Below are positions 1 through 64,000 of a stretch of 64,000 nucleotides of DNA, in pieces. A model generated the notes under the pieces. The model worked only from the letters and a program-made list of their open reading frames with translations. It was not told where the DNA came from and ran no database searches. A program made the position numbers and the translations under genes. The DNA is from Escherichia coli. GTDB taxonomy: Bacteria; Pseudomonadota; Gammaproteobacteria; Enterobacterales; Enterobacteriaceae. The DNA lies in NCBI RefSeq assembly GCF_003790525.1, contig NZ_CP033635.1; one strand, given 5' to 3'. Positions within the stretch are counted from its first letter, which is position 1. Each line of letters begins with the position of its first letter.

Positions 1-99
1 ATGTATATGCAGGAATATCTTTATTCAATCAGAAATCATCGTTATACCGCCACGATGCTTCAGCATATTGCTGAAGATCGTGACGGGACGAGTCATTAA
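1..99 (+). CDS. Possible 3' end of a convergent LysR-type regulator gene (ygfI in K-12 gene order); partial, 5' end outside window
   Basis: Frame 1 is open from base 1 to a TAA at 97-99, overlapping the scpC stop on the other strand; K-12 gene order places ygfI convergent to scpC. Only 32 codons visible, so weak. Confidence 0.35.
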   Translation: MYMQEYLYSIRNHRYTATMLQHIAEDRDGTSH

Positions 100-1574
100 C
101 CCAGCATCGAGCCGGTTGCAATTAAATTACGGTGTAAATCAAAGACGTGGCTAAGATCGTGGTGAATATGTCCGCCGGGCGCATTTTCCAGATAGCGATG
201 CAGATAATCCCGATACATAGGATGTGCACAATTATCAATGATGGTGCGGGCGCGTTGAAGCGGGGAAAGACCACGCAGATCGGCGATCCCTTGTTCGGTG
301 ATGATCACTTTGACGCTGTGTTCGCTGTGATCAACATGGCTGCACATTGGCACGACGGTTGAGATCTTGCCTTCTTTAGCAATCGACGGGGCCATAAAGA
401 TCGACAGATACGCGTTGCGTTCAAAATCACCGCTGCCACCGATGCCGTTCATCAGATCGACCCCGGCTACGTGCGTTGAGTTGGCATGCCCGTAAATATC
501 AAACTCCAGGCCGACGTTCAGAGCGATGACGCCCAGACGACGGATGATTTCCGGGTTATTGGAAATTTCCTGCGGACGCAACACAATGCGGCTGGCAAAG
601 TAATCCATATTGTCGTAAATCTTGCGCAGGGAATCGGCCGAGATAGTCAGGCTGGAGGCGCTGGCCCCGCTGATTTTGCCCGTTTCCAGTAAATGCACCA
701 CCGATTCCTGTAGCACTTCCGAATACATCATGAACGGAGGAATTTCCGGGTTTTCCCCTAGTCGCGCCATGACTGCATTATTGATATTGCCCACGCCACT
801 TTGCAGCGGCAGAAATTCCGGCGGAATACGCCCATGCGCCATTTCCTGCAACAAGAACGTGACCACGTTATCGGCAATCTGCTGGCACATGGGATTTTGC
901 TTATCCAGCATATTACCGGCGTCAGGCAAGTTGGTTTCCACGACGGCGACAATCTTTTTCGGATCGATTTGCACATAGCGGGTACCGACGCGATCCATTG
1001 CATGGAAGATCGACACGCTATTGCGCCGCGGTGGCGCGCCAGGAATCACAATATCTGCCAGTTCTGCAACGCGCGGATCGTGATAGTGATTAAGTTCAAT
1101 GATCACTTTCTTCGCTCGCAGCAGCCAGGTCGGCGCATTACCGTTCCCGCTGGTTAACCAGACTCGACCATCCGGTGCCAGTGCCGATGCTTCAATGACG
1201 GCAACATCAATGTCGCCGAAGAAACCGTAATTGACCATTTGCGCCACTTCGCTCAAATGCAGGTCAACGAAACTCACCGCGCCCTGATTGATCTTTTTAC
1301 GTAAACCGGACGATGTTTGATATGGCGCACGCCAGGAAACAGCATCGGCGTCAGAAAGTACATCGTCAGCGGCGGCGCTGATTGACGCCCCCGTCAGCAG
1401 GCGAATTTGATACGGCTTTTTGGCCTCATGCTGTTCGTTAGCTCTGCGGGCAATCGCGGTGGGTAAGGCTTTCGGCGAACCCGCTGGGGTAAAGCCGCTA
1501 AATGCCACCATGTCGTTATGCTGGATAATTTCTGCCGCTTCATCGGCGGTCATCCTTGTCCACTGAGTTTCCAT
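96..1574 (-). CDS. scpC: Propionyl-CoA:succinate CoA transferase (acetyl-CoA hydrolase/transferase family)
   Basis: 492-aa ORF, METQWTRMTADEAAEII N-terminus; last gene of the sbm-argK-scpB-scpC arrangement. Confidence 0.9.
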   Translation of the reverse strand: METQWTRMTADEAAEIIQHNDMVAFSGFTPAGSPKALPTAIARRANEQHEAKKPYQIRLLTGASISAAADDVLSDADAVSWRAPYQTSSGLRKKINQGAVSFVDLHLSEVAQMVNYGFFGDIDVAVIEASALAPDGRVWLTSGNGNAPTWLLRAKKVIIELNHYHDPRVAELADIVIPGAPPRRNSVSIFHAMDRVGTRYVQIDPKKIVAVVETNLPDAGNMLDKQNPMCQQIADNVVTFLLQEMAHGRIPPEFLPLQSGVGNINNAVMARLGENPEIPPFMMYSEVLQESVVHLLETGKISGASASSLTISADSLRKIYDNMDYFASRIVLRPQEISNNPEIIRRLGVIALNVGLEFDIYGHANSTHVAGVDLMNGIGGSGDFERNAYLSIFMAPSIAKEGKISTVVPMCSHVDHSEHSVKVIITEQGIADLRGLSPLQRARTIIDNCAHPMYRDYLHRYLENAPGGHIHHDLSHVFDLHRNLIATGSMLG

Positions 1575-1597
1575 TTTAACTCCTTCGTTCGCAGGGA

Positions 1598-2383
1598 TTA
1601 ATGACCAACGAAATTAGGTTTACGTTTTTCGAGGAAAGCGTTCATCCCTTCCTGGTAATCTTCACTGTCATAAACCGCGCGGCGCATCCCCTGAATACGT
1701 TCAAATTCATCGGAGTTCATGGTGTGCGCTTCGCCCAGTACACGCAGCTCTTCTTTGATAACGGCAATGGCTAACGGTGCTTTCTCAGAGATGTGGTGCG
1801 CCATTTGTAAGGTGAAATCTTCCAGTTCTTCCACTTCCACAACATGGTTGAGGATGCCGACAGCCAGCGCGCGCTGGGCGGTGATTGGCGAAGCGGTAAA
1901 AATCAGCTCTTTGACAATGTGGAAGCCCGCGTCGCGGGTCAGATTGTGAATGCCGACCAGGTTATACGGGACACCGAGGTTTACAGGTGTCATTGAGAAG
2001 GTTGAGGTACTGGCGGCGATAATCAGATCGGAACTCATGATCATTTCAAATGCGCCACCCCAAACACTACCTTCCACCATCGAAATGATCGGTTTCGGGA
2101 ATTTTTGGATCATGCGGGTGATTTGACGCAACGGATCATCATAGGAGAGCGGATCGCGACCGCCAGACGGCAGTTCGTGAATATCGTGACCTGCGGAGAA
2201 GACTTTGGATCCACTCGGCGCGCGCAAAATGATACAGCGAATTTCCGGCCGGTTGAGATCGCTTAATGCCTGCATAAGATCATCAATAAAGACTTTACTT
2301 AAGGCATTAAGTTTGCGGCCATAGTTAAACTCAATGACCGCCACTTTGTTGATAGTGACAACGTTCACATACTGATAAGACAT
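1598..2383 (-). CDS. scpB: Methylmalonyl-CoA decarboxylase (crotonase/enoyl-CoA hydratase fold)
   Basis: ORF track gives 275 aa from an upstream ATG; trimmed to MSYQYVNVVTINKVAVIEF (261 aa), the start I recall for ScpB. Confidence 0.85.
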   Translation of the reverse strand: MSYQYVNVVTINKVAVIEFNYGRKLNALSKVFIDDLMQALSDLNRPEIRCIILRAPSGSKVFSAGHDIHELPSGGRDPLSYDDPLRQITRMIQKFPKPIISMVEGSVWGGAFEMIMSSDLIIAASTSTFSMTPVNLGVPYNLVGIHNLTRDAGFHIVKELIFTASPITAQRALAVGILNHVVEVEELEDFTLQMAHHISEKAPLAIAVIKEELRVLGEAHTMNSDEFERIQGMRRAVYDSEDYQEGMNAFLEKRKPNFVGH

Positions 2384-2393
2384 AAAAATTCCT

Positions 2394-3389
2394 TTAATCA
2401 AAATATTGCGTCTGGATAAATTCACTGAGCTGTCGCAGGCCGGTGCGCGGTGAGAGCGTATTGTTTTTGACCGCTAAAAGCGTCTGGCGGTAATAGCGAT
2501 CGAAATCTTCATTCGCGAACAGGTGATTCAGTACTTCTTCTTCGGTTTGTTTACGCAGCCATTCCACCGATTGTTGTTGCCGCACTTGTTGTAATCGACC
2601 ACTGGCAGTTAGCGCGGTTTTGAAGTCGATGATGGCGTGCCAGATCTCATCGATTCCACGTTTTTCCAGTGCGCTACAAGTCAGAACCCGTGGCTGCCAT
2701 TCGTCGTATTTACGTCGCAGAATATGCAGGGCACTCTCGTACATATGCTGGGCAATGGCGACATTGGTATGGTTATCGCCATCGTCTTTGTTGATAACGA
2801 TCAGATCTGCCACTTCCATCAGCCCCTTTTTAATGCCCTGCAGATCATCGCCGCCACCGGCAATTTGCAACGAGATAAAACAGTCCACCATGCGGGCGAC
2901 TTCCGTTTCCGACTGTCCGACGCCAACCGTTTCGACAATCACTACGTCATAACCCGCCGCTTCGCATAACAGCATTAATTCCCGCGCTCGCTGACTGGCA
3001 CCGCCCAGATGGCCGGAGGAGGGTACCGGGCGAATAAACGCCGCCTCGGCACGCGCAAGGTCATTCATGCGGGTTTTATCCCCGAGAATGCTACCGCCAG
3101 TGACCGGGCTGCTGGGATCGACCGCAATAACCGCAACCTTTAATCCCTCACGAATCAACAACATGCCAAAGGCTTCAAGAAAGGTACTTTTCCCCGCGCC
3201 GGGTGTGCCGGTAACACCCAGTCGCAGGGCGTTACCACAGAACGGCATAATGGCATCAAGCAGTTGCGTACTTAGCGCCTGATGACGCGGGTGACGGCTT
3301 TCCACCAGCGTCATGGCCTGGGCGAGCGTGGCACGCTCACCCTGACGTAAGCGGCGAATACTTTCTGCCAGCGTGGCTTCATTAATCAT
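2394..3389 (-). CDS. argK: MeaB/ArgK-type GTPase, methylmalonyl-CoA mutase accessory protein
   Basis: 331-aa ORF with P-loop [11 protein letters not shown]; positioned between scpA and scpB. Confidence 0.9.
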
Positions 3390-5526
3390 GATGCTGGCTT
3401 ATCAGATTCAGTACGTCGCGCACGCTGTCGAGCATAGGCGTACCTGGACCATAAATCGCCGCCACGCCGCGCTCCTGCAGGAAGGCGTAATCCTGCGGCG
3501 GAATGACGCCACCCGCGACCACGCAGATATCTTCGCGTCCCCATTTTTTCAGCGCTTCGACCAGTTCCGGGATCAGCGTTTTATGACCGGCAGCCAGTGA
3601 AGATGCGCCCACTACGTGAACGTCGTTTTCTACTGCCAGGCGGGCGATCTCTTCAGGTGTAGAGAACATCGGGCTTAAATCTACGTCGAAACCGAGATCG
3701 GAATAGGCGCTGGCGATCACTTTCGCGCCGCGATCGTGCCCATCCTGGCCCATTTTGGCGATCAGAATGCGCGGACGACGACCATTGTCGGCAAGGAACT
3801 GCTCCGTTTGCGCAACAATGGCATCGAACTCGGTGGCCGATTTCTCAGACTGATGATAGCTTTGCGCAATCACGCCGGTAACACACTGGCTTGGCACCAG
3901 ATAACGGTCGAAAGCGGCTTCCAGCGCATCGGAAATTTCACCCAGGGTGGCGCGAACGCGAGCGGCATTAACAGCGGCAGCCAGCAGGTTTTCGTTATGC
4001 TGTGCGGCGTGAGTCAGGGCGTTCAACGTGGCGGTTACGGCAGCATCATCACGGGTGGCGCGAATGCGTTCCAGTGAAGCAATCTGCTCGTTACGCACCA
4101 TCACGTTGTCGATCTCAAGTACATCGGTTTCGTCTTCGTGATCCAGTTTGTACTTGTTGACACCAACGATGACACGCTTGCCCTGGTCGATCAGCGACTG
4201 TTCGCGCGCGGAGGCCTCTTCGATCATTCGTTTTGGCAGACCTGCTTCGATCGCTTTCGCCATGCCACCGGCTTCGTCGATCTGTTGGATAATGGCTCTG
4301 GCTTGTTTGACGATTTGATCGGTCAGCGATTCAACGTAATAGGATCCGGCCAGTGGATCGACGGTGCGGCAGAGTTCTGATTCTTCCTGAATGATGATCT
4401 GGGTATTGCGGGCAATGCGTGCTGAGAAATCGGTAGGCAAACCAAGCGCTTCATCAAAGGCGTTGGTATGCAGTGACTGAGTACCGCCCAGCGTTGCAGC
4501 CAGTGCTTCAATGGTGGTGCGGATAACGTTGTTATATGGATCCTGTTCAGTCAGGCTCCAGCCTGAGGTCTGGCAGTGGGTACGCAGCGCCAGTGATTTC
4601 GGATCCTGTGCGCCAAATCCACTGACCGCTTCGCTCCATAAATAACGTGCCGCACGCAACATGGCGACGTTCATAAACAGATCCATGCCAATGCCGAAGA
4701 AGAACGACAGGCGAGGAGCGAAGTCATCAATTTTCAGCCCGGCGGAGATTGCTGCTTTGATGTACTCAATCCCATCAGCGAGCGTAAATGCTACCTGTTG
4801 CACGCAGTTGGCACCCGCTTCACCCATATGGTAACCGCTGATACTGATGGTATTAAATCGCGGCATGTTGCCGGAACACCAGGCGATGATGTCTGCGATA
4901 ATACGCATTGACGGTTTTGGCGGGTAAATATAGGTGTTGCGGCAAAGATACTCTTTGAGGATATCGTTTTGAATGGTGCCGGTCAGTTTATCGGGTGTAA
5001 CACCTTGCTCTTCTGCGGCGACAATATAAAACGCCAGTACTGGTAGTACTGCGCCATTCATGGTCATCGAAACCGACATTTTATCCAGCGGGATCTGGTC
5101 GAACAGGACTTTCATATCTTCCACGGTGTCGATAGCAACGCCCGCTTTGCCGACGTCGCCCGCCACGCGCGGGTTATCGGAGTCGTAGCCTCGGTGGGTG
5201 GCAAGGTCAAACGCAACGGAAAGACCTTTTTGCCCGGCGGCCAGGTTACGGCGATAAAAAGCGTTGGACTCTTTTGCTGTTGAAAAACCAGCATACTGAC
5301 GGATGGTCCACGGTTGGGCGGTATACATAGTGGCACGCGGGCCACGAACGTAGGGGGGCAAACCAGGAAGGGTACCTGTCACCTCCAGATTATCGAGATC
5401 GGCTTCGGTATACAGCGGCTTGATGGCGATCCCTTCCGCGGTTTGCTGAACCAGCGAGTCGACAGTTTTCTCCCGACGGCTCAATTCCTTGTTGGCAAGC
5501 TGTTGCCACTCCTGCACGTTAGACAT
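3382..5526 (-). CDS. scpA: Methylmalonyl-CoA mutase (sleeping beauty mutase), B12-dependent
   Basis: ORF track 721 aa; trimmed to [14 protein letters not shown] (714 aa). The 3' end overlaps the argK start by 8 nt. Confidence 0.88.
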
Positions 5527-5689
5527 TATTTGCTCCGTAAAACGCAATCAAAATGAGGGTATTTGCGCTTACGGTGAGCTTTTTACGTGGGTTTGTCGCC
5601 AGCAAAAAAAATGCATTCAGACGTCGTTTTTTGCCGCCTGAGATTTGTCTATTTTGTGATGTGATTCAAGGAATACAAAAAGAAGTGAG

Positions 5690-5716
5690 GATAACGCCTG
5701 ATATGTGCTATCAGGC
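5690..5716 (-). terminator. REP-like hairpin downstream of argP, possible terminator
   Basis: gcctgata-tgtgc-tatcaggc inverted repeat at 5696-5716, just 3' of the argP stop; no clean U-tract. Confidence 0.3.
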
Positions 5717-5729
5717 ATTATTTGATGGA

Positions 5730-6623
5730 TTAATCCTGACGAAGGACTTTGTGACCATAATCGAGCAACGCATCAGTGACTTTACGCATCATGCGGCTTT
5801 CAGGAGCAAAGCGGTGCCAGTAGAGCATCCGGCGTTGAAATAGCCCCGGCGTTAAGTCAATCAGTTCACCGCTGGCCAGTTCTTTCTCGATTTGCAGGTG
5901 CGGGATCATACAGCAGGTGGTGCCCTGGCGAGCAAGTTGTACGAACGCTTCTGAAGAATTAACGATATGGCACGGTACGCTGCCTGGGGGCAGATCGAAG
6001 TTTTGCTGCAAAAAGGCCTGGTGCATATCGTCAAGATGGTCAAAGGCGACCACAGGTGCTTTCAATAATGCCGAACGCGTTACGCCGTTAGGGAAATATT
6101 TTTCGGCAAACGGTTTTGAGCTGACGAACAGATAGTCAAGCGCACCGAGCTTATCGACAAGGCAACTCGGCAGCGCCTGATGTTGAATACTCACCGCGCC
6201 GACCACTTCGCCGCGGCGCAGACGTTCCTGAGTGCGGGTTTCATCTTCTACCTGCAAGTTGAGGCGGATAGGCGAATCAGCCAACACAGGAGCCAGCGCC
6301 GGAAGCAACCACGTCGCCAGACTGTCGGCGTTGACCGCCAGTGAAAGCAGCAGCGGAGTCGAACCGGTTTGTTCATCGCCCAGCCACTCTTCTTCCAGCA
6401 ACTCCACCTGGCGTAGCAGTGCCAGCAGTTTTTGCCCTTGTTCTGTCGGGCGCGGCGGTACGGTACGCACCAACAGCGGCTGCCCGAACATATTTTCCAG
6501 TTGCTTAATGCGCTGTGAGACGGCTGATTGTGTAATGCACAGCTTTTGTGCCGCGCGCTCAAATCCTCGTTCACGTATCACCGCATCCAGTGCCTGTAAT
6601 GTTCTGTAGTCCGGGCGTTTCAT
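5730..6623 (-). CDS. argP: LysR-family transcriptional regulator ArgP (IciA)
   Basis: ORF track 319 aa; trimmed to [28 protein letters not shown] (297 aa). HTH motif [12 protein letters not shown]. Confidence 0.85.
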
Positions 6624-7005
6624 TGCTGTTGTCTGCTCCTGGTAAATGCTTTTTCCTGCACTATGACACAATTTTGTGTCAGGTTGCATATACCGAAGCC
6701 GTCGGCGGGTAACATTTGTATCAATGGTTAAACGCGCAGCTTAAAAGATCAGGGATTTGCGCTATTGCATTTCGCTTAGCGACTTCGCGCCCTGGTTATG
6801 TTGAATGGCGTGGCGTTATTGCCTCTGTTCGCACCGTGGAGCGGCATACCCAGACCGTTGTATGCTTTATTTGCCGGGCGAAAGGGGATGCCCGCCATTG
6901 CGCGATATTTTATGGATGAGTTAACCACGCGGCTTGCCAACGGGGTCTGAATCGCTTTTTTTGTATATAATGCGTGTGAAATTTCATACCACAGGCGAAA
7001 CGATC

Positions 7006-7665
7006 ATGACCCAGGATGAATTGAAAAAAGCAGTAGGATGGGCGGCACTTCAGTATGTTCAGCCCGGCACCATTGTTGGTGTAGGTACAGGTTCCACCGC
7101 CGCACACTTTATTGACGCGCTCGGTACAATGAAAGGCCAGATTGAAGGGGCCGTTTCCAGTTCAGATGCTTCCACTGAAAAACTGAAAAGCCTCGGCATT
7201 CACGTTTTTGATCTCAACGAAGTCGACAGCCTTGGCATCTACGTTGATGGCGCAGATGAAATCAACGGCCACATGCAAATGATCAAAGGCGGCGGTGCGG
7301 CGCTGACCCGTGAAAAAATCATTGCTTCGGTTGCGGAAAAATTTATCTGTATTGCAGACGCTTCTAAGCAGGTTGATATTCTGGGCAAATTCCCGCTGCC
7401 AGTAGAAGTTATCCCGATGGCACGTAGTGCAGTGGCGCGCCAGCTGGTGAAACTGGGCGGTCGTCCGGAATACCGTCAGGGCGTGGTGACCGATAACGGC
7501 AACGTGATCCTCGACGTCCACGGCATGGAAATCCTTGACCCGATAGCGATGGAAAACGCCATAAATGCGATTCCTGGCGTGGTGACTGTTGGCTTGTTTG
7601 CTAACCGTGGCGCGGACGTTGCGCTGATTGGCACACCTGACGGTGTCAAAACCATTGTGAAATGA
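7006..7665 (+). CDS. rpiA: Ribose-5-phosphate isomerase A
   Basis: ORF track 243 aa; trimmed to [18 protein letters not shown] (219 aa). Divergent from argP. Confidence 0.88.
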
Positions 7666-7669
7666 TCTG

Positions 7670-7688
7670 ACGGGGGAACCTCCCCCGT
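7670..7688 (+). terminator. GC-rich hairpin immediately after the rpiA stop
   Basis: acgggggaacctcccccgt perfect palindrome 5 nt after the stop; followed by an A-run rather than a U-tract, so terminator function is uncertain. Confidence 0.3.
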
Positions 7689-7920
7689 TAAAAAAATTCT
7701 CTTCATTAAATTTGGTGACATGTGTCACGTTTTTACCTGGCTATTGTCGATTGCTCTAAATAAACCCTCTAAACCAGCATATTCATCCAAGAAATACCTT
7801 TGCGTGATATTTCCTCAACATCGCGACGCAAACGTTCATATTGCCGCAATATTATTTTTTGATATGTTGAAAGGCGGATGCAAATCCGCACACAACATTT
7901 CAAAAGACAGGATTGGGTAA

Positions 7921-9153
7921 ATGGCAAAGGTATCGCTGGAGAAAGACAAGATTAAGTTTCTGCTGGTAGAAGGCGTGCACCAAAAGGCGCTTGAAAGCCT
8001 TCGTGCAGCGGGTTACACCAACATCGAATTTCACAAAGGCGCGCTGGATGATGAACAATTAAAAGAATCCATCCGCGATGCCCACTTCATCGGCCTGCGA
8101 TCCCGTACCCATCTGACTGAAGACGTGATCAACGCCGCAGAAAAACTGGTCGCTATTGGCTGTTTCTGTATCGGAACAAACCAGGTTGATCTGGATGCGG
8201 CGGCAAAACGCGGTATCCCGGTATTTAACGCACCGTTCTCAAATACGCGCTCTGTTGCGGAGCTGGTGATTGGCGAACTGCTGCTGCTATTGCGCGGCGT
8301 GCCGGAAGCCAATGCTAAAGCGCACCGTGGCGTGTGGAACAAACTGGCGGCGGGTTCTTTTGAAGCGCGCGGCAAAAAGCTGGGTATCATCGGCTATGGT
8401 CATATTGGTACTCAATTGGGCATTCTGGCTGAATCGCTGGGAATGTATGTTTACTTTTATGATATTGAAAACAAACTGCCGCTGGGCAACGCCACTCAGG
8501 TACAGCATCTTTCTGACCTGCTGAATATGAGCGATGTGGTGAGTCTGCATGTACCAGAGAATCCGTCCACCAAAAATATGATGAGTGCGAAAGAGATTTC
8601 ACTGATGAAGCCCGGCTCGCTGCTGATTAATGCTTCGCGCGGTACTGTGGTGGATATTCCGGCGCTGTGTGACGCGCTGGCGAGCAAACATCTGGCGGGG
8701 GCGGCAATCGACGTATTCCCGACGGAACCGGCAACCAATAGCGATCCATTTACCTCTCCGCTGTGTGAATTCGACAACGTCCTTCTGACGCCACACATTG
8801 GCGGTTCGACTCAGGAAGCGCAGGAGAATATCGGCCTGGAAGTTGCGGGTAAATTGATCAAGTATTCTGACAATGGCTCAACGCTCTCTGCGGTGAACTT
8901 CCCGGAAGTCTCGCTGCCACTGCACGGTGGGCGTCGTCTGATGCACATCCACGAAAACCGTCCGGGCGTGCTAACTGCGCTCAACAAAATTTTTGCCGAG
9001 CAGGGCGTCAACATCGCCGCGCAATATCTGCAAACTTCCGCCCAGATGGGTTATGTAGTTATTGATATTGAAGCCGACGAAGACGTTGCCGAAAAAGCTC
9101 TGCAGGCAATGAAAGCTATTCCGGGTACCATTCGCGCCCGTCTGCTGTACTAA
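7921..9153 (+). CDS. serA: D-3-phosphoglycerate dehydrogenase
   Basis: 410-aa ORF, MAKVSLEKDKIKFLLVEGVH N-terminus, NAD-binding GIIGYGHIG motif. Confidence 0.93.
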   Translation: MAKVSLEKDKIKFLLVEGVHQKALESLRAAGYTNIEFHKGALDDEQLKESIRDAHFIGLRSRTHLTEDVINAAEKLVAIGCFCIGTNQVDLDAAAKRGIPVFNAPFSNTRSVAELVIGELLLLLRGVPEANAKAHRGVWNKLAAGSFEARGKKLGIIGYGHIGTQLGILAESLGMYVYFYDIENKLPLGNATQVQHLSDLLNMSDVVSLHVPENPSTKNMMSAKEISLMKPGSLLINASRGTVVDIPALCDALASKHLAGAAIDVFPTEPATNSDPFTSPLCEFDNVLLTPHIGGSTQEAQENIGLEVAGKLIKYSDNGSTLSAVNFPEVSLPLHGGRRLMHIHENRPGVLTALNKIFAEQGVNIAAQYLQTSAQMGYVVIDIEADEDVAEKALQAMKAIPGTIRARLLY

Positions 9154-9172
9154 TTCCCCTTCTCTGAAAATT

Positions 9173-9206
9173 AACGGGCAGGTCACTGACTTGCCCGTTT
9201 TTTTAT
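9173..9206 (+). terminator. Rho-independent terminator of serA
   Basis: acgggcaggtcactgacttgcccgt hairpin followed by tttttttat. Confidence 0.6.
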
Positions 9207-9339
9207 CCCTTCTCCACACCGTTGCCGCATTGCGCATTCTACTTTGCGAGTCTGCTCCAGAAAATAAATCAAAGTCAGATCAATGCGTTGTGTTTATTTA
9301 ATGGGGATTTACGATGGCAGGGCAGCATGGGGCTGTAAC

Positions 9340-9481
9340 GGTAAAGCCCTCACCGAAGCGAGGGCTTGAAGGAGAAGGGTTATGATGCGACTTGTCATCA
9401 TACTGATTGTACTGTTACTCATAAGTTTCCCAGCTTATTAACAGTCAGTCTCAGGGGAGGAGTCATCCTCCCTTACCCTTA
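9340..9481 (-). ncRNA. sibC: SibC-like antisense sRNA (antitoxin of the ibsC type I toxin-antitoxin pair); ends approximate
   Basis: Fully antisense to the ibsC mini-ORF; a sigma-70-like promoter on the minus strand (TTGACA, 17-nt spacer, TAATTT, plus-strand 9488-9516) and a minus-strand hairpin plus U-run near 9346-9365. K-12 places SibC (RygC) between serA and fau. Confidence 0.45.
9382..9441 (+). CDS. ibsC: Ibs-family type I toxin, 19-aa hydrophobic peptide
   Basis: ATG ATG CGA ... TAT TAA encodes MMRLVIILIVLLLISFPAY, preceded by SD gaaggaga; matches the Ibs toxin family pattern. Too short for the ORF track. Confidence 0.6.
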   Translation: MMRLVIILIVLLLISFPAY

Positions 9482-9487
9482 CTCACT

Positions 9488-9516
9488 AAATTAGGTTAAA
9501 GAATCAACGATGTCAA
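9488..9516 (-). promoter_or_regulatory. Candidate sigma-70 promoter for sibC
   Basis: Minus strand reads TTGACA-17 nt-TAATTT; predicted transcription start near plus-strand 9481. Confidence 0.35.
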
Positions 9517-9541
9517 TCAGGGCGATGCAGGTGTGTCGCCC

Positions 9542-10090
9542 TTACCACTCCCAGACTTTCGACGGTGTAACCACCGCAGGAAGTGGGATATCCCACTCTT
9601 CAACGGGAAGTTTTTCCACCAACTGACAATCATGCGCATAACCCACCGGTTGCATTTTATAGTGCTGCCAGTTTTGTAAGGTCCGATCATAAAAACCACC
9701 GCCCATTCCCAGGCGCTGGCCGTACTCATCAAAGGCGACCAGCGGTGTGATCAACACGTCTAATCGGGAAAGGGGTAGCACGTCACGCACATCCAGTTTT
9801 GGCTCATGGATCTTCAACCTGTTCATCACCAGTTCGCTTTGCGGATGGTAATTCAGGAACAGCAAGTTACCGGCACTAAAGGGATGCAAAACTGGAAGAT
9901 ATACGCGCTTACCGGCGCGCCAGAGTTGTTCTATGAGTGGCTGGGTGTCGAGTTCGCCATCAAAAGAGAGGAATACAGCGACCGTATGTGCCATCACCAC
10001 CGGGGGATAAGTCATCATCCGGGTAGCGGCTTGTTGACCCATTTCCTGCTGTTGTTCCGGCGTTAACGCACGACGACGTTGCCGAATCAT
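9542..10090 (-). CDS. fau: 5-formyltetrahydrofolate cyclo-ligase
   Basis: ORF track 248 aa runs into the 6S RNA gene; trimmed to MIRQRRRALTPEQQQEMGQQ (182 aa). Confidence 0.85.
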   Translation of the reverse strand: MIRQRRRALTPEQQQEMGQQAATRMMTYPPVVMAHTVAVFLSFDGELDTQPLIEQLWRAGKRVYLPVLHPFSAGNLLFLNYHPQSELVMNRLKIHEPKLDVRDVLPLSRLDVLITPLVAFDEYGQRLGMGGGFYDRTLQNWQHYKMQPVGYAHDCQLVEKLPVEEWDIPLPAVVTPSKVWEW

Positions 10091-10162
10091 TTTGCGGATT
10101 TCTTGTCGGGATAATGTCAGTGGAAGTTCTGGTAGTTGCGTCATGGCTGGTGCCAGATAAGA

Positions 10163-10348
10163 AGGGAATCTCCGAGATGCCGCCGCAGGCTGTAACCCTT
10201 GAACCCTTGGTTCAAGGTGAATGTGTCGTCGCAGTTTTAAGGCTTCTCGGACGGACCGAGCATGCTCACCAACCGCGGAGCGCCACATTCTTGTGGTATG
10301 AAATATCGGCTCAGGGGACTGGCCCGCTTGCGAACATCTCAGAGAAAT
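10163..10348 (-). ncRNA. ssrS: 6S RNA (RNA polymerase sigma-70 holoenzyme regulator)
   Basis: Reverse complement reads AUUUCUCUGAGAUGUUCGCAAGCGGGCCAGUCCCCUGAGCC...GGCAUCUCGGAGAUUCCCU, which matches E. coli 6S RNA as I recall it; lies between zapA and fau. Ends within a few nt. Confidence 0.9.
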
Positions 10349-10389
10349 TTTGTCTTCACGGTTACTCTACCACAGTAAACCGAAAAGTG

Positions 10390-10785
<396 letters not shown>

Positions 10786-10886
10786 CTATAGCTACCCTGA
10801 TGAGAAGAGACAAGCCCTTTTCTGGTCCACCAGGGCCCAAAGTGGTAGCATATCATGAATATTCCTCCCTTTGACGACGAATGCTT

Positions 10887-11465
10887 ATGTCTATACAGAA
10901 CGAAATGCCTGGTTACAACGAAATGAACCAGTATCTGAACCAACAAGGGACGGGTCTGACCCCTGCTGAGATGCATGGTTTAATCAGTGGGATGATATGT
11001 GGCGGTAACGATGACAGCTCATGGCTGCCGCTACTTCACGACCTGACGAACGAAGGCATGGCTTTCGGTCATGAGCTGGCACAGGCACTGCGTAAAATGC
11101 ACTCTGCCACCAGCGATGCCCTGCAGGATGACGGCTTCCTTTTTCAGCTTTATCTGCCTGATGGCGATGATGTCAGCGTTTTCGATCGGGCTGATGCGCT
11201 GGCAGGTTGGGTCAATCACTTCCTGCTTGGTCTTGGCGTTACGCAACCGAAGCTGGACAAAGTGACCGGAGAAACCGGTGAAGCCATCGACGATCTGCGT
11301 AACATCGCGCAGCTGGGCTACGACGAAGACGAAGATCAGGAAGAGCTTGAAATGTCGCTTGAAGAGATCATCGAATACGTTCGTGTTGCCGCGTTGTTAT
11401 GCCACGACACCTTTACTCATCCGCAACCGACCGCGCCAGAAGTACAAAAACCGACTCTACACTAA
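10887..11465 (+). CDS. ygfB: UPF0149 family protein YgfB
   Basis: ORF track 194 aa; start set at the second ATG ([15 protein letters not shown], 192 aa). First gene of ygfB-pepP-ubiH-ubiI. Confidence 0.8.
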
Positions 11466-11490
11466 AAACAAAAAACGTAAGGAGAGTGTT

Positions 11491-12816
11491 ATGAGTGAGA
11501 TATCCCGGCAAGAGTTTCAGCGTCGCCGTCAGGCCCTGGTGGAGCAAATGCAACCCGGCAGCGCCGCGCTGATTTTTGCTGCACCAGAAGTAACACGTAG
11601 CGCCGACAGCGAATACCCCTATCGTCAGAACAGTGACTTCTGGTACTTCACCGGCTTTAACGAACCGGAAGCGGTGCTGGTGCTGATTAAAAGCGACGAC
11701 ACTCATAACCACAGCGTTTTGTTTAACCGCGTTCGCGACCTGACGGCAGAGATCTGGTTTGGTCGTCGCTTAGGCCAGGATGCCGCGCCAGAGAAACTGG
11801 GCGTTGACCGCGCACTGGCATTCAGTGAAATCAATCAGCAACTTTATCAACTACTTAACGGCCTGGATGTGGTTTACCATGCTCAGGGCGAATATGCATA
11901 TGCTGATGAAATCGTGAACAGCGCGCTGGAAAAGTTGCGTAAAGGCTCGCGACAGAATCTCACTGCCCCGGCTACGATGATCGACTGGCGTCCCATTGTT
12001 CATGAAATGCGCCTGTTCAAATCCCCAGAAGAGATTGCCGTACTTCGCCGCGCGGGGGAAATTACCGCCCTGGCGCATACCCGGGCGATGGAAAAATGCC
12101 GTCCGGGAATGTTCGAGTACCATCTGGAAGGCGAAATTCACCACGAATTTAACCGCCACGGTGCGCGCTATCCGTCCTATAACACCATTGTCGGCAGCGG
12201 TGAAAACGGCTGCATTCTGCACTACACCGAAAACGAGTGTGAAATGCGCGACGGTGACCTGGTGTTGATTGACGCGGGTTGTGAATACAAAGGTTACGCG
12301 GGCGATATTACCCGCACCTTCCCGGTCAACGGCAAATTCACCCAAGCCCAGCGTGAAATCTACGACATTGTGCTGGAGTCTCTTGAAACCAGCCTGCGGC
12401 TGTATCGTCCGGGAACTTCCATTCAGGAAGTCACTGGTGAAGTGGTGCGCATCATGGTTAGCGGCCTGGTAAAACTCGGCATCCTGAAAGGTGATGTTGA
12501 TGAACTGATCGCTCAGAACGCCCATCGTCCTTTCTTTATGCATGGCCTTAGCCACTGGTTAGGACTGGATGTCCATGACGTTGGCGTTTATGGCCAGGAT
12601 CGCTCGCGCATTCTGGAACCGGGCATGGTACTGACCGTAGAGCCGGGGCTGTATATTGCGCCGGATGCAGAAGTGCCAGAACAATATCGCGGTATCGGCA
12701 TTCGTATTGAAGACGACATTGTGATTACCGAAACCGGCAACGAAAACCTCACCGCCAGCGTGGTGAAAAAGCCGGAAGAAATCGAAGCGTTGATGGCTGC
12801 TGCGAGAAAGCAATGA
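11491..12816 (+). CDS. pepP: Xaa-Pro aminopeptidase (aminopeptidase P II)
   Basis: ORF track 512 aa is an in-frame upstream extension; true start MSEISRQEFQRRRQALVEQ (441 aa) preceded by SD aaggagag. Confidence 0.9.
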   Translation: MSEISRQEFQRRRQALVEQMQPGSAALIFAAPEVTRSADSEYPYRQNSDFWYFTGFNEPEAVLVLIKSDDTHNHSVLFNRVRDLTAEIWFGRRLGQDAAPEKLGVDRALAFSEINQQLYQLLNGLDVVYHAQGEYAYADEIVNSALEKLRKGSRQNLTAPATMIDWRPIVHEMRLFKSPEEIAVLRRAGEITALAHTRAMEKCRPGMFEYHLEGEIHHEFNRHGARYPSYNTIVGSGENGCILHYTENECEMRDGDLVLIDAGCEYKGYAGDITRTFPVNGKFTQAQREIYDIVLESLETSLRLYRPGTSIQEVTGEVVRIMVSGLVKLGILKGDVDELIAQNAHRPFFMHGLSHWLGLDVHDVGVYGQDRSRILEPGMVLTVEPGLYIAPDAEVPEQYRGIGIRIEDDIVITETGNENLTASVVKKPEEIEALMAAARKQ

Positions 12817-13991
12817 GCGTAATCATCGTCGGTGGCGGCATGGCGGGCGCGACGCTGGCGCTGGCTATTTCCCGGTTAAGTCACGGGGCGCTGCCGGTAC
12901 ATTTGATTGAAGCGACTGCGCCAGAGTCACATGCTCATCCGGGCTTTGATGGACGGGCTATTGCGCTGGCGGCGGGCACTTGTCAGCAACTGGCGCGCAT
13001 CGGCGTCTGGCAATCTCTGGCTGATTGCGCAACCGCCATCACCAGCGTGCATGTCAGCGATCGTGGTCATGCCGGATTCGTCACCCTCGCCGCAGAAGAT
13101 TACCAACTGGCGGCGCTGGGACAGGTTGTCGAATTACACAATGTCGGGCAACGGCTGTTTGCATTGCTGCGCAAAGCACCTGGTGTAACGCTGCATTGCC
13201 CTGATCGCGTGGCTAACGTTGCCCGTGCTCAGAGTCACGTTGAAGTGACGCTGGAGAGTGGCGAGACGCTGACGGGCTGCGTGCTGGTAGCCGCTGATGG
13301 CACCCATTCAGCGTTAGCCACTGTGTGCGGCGTTGACTGGCAGCAGGAGCCTTACGAACAACTGGCCGTGATTGCCAACGTTGCGACTTCCGTTGCGCAC
13401 GAAGGCCGCGCTTTTGAACGCTTCACGAAACATGGCCCGCTGGCGATGTTGCCGATGTCTGACGGACGCTGTTCGCTGGTCTGGTGTCATCCACTGGAAC
13501 GGCGCGAAGAGGTGCTGTCGTGGAGCGACGAGAAGTTTTGCCGTGAACTCCAGTCTGCCTTTGGCTGGCGACTGGGGCAAATTACCCACGCCGGTAAACG
13601 CAGTGCTTATCCGCTGGCATTAACCCGCGCCGCCAGACCGATTACCCATCGCACTGTGCTGGTGGGCAATGCGGCGCAAACTCTGCACCCCATCGCCGGG
13701 CAAGGGTTCAACCTCGGTATGCGTGATGTGATGAGCCTTGCAGAAACCCTGACTCAGGCGCAGGAGCGCGGAGAAGACATGGGTGATTACGGCGTATTGT
13801 GCCGTTATCAGCAGCGTCGACAGAGCGATCGCGAAGTAACCATCGGCGTCACGGACAGCCTTGTACATCTTTTTGCCAACCGTTGGACCCCGCTGGTTGT
13901 CGGGCGCAACATCGGGCTGATGACGATGGAATTATTTACCCCGGCACGCGATGTGCTGGCGCAGCGCACCCTCGGTTGGGTGGCGCGTTGA
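12813..13991 (+). CDS. ubiH: 2-octaprenyl-6-methoxyphenol hydroxylase (FAD-dependent monooxygenase)
   Basis: 392-aa ORF with FAD fold VIIVGGGMAGATLA; ATGA start/stop overlap with pepP. Confidence 0.9.
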   Translation: MSVIIVGGGMAGATLALAISRLSHGALPVHLIEATAPESHAHPGFDGRAIALAAGTCQQLARIGVWQSLADCATAITSVHVSDRGHAGFVTLAAEDYQLAALGQVVELHNVGQRLFALLRKAPGVTLHCPDRVANVARAQSHVEVTLESGETLTGCVLVAADGTHSALATVCGVDWQQEPYEQLAVIANVATSVAHEGRAFERFTKHGPLAMLPMSDGRCSLVWCHPLERREEVLSWSDEKFCRELQSAFGWRLGQITHAGKRSAYPLALTRAARPITHRTVLVGNAAQTLHPIAGQGFNLGMRDVMSLAETLTQAQERGEDMGDYGVLCRYQQRRQSDREVTIGVTDSLVHLFANRWTPLVVGRNIGLMTMELFTPARDVLAQRTLGWVAR

Positions 13992-14013
13992 AGGCGGTTT
14001 TAAGGAATAAACA

Positions 14014-15216
14014 ATGCAAAGTGTTGATGTAGCCATTGTTGGTGGCGGCATGGTGGGGCTGGCGGTTGCCTGCGGCTTACAGGGGAGCGGCTTACGCGTT
14101 GCTGTACTGGAGCAGCGCGTACCGGAACCTCTGGCGGCGGATGCACCACCACAACTGCGCGTTTCGGCTATCAATGCCGCCAGCGAAAAATTACTCACCC
14201 GTCTTGGCGTCTGGCAGGACATTCTCTCTCGTAGGGCCAGCTGTTATCACGGTATGGAAGTGTGGGACAAAGACAGTTTTGGTCACATCTCGTTTGACGA
14301 TCAAAGCATGGGCTATAGCCATCTTGGGCATATCGTTGAAAACTCAGTGATTCACTACGCGCTGTGGAACAAAGCGCAGCAGTCGTCAGATATCACTCTG
14401 TTGGCCCCCGCAGAATTACAGCAGGTCGCCTGGGGAGAAAATGAAACCTTCCTGACGTTGAAAGATGGCAGTATGTTAACGGCGCGTCTGGTGATTGGCG
14501 CGGACGGCGCTAATTCCTGGTTGCGCAACAAAGCAGATATTCCGCTGACTTTCTGGGATTATCAGCATCACGCGCTGGTAGCGACCATTCGCACGGAAGA
14601 ACCGCATGATGCGGTGGCGCGGCAGGTTTTCCATGGCGAAGGCATTCTGGCCTTTTTACCGCTTAGCGATCCGCATCTTTGCTCGATTGTCTGGTCACTG
14701 TCGTCAGAGGAAGCGCAGCGGATGCAGCAGGCAAGTGAAGACGAATTTAATCGCGCGTTAAATATCGCTTTTGATAATCGCCTGGGCTTATGCAAGGTTG
14801 AGAGCGCGCGTCAGGTGTTCCCACTGACGGGGCGTTATGCGCGCCAGTTTGCCGCGCACCGTCTGGCGCTGGTGGGCGACGCCGCGCATACCATTCACCC
14901 GCTGGCGGGGCAGGGGGTAAATCTTGGCTTTATGGATGCTGCAGAGCTGATTGCTGAACTGAAACGGTTGCATCGTCAGGGTAAAGACATCGGGCAGTAC
15001 ATTTATCTGCGTCGCTATGAGAGTAGCCGCAAGCACAGTTCGGCGCTGATGCTGGCTGGTATGCAGGGATTCCGTGATCTGTTTTCCGGTACCAATCCGG
15101 CGAAAAAACTGCTGCGTGATATTGGTTTGAAACTGGCCGACACGCTTCCTGGCGTTAAACCACAACTCATCCGCCAGGCAATGGGATTAAACGATTTGCC
15201 TGAATGGCTGCGTTAA
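14014..15216 (+). CDS. ubiI: 2-octaprenylphenol hydroxylase (FAD-dependent monooxygenase, VisC)
   Basis: 400-aa paralogue of ubiH, VAIVGGGMVGLAVA. Confidence 0.9.
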   Translation: MQSVDVAIVGGGMVGLAVACGLQGSGLRVAVLEQRVPEPLAADAPPQLRVSAINAASEKLLTRLGVWQDILSRRASCYHGMEVWDKDSFGHISFDDQSMGYSHLGHIVENSVIHYALWNKAQQSSDITLLAPAELQQVAWGENETFLTLKDGSMLTARLVIGADGANSWLRNKADIPLTFWDYQHHALVATIRTEEPHDAVARQVFHGEGILAFLPLSDPHLCSIVWSLSSEEAQRMQQASEDEFNRALNIAFDNRLGLCKVESARQVFPLTGRYARQFAAHRLALVGDAAHTIHPLAGQGVNLGFMDAAELIAELKRLHRQGKDIGQYIYLRRYESSRKHSSALMLAGMQGFRDLFSGTNPAKKLLRDIGLKLADTLPGVKPQLIRQAMGLNDLPEWLR

Positions 15217-15258
15217 AAATTTCTCTTCTGTTGTTTATTTGATACCCATCACACTTTC

Positions 15259-15288
15259 ATCTCCCGGTTTTTTCGCCGGGAGATTTTC
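15259..15288 (+). terminator. Rho-independent terminator after ubiI
   Basis: tctcccgg-ttttttcg-ccgggaga hairpin followed by tttt. Confidence 0.5.
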
Positions 15289-15299
15289 CTCATTTGAAA

Positions 15300-15662
15300 T
15301 AAACTAATTTCACCTCCGTTTTCGCATTATATTTTCTAATGCTATGATTTTTTGATTTAGTGTTTTTTGACATTTTTTTAGTTCTTAATATTGCCTTATT
15401 CAAATTAACTTTCTAATGGCATCATCTTTATATAGAAACTAGAGTGTTTTTTGGTTTTTTATTCTGTCGCGATTTTGGCGTTTTTTAACCATAAGCTAAT
15501 GTGATGATCAATTTTACCTTATGGTTAACAGTCTGTTTCGGTGGTAAGTTCAGGCAAAAGAGAACGATTGCGTTGGGGACCGGGAGTGGCTCCGATGCTG
15601 GGTTTCGTGGTGATAATTTCACCATGAAAAGTTGTCAGCCCCGCTTATTCAATGAGGACAAG
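15300..15662 (+). promoter_or_regulatory. gcvTHP promoter and upstream control region
   Basis: About 360 bp AT-rich non-coding DNA upstream of gcvT; in E. coli this region carries the gcv promoter and GcvA/Lrp/PurR/CRP sites (established knowledge; individual sites not resolved here). Confidence 0.4.
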
Positions 15663-16757
15663 ATGGCACAACAGACTCCTTTGTACGAACAACACACGCT
15701 TTGCGGCGCTCGCATGGTGGATTTCCACGGCTGGATGATGCCGCTGCATTACGGTTCGCAAATCGACGAACATCATGCGGTACGTACCGATGCCGGAATG
15801 TTTGATGTGTCACATATGACCATCGTCGATCTCCGCGGCAGCCGCACCCGGGAGTTTCTGCGTTATCTGCTGGCGAACGATGTGGCGAAGCTCACCAAAA
15901 GCGGCAAAGCCCTTTACTCGGGGATGTTGAATGCCTCTGGCGGTGTGATAGATGACCTCATCGTCTACTACTTTACTGAAGATTTCTTCCGCCTCGTTGT
16001 TAACTCCGCCACCCGCGAAAAAGACCTCTCCTGGATTACCCAACACGCTGAACCTTTCGGCATCGAAATTACCGTTCGTGATGACCTTTCCATGATCGCC
16101 GTACAAGGGCCGAATGCGCAGGCAAAAGCTGCCACACTGTTTAATGATGCTCAGCGTCAGGCGGTGGAAGGGATGAAACCGTTCTTTGGCGTGCAGGCGG
16201 GCGATCTGTTTATTGCCACCACTGGTTATACCGGTGAAGCGGGCTATGAAATTGCGCTGCCCAATGAAAAAGCGGCCGATTTCTGGCGTGCGCTGGTGGA
16301 AGCGGGTGTTAAGCCATGTGGCTTGGGCGCGCGTGACACGCTGCGTCTGGAAGCGGGCATGAATCTTTATGGTCAGGAGATGGACGAAACTATTTCTCCT
16401 TTAGCCGCCAACATGGGCTGGACTATCGCCTGGGAACCGGCAGATCGTGACTTTATCGGTCGTGAAGCCCTGGAAGTGCAGCGTGAGCATGGTACAGAAA
16501 AACTGGTTGGTCTGGTGATGACCGAAAAAGGCGTGCTGCGTAATGAACTGCCGGTACGCTTTACCGATGCGCAGGGCAACCAGCATGAAGGCATTATCAC
16601 CAGCGGTACTTTCTCCCCGACGCTGGGTTACAGCATTGCGCTGGCGCGCGTGCCGGAAGGTATTGGCGAAACGGCGATTGTGCAAATTCGCAACCGTGAA
16701 ATGCCGGTTAAAGTGACAAAACCTGTTTTTGTGCGTAACGGCAAAGCCGTCGCGTGA
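15663..16757 (+). CDS. gcvT: Glycine cleavage system T protein (aminomethyltransferase)
   Basis: ORF track 418 aa is an upstream extension; start set at [24 protein letters not shown] (364 aa). Confidence 0.9.
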
Positions 16758-16780
16758 TTTACTTTTTTGGAGATTGATTG

Positions 16781-17170
16781 ATGAGCAACGTACCAGCAGA
16801 ACTGAAATACAGCAAAGAACACGAATGGCTGCGTAAAGAAGCCGACGGCACTTACACCGTTGGTATTACCGAACATGCTCAGGAGCTGTTAGGCGATATG
16901 GTGTTTGTTGACCTGCCGGAAGTGGGCGCAACGGTTAGCGCGGGCGATGACTGCGCGGTTGCCGAATCAGTAAAAGCGGCGTCAGACATTTATGCGCCAG
17001 TAAGCGGTGAAATCGTGGCGGTAAACGACGCACTGAGCGATTCCCCGGAACTGGTGAACAGCGAACCGTATGCAGGTGGCTGGATCTTTAAAATCAAAGC
17101 CAGCGATGAAAGCGAACTGGAATCACTGCTGGATGCGACCGCATACGAAGCATTGTTAGAAGACGAGTAA
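16781..17170 (+). CDS. gcvH: Glycine cleavage system H protein (lipoyl carrier)
   Basis: [20 protein letters not shown], 129 aa; the ORF track started 3 nt earlier at a TTG. Confidence 0.9.
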
Positions 17171-17287
17171 CGGCTTTATTCCTCTTCTGCGGGAGAGGAT
17201 CAGGGTGAGGAAATTTACACCTCACCCTCACTCTCTTCGCAAGGAGAGAGGTTCACAATTCACTGCACGTTTCAGGAACCATCGCTC

Positions 17288-20161
17288 ATGACACAGACGT
17301 TAAGCCAGCTTGAAAATAGCGGCGCTTTTATTGAACGCCATATCGGACCGGACGCCGCGCAACAGCAAGAAATGCTGAATGCCGTTGGCGCACAATCGTT
17401 AAACGCGCTGACCGGCCAGATTGTACCGAAAGATATTCAGCTTGCGACCCCGCCGCAGGTTGGCGCACCGGCGACCGAATACGCCGCGCTGGCGGAACTC
17501 AAGGCTATTGCCAGTCGCAATAAACGCTTCACGTCTTACATCGGCATGGGTTACACCGCCGTGCAGTTACCGCCGGTTATCCTGCGTAACATGCTGGAAA
17601 ATCCGGGCTGGTATACCGCGTATACTCCGTATCAACCTGAAGTCTCGCAGGGCCGCCTTGAGGCACTGCTCAATTTCCAGCAGGTAACGCTGGATTTAAC
17701 CGGGCTGGATATGGCCTCTGCTTCTCTTCTTGACGAAGCCACCGCTGCCGCCGAAGCAATGGCGATGGCGAAACGCGTCAGCAAACTGAAAAATGCCAAC
17801 CGCTTCTTCGTGGCTTCCGATGTGCATCCGCAAACGCTGGATGTGGTCCGTACTCGTGCCGAAACCTTTGGTTTTGAAGTGATTGTCGATGATGCGCAAA
17901 AAGTGCTCGACCACCAGGACGTCTTCGGCGTGCTGTTACAGCAGGTTGGCACTACCGGTGAAATTCATGACTACACTGCGCTTATCAGCGAACTGAAATC
18001 ACGCAAAATTGTGGTCAGCGTCGCCGCCGATATTATGGCGCTGGTGCTGTTAACTGCGCCGGGTAAACAGGGCGCAGATATTGTCTTTGGTTCGGCGCAA
18101 CGCTTCGGCGTGCCGATGGGCTACGGTGGCCCACACGCGGCATTCTTTGCGGCGAAAGATGAATACAAACGCTCAATGCCGGGCCGTATTATCGGTGTAT
18201 CGAAAGATGCAGCTGGCAATACCGCGCTGCGCATGGCAATGCAGACTCGCGAGCAACATATTCGCCGTGAGAAAGCGAACTCCAACATTTGTACTTCCCA
18301 GGTACTGCTGGCAAACATCGCCAGCCTGTATGCCGTTTATCACGGTCCGGTTGGCCTGAAACGTATCGCTAACCGCATTCACCGTCTGACCGATATCCTG
18401 GCGGCAGGCCTGCAACAAAAAGGTCTGAAGCTGCGCCATGCGCACTATTTCGACACTCTGTGTGTGGAAGTGGCCGACAAGGCGGGCGTACTGGCGCGTG
18501 CCGAAGCGGCTGAAATCAACCTGCGTAGCGATATCCTGAACGCGGTGGGGATCACCCTTGATGAAACCACCACGCATGAAAACGTAATGCAGCTTTTCAG
18601 CGTACTACTGGGGGATAACCACGGGCTGGACATCGACACGCTGGACAAAGACGTGGCTCACGACAGCCGCTCTATCCAGCCTGCGATGCTGCGCGACGAT
18701 GAAATCCTCACCCATCCGGTGTTTAATCGCTACCACAGCGAAACCGAAATGATGCGCTATATGCACTCGCTGGAGCGTAAAGATCTGGCGCTGAATCAGG
18801 CGATGATCCCGCTGGGTTCCTGCACCATGAAACTGAACGCCGCCGCCGAGATGATCCCAATCACCTGGCCGGAATTTGCTGAACTGCACCCGTTTTGCCC
18901 GCCAGAACAGGCCGAAGGTTATCAGCAGATGATCGCGCAGCTGGCTGACTGGCTGGTGAAACTGACCGGTTACGACGCCGTTTGTATGCAGCCGAACTCC
19001 GGCGCACAGGGCGAATACGCGGGCCTGCTGGCGATTCGTCATTATCATGAAAGCCGCAACGAAGGGCATCGCGATATCTGCCTGATCCCGGCTTCTGCGC
19101 ACGGAACTAACCCCGCTTCTGCACATATGGCAGGAATGCAGGTGGTGGTTGTGGCGTGTGATAAAAATGGCAACATCGATCTGGCTGATCTGCGCGCGAA
19201 AGCGGAACAAGCGGGCGATAACCTCTCCTGTATCATGGTGACCTATCCTTCCACCCACGGCGTGTATGAAGAAACGATCCGTGAAGTGTGTGAAGTCGTG
19301 CATCAGTTCGGCGGTCAGGTTTACCTTGATGGCGCGAACATGAACGCCCAGGTCGGCATCACCTCACCGGGCTTTATTGGCGCGGACGTCTCGCACCTTA
19401 ACCTGCATAAAACTTTCTGCATTCCGCACGGTGGCGGCGGCCCTGGTATGGGACCGATCGGCGTGAAAGCGCATCTGGCACCGTTTGTGCCAGGTCATAG
19501 CGTGGTACAAATTGAAGGCATGTTAACCCGTCAGGGCGCGGTTTCTGCGGCACCGTTCGGTAGCGCATCCATTCTGCCAATCAGCTGGATGTACATCCGT
19601 ATGATGGGCGCAGAAGGGCTGAAAAAAGCAAGCCAGGTGGCAATTCTTAACGCCAACTATATTGCCAGCCGCCTGCAGGATGCTTTCCCGGTGCTGTATA
19701 CCGGTCGCGACGGTCGCGTGGCGCACGAATGTATTCTTGATATTCGTCCGCTGAAAGAAGAAACCGGCATCAGCGAACTGGATATTGCCAAGCGTCTGAT
19801 CGACTACGGTTTCCACGCGCCGACCATGTCATTCCCGGTGGCGGGTACGCTGATGGTTGAACCGACTGAATCTGAAAGCAAAGTGGAACTGGATCGCTTT
19901 ATCGACGCGATGCTGGCTATCCGCGCAGAAATTGACCAGGTGAAAGCCGGTGTCTGGCCGCTGGAAGATAACCCGCTGGTGAACGCGCCGCACATTCAGA
20001 GCGAACTGGTCGCCGAGTGGGCGCATCCGTACAGCCGTGAAGTTGCAGTATTCCCGGCAGGCGTGGCAGACAAATACTGGCCGACAGTGAAACGTCTGGA
20101 TGATGTTTACGGCGACCGTAACCTGTTCTGCTCCTGCGTACCGATTAGCGAATACCAGTAA
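17288..20161 (+). CDS. gcvP: Glycine dehydrogenase (decarboxylating), P protein
   Basis: 957-aa [25 protein letters not shown]. Confidence 0.93.
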
Positions 20162-20183
20162 TTTACTGATTCGACTATCTTCT

Positions 20184-20206
20184 AAAGGCGCTTCGGCGCC
20201 TTTTTC
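20184..20206 (+). terminator. Rho-independent terminator of gcvTHP
   Basis: aaaggcgc-ttcg-gcgccttt hairpin followed by a T-run. Confidence 0.6.
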
Positions 20207-20326
20207 GCTTGTTAATAAAGTGCGCTTTGTGTGTTTCGGCTGAGGCGTAATATAAAATATTGCGAGCTCAATATATTAAAAGAGTGCCAGGCCTGATGAG
20301 CGGAGCACATCAGGCACATCGGCTAA

Positions 20327-21787
<1,461 letters not shown>

Positions 21788-21804
21788 TTACAGGAAATAG
21801 TACC

Positions 21805-22116
21805 ATGCAGCCAAACGACATCACTTTTTTTCAACGTTTCCAGGATGACATTCTGGCTGGGCGTAAAACCATCACCATCCGCGACGAGTCTGAATCGCAC
21901 TTCAAAACGGGTGATGTGCTTCGTGTCGGACGGTTTGAAGATGACGGTTATTTTTGCACGATTGAAGTTACCGCAACCTCAACCGTAACGCTGGATACGC
22001 TGACGGAAAAACATGCAGAGCAGGAAAATATGACCCTGACTGAACTGAAAAAGGTCATTGCCGACATCTATCCCGACCAGACACAGTTTTATGTGATTGA
22101 ATTTAAATGCCTTTAA
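21805..22116 (+). CDS. yqfB: ASCH-domain protein YqfB (N4-acetylcytidine amidohydrolase family)
   Basis: 103-aa [31 protein letters not shown]. Confidence 0.85.
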
Positions 22117-22204
22117 ATTGAACTCACGCCTGTTAGTTGAAATTTCGCATTTAATTTCATGATTTTTCAGAGATTAATCTCAAATCTGAATTTATTTTAG
22201 CTAA

Positions 22205-22939
<735 letters not shown>

Positions 22940-22952
22940 TTGGTGTTCCTTT

Positions 22953-23009
22953 GTAGGCATGATAAGACGCGTCAGCGTCGCATCAGGCGATAAATGCCTG
23001 ATGCGATAC
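22953..23009. repeat. REP (repetitive extragenic palindromic) element, about 1.5 copies
   Basis: gtaggcatgataagacgcgtcagcgtcgcatcaggc followed by a partial gcctgatgcg; matches the E. coli REP consensus. Confidence 0.6.
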
Positions 23010-23015
23010 AGAGAT

Positions 23016-23996
23016 TTACTCTTCGAGCGAATACGGCAGTGGCTCGATACGCAATGTATTCGCATCGTCACGCACGCGGAAGATGCTGTCCGGTTCCATA
23101 TCGTTATTCATGACGACCTGTACCACGACCTGACCATCTTCCAGTTTTACCGCAGCCAGCACCGTACCGGTACGACGCCAGTTCTCGCCCATTTTCAGCT
23201 CTAAATCTTCACCAGCTTCCGGCAGTCGGCTGGCACTACCTGCCAGCAACCAGAGCGCGCGTTTGTTGGCACCGCGGAATTTGGCCCGCGCCACCATCTC
23301 TTGTCCGGTATAGCATCCTTTCTTAAAGCTGATGCCGCCCAGCGCCTGGAGGTTGGTCGCCTGTGGGATAAACTGCCCGCTGTTGGCGGCATCAATCACC
23401 GGGAAACCCGCTTCAATGTTTAATGCCAGCCACTGTTGGCTATTGTTCAGTTCCGCTTCACCGCGCAGTTTATCGGTCAGCATATTGGCAGTGGCTTCAT
23501 CGGTTACGATCAGGAAACGTTCTGCCGGGTGTTCAAACCATAGCAAAGTGGTCGCGCCTTCTTTAACTACCTGTTTTTCTTTCGAAGGCAGTTCACTAAA
23601 GATATTTGCCAGCGCGGCGCGCGCCTGAAAACCGGCAACACCAAGCAGCACACGCTCGTCGTCTGGCGCGATGGTCACTTTAGAGAATACCGCATATTTT
23701 TTCAGTTCAGTCAGCTGCGATTCACGCACGCTGCGCCGTTCAATCCATGCAAAGCCATCGCCGTCGCGGAACAGACGTAAATTGCTCCACATTTTACCTT
23801 TGGCGTCGCAATGGGCGGCGAGCAGGTGCTGATCTTCTGTCATCTGGCTGACATCTGCTGTCACCTGACCCTGCATATATTTTTCGCTGTCCGCGCCAGT
23901 AATGGCGGCAAGCGCCCAGTCATCAAGCGTCATCAGCGTCAGTGGCAAACGGGCAGAAGCCGTAGGCTGACGGGGAGGAAAAGGTGTAAAAGCCAT
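23016..23996 (-). CDS. ygfZ: Folate-binding protein YgfZ (Fe-S cluster repair/assembly)
   Basis: 326-aa [33 protein letters not shown]. Confidence 0.9.
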
Positions 23997-24226
23997 AATA
24001 GAGTCCTGAGTTGCTTAACGGCGTATTAATGACTAATGGTAAAAGAGCTATGAGGCAATGCAAGTGCTTTCACTACGCGATCTGTGCCTTCTGCGAGGCG
24101 ACTTCCAAAAAAATGAAGCCCTTGAATTGTTGTGAATTAATTTCGCGATCGCGATTGTGTTTACTGATATTCCCGTAAAAGAAGTCGAAAAACACGTTAC
24201 AATAGCGGGGTACTGGATTTTCGTGA

Positions 24227-24893
<667 letters not shown>

Positions 24894-24932
24894 AGATGAC
24901 GGCAAAGCATATGTGCTAAGCCGTCAGTGACA

Positions 24933-25454
24933 TCAGGCGTAATGCTCTGCCATTTCGTTGAGGATTTGCTCGCACCAGCTCTGAATACGCTCGTCGCTAA
25001 GGTCATACTGGTTAGTTTCATCCAGCGCCAGACCCACGAACAGTTGCCCGTCAGCAATCACCGGTTTCGGACTGGTAAATTCATATCCTTCCGTTGGCCA
25101 GTAGCCGACGAACTTCACGCCTTTGGTCGAGAGTTTGTCATGCAGCATACCGAGCGCATCGAGGAACCACTCGCCGTATCCCAGTTGATCGCCAAGCCCA
25201 TACAGCGCAACAATTTTACCTTCGAGGTTCAGGTCGTCGAGCTGATCCCAGACGGCTTCCCAGTCTTCCTGGATTTCACCAAAATCCCAGGTCGGGATAC
25301 CCAGAATGAGCACATCGTACTGCTCCATTAATTTCGGGGAGTCGTCCTTGAGGTTATGTAAGGTCACCAGTTCTGGGCCGATAATATCGCGGATTTTTTC
25401 TGCCGCCATTTCGGTGTAACAGGTGCTGGAACCGTAAAAAAGACCCATATTCAT
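24933..25454 (-). CDS. fldB: Flavodoxin 2
   Basis: 173-aa [26 protein letters not shown]. Confidence 0.9.
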
Positions 25455-25565
25455 AACGTAAGCTTCTCGATTCTGCTGTGGCTTTTGCGGCTAGTGTATC
25501 AGAATCGCTTTAGTCACGGCACAATAAGGCATAATGGATCAAATGAGTGACCATAAGGGGCGCAA

Positions 25566-26462
25566 GTGAAACAGGATCTGTCACGCATCGAGCAGTTTCT
25601 TGATGCTCTGTGGCTGGAAAAAAATCTGGCTGAAAATACGTTGAACGCTTACCGTCGCGATCTGTCAATGATGGTGGAGTGGTTGCATCACCGCGGGTTG
25701 ACGCTGGCGACGGCGCAAAGTGACGATTTGCAGGCATTACTGGCAGAACGGCTGGAGGGCGGGTATAAAGCCACCAGCTCAGCGCGTTTGCTGAGTGCAG
25801 TGCGCCGATTGTTCCAGTATCTTTATCGCGAAAAGTTTCGTGAAGACGATCCCAGTGCGCATCTCGCTTCACCGAAATTGCCCCAGCGTTTGCCAAAAGA
25901 TTTAAGCGAAGCGCAGGTCGAACGTTTATTACAGGCACCATTAATTGATCAGCCACTGGAGCTACGCGATAAAGCCATGCTTGAAGTGTTGTATGCTACC
26001 GGGCTGCGTGTCTCTGAACTGGTCGGGCTGACAATGAGTGATATCAGCCTGCGTCAGGGCGTAGTGCGGGTCATTGGTAAAGGCAACAAAGAGCGCCTGG
26101 TGCCGTTAGGTGAAGAGGCGGTTTACTGGCTGGAAACGTATCTCGAGCATGGGCGACCGTGGCTGCTGAATGGTGTGTCAATTGACGTGTTGTTCCCCAG
26201 TCAGCGTGCGCAGCAGATGACGCGACAGACCTTCTGGCACCGCATTAAACATTATGCCGTGCTGGCGGGGATCGACAGCGAAAAGCTGTCACCGCATGTG
26301 TTGCGTCACGCTTTTGCCACTCACTTATTAAATCATGGTGCGGATTTACGCGTGGTGCAGATGCTACTGGGCCACAGCGATCTCTCCACCACGCAAATTT
26401 ATACGCATGTCGCTACCGAGCGTCTGCGGCAACTTCATCAACAGCATCACCCGCGGGCGTGA
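25566..26462 (+). CDS. xerD: Site-specific tyrosine recombinase XerD
   Basis: 298-aa ORF with GTG start; C-terminal HVLRHAFATHLLNHGADLRVVQMLLGHSDLSTTQIYTHV catalytic region. Confidence 0.92.
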   Translation: MKQDLSRIEQFLDALWLEKNLAENTLNAYRRDLSMMVEWLHHRGLTLATAQSDDLQALLAERLEGGYKATSSARLLSAVRRLFQYLYREKFREDDPSAHLASPKLPQRLPKDLSEAQVERLLQAPLIDQPLELRDKAMLEVLYATGLRVSELVGLTMSDISLRQGVVRVIGKGNKERLVPLGEEAVYWLETYLEHGRPWLLNGVSIDVLFPSQRAQQMTRQTFWHRIKHYAVLAGIDSEKLSPHVLRHAFATHLLNHGADLRVVQMLLGHSDLSTTQIYTHVATERLRQLHQQHHPRA

Positions 26463-26486
26463 TGTCTGAAAAGAACGGGAAGATTT

Positions 26487-27197
26487 ATGAAGAAAGGTTT
26501 TATGTTGTTTACTTTGTTAGCGGCGTTTTCAGGCTTTGCTCAGGCTGATGACGCGGCAATTCAACAAACGTTAGCCAAAATGGGCATCAAAAGCAGCGAT
26601 ATTCAGCCCGCGCCCGTAGCTGGCATGAAGACAGTTCTGACTAACAGCGGCGTGTTGTACATCACCGATGATGGTAAACATATCATTCAGGGGCCAATGT
26701 ATGACGTTAGCGGCACGGCTCCGGTCAATGTCACCAATAAGATGCTGTTAAAGCAGTTGAATGCGCTTGAAAAAGAGATGATCGTTTATAAAGCGCCGCA
26801 GGAAAAACACGTCATCACCGTGTTTACTGATATTACCTGTGGTTACTGCCACAAACTGCATGAGCAAATGGCAGACTACAACGCGCTGGGGATCACCGTG
26901 CGTTATCTTGCTTTCCCGCGCCAGGGGCTGGAGAGCCAGGCTGAGCAACAAATGAAAGCCATCTGGTGTGCGAAAGATAAAAAGAAAGCGTTTGATGATG
27001 TGATGGCGGGTAAAGCTGCCACTCCGGCAAGTTGCGATATCGATATTGCCGATCATTACGCACTTGGCGTCCAGCTTGGCGTTAGCGGCACTCCGGCAAT
27101 TGTGCTGAGCAATGGCACACTTGTTCCGGGTTACCAGCCACCGAAAGACATGAAAGAATTCCTCGACGAACACCAAAAAATGACCAGCGGTAAATAA
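26487..27197 (+). CDS. dsbC: Thiol:disulfide interchange protein DsbC
   Basis: 236-aa ORF with signal peptide and CGYC active site. Confidence 0.92.
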   Translation: MKKGFMLFTLLAAFSGFAQADDAAIQQTLAKMGIKSSDIQPAPVAGMKTVLTNSGVLYITDDGKHIIQGPMYDVSGTAPVNVTNKMLLKQLNALEKEMIVYKAPQEKHVITVFTDITCGYCHKLHEQMADYNALGITVRYLAFPRQGLESQAEQQMKAIWCAKDKKKAFDDVMAGKAATPASCDIDIADHYALGVQLGVSGTPAIVLSNGTLVPGYQPPKDMKEFLDEHQKMTSGK

Positions 27198-27202
27198 TTC
27201 GC

Positions 27203-28936
27203 GTGAAACAACAGATACAACTTCGTCGCCGTGAAGTCGATGAAACGGCAGACTTGCCCGCTGAATTGCCTCCCTTGCTGCGCCGTTTATACGCCAGCCG
27301 GGGCGTGCGCAGTGCGCAAGAACTGGAACGCAGTGTTAAAGGGTTGCTGCCCTGGCAGCAACTGAGCGGCGTCGAAAAGGCCGTTGAGATCCTTTACAAC
27401 GCTTTTCGCGAAGGAACGCGGATTATTGTGGTCGGTGATTTCGACGCCGACGGGGCCACCAGCACGGCTCTAAGCGTGCTGGCGATGCGCTCGCTTGGTT
27501 GCAGCAATATCGACTACCTGGTTCCAAACCGTTTCGAAGACGGTTACGGCTTAAGCCCGGAAGTAGTCGATCAGGCTCATGCCCGTGGCGCGCAGTTAAT
27601 TGTCACGGTGGATAACGGTATTTCCTCCCATGCGGGGGTTGAACACGCTCGTTCGTTGGGCATTCCGGTTATTGTTACCGATCACCATTTGCCAGGCGAC
27701 ACATTACCCGCAGCGGAAGCGATCATTAACCCTAACTTGCGCGACTGTAATTTCCCGTCGAAATCACTGGCAGGCGTGGGTGTGGCGTTTTATCTGATGC
27801 TGGCTCTGCGCACCTTTTTGCGCGATCAGGGCTGGTTTGATGAGCGCGGCATCGCAATTCCTAATCTGGCAGAACTGCTGGATCTGGTCGCGCTGGGGAC
27901 AGTGGCGGACGTCGTACCGCTGGACGCTAATAATCGCATTCTGACCTGGCAGGGGATGAGTCGCATCCGTGCCGGTAAGTGCCGTCCGGGGATTAAAGCG
28001 CTGCTGGAAGTGGCAAATCGCGATGCGCAAAAACTCGCCGCCAGCGATTTAGGTTTTGCGCTGGGGCCACGTCTCAATGCTGCCGGGCGACTGGACGATA
28101 TGTCCGTTGGCGTGGCGCTGTTGCTGTGCGACAACATCGGCGAAGCGCGCGTGCTGGCAAATGAACTCGATGCGCTAAACCAGACGCGAAAAGAGATCGA
28201 ACAGGGAATGCAAGTTGAGGCCCTGACCTTGTGCGAGAAACTGGAGCGCAGCCGCGACACACTACCCGGCGGGCTGGCAATGTATCACCCCGAATGGCAT
28301 CAGGGCGTTGTCGGTATTCTGGCTTCGCGCATCAAAGAGCGTTTTCACCGTCCGGTTATCGCCTTTGCGCCAGCAGGTGATGGTACGCTGAAAGGTTCCG
28401 GTCGCTCCATTCAGGGGCTACATATGCGTGATGCGCTGGAGCGGTTAGACACACTCTACCCCGGCATGATGCTGAAGTTTGGCGGTCATGCGATGGCGGC
28501 AGGCCTGTCGCTGGAAGAGGATAAATTCGAACTCTTTCAGCAACGGTTTGGCGAACTGGTTACTGAGTGGCTGGACCCTTCGCTATTGCAGGGCGAAGTG
28601 GTGTCAGATGGTCCGCTAAGCCCAGCCGAAATGACCATGGAAGTGGCGCAGCTGTTGCGCGATGCTGGCCCGTGGGGGCAGATGTTCCCGGAGCCGCTGT
28701 TTGATGGTCATTTCCGTCTGCTGCAACAGCGGCTGGTGGGCGAGCGTCATTTGAAAGTCATGGTCGAGCCGGTCGGCGGCGGTCCACTGCTGGACGGGAT
28801 TGCTTTTAATGTCGATACCGCCCTCTGGCCGGATAACGGTGTGCGCGAAGTGCAACTGGCTTACAAGCTCGATATCAACGAGTTTCGCGGCAACCGCAGC
28901 CTGCAAATTATCATCGACAATATCTGGCCAATTTAG
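27203..28936 (+). CDS. recJ: Single-stranded-DNA-specific exonuclease RecJ
   Basis: 577-aa ORF, GTG start, DHH motif VTDHHLPG. Confidence 0.92.
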   Translation: MKQQIQLRRREVDETADLPAELPPLLRRLYASRGVRSAQELERSVKGLLPWQQLSGVEKAVEILYNAFREGTRIIVVGDFDADGATSTALSVLAMRSLGCSNIDYLVPNRFEDGYGLSPEVVDQAHARGAQLIVTVDNGISSHAGVEHARSLGIPVIVTDHHLPGDTLPAAEAIINPNLRDCNFPSKSLAGVGVAFYLMLALRTFLRDQGWFDERGIAIPNLAELLDLVALGTVADVVPLDANNRILTWQGMSRIRAGKCRPGIKALLEVANRDAQKLAASDLGFALGPRLNAAGRLDDMSVGVALLLCDNIGEARVLANELDALNQTRKEIEQGMQVEALTLCEKLERSRDTLPGGLAMYHPEWHQGVVGILASRIKERFHRPVIAFAPAGDGTLKGSGRSIQGLHMRDALERLDTLYPGMMLKFGGHAMAAGLSLEEDKFELFQQRFGELVTEWLDPSLLQGEVVSDGPLSPAEMTMEVAQLLRDAGPWGQMFPEPLFDGHFRLLQQRLVGERHLKVMVEPVGGGPLLDGIAFNVDTALWPDNGVREVQLAYKLDINEFRGNRSLQIIIDNIWPI

Positions 28937-29026
28937 CGTCATCTTCTCTATAAAAAAGAGCGTGGATTGGGTACAATCCCGCTCTTATCACCGCATTTTG
29001 ACTAGCTCAATAAAAGAAATCAGACC

Positions 29027-30125
29027 ATGTTTGAAATTAATCCGGTAAATAATCGCATTCAGGACCTCACGGAACGCTCCGACGTTCTTAGGGGGTATCT
29101 TTGACTATGACGCCAAGAAAGAGCGTCTGGAAGAAGTAAACGCCGAGCTGGAACAGCCGGATGTCTGGAACGAACCCGAACGCGCACAGGCGCTGGGTAA
29201 AGAGCGTTCCTCCCTCGAAGCCGTTGTCGACACCCTCGACCAAATGAAACAGGGGCTGGAAGATGTTTCTGGTCTGCTGGAACTGGCTGTAGAAGCTGAC
29301 GACGAAGAAACCTTTAACGAAGCCGTTGCTGAACTCGACGCCCTGGAAGAAAAACTGGCGCAGCTTGAGTTCCGCCGTATGTTCTCTGGCGAATATGACA
29401 GCGCCGACTGCTACCTCGATATTCAGGCGGGGTCTGGCGGTACGGAAGCACAGGACTGGGCGAGCATGCTTGAGCGTATGTATCTGCGCTGGGCTGAATC
29501 GCGTGGTTTCAAAACTGAAATCATTGAAGAGTCGGAAGGTGAAGTGGCGGGTATTAAATCCGTGACGATCAAAATCTCCGGCGATTACGCTTATGGCTGG
29601 CTGCGTACAGAAACCGGCGTTCACCGCCTGGTGCGTAAGAGCCCGTTTGACTCCGGCGGTCGTCGCCACACGTCGTTCAGCTCCGCGTTTGTTTACCCGG
29701 AAGTTGATGATGATATCGATATCGAAATCAATCCGGCGGATCTGCGCATCGACGTTTATCGCGCATCCGGCGCGGGCGGTCAGCACGTTAACCGTACCGA
29801 ATCTGCGGTGCGTATTACTCACATCCCAACCGGGATCGTGACTCAGTGCCAGAACGACCGTTCCCAGCACAAGAACAAAGACCAGGCCATGAAGCAGATG
29901 AAAGCGAAGCTTTATGAACTGGAGATGCAGAAGAAAAATGCCGAGAAACAGGCGATGGAAGATAACAAATCCGACATCGGCTGGGGCAGCCAGATTCGTT
30001 CTTATGTCCTTGATGACTCCCGCATTAAAGATCTGCGCACCGGGGTAGAAACCCGCAACACGCAGGCCGTGCTGGACGGCAGCCTGGATCAATTTATCGA
30101 AGCAAGTTTGAAAGCAGGGTTATGA
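29027..30125 (+). CDS. prfB: Peptide chain release factor 2, expressed through a programmed +1 ribosomal frameshift
   Basis: Frame 0 ATG at 29027 encodes [25 protein letters not shown] then in-frame TGA at 29102-29104 within CTT TGA C; the +1 frame from 29103 continues [16 protein letters not shown]... to 30125 (the 293-aa ORF in the track is the downstream part). Internal SD AGGGGG sits just upstream of the shift site. Confidence 0.9.
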
Positions 30126-30134
30126 GGAACCAAC

Positions 30135-31652
30135 ATGTCTGAACAAAACGCACAGGGCGCTGACGCGGTAGTCGATCTTAACAATGAACTGAAAACGCGT
30201 CGTGAGAAGCTGGCGAACCTGCGCGAGCAGGGGATTGCCTTCCCGAACGATTTCCGTCGCGATCATACCTCTGACCAATTGCACGCAGAATTCGACGGCA
30301 AAGAGAACGAAGAACTGGAAGCGCTGAACATCGAAGTCGCCGTTGCTGGCCGCATGATGACCCGTCGTATTATGGGTAAAGCGTCTTTCGTTACCCTGCA
30401 GGACGTTGGCGGTCGCATTCAGCTGTACGTTGCCCGTGACGATCTGCCGGAAGGCGTTTATAACGATCAATTCAAAAAATGGGACCTTGGTGACATCCTC
30501 GGCGCGAAAGGTAAACTGTTCAAAACCAAAACCGGCGAACTGTCTATCCACTGTACCGAGCTGCGTCTGCTGACCAAAGCACTGCGTCCGCTGCCGGATA
30601 AATTCCACGGCTTGCAGGATCAGGAAGCGCGCTATCGTCAGCGTTATCTGGATCTCATCTCTAACGATGAATCCCGCAACACCTTTAAAGTGCGCTCGCA
30701 GATCCTCTCTGGTATTCGCCAGTTCATGGTGAACCGCGGCTTTATGGAAGTTGAAACGCCGATGATGCAGGTGATCCCTGGCGGTGCCGCTGCGCGTCCG
30801 TTTATCACTCACCATAACGCGCTGGATCTCGACATGTACCTGCGTATCGCGCCGGAACTGTACCTCAAGCGTCTGGTGGTCGGTGGCTTCGAGCGTGTAT
30901 TCGAAATCAACCGTAACTTCCGTAACGAAGGTATTTCCGTACGTCATAACCCAGAGTTCACCATGATGGAACTCTATATGGCTTACGCAGATTACAAAGA
31001 TCTGATCGAGCTGACCGAATCGCTGTTCCGTACTCTGGCACAGGATATTCTCGGTAAGACGGAAGTGACCTACGGCGACGTAACGCTGGACTTCGGTAAA
31101 CCGTTCGAAAAACTGACCATGCGTGAAGCGATCAAGAAATATCGCCCGGAAACCGACATGGCGGATCTGGACAACTTCGACTCTGCGAAAGCGATTGCTG
31201 AATCTATCGGCATCCACGTTGAGAAGAGCTGGGGTCTGGGCCGTATCGTTACCGAGATCTTCGAAGAAGTGGCAGAAGCACATCTGATTCAGCCGACCTT
31301 CATTACTGAATATCCGGCAGAAGTTTCTCCGCTGGCGCGTCGTAACGACGTTAACCCGGAAATCACAGACCGCTTTGAGTTCTTTATCGGTGGTCGTGAA
31401 ATCGGTAACGGCTTTAGCGAACTGAATGACGCGGAAGATCAGGCGCAGCGCTTCCTGGATCAGGTTGCCGCGAAAGATGCAGGTGACGACGAAGCGATGT
31501 TCTACGATGAAGATTACGTCACCGCACTGGAACATGGCTTACCGCCGACAGCAGGTCTGGGAATTGGTATCGACCGTATGGTAATGCTGTTCACCAACAG
31601 CCATACCATCCGCGACGTTATTCTGTTCCCGGCGATGCGTCCGGTAAAATAA
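30135..31652 (+). CDS. lysS: Lysine--tRNA ligase
   Basis: 505-aa [36 protein letters not shown]; 9 nt downstream of prfB. Confidence 0.93.
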
Positions 31653-31671
31653 GCATTACGTTATGCTCACA

Positions 31672-31697
31672 ACCCCGGCAAATGTCGGGGTTTTTTA
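31672..31697. terminator. Terminator hairpin shared by convergent lysS and idi
   Basis: ccccggca-aatgt-cgggg hairpin followed by tttttt on the plus strand; overlaps the idi 3' end. Confidence 0.55.
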
Positions 31698-32243
31698 ATT
31701 GTGCTGCGCGAAAGCAGACAACAATTTTCTTGCTTCACTATTGGCTGCCTGCATCACCATCCACGGACTGAACGCCCACGGCGTGGCATCAATACCGTGT
31801 AATACATCTGCTAAATCACACCATTGATAATCCATCACTTCATCATCGTTGATCTGTAACGCACTGGTGGTGCGTGCGGCAAATACCGGACACACTTCAT
31901 TTTCCACAATGCCATTCGGATCGGTGGCGCGATAGTAGAAGTCAGGATAGATAGATTCAGGAGGCGTAATTTCCACGCCAAGCTCATAACGGCAACGGCG
32001 GATCACCGCGTCTTCGTTGCTTTCTCCCAGTTGTGGGTGCCCACAAACCGAGTTAGTCCACACGCCAGGCCACGCTTTTTTGCTAAGGGCGCGGCGGGTA
32101 ACTAATAATTGCCCTTTGGCATTAAACAGCCAACTGGAAAACGCGAGATGTAAGAGGGTGTCTGCCGTGTGTGCGGCATACTTTTCCAGCGTACCCGTGG
32201 GAACTCCCTGTGCATTCAATAAAATGACGTGTTCCGTTTGCAT
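31695..32243 (-). CDS. idi: Isopentenyl-diphosphate delta-isomerase (Nudix fold)
   Basis: 182-aa [29 protein letters not shown]. Confidence 0.9.
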
Positions 32244-32364
32244 AATTTCTCACATGTAATTCTAATCACTCATCATTATAGATAATTGAAGAGTGAAATG
32301 ATTAACCAAGTGAGCGTTTATCGACAACCGCCCGTTTTGAGCGGATGTCGACAGGTAAAACCAT

Positions 32365-32490
32365 TTAAAAAAGCAGCATCATATATTTGAAGCGACTTTC
32401 AATGGCCATTGCAACACAGTCAGAAATGACAGGAATAGAGAGAGTAAAAAGCAACAACAGACTGAATATAGCGCGCATTAAAAGATTCAT
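32365..32490 (-). CDS. Small hydrophobic protein, 41 aa (possibly the K-12 small protein YqfG; identity unverified)
   Basis: Minus-strand ATG at 32490 preceded by SD GGAGA, 2 nt after the uacT stop; encodes MNLLMRAIFSLLLLFTLSIPVISDCVAMAIESRFKYMMLLF. Not in the ORF track because it is under 60 aa. Confidence 0.4.
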   Translation of the reverse strand: MNLLMRAIFSLLLLFTLSIPVISDCVAMAIESRFKYMMLLF

Positions 32491-32491
32491 A

Positions 32492-33940
32492 TTATTCTCC
32501 ATGCTCATTTTTCTTCAGCTTGCGCATCAGAAGCCACATACGTACTGTCCTGACTTTTAAATCTTTATCAGAGACGGATTCCTTCACCAGGTCAGCATGA
32601 TGCTGGTAGCCATTAAAGAAGACGTTCAGCACAACGGCGCTAAGGGTTGCGAGCATAATGCCGCTATGCAGCAACGGTTGCAGTACGGCCGGTAACTTAG
32701 AAAAGAAATCGTGAGAGAGCGTCGGAGTCATGCCAACGCCGAGACTGATCGCCACAATATAGAGGTTGTAACGGTTGGTGGTGTAGTTACAGCGCGACAG
32801 AATTCGAATCCCTGTCGCCAGTACCATGCCGAACATCACCAGCCCTGCGCCGCCAAGCACAAATTGCGGAATCGAGGCGACCAGCACCGCCATTTTGGGC
32901 ACCATGCCAAACATGATTAATATAATTCCCGAAGAAATACACACCCAGCGGCTATGAACGCGCGTCACGCTAACCAGGCCAACGTTTTGTGAAAATGACG
33001 TGTGGGGGAAGCTGTTAAACGTTCCGCCTATCATTGTCCCTACGCCATCGACACGCAGCCCGCGAATAATATCGTGTGAAGAGAGTTTACGACCGACTAT
33101 TTCACCCAGTGCCAGGAACATCCCCATCGACTCGATAAACACGATGATTAACACGGCAGTCATGGTCAGAATGGAAACGGGATCGAAAATCGGCATACCA
33201 AATGACATCGGCGTGACAATCGCAAACCACGAGGCATCATGTAGCCCGGATAAATTGACTTCATTCATCATCCACGAAAGTAAAAAGCCAAATACAATCC
33301 CCAGTAATACGGCGACGTTGGACATAAATCCTTTCGCATAGCGAGTAATGAGCAAGATAAAAATTAAGACAGCAAAGGAGATACCTAAATAAACGGGATT
33401 ACCATATTGCGGATTCCCTTTACCTCCTGCGGCCCAGTCAATACCCACCTGAATGATGCTAAGTCCGATAGAAGTAATCACCACACCGGTAACCAGTGGC
33501 GGGAATAAAGGCATCAAGCGACCGATAAGTGGCGCTAATAATGTGGTGATAAAACCCGCGGCGATAGTGGCACCAAATATCCCCAGCAGGCCGATATCCG
33601 GGTTCATCCCAATGGCTATCATTGGTGTTACAGCGGCGAAGGTCACCGACATAATCACCGGCAGGCGGATCCCCATAAAGCGGCCGATACCGATACATTG
33701 CAATAATGTGACGATCCCGCAGCAAAAGAGATCCGAGCTAATGAGCATCGCAATAGCTTCTTTTGAGAGGCCCAGTCGGTCGCCAATCATAAGAGGAACA
33801 GCGACTGCACCTGCGTACATGACAAGGACGTGTTGCAGACCGAGTATGATCAGCTTTCCTGGTGATAATATGCGGTCAACCTCATCAGTTGGGCGGTCTT
33901 GCCCTGAAGATGAGGGAAGTTGGGAATCTATGGCGCTCAT
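32492..33940 (-). CDS. uacT: Uric acid transporter (NCS2/NAT family permease)
   Basis: ORF track 525 aa; trimmed to MSAIDSQLPSSSGQDRPTDEV (482 aa) with SD aaggaga. Confidence 0.85.
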   Translation of the reverse strand: MSAIDSQLPSSSGQDRPTDEVDRILSPGKLIILGLQHVLVMYAGAVAVPLMIGDRLGLSKEAIAMLISSDLFCCGIVTLLQCIGIGRFMGIRLPVIMSVTFAAVTPMIAIGMNPDIGLLGIFGATIAAGFITTLLAPLIGRLMPLFPPLVTGVVITSIGLSIIQVGIDWAAGGKGNPQYGNPVYLGISFAVLIFILLITRYAKGFMSNVAVLLGIVFGFLLSWMMNEVNLSGLHDASWFAIVTPMSFGMPIFDPVSILTMTAVLIIVFIESMGMFLALGEIVGRKLSSHDIIRGLRVDGVGTMIGGTFNSFPHTSFSQNVGLVSVTRVHSRWVCISSGIILIMFGMVPKMAVLVASIPQFVLGGAGLVMFGMVLATGIRILSRCNYTTNRYNLYIVAISLGVGMTPTLSHDFFSKLPAVLQPLLHSGIMLATLSAVVLNVFFNGYQHHADLVKESVSDKDLKVRTVRMWLLMRKLKKNEHGE

Positions 33941-34375
33941 CAGTGTTTCTCCTTTCGCTCGCCAGAGTAAAAAGCAACCGTTTACGTTCATGAAACTGTC
34001 TAAACACATGCTCGTGGAGTGCCAGTTTTTGCGAGGAAGGGGAGTTAGAGACAGGAATTGCGGAGGCAATCACATAATCGTGGTTAAACCACGAAAATGA
34101 GAAGAGAACCTGACAATGGAATTATCTGTAATTTTCTCATATTGATATTTCATTAATCATTCTGGCATGTCGCACTCTCGCATTTAATCGTTTTTATCTG
34201 GATAGCATTCTTTTGATCGGCAATGTTGAAATAATGAAAGCTGCATAGATTGAGGGGCAATAATTTGAACTCAGTCGCAAAATTATAATTAAATCGGCCA
34301 TGCTACCTAATATATGCCCATTTATTGCATCGCGAAATTTGAGAAGACATAACTCATTAAATGAAAGGGATGCAA

Positions 34376-36295
34376 ATGAATAAGTTTATCGCTGCTGAAG
34401 CTGCGGAATGTATAGGCTGTCATGCTTGTGAAATTGCCTGTGCGATGGCACATAATCAAGAAAACTGGCCGCTGAGTCACAGTGACTTTCGACCGCGTAT
34501 CCACGTTGTAGGGAAAGGCCAAGCTGCGAATCCGGTGGCCTGCCATCACTGCAACAATGCCCCTTGCGTTACGGCTTGTCCGGTTAATGCTCTGACTTTC
34601 CAGCCCGATAGCGTACAACTGGACGAGCAAAAATGTATTGGTTGTAAAAGATGCGCAATCGCTTGCCCCTTTGGCGTCGTTGAGATGGTCGATACGATTG
34701 CGCAGAAATGCGACCTTTGTAACCAGCGCAGTTCCGGCACGCAAGCCTGTATTGACGTCTGCCCAACACAGGCGTTACGGCTGATGGACGATAAAGGGTT
34801 GCAGCAGATAAAGGTGGCCCGCCAGCGCAAAACGGCAGCAGGAAAAGCGTCATCAGACGCTCAGCCATCTCGCAGTGCGGCGTTGCTCCCCGTTAACTCG
34901 CGTAAAGGCGCAGATAAAATTTCAGCGAGTGAACGGAAAACCCACTTTGGCGAAATCTATTACGGGCTGGATCCACAACAAGCGACTTATGAGAGTGACC
35001 GCTGTGTTTATTGCGCCGAAAAAGCTAACTGCAACTGGTATTGCCCGCTGCATAACGCTATTCCGGATTACATCCGTCTGGTACAGGAAGGAAAGATTAT
35101 TGAAGCGGCAGAACTTTGCCACCAGACCAGTTCCTTACCCGAAATCTGCGGCAGGGTATGTCCACAGGACCGTCTTTGTGAAGGCGCATGTACTTTGAAA
35201 GATCACTCTGGCGCAGTCTCTATCGGGAATCTGGAACGCTACATCACCGATACTGCGTTGGCGATGGGCTGGCGTCCCAATGTCAGCAAAGTTGTTCCCC
35301 GTAGCGAAAAAGTGGCGGTGATTGGCGCTGGACCTGCAGGATTAGGGTGTGCTGATATTCTGGCGCGCGCGGGAGTTCAGGTTGATGTCTTTGATCGCCA
35401 TCCAGAAATTGGCGGTATGCTGACTTTTGGCATTCCTCCTTTCAAACTCGATAAAACGGTATTAAGCCAGCGGCGAGAGATATTCACCGCAATGGGAATC
35501 GACTTTCATCTTAACTGTGAAATTGGCCGCGATATTACCTTTAGCGATTTAACTTCTGAATATGATGCAGTTTTCATCGGCGTGGGGACTTACGGGATGA
35601 TGCGAGCAGATCTGCCGCATGAAGATGCGCCCGGTGTCATTCAGGCTCTACCGTTCCTGACTGCCCATACCCGCCAGCTCATGGGGTTGCCGGAGTCTGA
35701 AGAGTATCCGCTGACGGATGTGGAAGGTAAGCGAGTCGTGGTATTGGGCGGTGGCGATACGACCATGGATTGTTTGCGGACTTCCATCCGCCTCAATGCC
35801 GCCAGCGTGACCTGCGCGTATCGTCGTGATGAAGTCAGTATGCCGGGCTCGCGCAAAGAGGTGGTCAATGCGCGCGAGGAAGGTGTCGAGTTTCAATTCA
35901 ATGTTCAGCCGCAATATATCGCTTGTGACGAAGATGGGCGTTTAACTGCGGTGGGCCTGATTCGTACCGCCATGGGTGAGCCGGGGCCGGATGGTCGCCG
36001 TCGTCCTCGTCCGGTAGCGGGTTCAGAGTTTGAATTGCCCGCCGATGTTCTCATTATGGCCTTTGGTTTCCAGGCGCATGCCATGCCGTGGTTGCAGGGC
36101 AGCGGAATTAAACTCGATAAATGGGGCCTGATTCAAACCGGTGACGTCGGGTATTTACCTACCCAGACGCATCTGAAAAAAGTCTTTGCTGGTGGTGATG
36201 CTGTTCATGGCGCGGATCTGGTTGTCACTGCAATGGTCGCAGGAAGGCAGGCGGCGCGCGATATGTTAACTCTGTTTGATACGAAGGCATCGTGA
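34376..36295 (+). CDS. ygfT: Fe-S/FAD oxidoreductase YgfT (N-terminal 4Fe-4S ferredoxin domains fused to a glutamate-synthase-small-subunit-like pyridine nucleotide-disulfide oxidoreductase)
   Basis: ORF track 644 aa from 34361; start set at the third ATG ([22 protein letters not shown]), which has SD aaggga. Cys-rich CxxCxxCxxxCP motifs and GAGPAGL dinucleotide fold. Confidence 0.8.
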
Positions 36296-36783
36296 TGAAA
36301 TCGTTAATTATCGTTAATCCGGCTGACTGTATTGGCTGCCGTACTTGTGAAGTAGCCTGTGTGGTCGCTCACCCTTCAGAACAGGAGTTGAATGCCGATG
36401 TCTTTTTACCCCGGCTGAAGGTACAGCGACTGGACAGCATCAGTGCGCCGGTGATGTGCCATCAGTGTGAAAACGCCCCTTGTGTTAGCGCTTGCCCCGT
36501 GGGGGCGCTGACGATGGGCGAGCAGGTGGTGCAGACCAATTCTGCCCGTTGTATTGGCTGTCAGAGTTGCGTCAGTGCGTGCCCGTTTGGAATGATCACC
36601 ATTCAGTCGTTGCCGGGGGATACCCGGCAACAAATCGTGAAATGCGATCTCTGTGAACAGCGGGAAGAGGGGCCAGCCTGCGTTGAATCTTGCCCAACAC
36701 AGGCGCTGCAGTTGCTTACTGAAAGAGAACTCAGGCGAGTCCGCCAGCAGCGTATTGTTGCCAGCGGTGAGAATCCTCTGTGA
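36295..36783 (+). CDS. ygfS: 4Fe-4S ferredoxin-type protein YgfS
   Basis: 162 aa from ATG at 36295 (track starts at GTG 36292); several CxxCxxCxxxCP motifs. Start overlaps the ygfT stop. Confidence 0.8.
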
Positions 36784-36818
36784 AAGAAATCTCCGCGCTG
36801 AAAGGCGCAGAGAATCTA

Positions 36819-38186
36819 TTAGATTGCCCAACCACCCGCGTAAAATGCGACCAGTGCGGCAGTAATGATCACCGTACCAATATTCAGCTTTTGCCATTCG
36901 CGGGCAAAGACGCGGCCTACGACCAGTGTCACAAAGCCCAGCATAATACCGGTAACGATATTACAAGTCAGAACGATGAACACGGCACACACCAGGCCAG
37001 CCATAGCGTCAATAAAATCATTGAAATCCAGCTTCGAGACGTTACTTAACATCAGCAAACCTACGTACATCAGAGCGGGTGCAGTGGCGTAACCAGGGAT
37101 CAAAAATGACAGCGGTGATAAGAACAGAATCAGGAGGAATAACGCCCCCACTACGGTTGCGGTCAACCCTGTTTTACCCCCGGCGGCGGTTCCTGCCGCT
37201 GATTCGATATAAACCGCTGCGGGCGCTGCGCCCACCAGGCCGGAGAATATTGAACTTACTGAGTCACTGGTCAGGGCTTTGCCGCCGTTGATGATCTGGT
37301 TGTCTTTATCCAACAAATTCGCCTGACCGGCGACGGCACGGATGGTACCAGTGGCGTCGAACACTGCGGTCATCACCAATGCCAGTACACTCGGAAGTAC
37401 AGTTGGCTGGAGTGCGCCCATAATATCGAGGCTGAAAATCAGAGACTTACCATCTTCGCCAGTCAGGCTTGGCATCGCCACCAGACCGTGGTATTTCACC
37501 GCTGGATCAAAGATTAAGCCGATGATCGAGATGGCAATAATCACCAACAAGATCCCGCCGGGTACGCGGCACTTTTCCAGACCGAAGATGACCGCCAGCC
37601 CCAGTAAGCTCATCATCACCGGGAAGGAGGTAAACGCACCGAGCGCCACTGGCAAGCCTTCAATCGGGTTTTTGATAACCATTCCCACACCGTTAGCAGC
37701 AATCAGCAGCAGAAACAGGCCGATACCGATACCTGTACCGTGAGCTATCCCCATCGGTAAATTACGTAAGATCCAAGTACGCACACCGGTTACGGAAATG
37801 GCGGTGAAGATGACGCCCATCAGAAAGACCGCGCCCAGTGCGACAGGAACGCTAATTTGTTGCCCGAGTACCAGACTGAATGCGGTAAACGCCGTCAGGG
37901 AAATCGCGCAACCAATCGCCATTGGCAAATTGGCCCATAACCCCATCAGCAACGAGCCGAAGCCCGCGACCAGACAGGTGGCAACAAACACAGCTGCGGG
38001 AGGAAAACCTGCTTTGCCCAGCATTCCCGGAACAACGATAACGGAATAAACCATGGCCAGAAAGGTCGTTAAGCCAGCCAGTACTTCCTGACGAACGGTA
38101 CTGCCACGAGCGGTAATTTTAAAATAATTATCCAGCGCGCCCTGTGGCTTTGGTGCGTCCGGTGTTTGTAGGATGTCTCCAGACAT
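36819..38186 (-). CDS. ghxQ: Guanine/hypoxanthine permease (NCS2/AzgA-like family)
   Basis: 455-aa polytopic membrane [37 protein letters not shown]. Confidence 0.85.
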
Positions 38187-38221
38187 AATGATGTCCTCAC
38201 GAGGATGTTAAAGTTTTATTA

Positions 38222-39541
38222 TTAGTTGCGTTCGTACACCAGACGACCATCAACGTAGGTGCGGTAGATCGAACGGTCATCGCCCAACGTCATCATCACG
38301 AACAATTTGTCGACTAAAGAAACAGAGTTGTCATAGCGCAGCTGCTGTAGCGGAGTGGCGGTGGGTTCCATCACCACGAAATCAGCCTCTTTGCCAGGTA
38401 AAAAGTTGCCAATCAAATCGTCAAGGCCCAGAGATTTCGCTCCGCCGAGCGTGGCCAGGTAAAATGCTTCATATGCCGAGAGGCGATAGCCTTGTAATTG
38501 CAATACCTTGTAGGCTTCGTTTAGCGTTTGCAGCATGTTGAAAGTGGTTCCGGCACCGATATCCGTTCCCATGCCCACTTTAACTTTCTTCTGCCATGCT
38601 TTTTTCAAGTTGAATAAGCCGCTGCCGAGGTAAAGGTTGGAGGTCGGACAGAAAGCAATGCTGGATTTGGTTTCGCTGAGACGATCCCACTCTTTTTCTT
38701 CGAGATGGACGCAGTGAGCAAAGACACAGTTTTTACCGGTCAGACCGTACTGATGGTAAACATCCAGATAACCATCATGGTCAGGATAAAGCGATTTCAC
38801 CCAGGCAATTTCATCTTTGTTTTCACAGAGATGGGTATGTACCCACGTATCCGGATATTCTTCTTTCAGGCGTTGCGCCATCGCCATCTGTTCAGGAGAT
38901 GAGGTAGGGGCGAAGCGTGGCGTAATCGCATACAACAGACGACCATTTTTGTGCCAGCGTTCGATCAGTTCTTTGCTTTGGTGATAGCTGCTTTCGGCAG
39001 TGTCGAGCAGATAATCCGGTGCGTTGCGGTCCATCATCACCTTACCGGCAATCATACGCATATTGATATGACTGGCGGCTTCAAACAGCGCATCAACGGA
39101 TTGCGGATGAACAGTGCCAAACACCAGCGCCGTGGTGGTTCCGTTACGTAAAAGCTGCTTGATGAAGAATGCCGACATTTCGCGGGCGTACTCTAAATCC
39201 TCATAACGACGTTCAGTAGGGAAAGTGTGTTTATTCAACCACTCCAGCAATTGTTCACCATAGGCCCCCACCATTTCACTTTGCGGATAATGGATATGTG
39301 TATCGACAAAGCCCGGTACTATCAGTTTGCCGCGATAGTCGCGCACGCGAATGGTGTCAGGAATTTGATGCTTTCCGTCTTCCCATTCGCCAAACCATTC
39401 CACTTTTCCCTGTTTAATGAGTAATAAACCATCCTCAATAAACCGCAGCGCAGAGGCAATCTCTTCCGGGTTATCGACCGTACGGGTGACATCAATAAAA
39501 CTGCCTCGTACCGCTTTTAACGTGTGTTCTCCTGACATCAT
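38222..39541 (-). CDS. guaD: Guanine deaminase (amidohydrolase superfamily)
   Basis: ORF track 479 aa; trimmed to MMSGEHTLKAVRGSFIDVTRTVDNPEE (439 aa) with SD aaggag. Confidence 0.85.
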   Translation of the reverse strand: MMSGEHTLKAVRGSFIDVTRTVDNPEEIASALRFIEDGLLLIKQGKVEWFGEWEDGKHQIPDTIRVRDYRGKLIVPGFVDTHIHYPQSEMVGAYGEQLLEWLNKHTFPTERRYEDLEYAREMSAFFIKQLLRNGTTTALVFGTVHPQSVDALFEAASHINMRMIAGKVMMDRNAPDYLLDTAESSYHQSKELIERWHKNGRLLYAITPRFAPTSSPEQMAMAQRLKEEYPDTWVHTHLCENKDEIAWVKSLYPDHDGYLDVYHQYGLTGKNCVFAHCVHLEEKEWDRLSETKSSIAFCPTSNLYLGSGLFNLKKAWQKKVKVGMGTDIGAGTTFNMLQTLNEAYKVLQLQGYRLSAYEAFYLATLGGAKSLGLDDLIGNFLPGKEADFVVMEPTATPLQQLRYDNSVSLVDKLFVMMTLGDDRSIYRTYVDGRLVYERN

Positions 39542-39555
39542 TGACTCCTTTACTG

Positions 39556-40956
39556 TTAATCCATCTCTTCCGCTGAGGTAATACCAGGCAGAACGTTTTC
39601 CTGTCGGTAGCCACCAGGGAGGATAATATTTAATAAAATCGCAGTTAACCCGCCAGCACAAATAGGGTTTTCAACTAATACATAAATAGAGGCTGGCAAT
39701 ATTTTAAAAATTTCGGGATCGTAGGAGACGCCAAGTCCTAAACCTAAAGAAGTGGCGACAATAAGTGTTTCTCGGCGCTTTAAACCGTTGGTGATGATGA
39801 TGCGAATCCCAGCGATAGCAATCATGGAAAACATCAACGTCATTGCGCCTCCCAGAACTGCCGAGGGTATGGTTGTGAAGAAGCCGCCAATCATCGGAAA
39901 CAAGCCGAGGATAACCAGCATTACCGCGATGGTTCGCCCGACATAACGTGAAGCGACGCCAGTCATCTGAATAACCCCATTATTTTGCGCAAACGTGGTT
40001 AATGGTAATGAACCGACAGCGGAGGCGATAACAGAAACCAGACCATCTGCCAGCACGCCGCCTTTCAGTCGGGACTGATACTCTTCCCCCTGAATGGGGC
40101 GGCGGGAAACCATTGCCGTGGCGGTGATATCGCCGACTGCTTCCAGCACGCTAAGCAGATAAATCGTGCCAACCACCAGGAACTGATGGAAGCTAAAACT
40201 AAAGCCGTATTTGAACGGATGCGGGATGGTGATTAACGGCAAATTGCGCATACTGCTGAAATCCACCATGCCCAGGCATAACGATGCGATATAGCCGACA
40301 CATAGCCCAATGGCGATCCCTCCCATGCGTAGCAACGGACTGCGACAGCAGTTAAAGCCGATCACCACAATTAAAACCAATAAACCAACGCCGAGATGTT
40401 CGTAATTGCCGAACGTACCGCTGCTTTTGGCTGCAAATCCTCCACCAAAATCGATAATGCCGACTTTAATCAGGCTTAAGCCGATCATCAGTACCACAAT
40501 ACCGCTGACGGTAGGCGTAATAACCCGACGTAAATAGGGCAGGATAAATGAAGATCCGACAACCAGAAATGCGCCAACGAAGGAGACGCCGAGGAGCGAC
40601 GACATGATTAACTCTTCGTGAAAACCGTCGCTTTTCATGCTGCTGCCCAGCGCAATCATGACCGTAACAAATGAAAAATTGACTGACTGAATTGAGAGAA
40701 GACCAGAACCGACGATGCCGTAGCGGTTTACTTGTAACCAGGTACCAATACCAGAGGCGATCATCGCCATAGAAACCAGATAGGCGGTTGTTTCAGCGGA
40801 AAGCTGTAAGGCCGCACCCACGATTAACGCGGGGGTTACCATCGGAACGAAAATTGCCAACAGATGGGTAATGGCACCAACGAGAGCCTGATGAAAGGGA
40901 GGGCGATCCTCCAGTTCAAATATAAGGTCAGAACCTGCATGGTTTATATCAGACAT
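39556..40956 (-). CDS. xanQ: Xanthine permease (NCS2/NAT family)
   Basis: ORF track 485 aa; trimmed to MSDINHAGSDLIFELEDRPPFHQ (466 aa). Confidence 0.85.
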   Translation of the reverse strand: MSDINHAGSDLIFELEDRPPFHQALVGAITHLLAIFVPMVTPALIVGAALQLSAETTAYLVSMAMIASGIGTWLQVNRYGIVGSGLLSIQSVNFSFVTVMIALGSSMKSDGFHEELIMSSLLGVSFVGAFLVVGSSFILPYLRRVITPTVSGIVVLMIGLSLIKVGIIDFGGGFAAKSSGTFGNYEHLGVGLLVLIVVIGFNCCRSPLLRMGGIAIGLCVGYIASLCLGMVDFSSMRNLPLITIPHPFKYGFSFSFHQFLVVGTIYLLSVLEAVGDITATAMVSRRPIQGEEYQSRLKGGVLADGLVSVIASAVGSLPLTTFAQNNGVIQMTGVASRYVGRTIAVMLVILGLFPMIGGFFTTIPSAVLGGAMTLMFSMIAIAGIRIIITNGLKRRETLIVATSLGLGLGVSYDPEIFKILPASIYVLVENPICAGGLTAILLNIILPGGYRQENVLPGITSAEEMD

Positions 40957-41089
40957 CCCTTCACTCCTTTTAAAGTAAATTTGATCATCTGAATCAGTAA
41001 AATAAATTCCCACGAATTTGGGGCGCAGGACGCCTTGAGAACGGCTTATCTCATTTTCGCAGTCACTATTTAGTCATCGTCCAAACAGA

Positions 41090-41111
41090 GAAACAGGCCG
41101 CCGAAGCGGCC
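41090..41111 (-). terminator. Terminator hairpin after xdhD
   Basis: ggccgccgaagcggcc palindrome 10 nt 3' of the xdhD stop, flanked by T-rich sequence on both strands. Confidence 0.4.
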
Positions 41112-41120
41112 ATTTATTAT

Positions 41121-43991
41121 TTATATTTTTTCCAGCGCGGTGAGTATTTTCTCCGGTGTGAAATGCCATTCGCGTAACCAGATGCCGCATGCATCGTGAA
41201 TTGCGATAGCAATCGCCGGAGCTGCGCCATTTACACCGATTTCCGAGATCGATTTCGCCCCGAACGGGCCGACTTTATCGTCGCTCGGCACCAGCACAGC
41301 GCGGAAATCACGCGGAATGTCACCAATTTTCGGTGCGCCGTAACTGCGTAAATCACGCGTTAACGGGTGACCTTCGGCGTCATAAATGATCTCTTCGCTC
41401 ATACTGTGGCCGATAGCTCGCAGAGTGGCACCGTAGATTTGTCCCAACGCTAACTCTGGATTGACCGGTGTACCGCAATCCAGCAAGGCGTAGAATTTAT
41501 CCAGGCGGATTTCACCCGTACGCGTGTTGACGGCAACTTCAGCAAAGTTTGCGCCATACGGGAAGGCGAAATCAGGCGTGATATAACTGCCAGTTCCCAC
41601 CAGTGAACCAAAGCCGGTGCCGGTTTCGCCTTTATGGGCTATCTCTCCGAAACTAACTTCGCCTTTCTTGCCGCGAACGACGCCCGGCGTTGCTAGTTGA
41701 ACATCTGCCACTGGCTCACCCAACATTTGCGCGCCGTGGAACAGGATTTTCTCCCGCAGATTTTCCGCTGCCAAACGCGCAGCGTTACCCGAGAAGCAAG
41801 TACCGGACGAGGCATATGCGCCTTTATCAAACAGTGCATGATCGGTATCACCAGAGATAACATGCACGTCCTGCGGTGGGCAGTGCAGCACTTCTGCTGC
41901 CAGTTTCGTCACCACAGTATCCAAACCAGTACCAATATCCGCACCGCCAGAATGAACGATAAAGGTACCGTCTGATTCCAGTTTGATCATGCAGTTAGCC
42001 TGATCGATATCCGGGATACCCGATTTCTGCATGATAATGGCGACGCCACGACCGATGTGCCAGTCACCGTTTTGTGGTTTTGGTGAAGACCATTGGATCA
42101 TCTCGCGACCCTGACGCAGGATCTCTTCCAGTGCGCAGCTGGCGGCGGAAGGAACGGAGGTCGGCGCTTTACCTTCACCGATTGCACCGAGAATTTTCAG
42201 CTCTTGCCCTTCGTGTACCCGGTTACGTTCGATAATTTCCAGTTGGTCGATCTGTAACTGTTCAGCCAGTTCCGCTAATGCCATGGTGATAGCGAAGTTA
42301 CCTTTCGGTGCGCCATAACCCTGATAAGCACCATTTGGGCAAATGTTGCTGTAGTAGGTGGTGACCTGGAAATCGACGTTATCGCACGGATATAACGGCA
42401 GCGACAGCGCCGGTCCGTTACACGGTACGGTGAGTGAGTGGTTGCCGTAAGGGCCAGTGTTGGCGCGGAAATCCATCTTCACTGCCGTCAGGCGACCATC
42501 TTTTTTCGCTCCCAGTTTGACGGTGACTTTCGCGACGTGACGAGAGGTGTTAGCAATAAACTCTTCTTCACGGGTGTAGCGGAACAGTACCGGACGCCCG
42601 GTCACGCAGGTTGCCCAGGCGCACACTTCTTCCAGCAGGATGTCCTGTTTGGAACCAAAACCGCCGCCAACTCGCTCTTTAATGACATGAACTTTATGTT
42701 GTTTCATGCCCACGAGGCGCGCGACCTGGCGGCGTAAGTGCCATGGTACCTGGGTGGAGGCGTGGATAACCAGACGATCGCCGTCCATACGGGTAAAGCA
42801 GATATGTGTTTCAGTCGGGCACTGCTGCGCCTGCGTTGAGTTATAGGTTCGCTCAATGATCACATCGGCATCGGCAAAGCCTTTGTCCATATCGCCAATA
42901 TGACCATGGATACTGGCAGCGATATTTTTGCGTGGGCGAGAACCGATCGGGAAGTTGATGATCATATGCTCGCCGCGCTGGGCTGCATGGCTGTTATCAT
43001 CTTCCAGAGTATCTGGCGCACCAGCAACATACACCACCGGTTCATCGTGCACCACAGGCGCATCTTCCGCCATTGCCTCGTCAATCGACATTACTGGCTT
43101 AAGCACCTCATATTCAACGTCGATGAGCTTCAATGCTTCGAGCGCAATGTCTTCACTTTCAGCGACGACCGCAGCAACACGATCGCCGACGTGACGCATT
43201 TTCTTGCCGAACATACGGCGGTCAAGCGGTGACGGTTCCGGTGCGCTCTGACCACCCGGGGTATAGTAGATATCTGGGCAATTCAGGTGAGTAATAACGT
43301 GAACGACGCCCGGTAAGGCTTCAGCTTTGCTGACATCCAGATGAGTAATCAGTGCGTGAGCGTGTGGGCTACGTAACATTTTAATGACGCAGGCGTCAGC
43401 CGTTACGCGGTCTTCAACATAGCAGGGTTTCGCCTGCACCATTTTCGCGGCATCAGTTTTAGGATAATGCTTGCCAATGACTTCAAGGTCGTCACGGAAA
43501 GTCGGAGCGATATCAATGGTGGCCTGCGGATTATTTTTACGTGCAACCGCCAGTTCAATGACCTGATAGTATTGCTGCCAGCCAGCATCGCGGCTAAACA
43601 GACCTGAGAGCGCGTCGTCGATCTCTTCGCGGGTAGGTGCGGCGATGCGATCGAGAAGATCGGTGATAATCAGAGCCGCAGCTGGATCGTTATAACCAGA
43701 CTGCACCACGCCAACATCAACCATGGCCTGTTGAACCAGACTTAACTCGTTCCATTTGCCCAGAGATTCTGCGGTACGAATATCTGCCTTCTCTAACTGT
43801 GCGGCAATAAGCAAGGACGCGTTAACGATATTACCGTTAAAGATAATTGCGTCAGAACCGGCAAACCCAAAACCATCATCACTGTTGCGTACAGAGTGCA
43901 TTCCCATGTTAAACAACAGCTTTTGCACGTTTTCGCCTGGATTAACGGTTAGCTCCTGAGGCGCGCCATTTAAAGTAAAGTGGATGATCAT
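41121..43991 (-). CDS. xdhD: Molybdopterin-dependent hydroxylase XdhD (fused 2Fe-2S and Mo-cofactor-binding subunits, xanthine dehydrogenase family)
   Basis: 956-aa ORF MIIHFTLNGAPQELTVNPGENVQKLLF. Confidence 0.88.
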   Translation of the reverse strand: MIIHFTLNGAPQELTVNPGENVQKLLFNMGMHSVRNSDDGFGFAGSDAIIFNGNIVNASLLIAAQLEKADIRTAESLGKWNELSLVQQAMVDVGVVQSGYNDPAAALIITDLLDRIAAPTREEIDDALSGLFSRDAGWQQYYQVIELAVARKNNPQATIDIAPTFRDDLEVIGKHYPKTDAAKMVQAKPCYVEDRVTADACVIKMLRSPHAHALITHLDVSKAEALPGVVHVITHLNCPDIYYTPGGQSAPEPSPLDRRMFGKKMRHVGDRVAAVVAESEDIALEALKLIDVEYEVLKPVMSIDEAMAEDAPVVHDEPVVYVAGAPDTLEDDNSHAAQRGEHMIINFPIGSRPRKNIAASIHGHIGDMDKGFADADVIIERTYNSTQAQQCPTETHICFTRMDGDRLVIHASTQVPWHLRRQVARLVGMKQHKVHVIKERVGGGFGSKQDILLEEVCAWATCVTGRPVLFRYTREEEFIANTSRHVAKVTVKLGAKKDGRLTAVKMDFRANTGPYGNHSLTVPCNGPALSLPLYPCDNVDFQVTTYYSNICPNGAYQGYGAPKGNFAITMALAELAEQLQIDQLEIIERNRVHEGQELKILGAIGEGKAPTSVPSAASCALEEILRQGREMIQWSSPKPQNGDWHIGRGVAIIMQKSGIPDIDQANCMIKLESDGTFIVHSGGADIGTGLDTVVTKLAAEVLHCPPQDVHVISGDTDHALFDKGAYASSGTCFSGNAARLAAENLREKILFHGAQMLGEPVADVQLATPGVVRGKKGEVSFGEIAHKGETGTGFGSLVGTGSYITPDFAFPYGANFAEVAVNTRTGEIRLDKFYALLDCGTPVNPELALGQIYGATLRAIGHSMSEEIIYDAEGHPLTRDLRSYGAPKIGDIPRDFRAVLVPSDDKVGPFGAKSISEIGVNGAAPAIAIAIHDACGIWLREWHFTPEKILTALEKI

Positions 43992-44767
43992 ACGGCTTCC
44001 TCCCCAGCCTGTTGGCAGTCGGCATACAGGTCGGCTACCAGAACTCCCGTGATATAGCGTTTATAGGCCACGCTGCCCCGCAAATCTTCCTGCGGGAAAA
44101 TGGCGTTGGCGACAGCCTGTTCAAGGGCATTGCCTTCCAGATTTTGTTTTTCGACATCGTGCAGACGCAGTGCTTTACTGGCGACGCCATCCAGCGCAAT
44201 TCGCATACCGTCGTGGTCTGTCATTGCAACGGCTGCCGTCACGACGGTTAAACCTGCCTGAGAACGGCTAATTTTGCGGGTCGCACAGGTGCGATACGGA
44301 TCTTTAATGATAATTTCGGTTAACAGGCGATCGCATGGGCAGGCCAGGTAGTCCTCGATTGACAGCGTTTCGCCGTTGCCAAAAACCAGTTCAGCATCCA
44401 GTGCCAGCAGGACGGGAAGCAGCACCGACTCTTCCTGCCGGGCGGCGATTTCACCACCAATGGTCGACTGATTACGAACATGGCGTGAGTAAACAAAACC
44501 GAGAGCTTCACGCAGTGCTGCAGGAATAAATCGTGCATCACGCAGTGACTGCAAGCGAGACATTGCGCCAATTCGTAGTGCACCGTTATCCCAGTCAATC
44601 CAGTCCAGCTCCAGATCCTGCAAGGAAATGGCAATCTTTTTATCGGTACGGGTTGGTGTAGCGTTGAGTTTGCTGCCCCCGGCGAACCAGACGGCTTCAT
44701 CCTGGTAGCGGCGCTTCAGTTCCAGCGCTTGTTCGACAGAGTCGGGTCTGAAAAATTGTTCAATCAT
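43988..44767 (-). CDS. ygfM: FAD-binding subunit of molybdenum hydroxylase (CO dehydrogenase flavoprotein-like)
   Basis: 259-aa ORF; 4-nt stop/start overlap with xdhD. Confidence 0.85.
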   Translation of the reverse strand: MIEQFFRPDSVEQALELKRRYQDEAVWFAGGSKLNATPTRTDKKIAISLQDLELDWIDWDNGALRIGAMSRLQSLRDARFIPAALREALGFVYSRHVRNQSTIGGEIAARQEESVLLPVLLALDAELVFGNGETLSIEDYLACPCDRLLTEIIIKDPYRTCATRKISRSQAGLTVVTAAVAMTDHDGMRIALDGVASKALRLHDVEKQNLEGNALEQAVANAIFPQEDLRGSVAYKRYITGVLVADLYADCQQAGEEAV

Positions 44768-44817
44768 CGTCTTTCCTTAATTTCCCCTCTTCTCTGAAAG
44801 AAGAGGGGAGCTGTTAT

Positions 44818-46146
44818 TTATGCCAGCGCATCCATCCGACGCCACATACTGGCAGCGGCTTTTCTGGCTTGCGCATAAATGGAATCGCAATCGAAGTTAA
44901 ACTGACGGTCTTCATAGACCATCACACCATTGACCATCACGCTGTGAACGCTGCCTGAGCCCATACCGAAAGCGATATGCCCGGCGATATTGTCTGCCAG
45001 CAGCGGCGTTGGCGAGTTGTAATCACAAATGGTTAAATCGGCTTTGTAACCGGCTTCCAGAAGGCCAAATTTCGCGCCAAAGTTGCGGCTCATCAGTTCG
45101 TTGCCGTTAGCCAGTGCTTTGGCAAAACTGTCAGGCCACAGCGGGCCACCCGCATCGCGATGTTTAAAGAAGGCAAATTTCATCTCTTCAAACATGTCCG
45201 AACCAATGCCGTCCGTTCCCAACGCCAGATTGCGGATGTCGCTAAGGTGATGGTTGTAGCCGACATGGTTGTTCATGTTTGAACGGGCGTTATGCACCAG
45301 GAACGCATCGCGCTGATTGAGTAGGGCGATGTCATCTTTCGACAAGTACAGCCCATGAGCGACCAGCGTTTTGCTGTCGATGAGATCGAATTGCGTCAGT
45401 CGTGCCAGTAGGTCTTTGCCGTACCAGTGGTGACTGTAGGAAACGTCGTAAAGGTCTTCCGCAGCGTGAATATGCAAACCACGACCTGTGGTTTTCACGG
45501 CTTCACGCAGCATCTCCAGACCGGCATCCGGCACGGTAAACGGCGCGTGAGCGCCGATATGTGCTTCCACCAGATACGGCTCGGTTGCTGCTTTCTTCGC
45601 CTCATCAATCTGACGGGCGAAGCGGATGTTTTCTTCTACACCTTCCTGCAACTCTTTGATGCCGTTGTTACGGTCAGTAGTTTCAAAACAGGTCATCGCG
45701 CGCAGGCCAACTTTTAAAAATGCGTTGCGCAATGTGGAGAGCGACCCGTCGATATACGCCGGAGAGGCATGGTGATCGATAACCGATGTACATCCGCTCT
45801 TAATCGCTTCCAGGGAACAAATCAGTCCGCTGTAATAGAGCGACTCTTCATCAAGGGCGCGATCGAGCCGCCACCAGAGATTTTTCAGCGTTGAGATGAA
45901 ATCCGGGCAGGGGGCGATATTTGCCATAATTCCGCGGGAAAGCCCCGAGTAAAAATGGTTGTGCGAGCAGACAATCCCAGGCATCACAATCCGGCCATGC
46001 ATCTCTTTGTAGCTGGCATCGGGGTAGCGTTGCGTCAGGGCATCGCCGATAGCGACAATCACATCATTTTCGATGGCGATATCAACGCCTTCCTGCACTT
46101 TCGCCGGGTGTAACTGCACTGCGGTGACATTCTTCAGAATCAACAT
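44818..46146 (-). CDS. ssnA: Amidohydrolase-family protein SsnA (chlorohydrolase/aminohydrolase-like)
   Basis: ORF track 464 aa; trimmed to MLILKNVTAVQLHPAKVQEG (442 aa). Confidence 0.85.
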   Translation of the reverse strand: MLILKNVTAVQLHPAKVQEGVDIAIENDVIVAIGDALTQRYPDASYKEMHGRIVMPGIVCSHNHFYSGLSRGIMANIAPCPDFISTLKNLWWRLDRALDEESLYYSGLICSLEAIKSGCTSVIDHHASPAYIDGSLSTLRNAFLKVGLRAMTCFETTDRNNGIKELQEGVEENIRFARQIDEAKKAATEPYLVEAHIGAHAPFTVPDAGLEMLREAVKTTGRGLHIHAAEDLYDVSYSHHWYGKDLLARLTQFDLIDSKTLVAHGLYLSKDDIALLNQRDAFLVHNARSNMNNHVGYNHHLSDIRNLALGTDGIGSDMFEEMKFAFFKHRDAGGPLWPDSFAKALANGNELMSRNFGAKFGLLEAGYKADLTICDYNSPTPLLADNIAGHIAFGMGSGSVHSVMVNGVMVYEDRQFNFDCDSIYAQARKAAASMWRRMDALA

Positions 46147-46148
46147 GA

Positions 46149-49100
46149 TTACACCTCCACGCGGCCCAGCAGATAATGATGATGCTGGTGGACATGGCTG
46201 ATGATACGGCACATATCGTTCAGCTCCGGTGGTACGTTGTTGAACTGACCTTCGCTGTCGATGTTTAACACCCAGCTTTGGTTATTCAGACGTACGCGTA
46301 CCCGGCAATCTTCCACAAGGAAGCCTGGGTTGCTGCTGTTATCAAAGTCTTGCGACAGGCTGAAGACGGTGATTTTGTCTTTGTACGGTTTACCGTTCCA
46401 CGGGCAGAATTGGGCGCAGTTGCCGCATTCGTTGCAGTAGGCATCGAGATGCAGCGTCTGGAAACGGTTCTGGAAGCCAGGAACCGCAATGGAGACGTTG
46501 GCGCGGTTCGGGCAGACATCCACACACTTGCTGCAAACGTAGTTACATTCAAGGCAGCGTGCGGCTTCCTGGGCGACAAACGCGTCACGATCGTCACTGT
46601 TCACCAGAGTGATAGAGATATCGCCTTTACGTTGATAGATTTCCGCCGGATTGACGTTGTTCCAGTATTTATCGTTCTGGTGGGAACGGATATTTTCCCG
46701 ACTCAGGATTGCATCGGTCGCCCGACGCGCGGTTCCGACAGCAGCGACAATGGAGGATGGTCCGCGCTGTACGTCGCCGATCATAAAGACGTCAGTCAGA
46801 CGCGTTTCGCCATTATGGTCGACGTCTGGCCAGCCGTTTTTGTCCAGCGGCACGCCCATTGCATTCAGGGCTTCAGTATCCTGCTGTTCACCAATGGCGG
46901 TGATCAGGCTGTCTACATGCAGCGTTACTGTTTCGTTGGTTTCAACCGGACGGCGACGACCTTTCTCATCAGGTTCGCCAAGCGACATAACGCGCAAGGT
47001 TAAGGTGCCATCAGCATCGAAACGTTCCGGATTATTCAGAAAACGGAACTCCACGCCGTCGTGCAACGCTTCTTCATACTCTTCGCGCCATGCTGGCATC
47101 TCTTGCAGTGAACGACGGTAAACGACCGTTGCTTTTTCTACGCCTGGAACGCGTAACGCCGCACGAGCGCAGTCCATTGCGGTGTTACCCGCCCCGACAA
47201 CGACCACATGTTTGCCCAGCTTGAGCGCGGTGCCCTTGTTGTATTCACGCAGGAAGGGGAGTGATTTCCAGACATTTTGGTTGTCGCCCGCCAGTTTCAC
47301 ACCGCTATTTTTATCGGTACCGGTGGCAATCAGAACATAGTGGAAGCCCTGATTTTTTAACTGTTCGACGGTCAGATCCGGTGAGCAGCCATACTCAAAT
47401 TTCACGCCGTGAGCGGCAACAAAATCGATATCGTGCTGAATTAACTCTGCAGGAATACGGAACTGAGGAATGATATTTTTCACCACGCCGCCCGCATTGG
47501 CTTCGCGTTCAAACAGCGTAACCGGATGGCCCGCTCTGGCAAGGAAGTAACCTGCTGCCAGACCCGCCGGACCTGCACCAATCACGGCAACCGGATGGCG
47601 TGAACCAGAACCGGCTGGTTTGTGCCAGCGTTGCTTATATTCATCCCAACCTTTTTCCAGCGCGACTTTTTTCAGTTCGCGGATATTCAGCGCACTGTCG
47701 TAATCCAGGCGAGTACAGTTGTATTGGCACTGGTGATCGCAAATATGACCGGTAATGGCGGGCAGGGCGTTTCGTTGATAGATGAGTTCCAGCGCGTCGG
47801 CATAGCGGTGTTCGCCAAGCAGACGGATGTATTCCGGAATATCTTGCTTGATAGCGCAGGCAGTAACACAGGGGGCAACGTAGCAATCGGTCAGCGGCAG
47901 GTCTTCAGCCACTTCAATACGCTCTTCTGGCTTCCAGTGTTTCTGGGTGTATTCCATGGTTAACGCATCTGCTGCCAGTCTGTTCAGTCGTTCGACGTCA
48001 ACATGGTCAAGTCCCCAGGCGTTGGAGCCTTCCAGCTCGCGCATGCAGGCACTTAAGCGCAGATAGCCGCCAGGTTTCAGCAGGTCGGTTGCCATAGTAA
48101 TAGGGCGAATACCAGTATCAAAAATATCGCGGATAGTCAGCTGACTGGCACCACCGGAATAAGAAATGGGCAGTTTGCCGTCAAAGGCGCGAGAGAGAAC
48201 TGCTGCAACGTTGATGGAGAGCGGGAACAGCGCACGGCCTGACATATACATCTCTTCACCAGGCAGTGCGCCTTTATTGTTGATGGTGCCGAGAGTGTTA
48301 GTCAGTTTTACGCCAAAGCCGAGTGATTTTTCTTTTGCCAGTGCCATCAGGCGTTCCAGCATTTCCAGCGCTTGCGTCAGCTTGAGGTCGTGATCAAATG
48401 ACTCTTCTTTTAAGCCTATGTAACCGAAACCGCAGACATCAAGGATCTCACGAACACGCGCGTACCCCAGTAAGGTCGGGTTGAGTTTCACAAAGGTATT
48501 GAGCCCTTTTTCTTCCAGCATGTAGCGGCAAATGGCTTCGATTTCATGCGGAGGACAGCCGTGCATGGTGGAGAGGGTAACACCTTGTACCATGCTGGTG
48601 GGGATGCGAGCGGGTAAGGCTTGCAAGCTTTCGCGTTTTTCCTGTAAGCCGTGGCGGGCTAAAAATGCCTCATCCTGGAGTAGCTTATTAAGTGCATCGC
48701 GGTATTGAGCGAATTTCGGATGGTCAGATGCGTCCATCATATTGTCGATGAACTGCTGCATCGGCGGTTGCTTAATACCTTCGAGGTTGTAACCGACGCT
48801 CATATTAAAGATGAACGATTTACCGGAATCAGAAGGCTGGAACATCGCTTCGAGAAGGTGCAGGGCAAACCAGGCTTTGAGGTATTCATCCCAGGCTTTA
48901 AGCAGGGTAAATTCGGTAGACCATTCGGTGTTAAAGCACTCGTCTTCGGCATCGATACAGGGCTTTTCCAGCTCCAGGCGGTCAAGAATTTGGACGGTTT
49001 TTAGTTCGATGAAGCGTCCGCCAGTCAGCCAGGAAGTGACAATATTTTGCGCGAGCTGCGTGTGCGGGCCAGCGGCAGGGCCGACGGGAGTGGCACAGGT

Positions 49101-49247
49101 TTCACCGAAGACGCTAACAGTTTTACCTTTTACAGGTGAGTAAAACTGTTGCTCGGGAATACCAAAGATTGAGCGTTGTTGTTGGTATTCATCAAATATG
49201 CGCGTCAAAAGTTCCTCAAACGGAATGGGACGCATAATATCCCCCAT
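46149..49247 (-). CDS. ygfK: Large Fe-S/FAD oxidoreductase YgfK (putative selenate reductase component)
   Basis: 1032-aa ORF MGDIMRPIPFEELLTRIFDEYQQ with SD ggagag; Cys clusters and GAGPAGL NAD/FAD fold. Confidence 0.88.
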   Translation of the reverse strand: MGDIMRPIPFEELLTRIFDEYQQQRSIFGIPEQQFYSPVKGKTVSVFGETCATPVGPAAGPHTQLAQNIVTSWLTGGRFIELKTVQILDRLELEKPCIDAEDECFNTEWSTEFTLLKAWDEYLKAWFALHLLEAMFQPSDSGKSFIFNMSVGYNLEGIKQPPMQQFIDNMMDASDHPKFAQYRDALNKLLQDEAFLARHGLQEKRESLQALPARIPTSMVQGVTLSTMHGCPPHEIEAICRYMLEEKGLNTFVKLNPTLLGYARVREILDVCGFGYIGLKEESFDHDLKLTQALEMLERLMALAKEKSLGFGVKLTNTLGTINNKGALPGEEMYMSGRALFPLSINVAAVLSRAFDGKLPISYSGGASQLTIRDIFDTGIRPITMATDLLKPGGYLRLSACMRELEGSNAWGLDHVDVERLNRLAADALTMEYTQKHWKPEERIEVAEDLPLTDCYVAPCVTACAIKQDIPEYIRLLGEHRYADALELIYQRNALPAITGHICDHQCQYNCTRLDYDSALNIRELKKVALEKGWDEYKQRWHKPAGSGSRHPVAVIGAGPAGLAAGYFLARAGHPVTLFEREANAGGVVKNIIPQFRIPAELIQHDIDFVAAHGVKFEYGCSPDLTVEQLKNQGFHYVLIATGTDKNSGVKLAGDNQNVWKSLPFLREYNKGTALKLGKHVVVVGAGNTAMDCARAALRVPGVEKATVVYRRSLQEMPAWREEYEEALHDGVEFRFLNNPERFDADGTLTLRVMSLGEPDEKGRRRPVETNETVTLHVDSLITAIGEQQDTEALNAMGVPLDKNGWPDVDHNGETRLTDVFMIGDVQRGPSSIVAAVGTARRATDAILSRENIRSHQNDKYWNNVNPAEIYQRKGDISITLVNSDDRDAFVAQEAARCLECNYVCSKCVDVCPNRANVSIAVPGFQNRFQTLHLDAYCNECGNCAQFCPWNGKPYKDKITVFSLSQDFDNSSNPGFLVEDCRVRVRLNNQSWVLNIDSEGQFNNVPPELNDMCRIISHVHQHHHYLLGRVEV

Positions 49248-49568
49248 AACCCTCTCCTTAGCTTATACAGATATCATTGAGTGACCGGTGTTGAGAAATC
49301 CGGTGGTTTAGGGGGATAGAGCAACAATCGCACCACTCTTGCCAGGTTTGGCGGGAAATATAAAAAAATGTGAGGCGGCTCGAAACTTAATGGCTTTTTG
49401 TGAATGAACTCACAGGTGCCAAATGAGAATTAAAATCACTCCTGAAAATTATTATTGCCAGCACATTTATCACTTTTTCTCTTTTCTCAAAATCAGTGAT
49501 TCCTTATCATTATGATAAAGAGTGCAGGAGGGATTAAATATTTGAACGCAATCGTTTAACTACGTTTT

Positions 49569-50147
49569 CTAAATTTCAGTATACCTTTTCTTCGCTGTAA
49601 TAAAGTCGTCAGGAGTATCAATATCTAAAATTATTTCTGCATTTTCTATTTCGACGGAATAATGTTCTCCCATAAGGAGTGCCTGACGCATATTGGTGAC
49701 ATTGGGTCGCTGGATTGCCTGCATCAGGCATGGTTTTGACACTAAAATCGGATGGCCGGGGATGCCATTATGGAGTGGCAGTATTGCGCCATCATTTCGT
49801 AACGACCAGATTTTTCTAAAAATATCGATGGTGAGGGTTGGCATATCTCCGTGGGTGAGAAAACAATGTTCTGTTTGCACCGCGGGTACTGCGGCCTTTA
49901 CTGATGTCAGTAAACCCTGCGCATAATCTGGGTTGTGGATAATAGTGATATTGCTCTGGTTCGCATAACGTTCGTGCAGTTCATTACCACGATAGCCGGT
50001 GACTAAAATAATTCGGCTACAAAACTGCAACGCATTTTTGATACTTGTATCAAGAATTGTTCCCTGTTGCCAGGGTAACATCATTTTCCATTGCCCCATT
50101 CTTGATGATAATCCTGCGGCGGTAATTATACAGTCGATGGCTGACAT
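49569..50147 (-). CDS. mocA: Molybdenum cofactor cytidylyltransferase (MobA-like NTP transferase)
   Basis: 192-aa ORF MSAIDCIITAAGLSSRMGQWKMMLPW. Confidence 0.85.
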   Translation of the reverse strand: MSAIDCIITAAGLSSRMGQWKMMLPWQQGTILDTSIKNALQFCSRIILVTGYRGNELHERYANQSNITIIHNPDYAQGLLTSVKAAVPAVQTEHCFLTHGDMPTLTIDIFRKIWSLRNDGAILPLHNGIPGHPILVSKPCLMQAIQRPNVTNMRQALLMGEHYSVEIENAEIILDIDTPDDFITAKKRYTEI

Positions 50148-50250
50148 AGTGATTCCATTATTTACAGGAGCTAATAACGCCTGATAATTGCGTTACTTCC
50201 TGATGGATTAAGTTGAGGGTAATTTATCCCAGAGAGGTCCATAAAGACGC

Positions 50251-51021
50251 GTGAAAAGTATAATTGACCCATCGGCATTATTCATTGATTTAGGCGCGCA
50301 GAAACGTCCCACTGTGATTTCTGTTGTTGGGGCTGGGGGGAAAACCAGCTTGCTTTTTTGGCTGGCAGAACTGCTCCAGGCTAGCGGCAGGCGTGTGTTA
50401 ATCACTACGACGACACATATGTTTATGCCAACGTCTCACTGGCCCGTGGTTTTCTGTCGTGATCCCGCCATGCTTCCTCATGCGTCTTTTATATCCCCCA
50501 TTTTATTTTGTTTTCACAGCTGGAAAGCGAACCAGGGAAAAGTGCAGGGATTTACGCCAGAAGCGATTGATGCACTGGTGCAACGACCAGAGTGTGACGT
50601 AATTCTCATTGAGGCAGATGGCTCGCGTGGAATGCCGTTAAAAGCGCCTGATGAGCACGAACCTTGCATACCTAAAAGCAGTTGCTGCGTGATTGCTGTG
50701 ATGGGAGGACATATTTTGGGTGCGAAAGTGAGCACAGAAAATGTCCATCGCTGGTCGCAGTTTGCTGATATTACTGGGTTAACACCTGATGCACCCTTGC
50801 AACTGAGCGATCTCGTTGCGCTGGTTCGCCACCCTCAGGGGGCGTTTAAAAACGTACCGCAAGGTTGTCGGCGAGTCTGGTTCATTAACCGTTTTTCTCA
50901 ATGTGAGAATGCGATTGCGCAAAGCGAGCTCCTTCAACCGCTGCAACAACACAACGTAGAGGCAATCTGGCTGGGCGATATACAAGAACATCCTGCAATC
51001 GCGCGCAGATTTGTGAATTAG
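50251..51021 (+). CDS. yqeC: Selenium-dependent molybdenum hydroxylase system accessory protein YqeC
   Basis: 256-aa ORF with GTG start and P-loop-like VVGAGGKTS. Confidence 0.8.
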   Translation: MKSIIDPSALFIDLGAQKRPTVISVVGAGGKTSLLFWLAELLQASGRRVLITTTTHMFMPTSHWPVVFCRDPAMLPHASFISPILFCFHSWKANQGKVQGFTPEAIDALVQRPECDVILIEADGSRGMPLKAPDEHEPCIPKSSCCVIAVMGGHILGAKVSTENVHRWSQFADITGLTPDAPLQLSDLVALVRHPQGAFKNVPQGCRRVWFINRFSQCENAIAQSELLQPLQQHNVEAIWLGDIQEHPAIARRFVN

Positions 51022-51068
51022 CGGCCCGGGTATTCCGGGTTACTGAAAGGATATCCATTGAGGTTGGT

Positions 51069-52694
51069 ATGAATATTTTCACAGAGGCTGCAAAACTCGA
51101 AGAACAAAATTGTCCGTTTGCGATGGCGCAAATTGTTGATAGCCGAGGCTCAACCCCCCGCCATTCTGCACAAATGTTAGTGCGCGCCGATGGCTCTATC
51201 GTCGGTACAATTGGTGGCGGAATGGTTGAGCGGAAGGTGATTGAAGAGTCGCTTCAGGCATTGCAGGAACGTAAGCCGCGATTATTCCATGGACGTATGG
51301 CTCGTAACGGTGCGGATGCTGTCGGGTCAGATTGTGGAGGTGCAATGTCAGTATTTATCAGCGTCCATGGTATGCGTCCACGTCTGGTGTTGATTGGCGC
51401 GGGGCATGTCAACCGGGCGATAGCCCAGAGTGCGGCGCTATTAGGATTTGATATCGCCGTTGCCGATATTTATCGCGAAAGCCTCAATCCTGAACTATTC
51501 CCACCATCAACCACGCTTCTCCATGCTGAGTCGTTTGGTGCGGCAGTGGAAGCACTGGATATTCGCCCTGATAATTTTGTCCTGATTGCCACGAATAATC
51601 AGGATCGTGAAGCCCTCGACAAACTCATTGAACAACCCATTGCATGGCTGGGGTTGCTGGCAAGTCGCCGCAAGGTTCAGCTTTTCCTGCGCCAATTGCG
51701 TGAGAAAGGCGTGGCTGAAGAACATATTGCCCGTTTACATGCGCCCGTTGGTTACAACATAGGTGCGGAAACGCCGCAGGAGATCGCCATCAGCGTGCTG
51801 GCAGAAATATTACAGGTGAAAAATAACGCGCCGGGTGGGCTGATGATGAAGCCTTCTCATCCTTCCGGACACCAGCTGGTGGTGATTCGCGGTGCGGGGG
51901 ATATCGCCAGTGGTGTAGCGCTACGTCTGTATCATGCGGGTTTTAAAGTGATCATGCTGGAAGTGGAAAAACCGACAGTGATTCGTTGTACCGTGGCATT
52001 TGCCCAGGCCGTGTTCGATGGCGAAATGACGGTCGAAGGCGTCACCGCCCGCCTGGCAACCAGCTCTGCGGAGGCGATGAAACTTACCGAACGCGGATTC
52101 ATCCCTGTGATAGTAGATCCCGCCTGTTCATTGCTTGATGAACTGAAACCGCTTTGCGTGGTGGACGCTATTCTGGCGAAACAGAATTTGGGAACGCGGG
52201 CAGATATGGCACCAGTAACAATCGCGCTTGGGCCGGGCTTTACTGCAGGGAAGGATTGTCATGCGGTAATTGAAACAAATCGCGGGCACTGGCTCGGTCA
52301 GGTGATTTACTCTGGTTGTGCGCAGGAGAATACCGGTGTTCCTGGCAATATTATGGGGCATACCACCCGACGGGTGATCCGTGCTCCTGCTGCAGGCATT
52401 ATGCGATCCAACGTGAAATTAGGCGATCTGGTGAAAGAGGGCGATGTGATTGCCTGGATTGGTGAGCATGAAATTAAAGCACCGTTGACGGGGATGGTGC
52501 GTGGCTTGTTGAACGACGGACTGGCAGTGGTCGGTGGTTTTAAAATTGGTGATATCGATCCTCGTGGTGAAACGGCTGATTTCACCAGCGTTTCTGATAA
52601 AGCCCGGGCGATTGGCGGCGGCGTACTTGAGGCGTTAATGATGTTGATGCATCAGGGCGTTAAAGCGACAAAAGAAGTGCTGGAAGTGGCTTAA
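51069..52694 (+). CDS. yqeB: XdhC/CoxI-family maturation protein YqeB (selenium-dependent molybdenum hydroxylase system)
   Basis: 541-aa ORF MNIFTEAAKLEEQNCPFAMAQIVDSRGSTPRH. Confidence 0.85.
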   Translation: MNIFTEAAKLEEQNCPFAMAQIVDSRGSTPRHSAQMLVRADGSIVGTIGGGMVERKVIEESLQALQERKPRLFHGRMARNGADAVGSDCGGAMSVFISVHGMRPRLVLIGAGHVNRAIAQSAALLGFDIAVADIYRESLNPELFPPSTTLLHAESFGAAVEALDIRPDNFVLIATNNQDREALDKLIEQPIAWLGLLASRRKVQLFLRQLREKGVAEEHIARLHAPVGYNIGAETPQEIAISVLAEILQVKNNAPGGLMMKPSHPSGHQLVVIRGAGDIASGVALRLYHAGFKVIMLEVEKPTVIRCTVAFAQAVFDGEMTVEGVTARLATSSAEAMKLTERGFIPVIVDPACSLLDELKPLCVVDAILAKQNLGTRADMAPVTIALGPGFTAGKDCHAVIETNRGHWLGQVIYSGCAQENTGVPGNIMGHTTRRVIRAPAAGIMRSNVKLGDLVKEGDVIAWIGEHEIKAPLTGMVRGLLNDGLAVVGGFKIGDIDPRGETADFTSVSDKARAIGGGVLEALMMLMHQGVKATKEVLEVA

Positions 52695-52699
52695 ATGAA

Positions 52700-52733
52700 A
52701 ATGGCCGGATGGTATTACCCATCCGGCCTTTAA
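52700..52733. terminator. Bidirectional terminator hairpin between convergent yqeB and yqeA
   Basis: ggccggatgg-tatta-cccatccggcc hairpin flanked by A/T runs. Confidence 0.5.
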
Positions 52734-52734
52734 A

Positions 52735-53667
52735 TTACTGACAAATCACCGTTCCGGTTTTGCCTTCAATCCCTTCTTTCGCTTTGCTCAATACGGTAAT
52801 CAGTGCTTCACGACCTGCGCGAGAGCGAGCAAACGAGGCGGCAGCTTCCACTTTAGGCAGCATAGAACCTTTCGCAAAATGACCTTCTTCGATAAAGCGT
52901 TCAGCATCACTTAACGACAGGCGATCGAGCCACTGTTCATTCTCTTTTCCGAAGTTAATGGCCACTTTTTCTACCGCAGTCAGAATGATCAGCATATCGG
53001 CATCGATCATTTCTGCTAAACGGGCGCTGGCCCAGTCTTTATCGATAACCGCGCTGGCACCACGCAGATGGTTACCTTCACGAATAACAGGGATACCACC
53101 ACCGCCAACGGTGATCACCACCTGTCCGGCATCTACCAGCGCTTTAACCGTTTCTTTTTCAATGATATCAACCGGTTTTGGCGAAGCAACGACACGACGA
53201 TAGCCGCGACCAGCATCTTCTTTCAGGGTGTAGCCCTGTTTTGTCAGTTGCTCTGCTTCTTGCTCGGTAAAGAATGAACCGATCGGCTTGGTCGGGTTGA
53301 GGAATGCCGGGTCGTTAGCATCGACTTCGACCTGGGTAACCAGCGTTGCTACAGGTTTATTAATGCCCCGAGAAAGCAGTTCTTCTCTTAAAGCGTTTTG
53401 TAGATCGTAACCAATATAACCCTGGCTTAATGCAACACAGACAGACATCGGCAGCATTGGCGAGTGCGCTTCAGTTTTTGCGGCAGCTTCAAAGGCCTGG
53501 TTAATCATGCCCACCTGCGGCCCGTTACCATGAGTGACGATAACTTCATGTCCCTGGGCAATTAAATCAACAATTGCCTGAGAAGTAATTTTTACCGCTT
53601 TCATTTGTCCGGCCAGGTCATCGCCCAGCGCATTCCCGCCCAGGGCGAGAACAATTTTCTTACTCAT
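52735..53667 (-). CDS. yqeA: Carbamate kinase-like protein
   Basis: 310-aa ORF MSKKIVLALGGNALGDDLAGQMKAV, amino-acid kinase fold. Confidence 0.88.
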   Translation of the reverse strand: MSKKIVLALGGNALGDDLAGQMKAVKITSQAIVDLIAQGHEVIVTHGNGPQVGMINQAFEAAAKTEAHSPMLPMSVCVALSQGYIGYDLQNALREELLSRGINKPVATLVTQVEVDANDPAFLNPTKPIGSFFTEQEAEQLTKQGYTLKEDAGRGYRRVVASPKPVDIIEKETVKALVDAGQVVITVGGGGIPVIREGNHLRGASAVIDKDWASARLAEMIDADMLIILTAVEKVAINFGKENEQWLDRLSLSDAERFIEEGHFAKGSMLPKVEAAASFARSRAGREALITVLSKAKEGIEGKTGTVICQ

Positions 53668-53714
53668 TTTTCCTCACTCATCATTCTTGATTGTGTATAG
53701 ATCCCTGGCAGTGG

Positions 53715-55100
53715 TTAGAGCACGGGAGGGACAAACGGTTTGCGTCGCAGGAAACGACCTCGCCCGGCTTTGCCTGTAAAGGTGCCGTCACAGAAAATCG
53801 TTTCACCACGGGATAAGGTTCTGACAATCGCGCCCTGACAGGTAAAACCCTCCCATGGCGAGTAGTCGGCGTTGTCGTGGAGATGGCGATGCTGAATTTG
53901 TTGGCTCTGACGTGGGTCGATAATCACCACGTCGCCATCGGAACCGGGCGCTAATAATCCTTTTTGCGGCCACAGGCCAAACAGCCTGGCGGGCATTGCG
54001 CTGGTTAATTCAACAAAGCGTTCCGGTGTTATACGTCCCGTCATTACGCCACTGGAAAACAGTAACTGCATGCGGTTTTCCACACCGGGTAAGCCATTTG
54101 GGCAGCGACTGAAATCGCCTTTAGAAATTTGCAGGCGTTGAGCCATCGAGAACGTGCAGTGATCGGTCGCTACCACGTCAATCGCACCATCGCTGATGCC
54201 ACACCACAGTTTGTCCTGCTCGCGTACGTTACGCAGCGGTGGGCTAAGAATGAACTTCATGCCATCTTCTGTATCGTAACTGCGTTCGTCCAACAGGAGA
54301 TATTGTGGGCAGGTTTCAACCCAGACTGGCTGGTGATTCGCACGGGCAAGACGCAGATAATCCAGACCTAAGCCGTTAGACAGGTGCACGATATAGAGCG
54401 GGGCGTTACCGGCAATTTGTGCCAGGTTAATCATGCGGGCGATGGCTTCCGCTTCGCATTCCAGAGGGCGACTCAAGGCGTGATAGCGCGGCGCGGTTAA
54501 CCCTGCGGCGATAAACTCCGCCCGCTTGCTGGCGATAGCCGCATCATTTTCCGGGTGCACGGTGGTCAGCGCGCCGGATTCATGCAGACGGCGTAATGCC
54601 TGCAACACTTCATCATCGTTGAGTTTGTATTGATAGGTTAAATAGAGTTTAAAACTGCTCAGCCCTTCCTCGACCATCATCGGGATTTCGTCGAGGATGG
54701 CGTGATTAATGTGCTGGATCACACCGTGAAAGCTGTAGTCGATGACCGCCTTATGGGCGGCATAACCACGATAAACCTCCAGTTGATGGCGTAACCGGCA
54801 GCCATTCGGGCCAAATCCCATATGGTCAATAATGGTTGTTGTACCGCCACACGCAGCTGCGCGGGTACCGGTAAAAAAATCATCACAACTGCGCGCGATG
54901 CCGACATCAATATTGAAATGCGTATGGACATCCACGCCGCCAGGGAAAACGTAACAGCCAGTGGCATCAATTTCTTCATACGGGAGCTGCGGCGAAATAT
55001 TGTTGCCCAACTGGCGAACAATCCCGCTTTCAATCAGCAAATCCTGTTTGGCTTGTCCATCTGCGTTAACGACAGTGCCGTTTTTGATCAATACGCGCAT
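53715..55100 (-). CDS. hyuA: D-phenylhydantoinase (cyclic amidohydrolase/dihydropyrimidinase family)
   Basis: ORF track 465 aa; trimmed to MRVLIKNGTVVNADGQAKQDLLIESG (461 aa) with SD ggag; metal-binding HTH motif. Confidence 0.85.
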   Translation of the reverse strand: MRVLIKNGTVVNADGQAKQDLLIESGIVRQLGNNISPQLPYEEIDATGCYVFPGGVDVHTHFNIDVGIARSCDDFFTGTRAAACGGTTTIIDHMGFGPNGCRLRHQLEVYRGYAAHKAVIDYSFHGVIQHINHAILDEIPMMVEEGLSSFKLYLTYQYKLNDDEVLQALRRLHESGALTTVHPENDAAIASKRAEFIAAGLTAPRYHALSRPLECEAEAIARMINLAQIAGNAPLYIVHLSNGLGLDYLRLARANHQPVWVETCPQYLLLDERSYDTEDGMKFILSPPLRNVREQDKLWCGISDGAIDVVATDHCTFSMAQRLQISKGDFSRCPNGLPGVENRMQLLFSSGVMTGRITPERFVELTSAMPARLFGLWPQKGLLAPGSDGDVVIIDPRQSQQIQHRHLHDNADYSPWEGFTCQGAIVRTLSRGETIFCDGTFTGKAGRGRFLRRKPFVPPVL

Positions 55101-55110
55101 AGCAAACTCC

Positions 55111-55135
55111 AAAAACCCTCCGGCGAACCGGAGGG
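55111..55135 (-). terminator. Intra-operon Rho-independent terminator/attenuator between ygeY and hyuA
   Basis: Minus strand reads ccctccgg-ttcg-ccggaggg followed by ttttt, then the hyuA SD and ATG. Confidence 0.5.
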
Positions 55136-55152
55136 GAATAAGTGAAGAGTAA

Positions 55153-56364
55153 TTATTCGGTTGCCAGCCAGCTTAACGGGATTGCAGCGTACATCGCGGC
55201 ACAGGTCACCAGGTGAGATTTCCAGGTTTTTTCGTTAGGTGCATGCGCTTCAGGTTCTTTACCCGGGCCAAAGCCGATCACCGGAATGCCGTGACGGCCC
55301 ATGATAGATACGCCGTTAGTTGAGAAGGTCCACTTATCAACAACCGGCGCTTTGCCAAACAGCCCTTCGTAGGCATTCACCAGTGCTTTAACGGTGAAGT
55401 GATCTTCTTCCACTTTCCAGGTCGGGAAGTAGCATTCGGTTGGGTAAACCAGGCCAGTCCAGGACGGACGGTCGTAGTTGTACATAGAAACAACCGCGTT
55501 AGCTTTCTGTACTGCAGGCAGGGCGCGGATTTCGTCCAGCGCGCCTTCCCAGGTTTCGCCCCAGGTCAGACGGCGGTCAATAGAGACGGCGCAGCTATCT
55601 GCTACAGCGCAACGGCTTGGGGATGTGAAGAAGATTTCAGAAACGGTGAGGGTGCCTTTGCCGAGGAATTCGTCATAACCCAGACGTTGGGAGAGTTCTT
55701 GTAATTCGCCAAGAATCGGACCCATTTTGAAAATGGCGTTGTCACCGCGTTCTGGTGCAGAACCGTGGCAGCTAACACCCTGAACATCAATACGAATTTC
55801 CATACGACCGCGCTGACCACGGTATACCTGGCAGTCGGTTGGTTCGGTACTGACCACAAATTCCGGGCGAATGCCGGATTGTTCAATAATGTACTGCCAG
55901 CATAGGCCGTCGCAGTCTTCTTCCTGCACAGTACCGGTAACCAGCAGGGTATATTCATCTTCCAGACCGAGGTCTTTAATGATTTTACCGGCATAAACCA
56001 TAGATGCCATGCCGCCTTCCTGGTCGGAAGTACCGCGACCACCGATCAACTCATCAGTTTCCATGCCTTCGTACGGATCGAAGTCCCAGTTTTTGATGTT
56101 GCCAATGCCGACGGTATCGATATGAGCGTCCATTGCCACCAGACGCGGGCCGTGGCCGATATAACCGAGAACGTTGCCCATCGGGTCGATTTCAACTTTA
56201 TCGAAGCCGACTTTTTCCATCTCTTCTTTAATACGATGTACTACGCGTTTTTCGTCGCAGCTTTCACTGGGAATAGCAACCATGTCGCGCAGGAAGCGAG
56301 TCATGTCCGCCTGGTAATCTTTTGCTTTTTCAAGAATCAGTTTGAATGGAATATTCTTAGCCAT
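55153..56364 (-). CDS. ygeY: M20-family peptidase/deacylase (ArgE/DapE-like)
   Basis: 403-aa [38 protein letters not shown]. Confidence 0.88.
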
Positions 56365-56421
56365 TATTTTTCTCCAGATTTTTTACTCCCCGTTTTGCAG
56401 GGAGCAGTTCCAATAGGGTGA

Positions 56422-57618
56422 TTAAGGTGCTACAGCGTGTTTGCCTTCCCAGACAACTTCGCGGTAGTGCTTCACGTCTGTGTCGCCTTCAGTGCTGATA
56501 ACCAGCACTACGGCATCTTTGTTCAGCGCCAGTTTTTCCATCAGGCTTTGACGTTGCGGGTGATAATGAACCGCTGCGAGAACGCCCAAACCGACAGCGC
56601 CGGATTCACCGGAGATGATGCGCGGGTCGTTGCCGTACGGATTACCCAGCACGCGCATACCTAATGCGGCAACGCTGTCCTGGCAGGAGATGAATTGGGT
56701 GGCGCAGTTACGTAGGATTTCCCAGCCCAGCGGGTTAGGTTCGCCACAGGCCAGGCCCGCCATGATGGTGGCCATATCACCGCCAACGTTGACGATGTCG
56801 CCTTTGACGCCGGAGCGATAAATACAGTCAGCTTTGTCAGGTTCAACAATAATGCTGTGCAGATTTTGCGGGCTGTAGACGTCGACCAGATAACCCAGCA
56901 CACCACCGGCCATTGCACCGACACCAGCTTGCAGCAGAACGTGTGTCGGGGTTACGCCCATTTCACGCATTTGCTCGACGGCTTCATCTGCCAGTGTTGC
57001 GTAGCCTTGCATGATCCAGGTTGGGATTTTGGTGTAACCTTCCCATGCTGTATCCTGTACCACTTCCCAGCCGTGCTGCTGCGCGTGTTGCATGGTCAGG
57101 CGAACGGTATCGTCATAGTTCATATCCGTGACGATGCACTCGGCACCGAGGTTCAGAATGGCGTCAACGCGTTCCTGAGCAGAACCTTTCGGCATGTAAA
57201 TCACCGCATTCTGTCCGAGTTGCTGTGCTGCCCATGCCACACCGCGCCCGTGGTTGCCGTCGGTGGTGGTCGCGAAGGTCATTTTTTCGCCGATGGCATT
57301 TTTCAGATGCTCAAATGACAGCGTTTCGATATCAAGATGATATTTTTCACACAATAATTGAGCGATGGCGTACGCACCGCCGAGCATTTTGAAGGCGTTC
57401 AGACCGAATCGTTTTGATTCGTCTTTGACGAGAATTTTCTTCACACCAAAAAGGTTTGCGAGATCGTCCAGCGCACAAAGCGGTGTTGGGCGATAACCAG
57501 CAATTTTCTGGTGGAACTGGCGCGCCAGTTTGGCCTGGCTTTGCGAAAAGAGCGGTGATGTTTCGCCGTTGAAAAATTTGTTATCGGCGATATCAATCTT
57601 CAATGAGAAAACGGACAT
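56422..57618 (-). CDS. ygeX: Diaminopropionate ammonia-lyase (PLP-dependent)
   Basis: 398-aa ORF MSVFSLKIDIADNKFFNGETSPLF. Confidence 0.88.
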   Translation of the reverse strand: MSVFSLKIDIADNKFFNGETSPLFSQSQAKLARQFHQKIAGYRPTPLCALDDLANLFGVKKILVKDESKRFGLNAFKMLGGAYAIAQLLCEKYHLDIETLSFEHLKNAIGEKMTFATTTDGNHGRGVAWAAQQLGQNAVIYMPKGSAQERVDAILNLGAECIVTDMNYDDTVRLTMQHAQQHGWEVVQDTAWEGYTKIPTWIMQGYATLADEAVEQMREMGVTPTHVLLQAGVGAMAGGVLGYLVDVYSPQNLHSIIVEPDKADCIYRSGVKGDIVNVGGDMATIMAGLACGEPNPLGWEILRNCATQFISCQDSVAALGMRVLGNPYGNDPRIISGESGAVGLGVLAAVHYHPQRQSLMEKLALNKDAVVLVISTEGDTDVKHYREVVWEGKHAVAP

Positions 57619-57675
57619 ATCCTATCCTTTTGGCCTCTGGAAATAGAGGGCCGACCAGCTGATCGGCCCGAGGGG

Positions 57676-58866
57676 TTATTTCACGCGTTCTTGCGCTTCT
57701 TTCAGCAGTTGCTCGAGCAGTGCACCTGGTTTGGCGTATTTACGGGACAGGATCATCGCGGCGATGATATAAGGCTTCCAGCTGGCTTCTTTGTAGGTAG
57801 CGATACGGTATTTTTCGAATACGCCTTCAGTCACTTCACCTTCTTTACAGGATACACCGCTGATATCAGCTGGCAGGCAGTGCATGTACAGGGCTTCGCC
57901 ATCACGGGTCAGTTCCATCATCTCTTCAGTACAATGCCAGTCTTTGTGTTGCGCGTTCTGTGCCAGACACTGTTTTTCCAGTGCTTTTAAGCCTTCGTGA
58001 TCGTTCGCACGCAGCAATTCAGTACGCTCTTCCATCACTTTGTAAGGTGCCCATGACTTCGGATAAACGATGTCTGCGTCTTTGAAGGCTTCTTCCATGC
58101 TGGTGACCTGACGGAAGCTACCGCCGGAGGCTTTAGCATTGTTTTTAGCGACTTCAACGACATCCGGGATCAGGTCGTAGCCTTCCGGATGGGCCAGGGT
58201 GACATCCATACCGAAGCGAGTCATCAGACCGATGATGCCTTGTGGTACAGAGAGCGGTTTGCCATAGCTTGGGGAGTAGGCCCAGGTCATGGCGATTTTT
58301 TTACCTTTCAGGTTTTCCAGTGAACCAAAGTGTTCACGTAACCATGCCAGGTCAGCCATTGACTGAGTCGGGTGGTCAATATCGCATTGCAGGTTCACTA
58401 AAGCCGGACGTTGCGGCAGCACACCCTGCTTGTAACCGTCATCAAGTGCAGCGCCAACTTCACGCATATAGGCGTTGCCTGCGCCCAGATACATATCGTC
58501 GCGAATACCAATAGCGTCGGCGCAGAAGGAGATCATATTGGCGGTTTCACGCACGGTTTCGCCGTGAGCGATTTGTGATTTGCCTTCGTCGAGATCTTGC
58601 TGTGCAAGGCCGAGCAGGTTAAGCGCGGAAGCATAAGAGAAGCGGGTACGGGTGGAGTTGTCGCGGAATACGGAAATACCTAATCCACTATTAAAGACTT
58701 TGGTTGAGATGTTTTCAGCACGCAGTGCTTTTAATGCTGCGGCAACGTCCAGTACTTGTTTCAGTTCATCTGGCGTCTGTTCCCACGTTAACAAAAAATC
58801 TTTCTCGTGAAGGTGAGAGGTCAGCGAATTGATATCCTTAATCAGCTCATTAACAGTTTTCATCAT
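57676..58866 (-). CDS. ygeW: Carbamoyltransferase YgeW (aspartate/ornithine carbamoyltransferase fold; reported as oxamate carbamoyltransferase)
   Basis: 396-aa ORF MMKTVNELIKDINSLTSHLHEKDFLLTWEQ. Confidence 0.88.
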   Translation of the reverse strand: MMKTVNELIKDINSLTSHLHEKDFLLTWEQTPDELKQVLDVAAALKALRAENISTKVFNSGLGISVFRDNSTRTRFSYASALNLLGLAQQDLDEGKSQIAHGETVRETANMISFCADAIGIRDDMYLGAGNAYMREVGAALDDGYKQGVLPQRPALVNLQCDIDHPTQSMADLAWLREHFGSLENLKGKKIAMTWAYSPSYGKPLSVPQGIIGLMTRFGMDVTLAHPEGYDLIPDVVEVAKNNAKASGGSFRQVTSMEEAFKDADIVYPKSWAPYKVMEERTELLRANDHEGLKALEKQCLAQNAQHKDWHCTEEMMELTRDGEALYMHCLPADISGVSCKEGEVTEGVFEKYRIATYKEASWKPYIIAAMILSRKYAKPGALLEQLLKEAQERVK

Positions 58867-58957
58867 AAAGTCCCGGTAGTGGAATGACAGGCAAAGTGGT
58901 TTATTTCACTGTGACTTGCCAAAGTGATTGGTGTTTTCACAGCTATACCTAGGACTA

Positions 58958-58972
58958 ACAATAAGTGTGCCA
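58958..58972 (-). promoter_or_regulatory. Candidate sigma-54 (-24/-12) promoter for ygeW
   Basis: Minus strand reads TGGCAC-ACTTA-TTGT about 95 nt upstream of the ygeW ATG; -24 element is perfect, -12 has GT instead of GC. The adjacent divergent gene ygeV encodes a sigma-54 activator. Confidence 0.3.
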
Positions 58973-59341
58973 GAATTATCCACGCGGCTGCGAAAGGCTA
59001 ATTTGACGGATAATGTGTGGGGTTGATCACAAATTGATGCCAGCTTCCGGTTGTTTGTAAAATACGAAAACGTTTGGCTTTTTTTATCGCGTTATTTATT
59101 TGCTGCTAAGTATCAGAAATAAGATAAAGGGACAGGCGATCTCTCTTCAGTTTGATAAACTCACCGCCGTAATTCTCATATTGATATAGAAATGTGATAT
59201 CTCTTCCATAATTTCATTAGAAAGTGATAAAAATCTTATGTTTTTATCAAAGCCAATTTCGCCTGAGTTAATATCATCATGATCTATGAACCATCAACGT
59301 CTTCAATGATCGACTTTTAAGTAAGTCTGGAAGGTAAAGCT

Positions 59342-61120
59342 ATGGAGCTTGCTACTACGCAGTCAGTATTGATGCAAATTCAACCGACAATTCAGCGTTT
59401 TGCCAGAATGCTTGCCAGCGTTTTGCAGCTTGAGGTTGAGATCGTTGATGAAAACTTGTGTCGCGTCGCCGGAACGGGCGCGTATGGGAAGTTTCTTGGT
59501 CGCCAGTTGAGCGGCAACTCACGCCTGCTCCGCCACGTCCTGGAAACGAAAACTGAAAAAGTTGTGACACAGTCTCGCTTCGATCCCCTTTGTGAAGGTT
59601 GCGATAGTAAAGAAAATTGCCGCGAAAAAGCATTTCTGGGTACGCCTGTCATTTTACAGGATCGTTGTGTTGGAGTGATAAGTTTGATTGCCGTTACCCA
59701 CGAGCAACAAGAGCATATTAGTGATAATTTACGCGAATTTTCTGATTACGTTCGCCATATATCCACCATTTTTGTTTCTAAACTTCTGGAGGATCAGGGA
59801 CCAGGAGATAACATCAGTAAAATATTCGCGACCATGATCGATAATATGGATCAGGGCGTGTTAGTGGTTGATGCTGATAATCGTGTTCAATTTGTTAATC
59901 AGACAGCTTTAAAAACACTCGGTGTTGTACAAAATAATATTATTGGAAAACCAGTTCGTTTCAGACCATTAACATTTGAGAGTAATTTTACCCATGGTCA
60001 TATGCAACATATTGTTTCGTGGGATGATAAAAGTGAATTAATCATTGGTCAGTTGCATAACATCCAGGGCCGACAACTATTTTTAATGGCGTTTCACCAA
60101 TCGCATACCAGTTTTTCTGTAGCAAATGCACCTGATGAACCGCATATTGAACAATTGGTTGGCGAGTGCCGTGTTATGCGGCAATTAAAACGACTCATTA
60201 GCCGTATTGCACCCAGCCCATCCAGCGTTATGGTGGTTGGTGAAAGCGGCACAGGTAAAGAAGTCGTCGCCCGTGCAATCCATAAGTTGAGCGGAAGACG
60301 GAATAAACCCTTTATTGCTATCAACTGTGCCGCGATTCCGGAACAGCTTCTGGAGAGCGAACTGTTCGGTTATGTTAAAGGCGCATTTACTGGCGCTTCT
60401 GCCAACGGTAAAACAGGGTTGATTCAGGCGGCGAATACGGGCACGCTGTTTCTCGATGAAATTGGTGATATGCCATTAATGTTGCAGGCTAAATTACTGC
60501 GCGCTATTGAGGCGCGTGAAATTCTGCCGATTGGTGCCAGTAGCCCAATACAAGTCGACATCCGCATCATTTCTGCAACTAATCAGAATTTGGCCCAGTT
60601 CATTGCTGAAGGTAAATTCCGCGAAGATCTCTTCTACCGACTTAATGTTATCCCGATAACTCTGCCACCGCTGCGTGAACGTCAGGAAGATATTGAATTA
60701 CTGGTGCATTACTTTTTACATCTGCATACCCGTCGTCTGGGATCGGTTTATCCTGGCATTGCTCCTGATGTCGTCGAAATATTGCGTAAGCATCGTTGGC
60801 CCGGAAACCTGCGCGAGTTAAGCAATTTGATGGAATATCTGGTTAACGTGGTTCCTTCAGGTGAAGTTATCGACAGCACGCTATTGCCACCAAATCTGCT
60901 GAATAATGGCACAACGGAGCAAAGTGATGTAACAGAGGTCAGTGAGGCGCACCTGTCACTTGATGATGCGGGCGGCACGGCGCTGGAGGAGATGGAAAAG
61001 CAAATGATCCGCGAGGCGCTTTCACGTCATAACAGCAAGAAGGAAGTTGCTGATGAACTGGGCATCGGCATTGCTACGCTCTATCGCAAGATTAAGAAAT
61101 ATGAGTTGTTAAACACATAA
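59342..61120 (+). CDS. ygeV: Sigma-54-dependent transcriptional activator (sensory domain, AAA+ domain, Fis-type HTH)
   Basis: 592-aa ORF with Walker A GESGTGKE, GAFTGA sigma-54 contact motif and C-terminal HTH. Confidence 0.9.
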   Translation: MELATTQSVLMQIQPTIQRFARMLASVLQLEVEIVDENLCRVAGTGAYGKFLGRQLSGNSRLLRHVLETKTEKVVTQSRFDPLCEGCDSKENCREKAFLGTPVILQDRCVGVISLIAVTHEQQEHISDNLREFSDYVRHISTIFVSKLLEDQGPGDNISKIFATMIDNMDQGVLVVDADNRVQFVNQTALKTLGVVQNNIIGKPVRFRPLTFESNFTHGHMQHIVSWDDKSELIIGQLHNIQGRQLFLMAFHQSHTSFSVANAPDEPHIEQLVGECRVMRQLKRLISRIAPSPSSVMVVGESGTGKEVVARAIHKLSGRRNKPFIAINCAAIPEQLLESELFGYVKGAFTGASANGKTGLIQAANTGTLFLDEIGDMPLMLQAKLLRAIEAREILPIGASSPIQVDIRIISATNQNLAQFIAEGKFREDLFYRLNVIPITLPPLRERQEDIELLVHYFLHLHTRRLGSVYPGIAPDVVEILRKHRWPGNLRELSNLMEYLVNVVPSGEVIDSTLLPPNLLNNGTTEQSDVTEVSEAHLSLDDAGGTALEEMEKQMIREALSRHNSKKEVADELGIGIATLYRKIKKYELLNT

Positions 61121-61129
61121 CCTCAGTGA

Positions 61130-61153
61130 ATCCGGCCTGAATTCAGGCCGGAT
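61130..61153. terminator. Bidirectional terminator hairpin between convergent ygeV and xdhC
   Basis: atccggcctga-at-tcaggccggat palindrome followed by cctttt. Confidence 0.55.
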
Positions 61154-61159
61154 ATCCTT

Positions 61160-61639
61160 TTACTTCGTTTTCTCGCAATCCAGAACTGTATTTACAATCA
61201 TCTGATACCCCGTGCAGCGACAAAGATTTCCCGCCAGTCCGCGACGAATTTCCGTAATGGTTAATGGCTTCTCGCGTGGTTTCGCCAGCATTGCCGTGGT
61301 AGCCATAATCAGGCCAGGCGTACAAAACCCGCACTGCACTGCGCCGGATTTCGCATAAGCCTGCTGAACATGAGAAAGTTTTCCGCCTTTCGCTTCACCT
61401 TCCAGCGTGCGGATCTCTTTTCCTTCAGCCCAGGCGGCAAGGTATAAGCAACTGTCTATTGCTGTGCCGTCGACCAGCACCGTACAGGCACCACATTCAC
61501 CCACGCAGCACCCTTGTTTGACACTTAGCAGTCCTTGTTCGCGGAGTAATTCCGAGAGCGGCGTGCCTGGTGCGGCGTGAAGCTGAAAAGGCATCCCGTT
61601 AATGGTGCATTCGATGGTAATTGTTTCGCTGTGATTCAT
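61160..61639 (-). CDS. xdhC: Xanthine dehydrogenase 2Fe-2S iron-sulfur subunit
   Basis: 159-aa ORF with ferredoxin Cys motifs [11 protein letters not shown] and CGFCTPG. Confidence 0.88.
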
Positions 61640-62514
61640 TGCAATTTTCCCCCCGCCGCGGCGACGGCTTCGCTAATCACTTTTTTGGTCATCGTCTGGA
61701 TGAGATACAGACGAAACTCTTTACTGGCCCGCCATGAAGAACGCGGGGCGACATCTTGCAGGACAGATTCGCTGATAGCTTCCAGCGTTTGCAGGTTTAA
61801 TGGCGCATTTTGTGCAGTCTGTTCGGCATGTTGGCAGCGAATCGGCGTTGGCGCGGCAACACCAAATGCCAGGCGTAATTCGCTGAAATTGCCGTTATCC
61901 AGTCGGCAATGTGCGGCACAGCCAATCGTTGAAATATCCATTGCGTCGCGCATGGCATATTTAAAATGCGCGCTGCCCGCGTGTTCTTTCGGCTGGGGCG
62001 GAAAATGAAAGGCGACAAGGATTTCGTCATGCTCAAGAGACACTTTGCCCGGCCCAGTGTGAAAGCCATTAATCGGGACGAAACGAACACCGCGTGGGGA
62101 GTGGATCTCCAGCTTTGCGTCATAAATTAGCGTTGGCGTGGCAGAATCTGCGCTGGTGGCACCGTTGCAAATATTTCCACCGTAGGTAGCGACGTTACGG
62201 ATCTGCGGTCCGGCAATGGATGAGGCCGCAGCACATAACGCCGGGAGATGACGTTGAGTTACAGGATCTTCAATGAGCTGGGTAAATGTCGTTGCAGAGC
62301 CGATACGTAGTGAGCCATCTTCCGCCAGCGTAATTCCCCGCAGCTCCGCCAGATTATGAATATCAACAATATGGCGATAACGGTCATTGTGATGGTGGAG
62401 CTGAATCAGTACGTCAGTGCCACCGGCGAGCAGTTTGGCCTGCGGGTTGTCAGCCAGCAGGTTGATGGCATCGGCAAGGGTTGCTGCGCGATGGTAAGAA
62501 GCAAAATCAAACAT
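61636..62514 (-). CDS. xdhB: Xanthine dehydrogenase FAD-binding subunit
   Basis: 292-aa [37 protein letters not shown]; 4-nt overlap with xdhC. Confidence 0.88.
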
Positions 62515-62524
62515 GATGTTATCC

Positions 62525-64000
62525 TCAAATCAATCCTGCCAGATGGAACTCTTCATATAACCGTTTTGGCGTCAGCGGCAGTGTATTGATTGCAACACCG
62601 GTAGCCATCTTCACCGCGTTACGAATAGCAGCGGCAACAGGAATTATTGGTGGCTCACCCAGTGACTTATGTCCGTATGCGGATTGCGGCTCATTGATTT
62701 CGACGAACGCGCTTTCCAGTTGTGGCAGATCCGGCATGGTCGGCATTTTGTAATCCAGCAGATTGGGGTTACGGACCACGCCGCTTTTCGCATCGATGAT
62801 CATCTCTTCAAATAGCGCCCAGCCAATGCCCATTCCCATTCCGCCGTGTACCTGACCTTCTGCCAGCAGCGGATTTAGAATATGCCCCGAATCATGAACG
62901 TTGAGGATGCGGTTGATGGTGACTTTACACAGCGCAATATCGACCGTCAGATCAACAAAGGTACAGCCAAACGCCGGTGGGTTAGTGGTGGTTTTGATGG
63001 AGCTTTCAGCAGAGAGCTGCCCACCGCGTTCAGGGTGGTAGAAAGCGTCCATCGCCAAATCTTTTAACGACATTAACGGCCCTTCCGGTCGTTCAACCAG
63101 CACGATATGGCCTTTTATCAGGGTCAGATTCATCGCTGACTGATGTAGCATGACTGCGGCGTGAGCGATGATTTTCTCTTTTAATAACAGTGCCGCACTG
63201 CGCAGCGCAGGCGCGGCAACATAGCTCTGGCGTGAGGCAAATGCGCCGGGATCGAACGGCGTAACATCGGTATCTTGTGTTGAAATAACGCGAACGTCGC
63301 TGACCGGAACCCCCACGGTTTCTGCCACCATTTGCGAGAAGACGGTGTCGGCACCCTGACCGATTTCCGTCGCGCCGCTTTGCACGTTGATGGTTCCATC
63401 CTGATTCATCAACAGGCGCGCGCCTGCTATTTCTACGCCGACAGGCCAGGTGTTCGAGGTGTAGCTAAAACAGGCGACGCCAACGCCGCGGCGTAAATTG
63501 CCTTTCTGGTTCTGGCACTCTGCACGGCGTTTTTCCCATTCAAAGATTTTCCGGCCTTTTTCAAGACACTCCGGCAACCCTGCGCTGTAAATACGTTTGC
63601 CCGTGAGCGGATTAGCATCTCCTTCGCGGGCGGCGTTGCGTAAACGAATTTCAACAGGATCAATACCTAACGCTGTCGCGGCGTCATCAAGCATAGACTC
63701 AACGGCAAATACGACTTGTGGCGCGCCATAACCACGCATCGCACCAGCCGAGGGGAGGTTGGTATAGCAGGTCTTTGAACTGTAAGCGTAGGCACAACGA
63801 GGATAAAGGTAAGCGACTTTATTCCCCCCTGCAGAAGCGATGGAGTGCCCGTGAGATGCATAAGCGCCGGTGTTAGACAGAACATCCAGACTATAACCTT
63901 TCAATGTTCCGTCGCGGTTCACGCCCATTTGCCCGTCAATAGTAAAAGCGTGGCGGGTACGGGTTGCGAGGAAACACTCTTCACGGCTAAGGGAAACTTT
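62525..64000 (-). CDS. xdhA: Xanthine dehydrogenase molybdopterin-binding subunit, C-terminal part (5' end outside window)
   Basis: Frame stays open to the window edge; the 467-aa ORF in the track is only the portion after an internal Met. Confidence 0.88.
   Translation of the reverse strand, partial: KVSLSREECFLATRTRHAFTIDGQMGVNRDGTLKGYSLDVLSNTGAYASHGHSIASAGGNKVAYLYPRCAYAYSSKTCYTNLPSAGAMRGYGAPQVVFAVESMLDDAATALGIDPVEIRLRNAAREGDANPLTGKRIYSAGLPECLEKGRKIFEWEKRRAECQNQKGNLRRGVGVACFSYTSNTWPVGVEIAGARLLMNQDGTINVQSGATEIGQGADTVFSQMVAETVGVPVSDVRVISTQDTDVTPFDPGAFASRQSYVAAPALRSAALLLKEKIIAHAAVMLHQSAMNLTLIKGHIVLVERPEGPLMSLKDLAMDAFYHPERGGQLSAESSIKTTTNPPAFGCTFVDLTVDIALCKVTINRILNVHDSGHILNPLLAEGQVHGGMGMGIGWALFEEMIIDAKSGVVRNPNLLDYKMPTMPDLPQLESAFVEINEPQSAYGHKSLGEPPIIPVAAAIRNAVKMATGVAINTLPLTPKRLYEEFHLAGLI

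Follow-up and report, generated by a model that had tools for sequence, protein, structure and literature searches.

The spacer between ygeY and hyuA in Escherichia coli holds a G+C-rich hairpin with a U-run directly behind it, which probably acts as a working but leaky Rho-independent terminator, constitutive in its action, with the hairpin also capping and stabilising the ygeWXY mRNA. The terminator and its RNA 3′ end are textbook features and have already been catalogued, in a published 3′-end table and as an EcoCyc boundary; comparison of related sequences adds a modest new point, namely that the hairpin without its U-run is conserved across many genera.

Gene cluster and anatomy of the junction

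The window, that is, the whole stretch of 64 kb of DNA analysed here, contains the E. coli ygeW-ygeX-ygeY-hyuA-yqeA cluster for anaerobic urate catabolism. The 1.1 kb around the site are 100% identical to E. coli strain FDAARGOS_497, and the source strain is not K-12. The gene string is divergent from ygeV, a sigma-54 activator gene. RefSeq annotates ygeY and hyuA on the two sides of the site, the same names that the original prediction had given them. The features are listed below in window coordinates.

58957..58973, minus strand: sigma-54 promoter element 5′ of ygeW, CTGGCACACTTATTGTT; same sequence as ChIP-seq site OS30 (PMC4591121)
58866..57676, minus strand: ygeW (RefSeq)
57618..56422, minus strand: ygeX/dpaL (RefSeq)
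56364..55153, minus strand: ygeY (RefSeq)
55155..55153, minus strand: ygeY stop codon TAA (sequence and RefSeq CDS end)
55152..55136, minus strand: spacer of 17 nt between stop codon and stem, pyrimidine/AU-rich (sequence)
55135..55128, minus strand: 5′ arm of the stem, CCCTCCGG (sequence and hairpin scans)
55127..55124, minus strand: tetraloop TTCG (sequence)
55123..55116, minus strand: 3′ arm of the stem, CCGGAGGG (sequence and hairpin scans)
55115..55111, minus strand: U-tract TTTTT (sequence)
55110..55107, minus strand: hyuA Shine-Dalgarno sequence GGAG, 6 bases 5′ of the ATG with TTTGCT between (sequence)
55100..53715, minus strand: hyuA (RefSeq)
55100..55098, minus strand: hyuA start codon ATG (RefSeq CDS start)
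53667..52735, minus strand: yqeA/arcC (RefSeq)
52703..52728, minus strand: hairpin after yqeA, GGCCGGATGGGTAATACCATCCGGCC then ATTTTCATTT (terminator scans)

Read from the ygeY stop codon to the hyuA start codon, the 52-nt spacer and its borders run TAA-N17-CCCTCCGG-TTCG-CCGGAGGG-TTTTT-GGAG-TTTGCT-ATG, in agreement with the hairpin, TTCG loop, ttttt and hyuA Shine-Dalgarno sequence that had been predicted on the minus strand. The stem had been described as a perfect 8-bp GC stem; its eight pairs are indeed perfect, but only seven are G-C and one is U-A, and they enclose a loop of 4 nt. The hairpin has a ΔG of -15.6 kcal/mol and is retained in the centroid fold of its 91-nt context. Directly after the stem comes UUUUU and then GGAGUUU (tail score nT = 3.89), so that both hallmarks of an intrinsic terminator are present, a G+C-rich stem-loop and, immediately behind it, a U-rich tract. 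Terminators typically carry a U-run of 7-9 nt, and the 5-nt run at the E. coli ygeY-hyuA junction is shorter. Only 15 nt, filled by the U-run, the Shine-Dalgarno sequence and its spacer, separate the stem from the hyuA ATG, and every HyuA-encoding transcript must therefore traverse the hairpin. On the 5′ side, comparison of the 17-nt gap with a typical ribosome footprint leads us to estimate that a ribosome at the ygeY stop codon would leave the stem uncovered.

A strict scan of both strands of the 64-kb window (at least eight perfect pairs, at least six of them G-C, and at least four T in the next five bases) returned two matches, the ygeY-hyuA hairpin and the hairpin after yqeA, compared with 0.07 sites expected by chance (mean of 30 dinucleotide shuffles). 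The ygeY-hyuA site was independently listed by a looser terminator scan. On a d'Aubenton-Carafa-type discriminant it scored +29.1 and the yqeA-end hairpin +3.7; the latter closes the gene string and is common to the convergent yqeB. A REP/BIME repeated palindrome was rejected as an identity for the element, since its 20-mer hairpin is single-copy in the window at up to three mismatches and each E. coli genome has one copy of the 91-nt region. True REP units do occur near the locus in K-12, after yqeA.

Of 5426 complete E. coli genomes, 5163 carry the 91-nt region with an identity of at least 95.7%. Eight sampled genomes, the most divergent included, show no change in either stem arm or in the T-run, and the variation seen in the element consists of the loop (TTCG, TTTA or TTCA) plus one T6 U-tract. 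In two divergent lineages, 51 of the 52 spacer positions are identical, whereas flanking third-codon positions are 85-88% identical and synonymous-site divergence near the element reaches 12-15%; by a rough binomial estimate, such spacer identity would be a ~0.5% event under neutrality. These sequence comparisons suggest that the spacer element may be under selection within E. coli.

The RNA 3′ end and the supply of hyuA transcripts

A 3′ end at this site is present in the TRS re-analysis by Bar et al. (PMC10687069) of Dar and Sorek's Term-seq libraries, which were made from E. coli BW25113 in exponential phase in LB (three replicates), with coordinates converted to MG1655. The relevant row of Supplementary Data 2 (PMC10687069) reads 'chr + 3010012 3010020 3010018 0.666667 0 1 0 Primary ygeY'. 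The last base of the stem is 3010012 in MG1655, where the U5 run occupies 3010013-3010017; the peak spans K-12 3010012-3010020 (window 55116..55108), and the dominant 3′ end, K-12 3010018, lies one base past the U5 run at window 55110. The original prediction had identified an intrinsic terminator and named Term-seq as a way of checking it, and both the anatomy and this published end beside the U-run are in keeping with that identity. The call was significant in two of the three replicates at low expression, and its signal of 0.667 equals the mean of 1, 0 and 1 and counts 3′ ends within a local window rather than coverage or read-through. The ygeWXY-hyuA-yqeA genes are barely expressed in LB, the Term-seq condition, and Supplementary Data 2 lists no plus-strand (K-12) 3′ end after ygeW or after yqeA. 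An in vivo 3′ end at this position is compatible with termination or with trimming by exonucleases as far as the hairpin. For E. coli, true termination is favoured by a U5 run that is unchanged and by an end located at its tip.

The sole experimentally supported promoter able to feed the hairpin is the sigma-54 site before ygeW. A promoter scan gave no sigma-70-like site in 55100-55980, the last 880 nt of ygeY, a motif scan gave no sigma-54-like site near the ygeY-hyuA junction, and a full-text search of the sigma-54 ChIP-seq paper yielded neither junction gene name. A separate hyuA promoter was rejected on these results. The anaerobic pathway for urate (2,8-dioxopurine) proceeds in the order SsnA, HyuA, YgeW with YqeA, YgeY and YgeX, urate conversion is impaired in an E. 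coli hyuA mutant, and hyuA, ygeW, ygeX and ygeY all belong to one YgeV iModulon. Because no promoter fits downstream of the hairpin and HyuA is both required and co-expressed with ygeWXY, termination would have to be partial, and we infer that partial read-through is the simplest reconciliation of the promoter, mutant and iModulon facts. The short interval after the hairpin leaves no room for a hyuA promoter, so the transcriptional polarity suggested in the original prediction appears reasonable when it is understood as partial read-through.

Transcription would accordingly start at the sigma-54/YgeV-dependent ygeW promoter and pass through ygeW, ygeX and ygeY, and the nascent RNA just past the ygeY stop codon would fold into the 8-bp G+C-rich hairpin. 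The hairpin and the five U would release some polymerases to give a ygeWXY RNA whose 3′ end lies at the U-run or beside it, and other polymerases would read through; since the U-run is followed at once by the hyuA ribosome-binding site, only the read-through product would encode HyuA and YqeA and thus serve as the sole mRNA for their translation. The 3′-terminal hairpin of the short RNA should block 3′-to-5′ exonucleases, and termination and exonuclease block would both push towards more ygeWXY than hyuA-yqeA message. Relative to YgeW, YgeX and YgeY, HyuA and YqeA are probably held down by the terminator. In one group's reconstitution in vitro, YgeW and YgeY were supplied at ten times the amount of HyuA, which is consistent with such a ratio without demonstrating it. 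The urate pathway of gut bacteria has recently been solved and is being engineered for hyperuricaemia, and a terminator 15 nt before hyuA would be relevant wherever the native ygeW-yqeA string is transplanted or over-expressed.

The element had also been placed inside an operon, a placement on which sources differ. At least one review treats ygeWXY-hyuA-yqeA as a single operon, in line with that description. On the other side, TRS reserves the label 'Primary' for genes standing last in each of their EcoCyc 25.5 transcription units, so a 3′ end that is the primary terminus of ygeY means that EcoCyc already ends the ygeWXY transcription unit there, and the PRECISE-1K paper likewise writes of the 'ygeWXY operon'.

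Conservation of the hairpin and rival readings

A YgeY scan of species-representative genomes yielded 80 loci, with ygeY and hyuA adjacent in 76 of them. Among the four internal junctions, ygeY-hyuA shows the most structure (median MFE z -2.51, with 71% of species below -2), the others having medians of -1.88 (ygeW-ygeX), -0.89 (ygeX-ygeY) and -0.23 (hyuA-yqeA); the 80 nt after yqeA, taken for comparison, gave -2.01. When hairpins with a ΔG of -10 kcal/mol or stronger within 35 nt of the hyuA ATG were counted, 51 of the 60 loci from Enterobacterales, Aeromonas and Betaproteobacteria had one, representing 49 distinct sequences. In pairwise species comparisons, the outer eight base pairs show on average 3.4 double-sided versus 0.39 single-sided changes. 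A covariance-model alignment, which includes four reverse-strand matches and leans towards structure because it is fitted to structure, has 84.3% of cells paired compared with 75.2% in shuffles, and 25 double-change cells compared with 7.7; the observed pairing and covariation values were reached in 0 of 500 shuffles, and all slid controls were lower. In a plain MAFFT alignment the stems are out of register, and RNAalifold is nearly signal-free. A protein-binding DNA palindrome was rejected because stem sequences vary between species while the pairing is kept.

Only eight of the 51 hairpins have a terminator score above zero. E. coli (+29) is second best, and positive scores were also obtained for Morganella, Serratia silvae and Citrobacter amalonaticus. 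In the other 43 species the orthologous hairpin comes without a terminator-grade U-run: the stem is followed by TCTGGAG in Klebsiella, Raoultella, Kluyvera and Enterobacter, and it abuts the Shine-Dalgarno sequence in Erwinia and Mixta. GGAG or GAGG is kept at the hyuA Shine-Dalgarno position across species, and the stem lies 11-16 nt from the start codon in Enterobacteriaceae and Erwiniaceae. The conserved feature thus appears to be the hairpin and not the terminator, and since the hairpin of most other species has no U-run, the function that is conserved may lie in RNA stability and not in termination.

This distribution bears directly on whether the element might be mainly an mRNA-stability or processing element, in the manner of differential operon decay at malE-malF. 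A full ygeW-to-yqeA RNA would then be cut in the U/A-rich stretch past the stem and 3′-to-5′ exonucleases would stall at the hairpin, leaving a stable ygeWXY fragment and a faster-decaying hyuA-yqeA portion. We give this reading a real but clearly minor chance of being the principal one. It draws on the presence of the hairpin in 51 of 60 species as 49 sequences with compensatory changes, at the most structured junction, and on the absence of the U-run in most species, which resembles the protective 3′ hairpins of Dar and Sorek (PMC5927463), reported as having no U-tract and as conserved among enterobacteria; GG|UUU at the stem base also fits the RNase E motif RN|WUU, a motif that carries little information. 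It accounts less readily for the U5 of E. coli, which is uninterrupted, directly follows the stem, is unchanged in sampled strains and scores as a terminator, or for a mapped 3′ end at the end of that run, and the operon is absent from the PMC5927463 supplementary files examined. The supplementary tables of PMC5927463, PMC7815308 and PMC10667835 contain no entry for these genes. The cross-species data favour decay protection as the putative ancestral, conserved role. The two readings, termination and stability, can hold together, and under either one ygeWXY message should exceed hyuA-yqeA message. On a further reading, given a similarly minor chance, a U-tract-independent stem before the hyuA ribosome-binding site may be a post-transcriptional stoichiometry device to which a U-run has been added in E. 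coli and a few other lineages; if true, the stem would fix the ratio of YgeW/YgeX/YgeY to HyuA/YqeA by decay or processing in Enterobacterales, Aeromonas and some Betaproteobacteria.

It seems improbable that the hairpin instead serves hyuA, either as a 5′-terminal shield against RNase E after a cut in the spacer, as in papBA, or as insulation of the ribosome-binding site. The tightly constrained distance of 11-16 nt between stem and start codon would suit such a role, but a spacer of only ~50 nt constrains the position of the stem in any case, and the one end mapped by experiment lies downstream of the stem and is a 3′ end, rather than a 5′ end upstream. Pairing of the flanks with the Shine-Dalgarno region was considered in two forms, both of which were rejected: an outer helix between the 5′ spacer and the hyuA Shine-Dalgarno sequence or ATG, drawn from MFE folds, does no better than shuffled flanks (40 species, median z +0.42), and a translational-coupling helix between the last 10 ygeY codons and the hyuA start, present in the E. 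coli centroid, has a median z of +0.59 (39 species). Pairing slightly below that of shuffled flanks fits selection for an open ribosome-binding site and so lends something to the hyuA-side reading. The attenuation of the original prediction, in the regulated sense of a metabolite, a protein or the position of a ribosome controlling read-through into hyuA-yqeA, has in its favour only that the element lies between genes acting at different steps of one pathway, and we would be surprised if it proved correct. Alternative pairing, a leader peptide and an Rfam element were each looked for and not found: the fold offers no competing structure and its centroid keeps the hairpin, stem-flank pairing is not conserved, there is no leader ORF, and Rfam returned nothing in 52000-60000 (E up to 1) or in 11 related loci (gathering score). 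With a 17-nt gap, a ribosome at the stop codon would also stop short of the stem by our estimate. A constitutive, leaky terminator is the reading that we carry forward for E. coli.

Comparison with known systems

As a leaky terminator, the ygeY-hyuA element resembles the internal terminators of E. coli such as the one after rpsU in rpsU-dnaG-rpoD, in which a G+C hairpin and a U-run lie between co-directional genes, downstream genes rely on read-through and a Term-seq 3′ end falls at the U-run. The rpsU terminus is classed as 'Alternative primary in TU' in the same Term-seq sheet (PMC10687069), whereas the ygeY-hyuA site is an EcoCyc unit end ('Primary') with a U-run of 5 nt that runs into the Shine-Dalgarno sequence of the next gene. 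Like the 5′ stabilising hairpin of papBA, the element is intercistronic and stands directly before the downstream gene; unlike papBA, its mapped end is a 3′ end, and it has no known upstream cleavage site. Engineered tunable intergenic regions use libraries of hairpins between operon genes to set the relative expression of the neighbours. The ygeY-hyuA element shares with them a hairpin in a short spacer and differs from them as a natural element that is not known to be tuned.

The protective hairpins of the malE-malF class (PMC5927463) are similar in having a stable, conserved stem at a cistron boundary with a 3′ end just downstream, and in the expectation of more upstream than downstream mRNA. 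Members of that class are reported to have no U-tract and lie mostly inside the downstream ORF, whereas in E. coli the element is intergenic and carries a U5 run. The orthologues of Klebsiella, Kluyvera, Enterobacter, Erwinia and Mixta fit the protective-hairpin class better than the E. coli element does.

Arms and spacers of the ygeY-hyuA hairpin

In the hairpin between ygeY and hyuA, a probable leaky terminator, the arms (window 55135..55116) pair an anti-SD-like CCUCC with an SD-like GGAGG. Many Enterobacteriaceae carry CUCCC/GGGAG arms, with the real SD located 3 nt further on (e.g., GGGAG-TCT-GGAG), and the 5′ arm is pyrimidine-rich in most hairpin-bearing species.

The ygeY-hyuA spacers of Photobacterium and Vibrio (loci L064, L068, L069, L071, L072, L077, and L079; alignment A4) are about 220–300 nt in length and contain conserved nested hairpins, e.g., CCGTCCCGAGGG...CCCTCGGGATGG, each of which is followed by a T-run. 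No match to these spacers was identified in Rfam. The true start of hyuA in these genera is probably the conserved ATGATTTCACAG, which is located upstream of the start of the tblastn match. In Morganella morganii FAM24679 (L031, ~5240–5290), the U-run/SD unit TTTTTCAGGAGTACC is present twice as a tandem duplication. The spacer of Serratia sp. H1w (L037) contains two long, nearly perfect palindromes (e.g., CTCACCCCACCCCTCTCCCACAGGGAGAGGGGTGGGGTGAG), which suggests that they represent an inserted repeat element.

The ygeW-ygeX junction

A second intercistronic hairpin was identified in the ygeW-ygeX spacer:

57669..57648, minus strand, hairpin GGGCCGATCAGCTGGTCGGCCC

After it comes a U-rich tail, TCTATTTCC, which is weak, and the published K-12 3′-end table contains no Term-seq 3′ end at this hairpin. 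Like the ygeY-hyuA junction, this one shows structure across species; its median MFE z is −1.88.

Genes ygeW and ygeY are those directly before the two structured junctions with conserved hairpins. In a published in vitro reconstitution, YgeW and YgeY were used at a ten-fold higher concentration (0.2 vs 0.02 mg/mL); the match between the hairpin-preceding genes and the more concentrated enzymes may be a coincidence.

Two ends of the gene string

Downstream, the window strain has a single hairpin between the convergent genes yqeA and yqeB:

52703..52728, hairpin between yqeA and yqeB

In K-12 (L082, 11400..11610), by comparison, this hairpin is present twice, on either side of an insertion of ~180 nt that contains REP-like palindromes. 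A Term-seq end at K-12 position 3012394 on the minus strand, tagged as "antisense yqeA," falls at the yqeA-proximal copy.

Upstream of ygeW, a sigma-54 promoter element was found:

58973..58957, minus strand, sigma-54 promoter element CTGGCACACTTATTGTT

This element lies ~90 nt from the ygeW ATG, its −12 element reads TTGT rather than TTGC, and it is identical to the ChIP-seq site OS30 (Bonocora et al., 2015).

Follow-up and report, generated by a model that had tools for sequence, protein, structure and literature searches.

The ygeW-ygeV locus of Escherichia coli raises the question of which sites, within the 475 bp that separate two divergent genes, control them. In the window, by which we mean the whole 64,000-nucleotide stretch of DNA analyzed here, ygeW (57676..58866, minus strand) encodes a knotted carbamoyltransferase and heads the run ygeW-dpaL(ygeX)-ygeY-hyuA-arcC(yqeA), and ygeV (59342..61120, plus strand) encodes a sigma-54 enhancer-binding protein with an N-terminal PAS-type region, an AAA+ domain, and a Fis-type HTH. 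A preliminary description had placed a candidate sigma-54 promoter and a palindrome, the latter a possible YgeV site, in an AT-rich spacer that seemed otherwise unexplained. The spacer (58867-59341) is indeed AT-rich (37% G+C vs. 51.5% for the whole window). It is not otherwise unexplained: comparison across 13 genera brings out six or seven conserved blocks. The region is most likely a conventional divergent sigma-54 control region, with no departure from the standard enhancer model. Small ORFs in the spacer showed nothing notable, and a scan of it for terminators (a GC-rich hairpin plus a T run) returned no terminator-like site.

The set used for footprinting comprises 13 enterobacterial genera and was obtained by a protein search with the YgeV orthologue of Enterobacter sp. 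Bisph1. A protein search with E. coli YgeV yielded 120 near-identical E. coli entries; a scan of genome contigs, which was discarded, returned mostly generic AAA+ peptide patterns and a single true orthologue, that of Enterobacter sp. Bisph1. The window represents an E. coli lineage other than MG1655, from which its spacer differs at nine positions, none inside a conserved block. Among five E. coli strains, 23 positions of the spacer are variable, and again none falls in any block.

The sigma-54 promoter of ygeW (58957..58973, minus strand) is real, but it had already been mapped experimentally in 2015. Read on the minus strand, 58958-58972 is TGGCACACTTATTGT, the TGGCAC-N5-TTGT element that had been noticed about 95 nt from ygeW, and the full 17-mer is CTGGCACACTTATTGTT (58973 to 58957). 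Its -24 element, CTGGCAC, occupies 58973-58967, with the GG at 58970-58971 and the -12 “GT” at 58958-58959; the 3′ end of the 17-mer is separated from the first ATG in the ygeW ORF (58866) by 92 nt and from the start annotated in RefSeq (58863) by 95 nt. The original prediction of this promoter is said to be that of Reitzer and Schneider in 2001. The same 17-mer appears in E. coli K-12 ChIP-seq data as site OS30, with ygeW as its gene (Bonocora et al. 2015, PLoS Genet; PMC4591121), so that the earlier reading of the sequence as a sigma-54 promoter was right, though not new. OS30 is oriented toward ygeW, with 80 nt from motif to gene, and its occupancy in the ChIP experiment is low (FAT 3; PMC4591121). 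The two are one object, identical in sequence, and the published work on it covers sigma-54 occupancy only. A gSELEX peak of RpoN holoenzyme also lies in the ygeV/ygeW spacer (PMC8743547). A literature search for a ygeW start site or for ygeW expression in mutants found none.

A position weight matrix scan, one of the checks proposed with the preliminary description, was run with a matrix made from 41 other ChIP-validated intergenic sigma-54 sites, the ygeW site being left out. The site ranks first of about 128,000 positions in the window and scores 16.07 bits (training range 8.8-21.2, median 15.9). In shuffled sequence, a score of 16 bits or more turns up about 0.6 times per 64 kb, so that the score alone is not rare; for one strand of 475 bp, we estimate about 0.002 such hits. 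What supports the promoter is therefore its position, its conservation, and the published ChIP data. The text of the ChIP-seq paper does not mention two other strong hits of this matrix in the window, at 41541-41557 and 45392-45408, and a matrix score is thus not evidence by itself.

TGGCAC and TTATTGTTA are invariant in the 13 genera, as is the core including TTGT at -12, the single deviation from consensus that had been pointed out. A GC dinucleotide is expected 10 bp downstream of the GG; here the spacing is correct but the dinucleotide is GT (in TTGT), a difference that still allows membership. The promoters of pspA (TTGGCACGCAAATTGTA) and pspG (TTGGCATGATTCTTGTA) resemble that of ygeW in having consensus TGGCA at -24 and TTGT, not TTGC, at -12. 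They are unlike it in their activator, PspF, in their enhancer sequences, and in relying on IHF to bend the DNA. The table of Bonocora et al. (PMC4591121) gives both of them the mark C (experimentally confirmed in EcoCyc), and its FAT of 3 for the ygeW site compares with 21 for pspA and 15 for pspG.

Upstream of the promoter, the best candidate for the YgeV enhancer is not the palindrome but the conserved block D1 (59171..59189, centre about -234). D1 contains an inverted repeat, TTCTCATATTGATAT, of the type TTATCA-N3-TGATAA, with the core TCTCATATTGATA at 59174-59186. The distance from D1 to the promoter (GTGCCA) is 207-211 bp in the 13 genera, and about 130 bp of the sequence in between cannot be aligned. 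With a matrix built only from published sites of the clostridial regulator DioR, which are themselves computational predictions (PMC6615313), D1 scores 17.7 bits and ranks third of 66,055 positions. From this comparative evidence, D1, which is about 50 bp from the palindrome and far better conserved, is likely the enhancer (UAS) of YgeV. Two weaker boxes of the same type flank it. In block C (59142..59160, centre about -205), the right arm TGATAAA is perfect and the left arm is reduced to CA; CA-N3-TGATAA is invariant in the 13 genera, Cedecea has a full box, and the score is 10.2 bits with the DioR matrix. Box F (59269..59287; core TATCATCATGATC, 59272-59284) lies 58-70 bp upstream of the ygeV ATG and 97-101 bp, mostly 98, from D1 in the 13 genera. 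Its TATC is invariant, its score is 11.5 bits, and both E. coli and Enterobacter sp. Bisph1 have it as a full box; it is a candidate for an autoregulatory site, the -10 region of ygeV, or both.

Boxes of this type are also found at the cluster's other sigma-54 promoters. For a matrix made from the D1 sites of the 13 genera, the highest-scoring hits beyond D1 itself lie upstream of ygfT, ygfK, and xdhA (two at xdhA), and nothing in the unrelated first 33 kb of the window exceeds 14.5 bits. The D1 13-mer is present in identical form upstream of ygfT, and close variants stand upstream of ygfK and xdhA. Relative to their promoters, the boxes are at -199 (ygfT), -202 (ygfK), and -131 and -152 (xdhA), these positions, like the CRP-like sites of the three genes, being read from the E. 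coli sequence. Compared with the xdhA boxes, D1 at -234 is unusually distant from its promoter. The pattern TMTCA-N3-TGATA has 15 matches where 4.8 are expected, a number reached in none of 100 shuffles. The top four of the 66,055 positions ranked by the DioR matrix fall in exactly the four spacers with ChIP-mapped sigma-54 sites, and hits of at least 15.7 bits number four against 0.19 expected. Box-like sequences also occur within ygeX and where yqeC ends; a search for sigma-54 promoters downstream of them found none. In Kluyvera, Intestinirhabdus, and Raoultella, the MFS transporter gene that adjoins ygeV has a sigma-54-like promoter with TCTCAGAGTGATA upstream, and in Firmicute loci with YgeV homologues, clusters of TATCA-N3-TGATA lie 100-290 bp upstream of TGGCA-N6-TTGC promoters.

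The DioR regulon and its UAS were predicted in Clostridiales by Nie, Dong and Yang (2019, BMC Genomics; PMC6615313), who list the function of the regulon as unknown. Its gene content is that of the E. coli cluster (dpaL, ygeW-ygfK-ssnA-ygeY, yqeB, pbuX, and xdhABC), and its activator is homologous to YgeV and has the same type of box, for example, ATTTATCATAATGATAAGG (PMC6615313). One DioR core, TTTATCATAATGATAAGG, recurs unchanged in the ygfK site of E. coli (49502-49520) in the gene-strand reading. The clostridial boxes are found 175-390 bp upstream of the gene start (PMC6615313) and come in pairs 18-21 bp apart, whereas E. coli ygeW has one strong box and degenerate ones, with CRP-like sites interposed.

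YgeV, also named IsrR, carries GAFTGA at residues 347-352, the Walker A sequence GESGTGKE, and the Walker B sequence DEIG, and it matches Pfam PF00158 and PF02954. Its identity to the clostridial homologues that were fetched is 35%-39%; in the HTH, E. coli YgeV has the stretch LGIGIATLYRK in common with L004 and L006, two of three aligned clostridial homologues, and the third (L008) differs at two residues. According to a paper citing Iwadate and Kato (2019), ygeV is needed for anaerobic use of urate. The gene is strongly induced by indole in EHEC (PMC9426417), and the YgeV iModulon contains operons of the cluster, including ygeWXY, as well as other genes such as ybiY. The literature searched defines neither a DNA site nor an effector for YgeV, and a search for a binding experiment with YgeV or DioR found none.

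Between the boxes and the promoter lies a CRP-like site (TGTGG-GGTTGA-TCACA, 59016..59031, centre about -77.5) that agrees with nine of 10 consensus positions; by our estimate, about 0.014 matches this good are expected in 475 bp. TG and TCAC are invariant, the distance to GTGCCA is 49-51 bp in 13 of 13 genera, and most genera have TGCGA-N6-TCACG (eight of 10 positions by consensus count). CRP-like sequences also occur at the other promoters, with a perfect TGTGA-N6-TCACA at -97.5 of ygfK, and sites with two mismatches each, matches of a quality common by chance, at -68.5 of ygfT and -67.5 of xdhA. A native Crp site in the ygeW-ygeV spacer has been described, together with glucose repression of urate degradation that was relieved when the region was replaced (PMC12507026), and the conserved sequence seen here fits that report. 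From the promoter to the boxes, the IHF consensus WATCAANNNNTTR has no conserved match at up to one mismatch, the only matches being the YgeV boxes themselves.

The palindrome itself was correctly described as a perfect inverted repeat (59225-59249). Its 9-bp arms, TGATAAAAA (59225-59233) and TTTTTATCA (59241-59249), are separated by 7 nt (59234-59240), and its centre falls at about -291 relative to ygeW, 105 bp before the ygeV ATG. When the spacer was shuffled with its dinucleotides preserved, 249 of 5000 shuffles contained an equally long perfect inverted repeat (9 bp, loop of at most 20 nt; p about 0.05), a marginal result. Each arm contains a YgeV/DioR half-site, TGATAAA or TTTATCA, in outward (reverse) arrangement, which makes the palindrome two outward-facing half-boxes, and half-sites are over-represented in this part of the spacer (seven observed vs. 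1.5 expected, P about 0.0005). As a palindrome (TGATAAA-N11-TTTATCA), it is kept only in Escherichia, Citrobacter, Pseudocitrobacter, Atlantibacter, and Trabulsiella; across these five genera the 11-nt centre is variable and the arms are conserved, and in Trabulsiella both arms have changed in a way that preserves the symmetry (TGATAAAGA-N7-TCTTTATCA).

Whether this repeat is the principal YgeV enhancer for the ygeW promoter, as the preliminary description had allowed, can be judged against D1. Its perfection, the half-sites in its arms, and the pattern of conserved arms around a variable centre, with the symmetric change in Trabulsiella, are what such a site might show, and its arms do not vary among the five E. 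coli strains (zero polymorphisms where about 0.9 would be expected, a number too sparse to be informative). However, its half-sites face outward with 11 nt between cores, whereas the predicted boxes of DioR, ygfK, ygfT, xdhA, and D1 face inward with 3 nt, and the DioR matrix gives full boxes built on the arms -0.9 and -15.3 bits, as it would a non-site. The left arm, and with it the symmetry, is lost in eight of the 13 genera, in all of which the promoter and blocks D1, C, and F are retained. The ygfK, ygfT, and xdhA sigma-54 promoters showed no similar palindrome upstream, the shuffling result is marginal, and at -291 the repeat is farther from its promoter than any box at those three. We consider a role as principal enhancer very unlikely. 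The palindrome is probably not the main docking site of YgeV; what stands of the earlier proposal is the half-sites in its arms, through which YgeV might make an accessory contact or the repeat might act at the ygeV promoter or in autoregulation. An alternative with a better claim, though one we still think somewhat improbable, is that AT-rich DNA (37% G+C) seeded with TGATA/TATCA half-sites produced the palindrome by chance and that it has no function as such: 5% of shuffles contain its equal, a second perfect 9-bp inverted repeat (59151-59159 with 59243-59251) shares the same right arm, and eight of 13 genera have lost the symmetry. This sits poorly with the right-arm core TATCAA, which is conserved in at least 90% of the 13 genera, and with the five genera that keep the palindrome, in which conserved arms, a variable loop, and one two-sided change are, by sequence comparison, more than a purely accidental palindrome would display.

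The repeat, or its right arm TATCAA (PR) together with block F, could instead be part of a sigma-70 promoter or operator of ygeV, used in autoregulation by YgeV or by another factor, as in indole induction. Genes for enhancer-binding proteins that are transcribed divergently from their targets are often autoregulated, which counts for this idea, and so do the position of the palindrome centre 105 bp from the ygeV ATG and the fixed distances from D1 (70-71 bp for PR, where the TATCA pattern is present, and 97-101 bp for F). Also in its favour, no sigma-54 motif faces ygeV, intergenic plus-strand hits reaching at most 1.5 bits, and ygeV responds strongly to indole in EHEC (PMC9426417). Yet these elements provide no acceptable -35/-10 pair: TTGATA with CATAAT, or TTATCA with TAATAT, paired by hand, leave spacers of 20-21 bp and were rejected. 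A sigma-70 consensus scan of the spacer gave two weak promoter-like sites, a yield that does not exceed that of shuffles, and as a candidate only a non-conserved one (59034-59063). We hold this reading to be possible rather than probable. It is highly improbable that the TTATCA-N3-TGATAA boxes are bound by another regulator shared by the purine/urate cluster, with the YgeV site elsewhere. The motif is AT-rich and loosely like parts of other AT-rich operators, but it accompanies ygeV homologues and sigma-54 promoters from Enterobacteriaceae to Clostridia, it stands at enhancer-like distances upstream of all four sigma-54 promoters, and the HTH recognition stretch hardly differs among the homologues. 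Assignments to Fur, FNR, ModE, ArgR, or Nac, judged by eye against the consensus sequences rather than with a matrix, were rejected on arrangement.

The model that we regard as probable joins the sigma-54 promoter, YgeV at D1 and the weaker boxes, and a CRP-like bend into one regulon. Sigma-54 RNA polymerase, whose binding the published ChIP-seq data demonstrate, would wait in a closed complex on CTGGCACACTTATTGTT, and transcription of ygeW-dpaL-ygeY-hyuA-arcC would start near 58946. The C-terminal HTH of YgeV would bind the TTATCA-N3-TGATAA repeats, strongly at 59171-59189 and more weakly at 59142-59160 and 59269-59287, as the comparative data suggest. Bound YgeV would then form the active AAA+ oligomer, the DNA would loop to bring it to the closed complex, and ATP and the GAFTGA loop would serve to open the promoter, which is the established mechanism of this protein family. 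At -77.5, a constant distance from the promoter, the CRP-like site would most likely supply a bend that aids looping, and would thereby place the operon under catabolite control, in line with the reported glucose repression. At ygfK, ygfT, and xdhA the same set of parts is seen, namely a sigma-54 site with a YgeV box 130-200 bp upstream of it and a CRP-like sequence between -67.5 and -97.5, and the four promoters would make up one YgeV regulon. The palindrome arms may offer low-affinity accessory contacts to the YgeV oligomer, may belong to ygeV autoregulation, or may do nothing. We think unlikely a more specific version, in which CRP, not IHF, is the required loop former at all four promoters, standing on one helix face (-67.5, -68.5, -77.5, and -97.5) with the YgeV boxes 130-235 bp upstream, and one full box and six half-boxes over 59142-59287, the palindrome included, hold a single YgeV assembly that activates ygeW remotely and simultaneously shuts off the ygeV promoter.

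In prpR-prpBCDE of E. coli and Salmonella, as in ygeW-ygeV, an activator gene is divergent from a sigma-54 catabolic operon, with a CRP site in the spacer and glucose repression; the activator branch, effector, and enhancer sequence are different, and IHF is also involved. Lee, Newman and Keasling reportedly described activation by PrpR and catabolite control through CRP in 2005. At glnAp2, two strong inverted repeats and several weak sites nucleate the active oligomer of NtrC, although the repeat there reads TGCACC-N5-GGTGCA, the sites stand nearer the promoter, and NtrC is activated by phosphorylation. By analogy, glnAp2 could be a model for a strong D1 that cooperates with weak boxes and half-boxes, including the palindrome arms.

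The cluster from ygeW to uacT is the E. coli version of the anaerobic urate/purine degradation pathway of gut bacteria, which has been studied and engineered for hyperuricaemia and gout (PMC12507026 among other sources). The promoter part of our analysis adds nothing new to what was mapped in 2015. Its by-product is a testable candidate for the YgeV box: TTATCA-N3-TGATAA stands at each of the four sigma-54 promoters in the cluster and would tie the E. coli regulon to the clostridial DioR regulon. The candidate CRP site suggests a possible route to the known glucose repression. The sites indicate to experimenters which bases to mutate and to strain engineers which bases to keep or remove.

Further features of the spacer accompany these sites. 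A palindrome resembling a PurR box, ACGAAAACGTTTGGCT (59064..59079), agrees at 13 of 16 positions with the PurR consensus, ACGCAAACGTTTGCGT. The 64-kb window holds only two such matches, the other one in the uacT/ygfT spacer; the box is conserved only in E. coli, Citrobacter, Atlantibacter, and Trabulsiella, and its position 59078 varies within E. coli. Block D2 (AAATGTGAT...CATAATT, 59190..59213), in which TGTGA and CATA.TT are invariant, is always 19 bp away from where D1 starts and matches eight of 10 CRP consensus positions (TGTGA-N6-TTCCA); it falls outside the proposed model. The predicted ygeW leader would be about 80 nt long (58867..58946, minus strand), its start being placed near 58946 from the position of the -12 element. 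A reading of leader and spacer as structured RNA was rejected, with a fold z of -0.7, which is not significant, and only sub-threshold noise, belonging to no family, among the Rfam matches. The last 25 nt or so of the leader before the ATG (alignment columns 18-43) are strongly conserved.

The divergent genes ygeW (57676-58866, minus strand) and ygeV (59342-61120, plus strand) are separated by a 475-bp spacer that matches several E. coli chromosomes with 100% identity, was found in 5180 of 5426 complete genomes, and has a G+C content of 37% against 51.5% for the window. It lies in a purine/urate cluster (uacT, ygfT, ygfS, ghxQ, guaD, xanQ, xdhD, ygfM, ssnA, ygfK, mocA, yqeC, yqeB, arcC, hyuA, ygeY, dpaL, ygeW, ygeV, and xdhCBA). 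Judged by its sequence, the spacer conforms to the standard sigma-54 enhancer pattern, in which all binding and activation steps are ones that we infer. What is new here is only the proposal that four E. coli promoters have a YgeV box, of the type described for the clostridial homologue DioR, together with a phased CRP-like site; the proposal is of use to researchers of urate catabolism and is no surprise.

The preliminary description read the minus-strand element TGGCACACTTATTGT, which is indeed located at 58958-58972, as a sigma-54 promoter. This reading is correct but was published before, as site OS30 of Bonocora et al. (2015). Table 1 of that study lists the OS30 motif CTGGCACACTTATTGTT (plus strand in K-12 coordinates), with b2870 ygeW as the downstream gene at a distance of 80 nt and a ChIP "fold above threshold" of 3 (PMC4591121); the 17-mer is the same sequence as window positions 58973 to 58957. 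An RpoN-holoenzyme gSELEX peak also falls within the ygeV/ygeW spacer (Shimada et al. 2021; PMC8743547), and Lamoureux et al. (2023), who defined a "YgeV iModulon" with the xdhABC and ygeWXY operons, report sigma-54 promoters upstream of both, citing Reitzer and Schneider (2001). In a scan with a sigma-54 matrix built from 41 other intergenic ChIP sites, the ygeW site being left out (training median 15.9 bits), the ygeW 17-mer scored 16.07 bits, the highest value of the whole window; this score is not decisive by itself, because shuffles yield ~0.6 such matches per 64 kb. The next-best matches, also strong, are missing from the text of the ChIP paper. Both are on the minus strand inside coding regions of the cluster: 41541-41557 (ATGGCGCAAACTTTGCT, 15.6 bits), in the 3' portion of xdhD ahead of xanQ, and 45392-45408 (CTGGCACGACTGACGCA, 13.9 bits).

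Conservation adds real weight to the promoter call. In a spacer alignment of 13 enterobacterial genera (Escherichia, Citrobacter, Pseudocitrobacter, Atlantibacter, Trabulsiella, Raoultella, Intestinirhabdus, Kluyvera, Serratia, two "Enterobacter", Pluralibacter, and Cedecea), no changes occur in GTGCCA and TAACAATAA (TGGCAC-NN-TTATTGTTA on the gene strand). The TTGT at -12, initially described as a deviation, is present; being invariant in all 13 genera, it is a fixed feature and hardly a deviation, and it is common to pspA and pspG, both marked as experimentally confirmed by Bonocora et al. (PMC4591121). Transcription of ygeW is predicted to start near 58946, and the resulting leader of ~80 nt neither folds significantly nor matches an Rfam family. 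The ~25 nt before the ygeW start codon (58867-58895; gene strand GCCTGTCATTCCACTACCGGGAC) are highly conserved in the 13 genera, far above what a ribosome-binding site alone requires, and no stable structure is predicted there.

The rest of the spacer had been called unexplained, a view that the alignment overturns by showing further conserved blocks: B (59016-59031, CRP-like TG.GA-N6-TCAC), C (59148-59158, CA-N3-TGATAA), D1 (around 59174-59186, TT.TCA...TGA.A, TTCTCATATTGATAT in E. coli), D2 (59190-59213, AAATGTGAT...CATAATT, with TGTGA and CATA.TT, at 59193-59213, invariant), the right arm of a palindrome at 59225-59249, and F (59269-59287, TATC within TAATATCATCATGATC). The CRP-like site lies 49-51 bp from GTGCCA, and D1 lies 207-211 bp from it although ~130 bp between B and C are unalignable. 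Measured from D1, D2 is 19 bp away in every genus, F 97-101 bp (mostly 98), and the right palindrome arm 70-71 bp in the genera with the pattern found. Such constant spacing over unconserved DNA is what a looping enhancer would predict. D2, which is among the best conserved stretches of the spacer, matches the CRP consensus at 8 of 10 positions.

D1 is the best candidate for a YgeV enhancer of the ygeW promoter. The same 13-mer occurs upstream of ygfT (TCTCATATTGATA; ChIP site OS32), a perfect palindrome, TATCATAATGATA, upstream of ygfK (OS31), and related boxes, ACTCATATTGATA and TATCACATTGATT, upstream of xdhA (OS29). With a matrix made from the 13 orthologous D1 sites only, these boxes are the best non-self matches in the 66 kb formed by the window and the xdhA upstream region; nothing exceeded 14.5 bits in the unrelated first 33 kb. 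The pattern TMTCA-N3-TGATA with at most one mismatch has 15 matches versus 4.8 expected, a count reached in 0 of 100 shuffles. Box centers relative to the predicted starts are at -234 and -205 (ygeW), -202 (ygfK), -199 (ygfT), and -131 and -152 (xdhA). In Kluyvera, Intestinirhabdus, and Raoultella, a gene for a 549-aa MFS transporter directly 3' of ygeV is preceded by its own sigma-54-like promoter and, farther upstream, by TCTCAGAGTGATA (L087 4313-4481, L088 4294-4670, and L089 4337-4495), which suggests an extra member of the YgeV regulon that is missing from that position in E. coli.

The box also connects to YgeV homologues outside the Proteobacteria. In Firmicute loci that encode homologues with 35-39% identity, TGGCA-N6-TTGC promoters are preceded, at a distance of 100-290 bp, by clustered TATCA-N3-TGATA boxes. 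The clostridial activator was named DioR by Nie et al. (2019), with a predicted regulon of dpaL-pyrC-argE, ygeW-ygfK-ssnA-ygeY, yqeB, pbuX, and xdhABC, a function given as "unknown," and enhancer (UAS) sites such as ATTTATCATAATGATAAGG and TATTATCATTTTGATAATA in the supplement (PMC6615313). When a matrix from ten published predicted clostridial sites alone was run over the E. coli region (66,055 positions), the top four matches were upstream of ygfK (19.9 bits), in the uacT/ygfT spacer (19.4 bits), at D1 (17.7 bits), and upstream of xdhA (15.8 bits), that is, four matches of at least 15.7 bits versus 0.19 expected and one per spacer with a ChIP-mapped sigma-54 site; F and C scored 11.5 and 10.2 bits. 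YgeV carries GAFTGA, Walker A, and Walker B motifs, and of the three clostridial homologues aligned with it, two have an identical HTH stretch, LGIGIATLYRK. Given these matrix matches and the shared HTH stretch, the best interpretation of the E. coli enhancer is that of a proteobacterial equivalent to the DioR box. Our literature search found no paper defining a YgeV site in E. coli and no YgeV-DNA binding experiment; the paper that renamed ygeV isrR explicitly left its direct targets open. In a Clostridium MAG encoding a YgeV homologue, the sigma-54 promoter TGGCACACTTATTGC (L004 555-569) differs from the E. coli ygeW element in its final base only (C versus T), with DioR-type boxes 90-190 bp upstream.

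The palindrome TGATAAAAA-N7-TTTTTATCA at 59225-59249, originally proposed as a possible enhancer or activator site for YgeV, is perfect yet statistically marginal: when the spacer was shuffled 5000 times with dinucleotides preserved, 249 of the products had a 9-bp inverted repeat without mismatches and with at most 20 nt between the arms. Among the 13 genera, TGATAAA-N11-TTTATCA is kept only in Escherichia, Citrobacter, Pseudocitrobacter (one mismatch), Atlantibacter, and Trabulsiella, with a variable loop and, in Trabulsiella, a symmetric double change (TGATAAAGA-N7-TCTTTATCA). The other eight lack the left arm and still have the promoter and remaining blocks; the one part conserved across the whole set (in at least 90% of genera) is the right-arm core TATCAA. 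The arms show no polymorphism in five E. coli strains, which carries little weight at 23 variable sites per 475 bp.

The arms are themselves extended half-sites of the YgeV/DioR box (TGATAAA, TTTATCA), facing outward with 11 nt between cores, whereas those of the box face inward 3 nt apart. TGATA/TATCA pentamers number seven in the spacer against 1.5 expected (P ~0.0005), six of them within 59141-59290. The palindrome thus belongs to a cluster of half-sites around the full boxes. Boxes anchored on the arms score -0.9 and -15.3 bits with the clostridial matrix, and the most that the arms would provide is accessory contacts of low affinity or a part in ygeV autoregulation. Alternatively, the symmetry is incidental. 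Given its conservation within one clade, the palindrome may still have a genuine function, albeit a secondary one. As the YgeV enhancer, the palindrome is largely displaced by the better-supported site 50 bp away, whose half-sequence its arms carry.

The CRP-like site at 59016-59031 (TGTGG-GGTTGA-TCACA) matches the CRP consensus at 9 of 10 positions, and its TG and TCAC are invariant at a fixed promoter offset. A perfect consensus, TGTGAATGAACTCACA (TGTGA-N6-TCACA), is found at 49399-49414, centered at ~-97.5 of ygfK, between the YgeV-type box at 49502-49520 and the sigma-54 promoter at 49320-49336. Weaker matches are centered at -68.5 (ygfT) and -67.5 (xdhA); these positions, including -77.5 at ygeW, are apart by roughly 10-bp steps. 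No IHF core consensus was found between promoter and boxes. CRP could thus provide both the bend for looping and catabolite control, which is the least secure step of the proposal because most genera read TGCGA...TCACG and consensus counts were used in place of a curated matrix. In a 2025 study that replaced "the native Crp-binding site" in this spacer, urate degradation was repressed by glucose in the wild type, whereas the engineered strain escaped this repression (PMC12507026).

Several further sites were seen. A high-scoring YgeV-type box, TATCATCTTGATA, inside the dpaL/ygeX coding region (57327-57345) is identical in Citrobacter amalonaticus (L092 501-513) and has no sigma-54 motif downstream; the box may act as an accessory site within the gene, or its conservation may only reflect that of coding sequence. 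A YgeV/DioR-type box, TTTTCTCAATGTGAGAATG (13.9 bits), is at the yqeC 3' end (50893-50911), ~160 bp before yqeB, a gene that in C. difficile is preceded by a SigL promoter predicted to be a DioR target; no sigma-54 motif was found at the E. coli position (best score 5.3 bits). The ygfT sigma-54 motif at 34313-34329 is TATGCCCATTTATTGCA in the present strain versus TATGCCCGTTTATTGCA in K-12 (OS32), the latter already ranking last by matrix score among the sites of the published table. E. coli HUE1, in which ygeV is annotated as a truncated pseudogene, retains the spacer intact (L097 526-575) except for point differences, including one in the palindrome loop at 59240. Finally, we searched with up to three mismatches for the PurR operator consensus ACGCAAACGTTTGCGT. 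The only two matches in the 64-kb window (0.5 expected) are both in purine-cluster spacers: 59064-59079, between ygeW and ygeV and with conservation limited to E. coli, Citrobacter, Atlantibacter, and Trabulsiella, and 33972-33987, which lies 32-47 bp ahead of the uacT start. PurR or another regulator of the LacI family may exert control through these sites.
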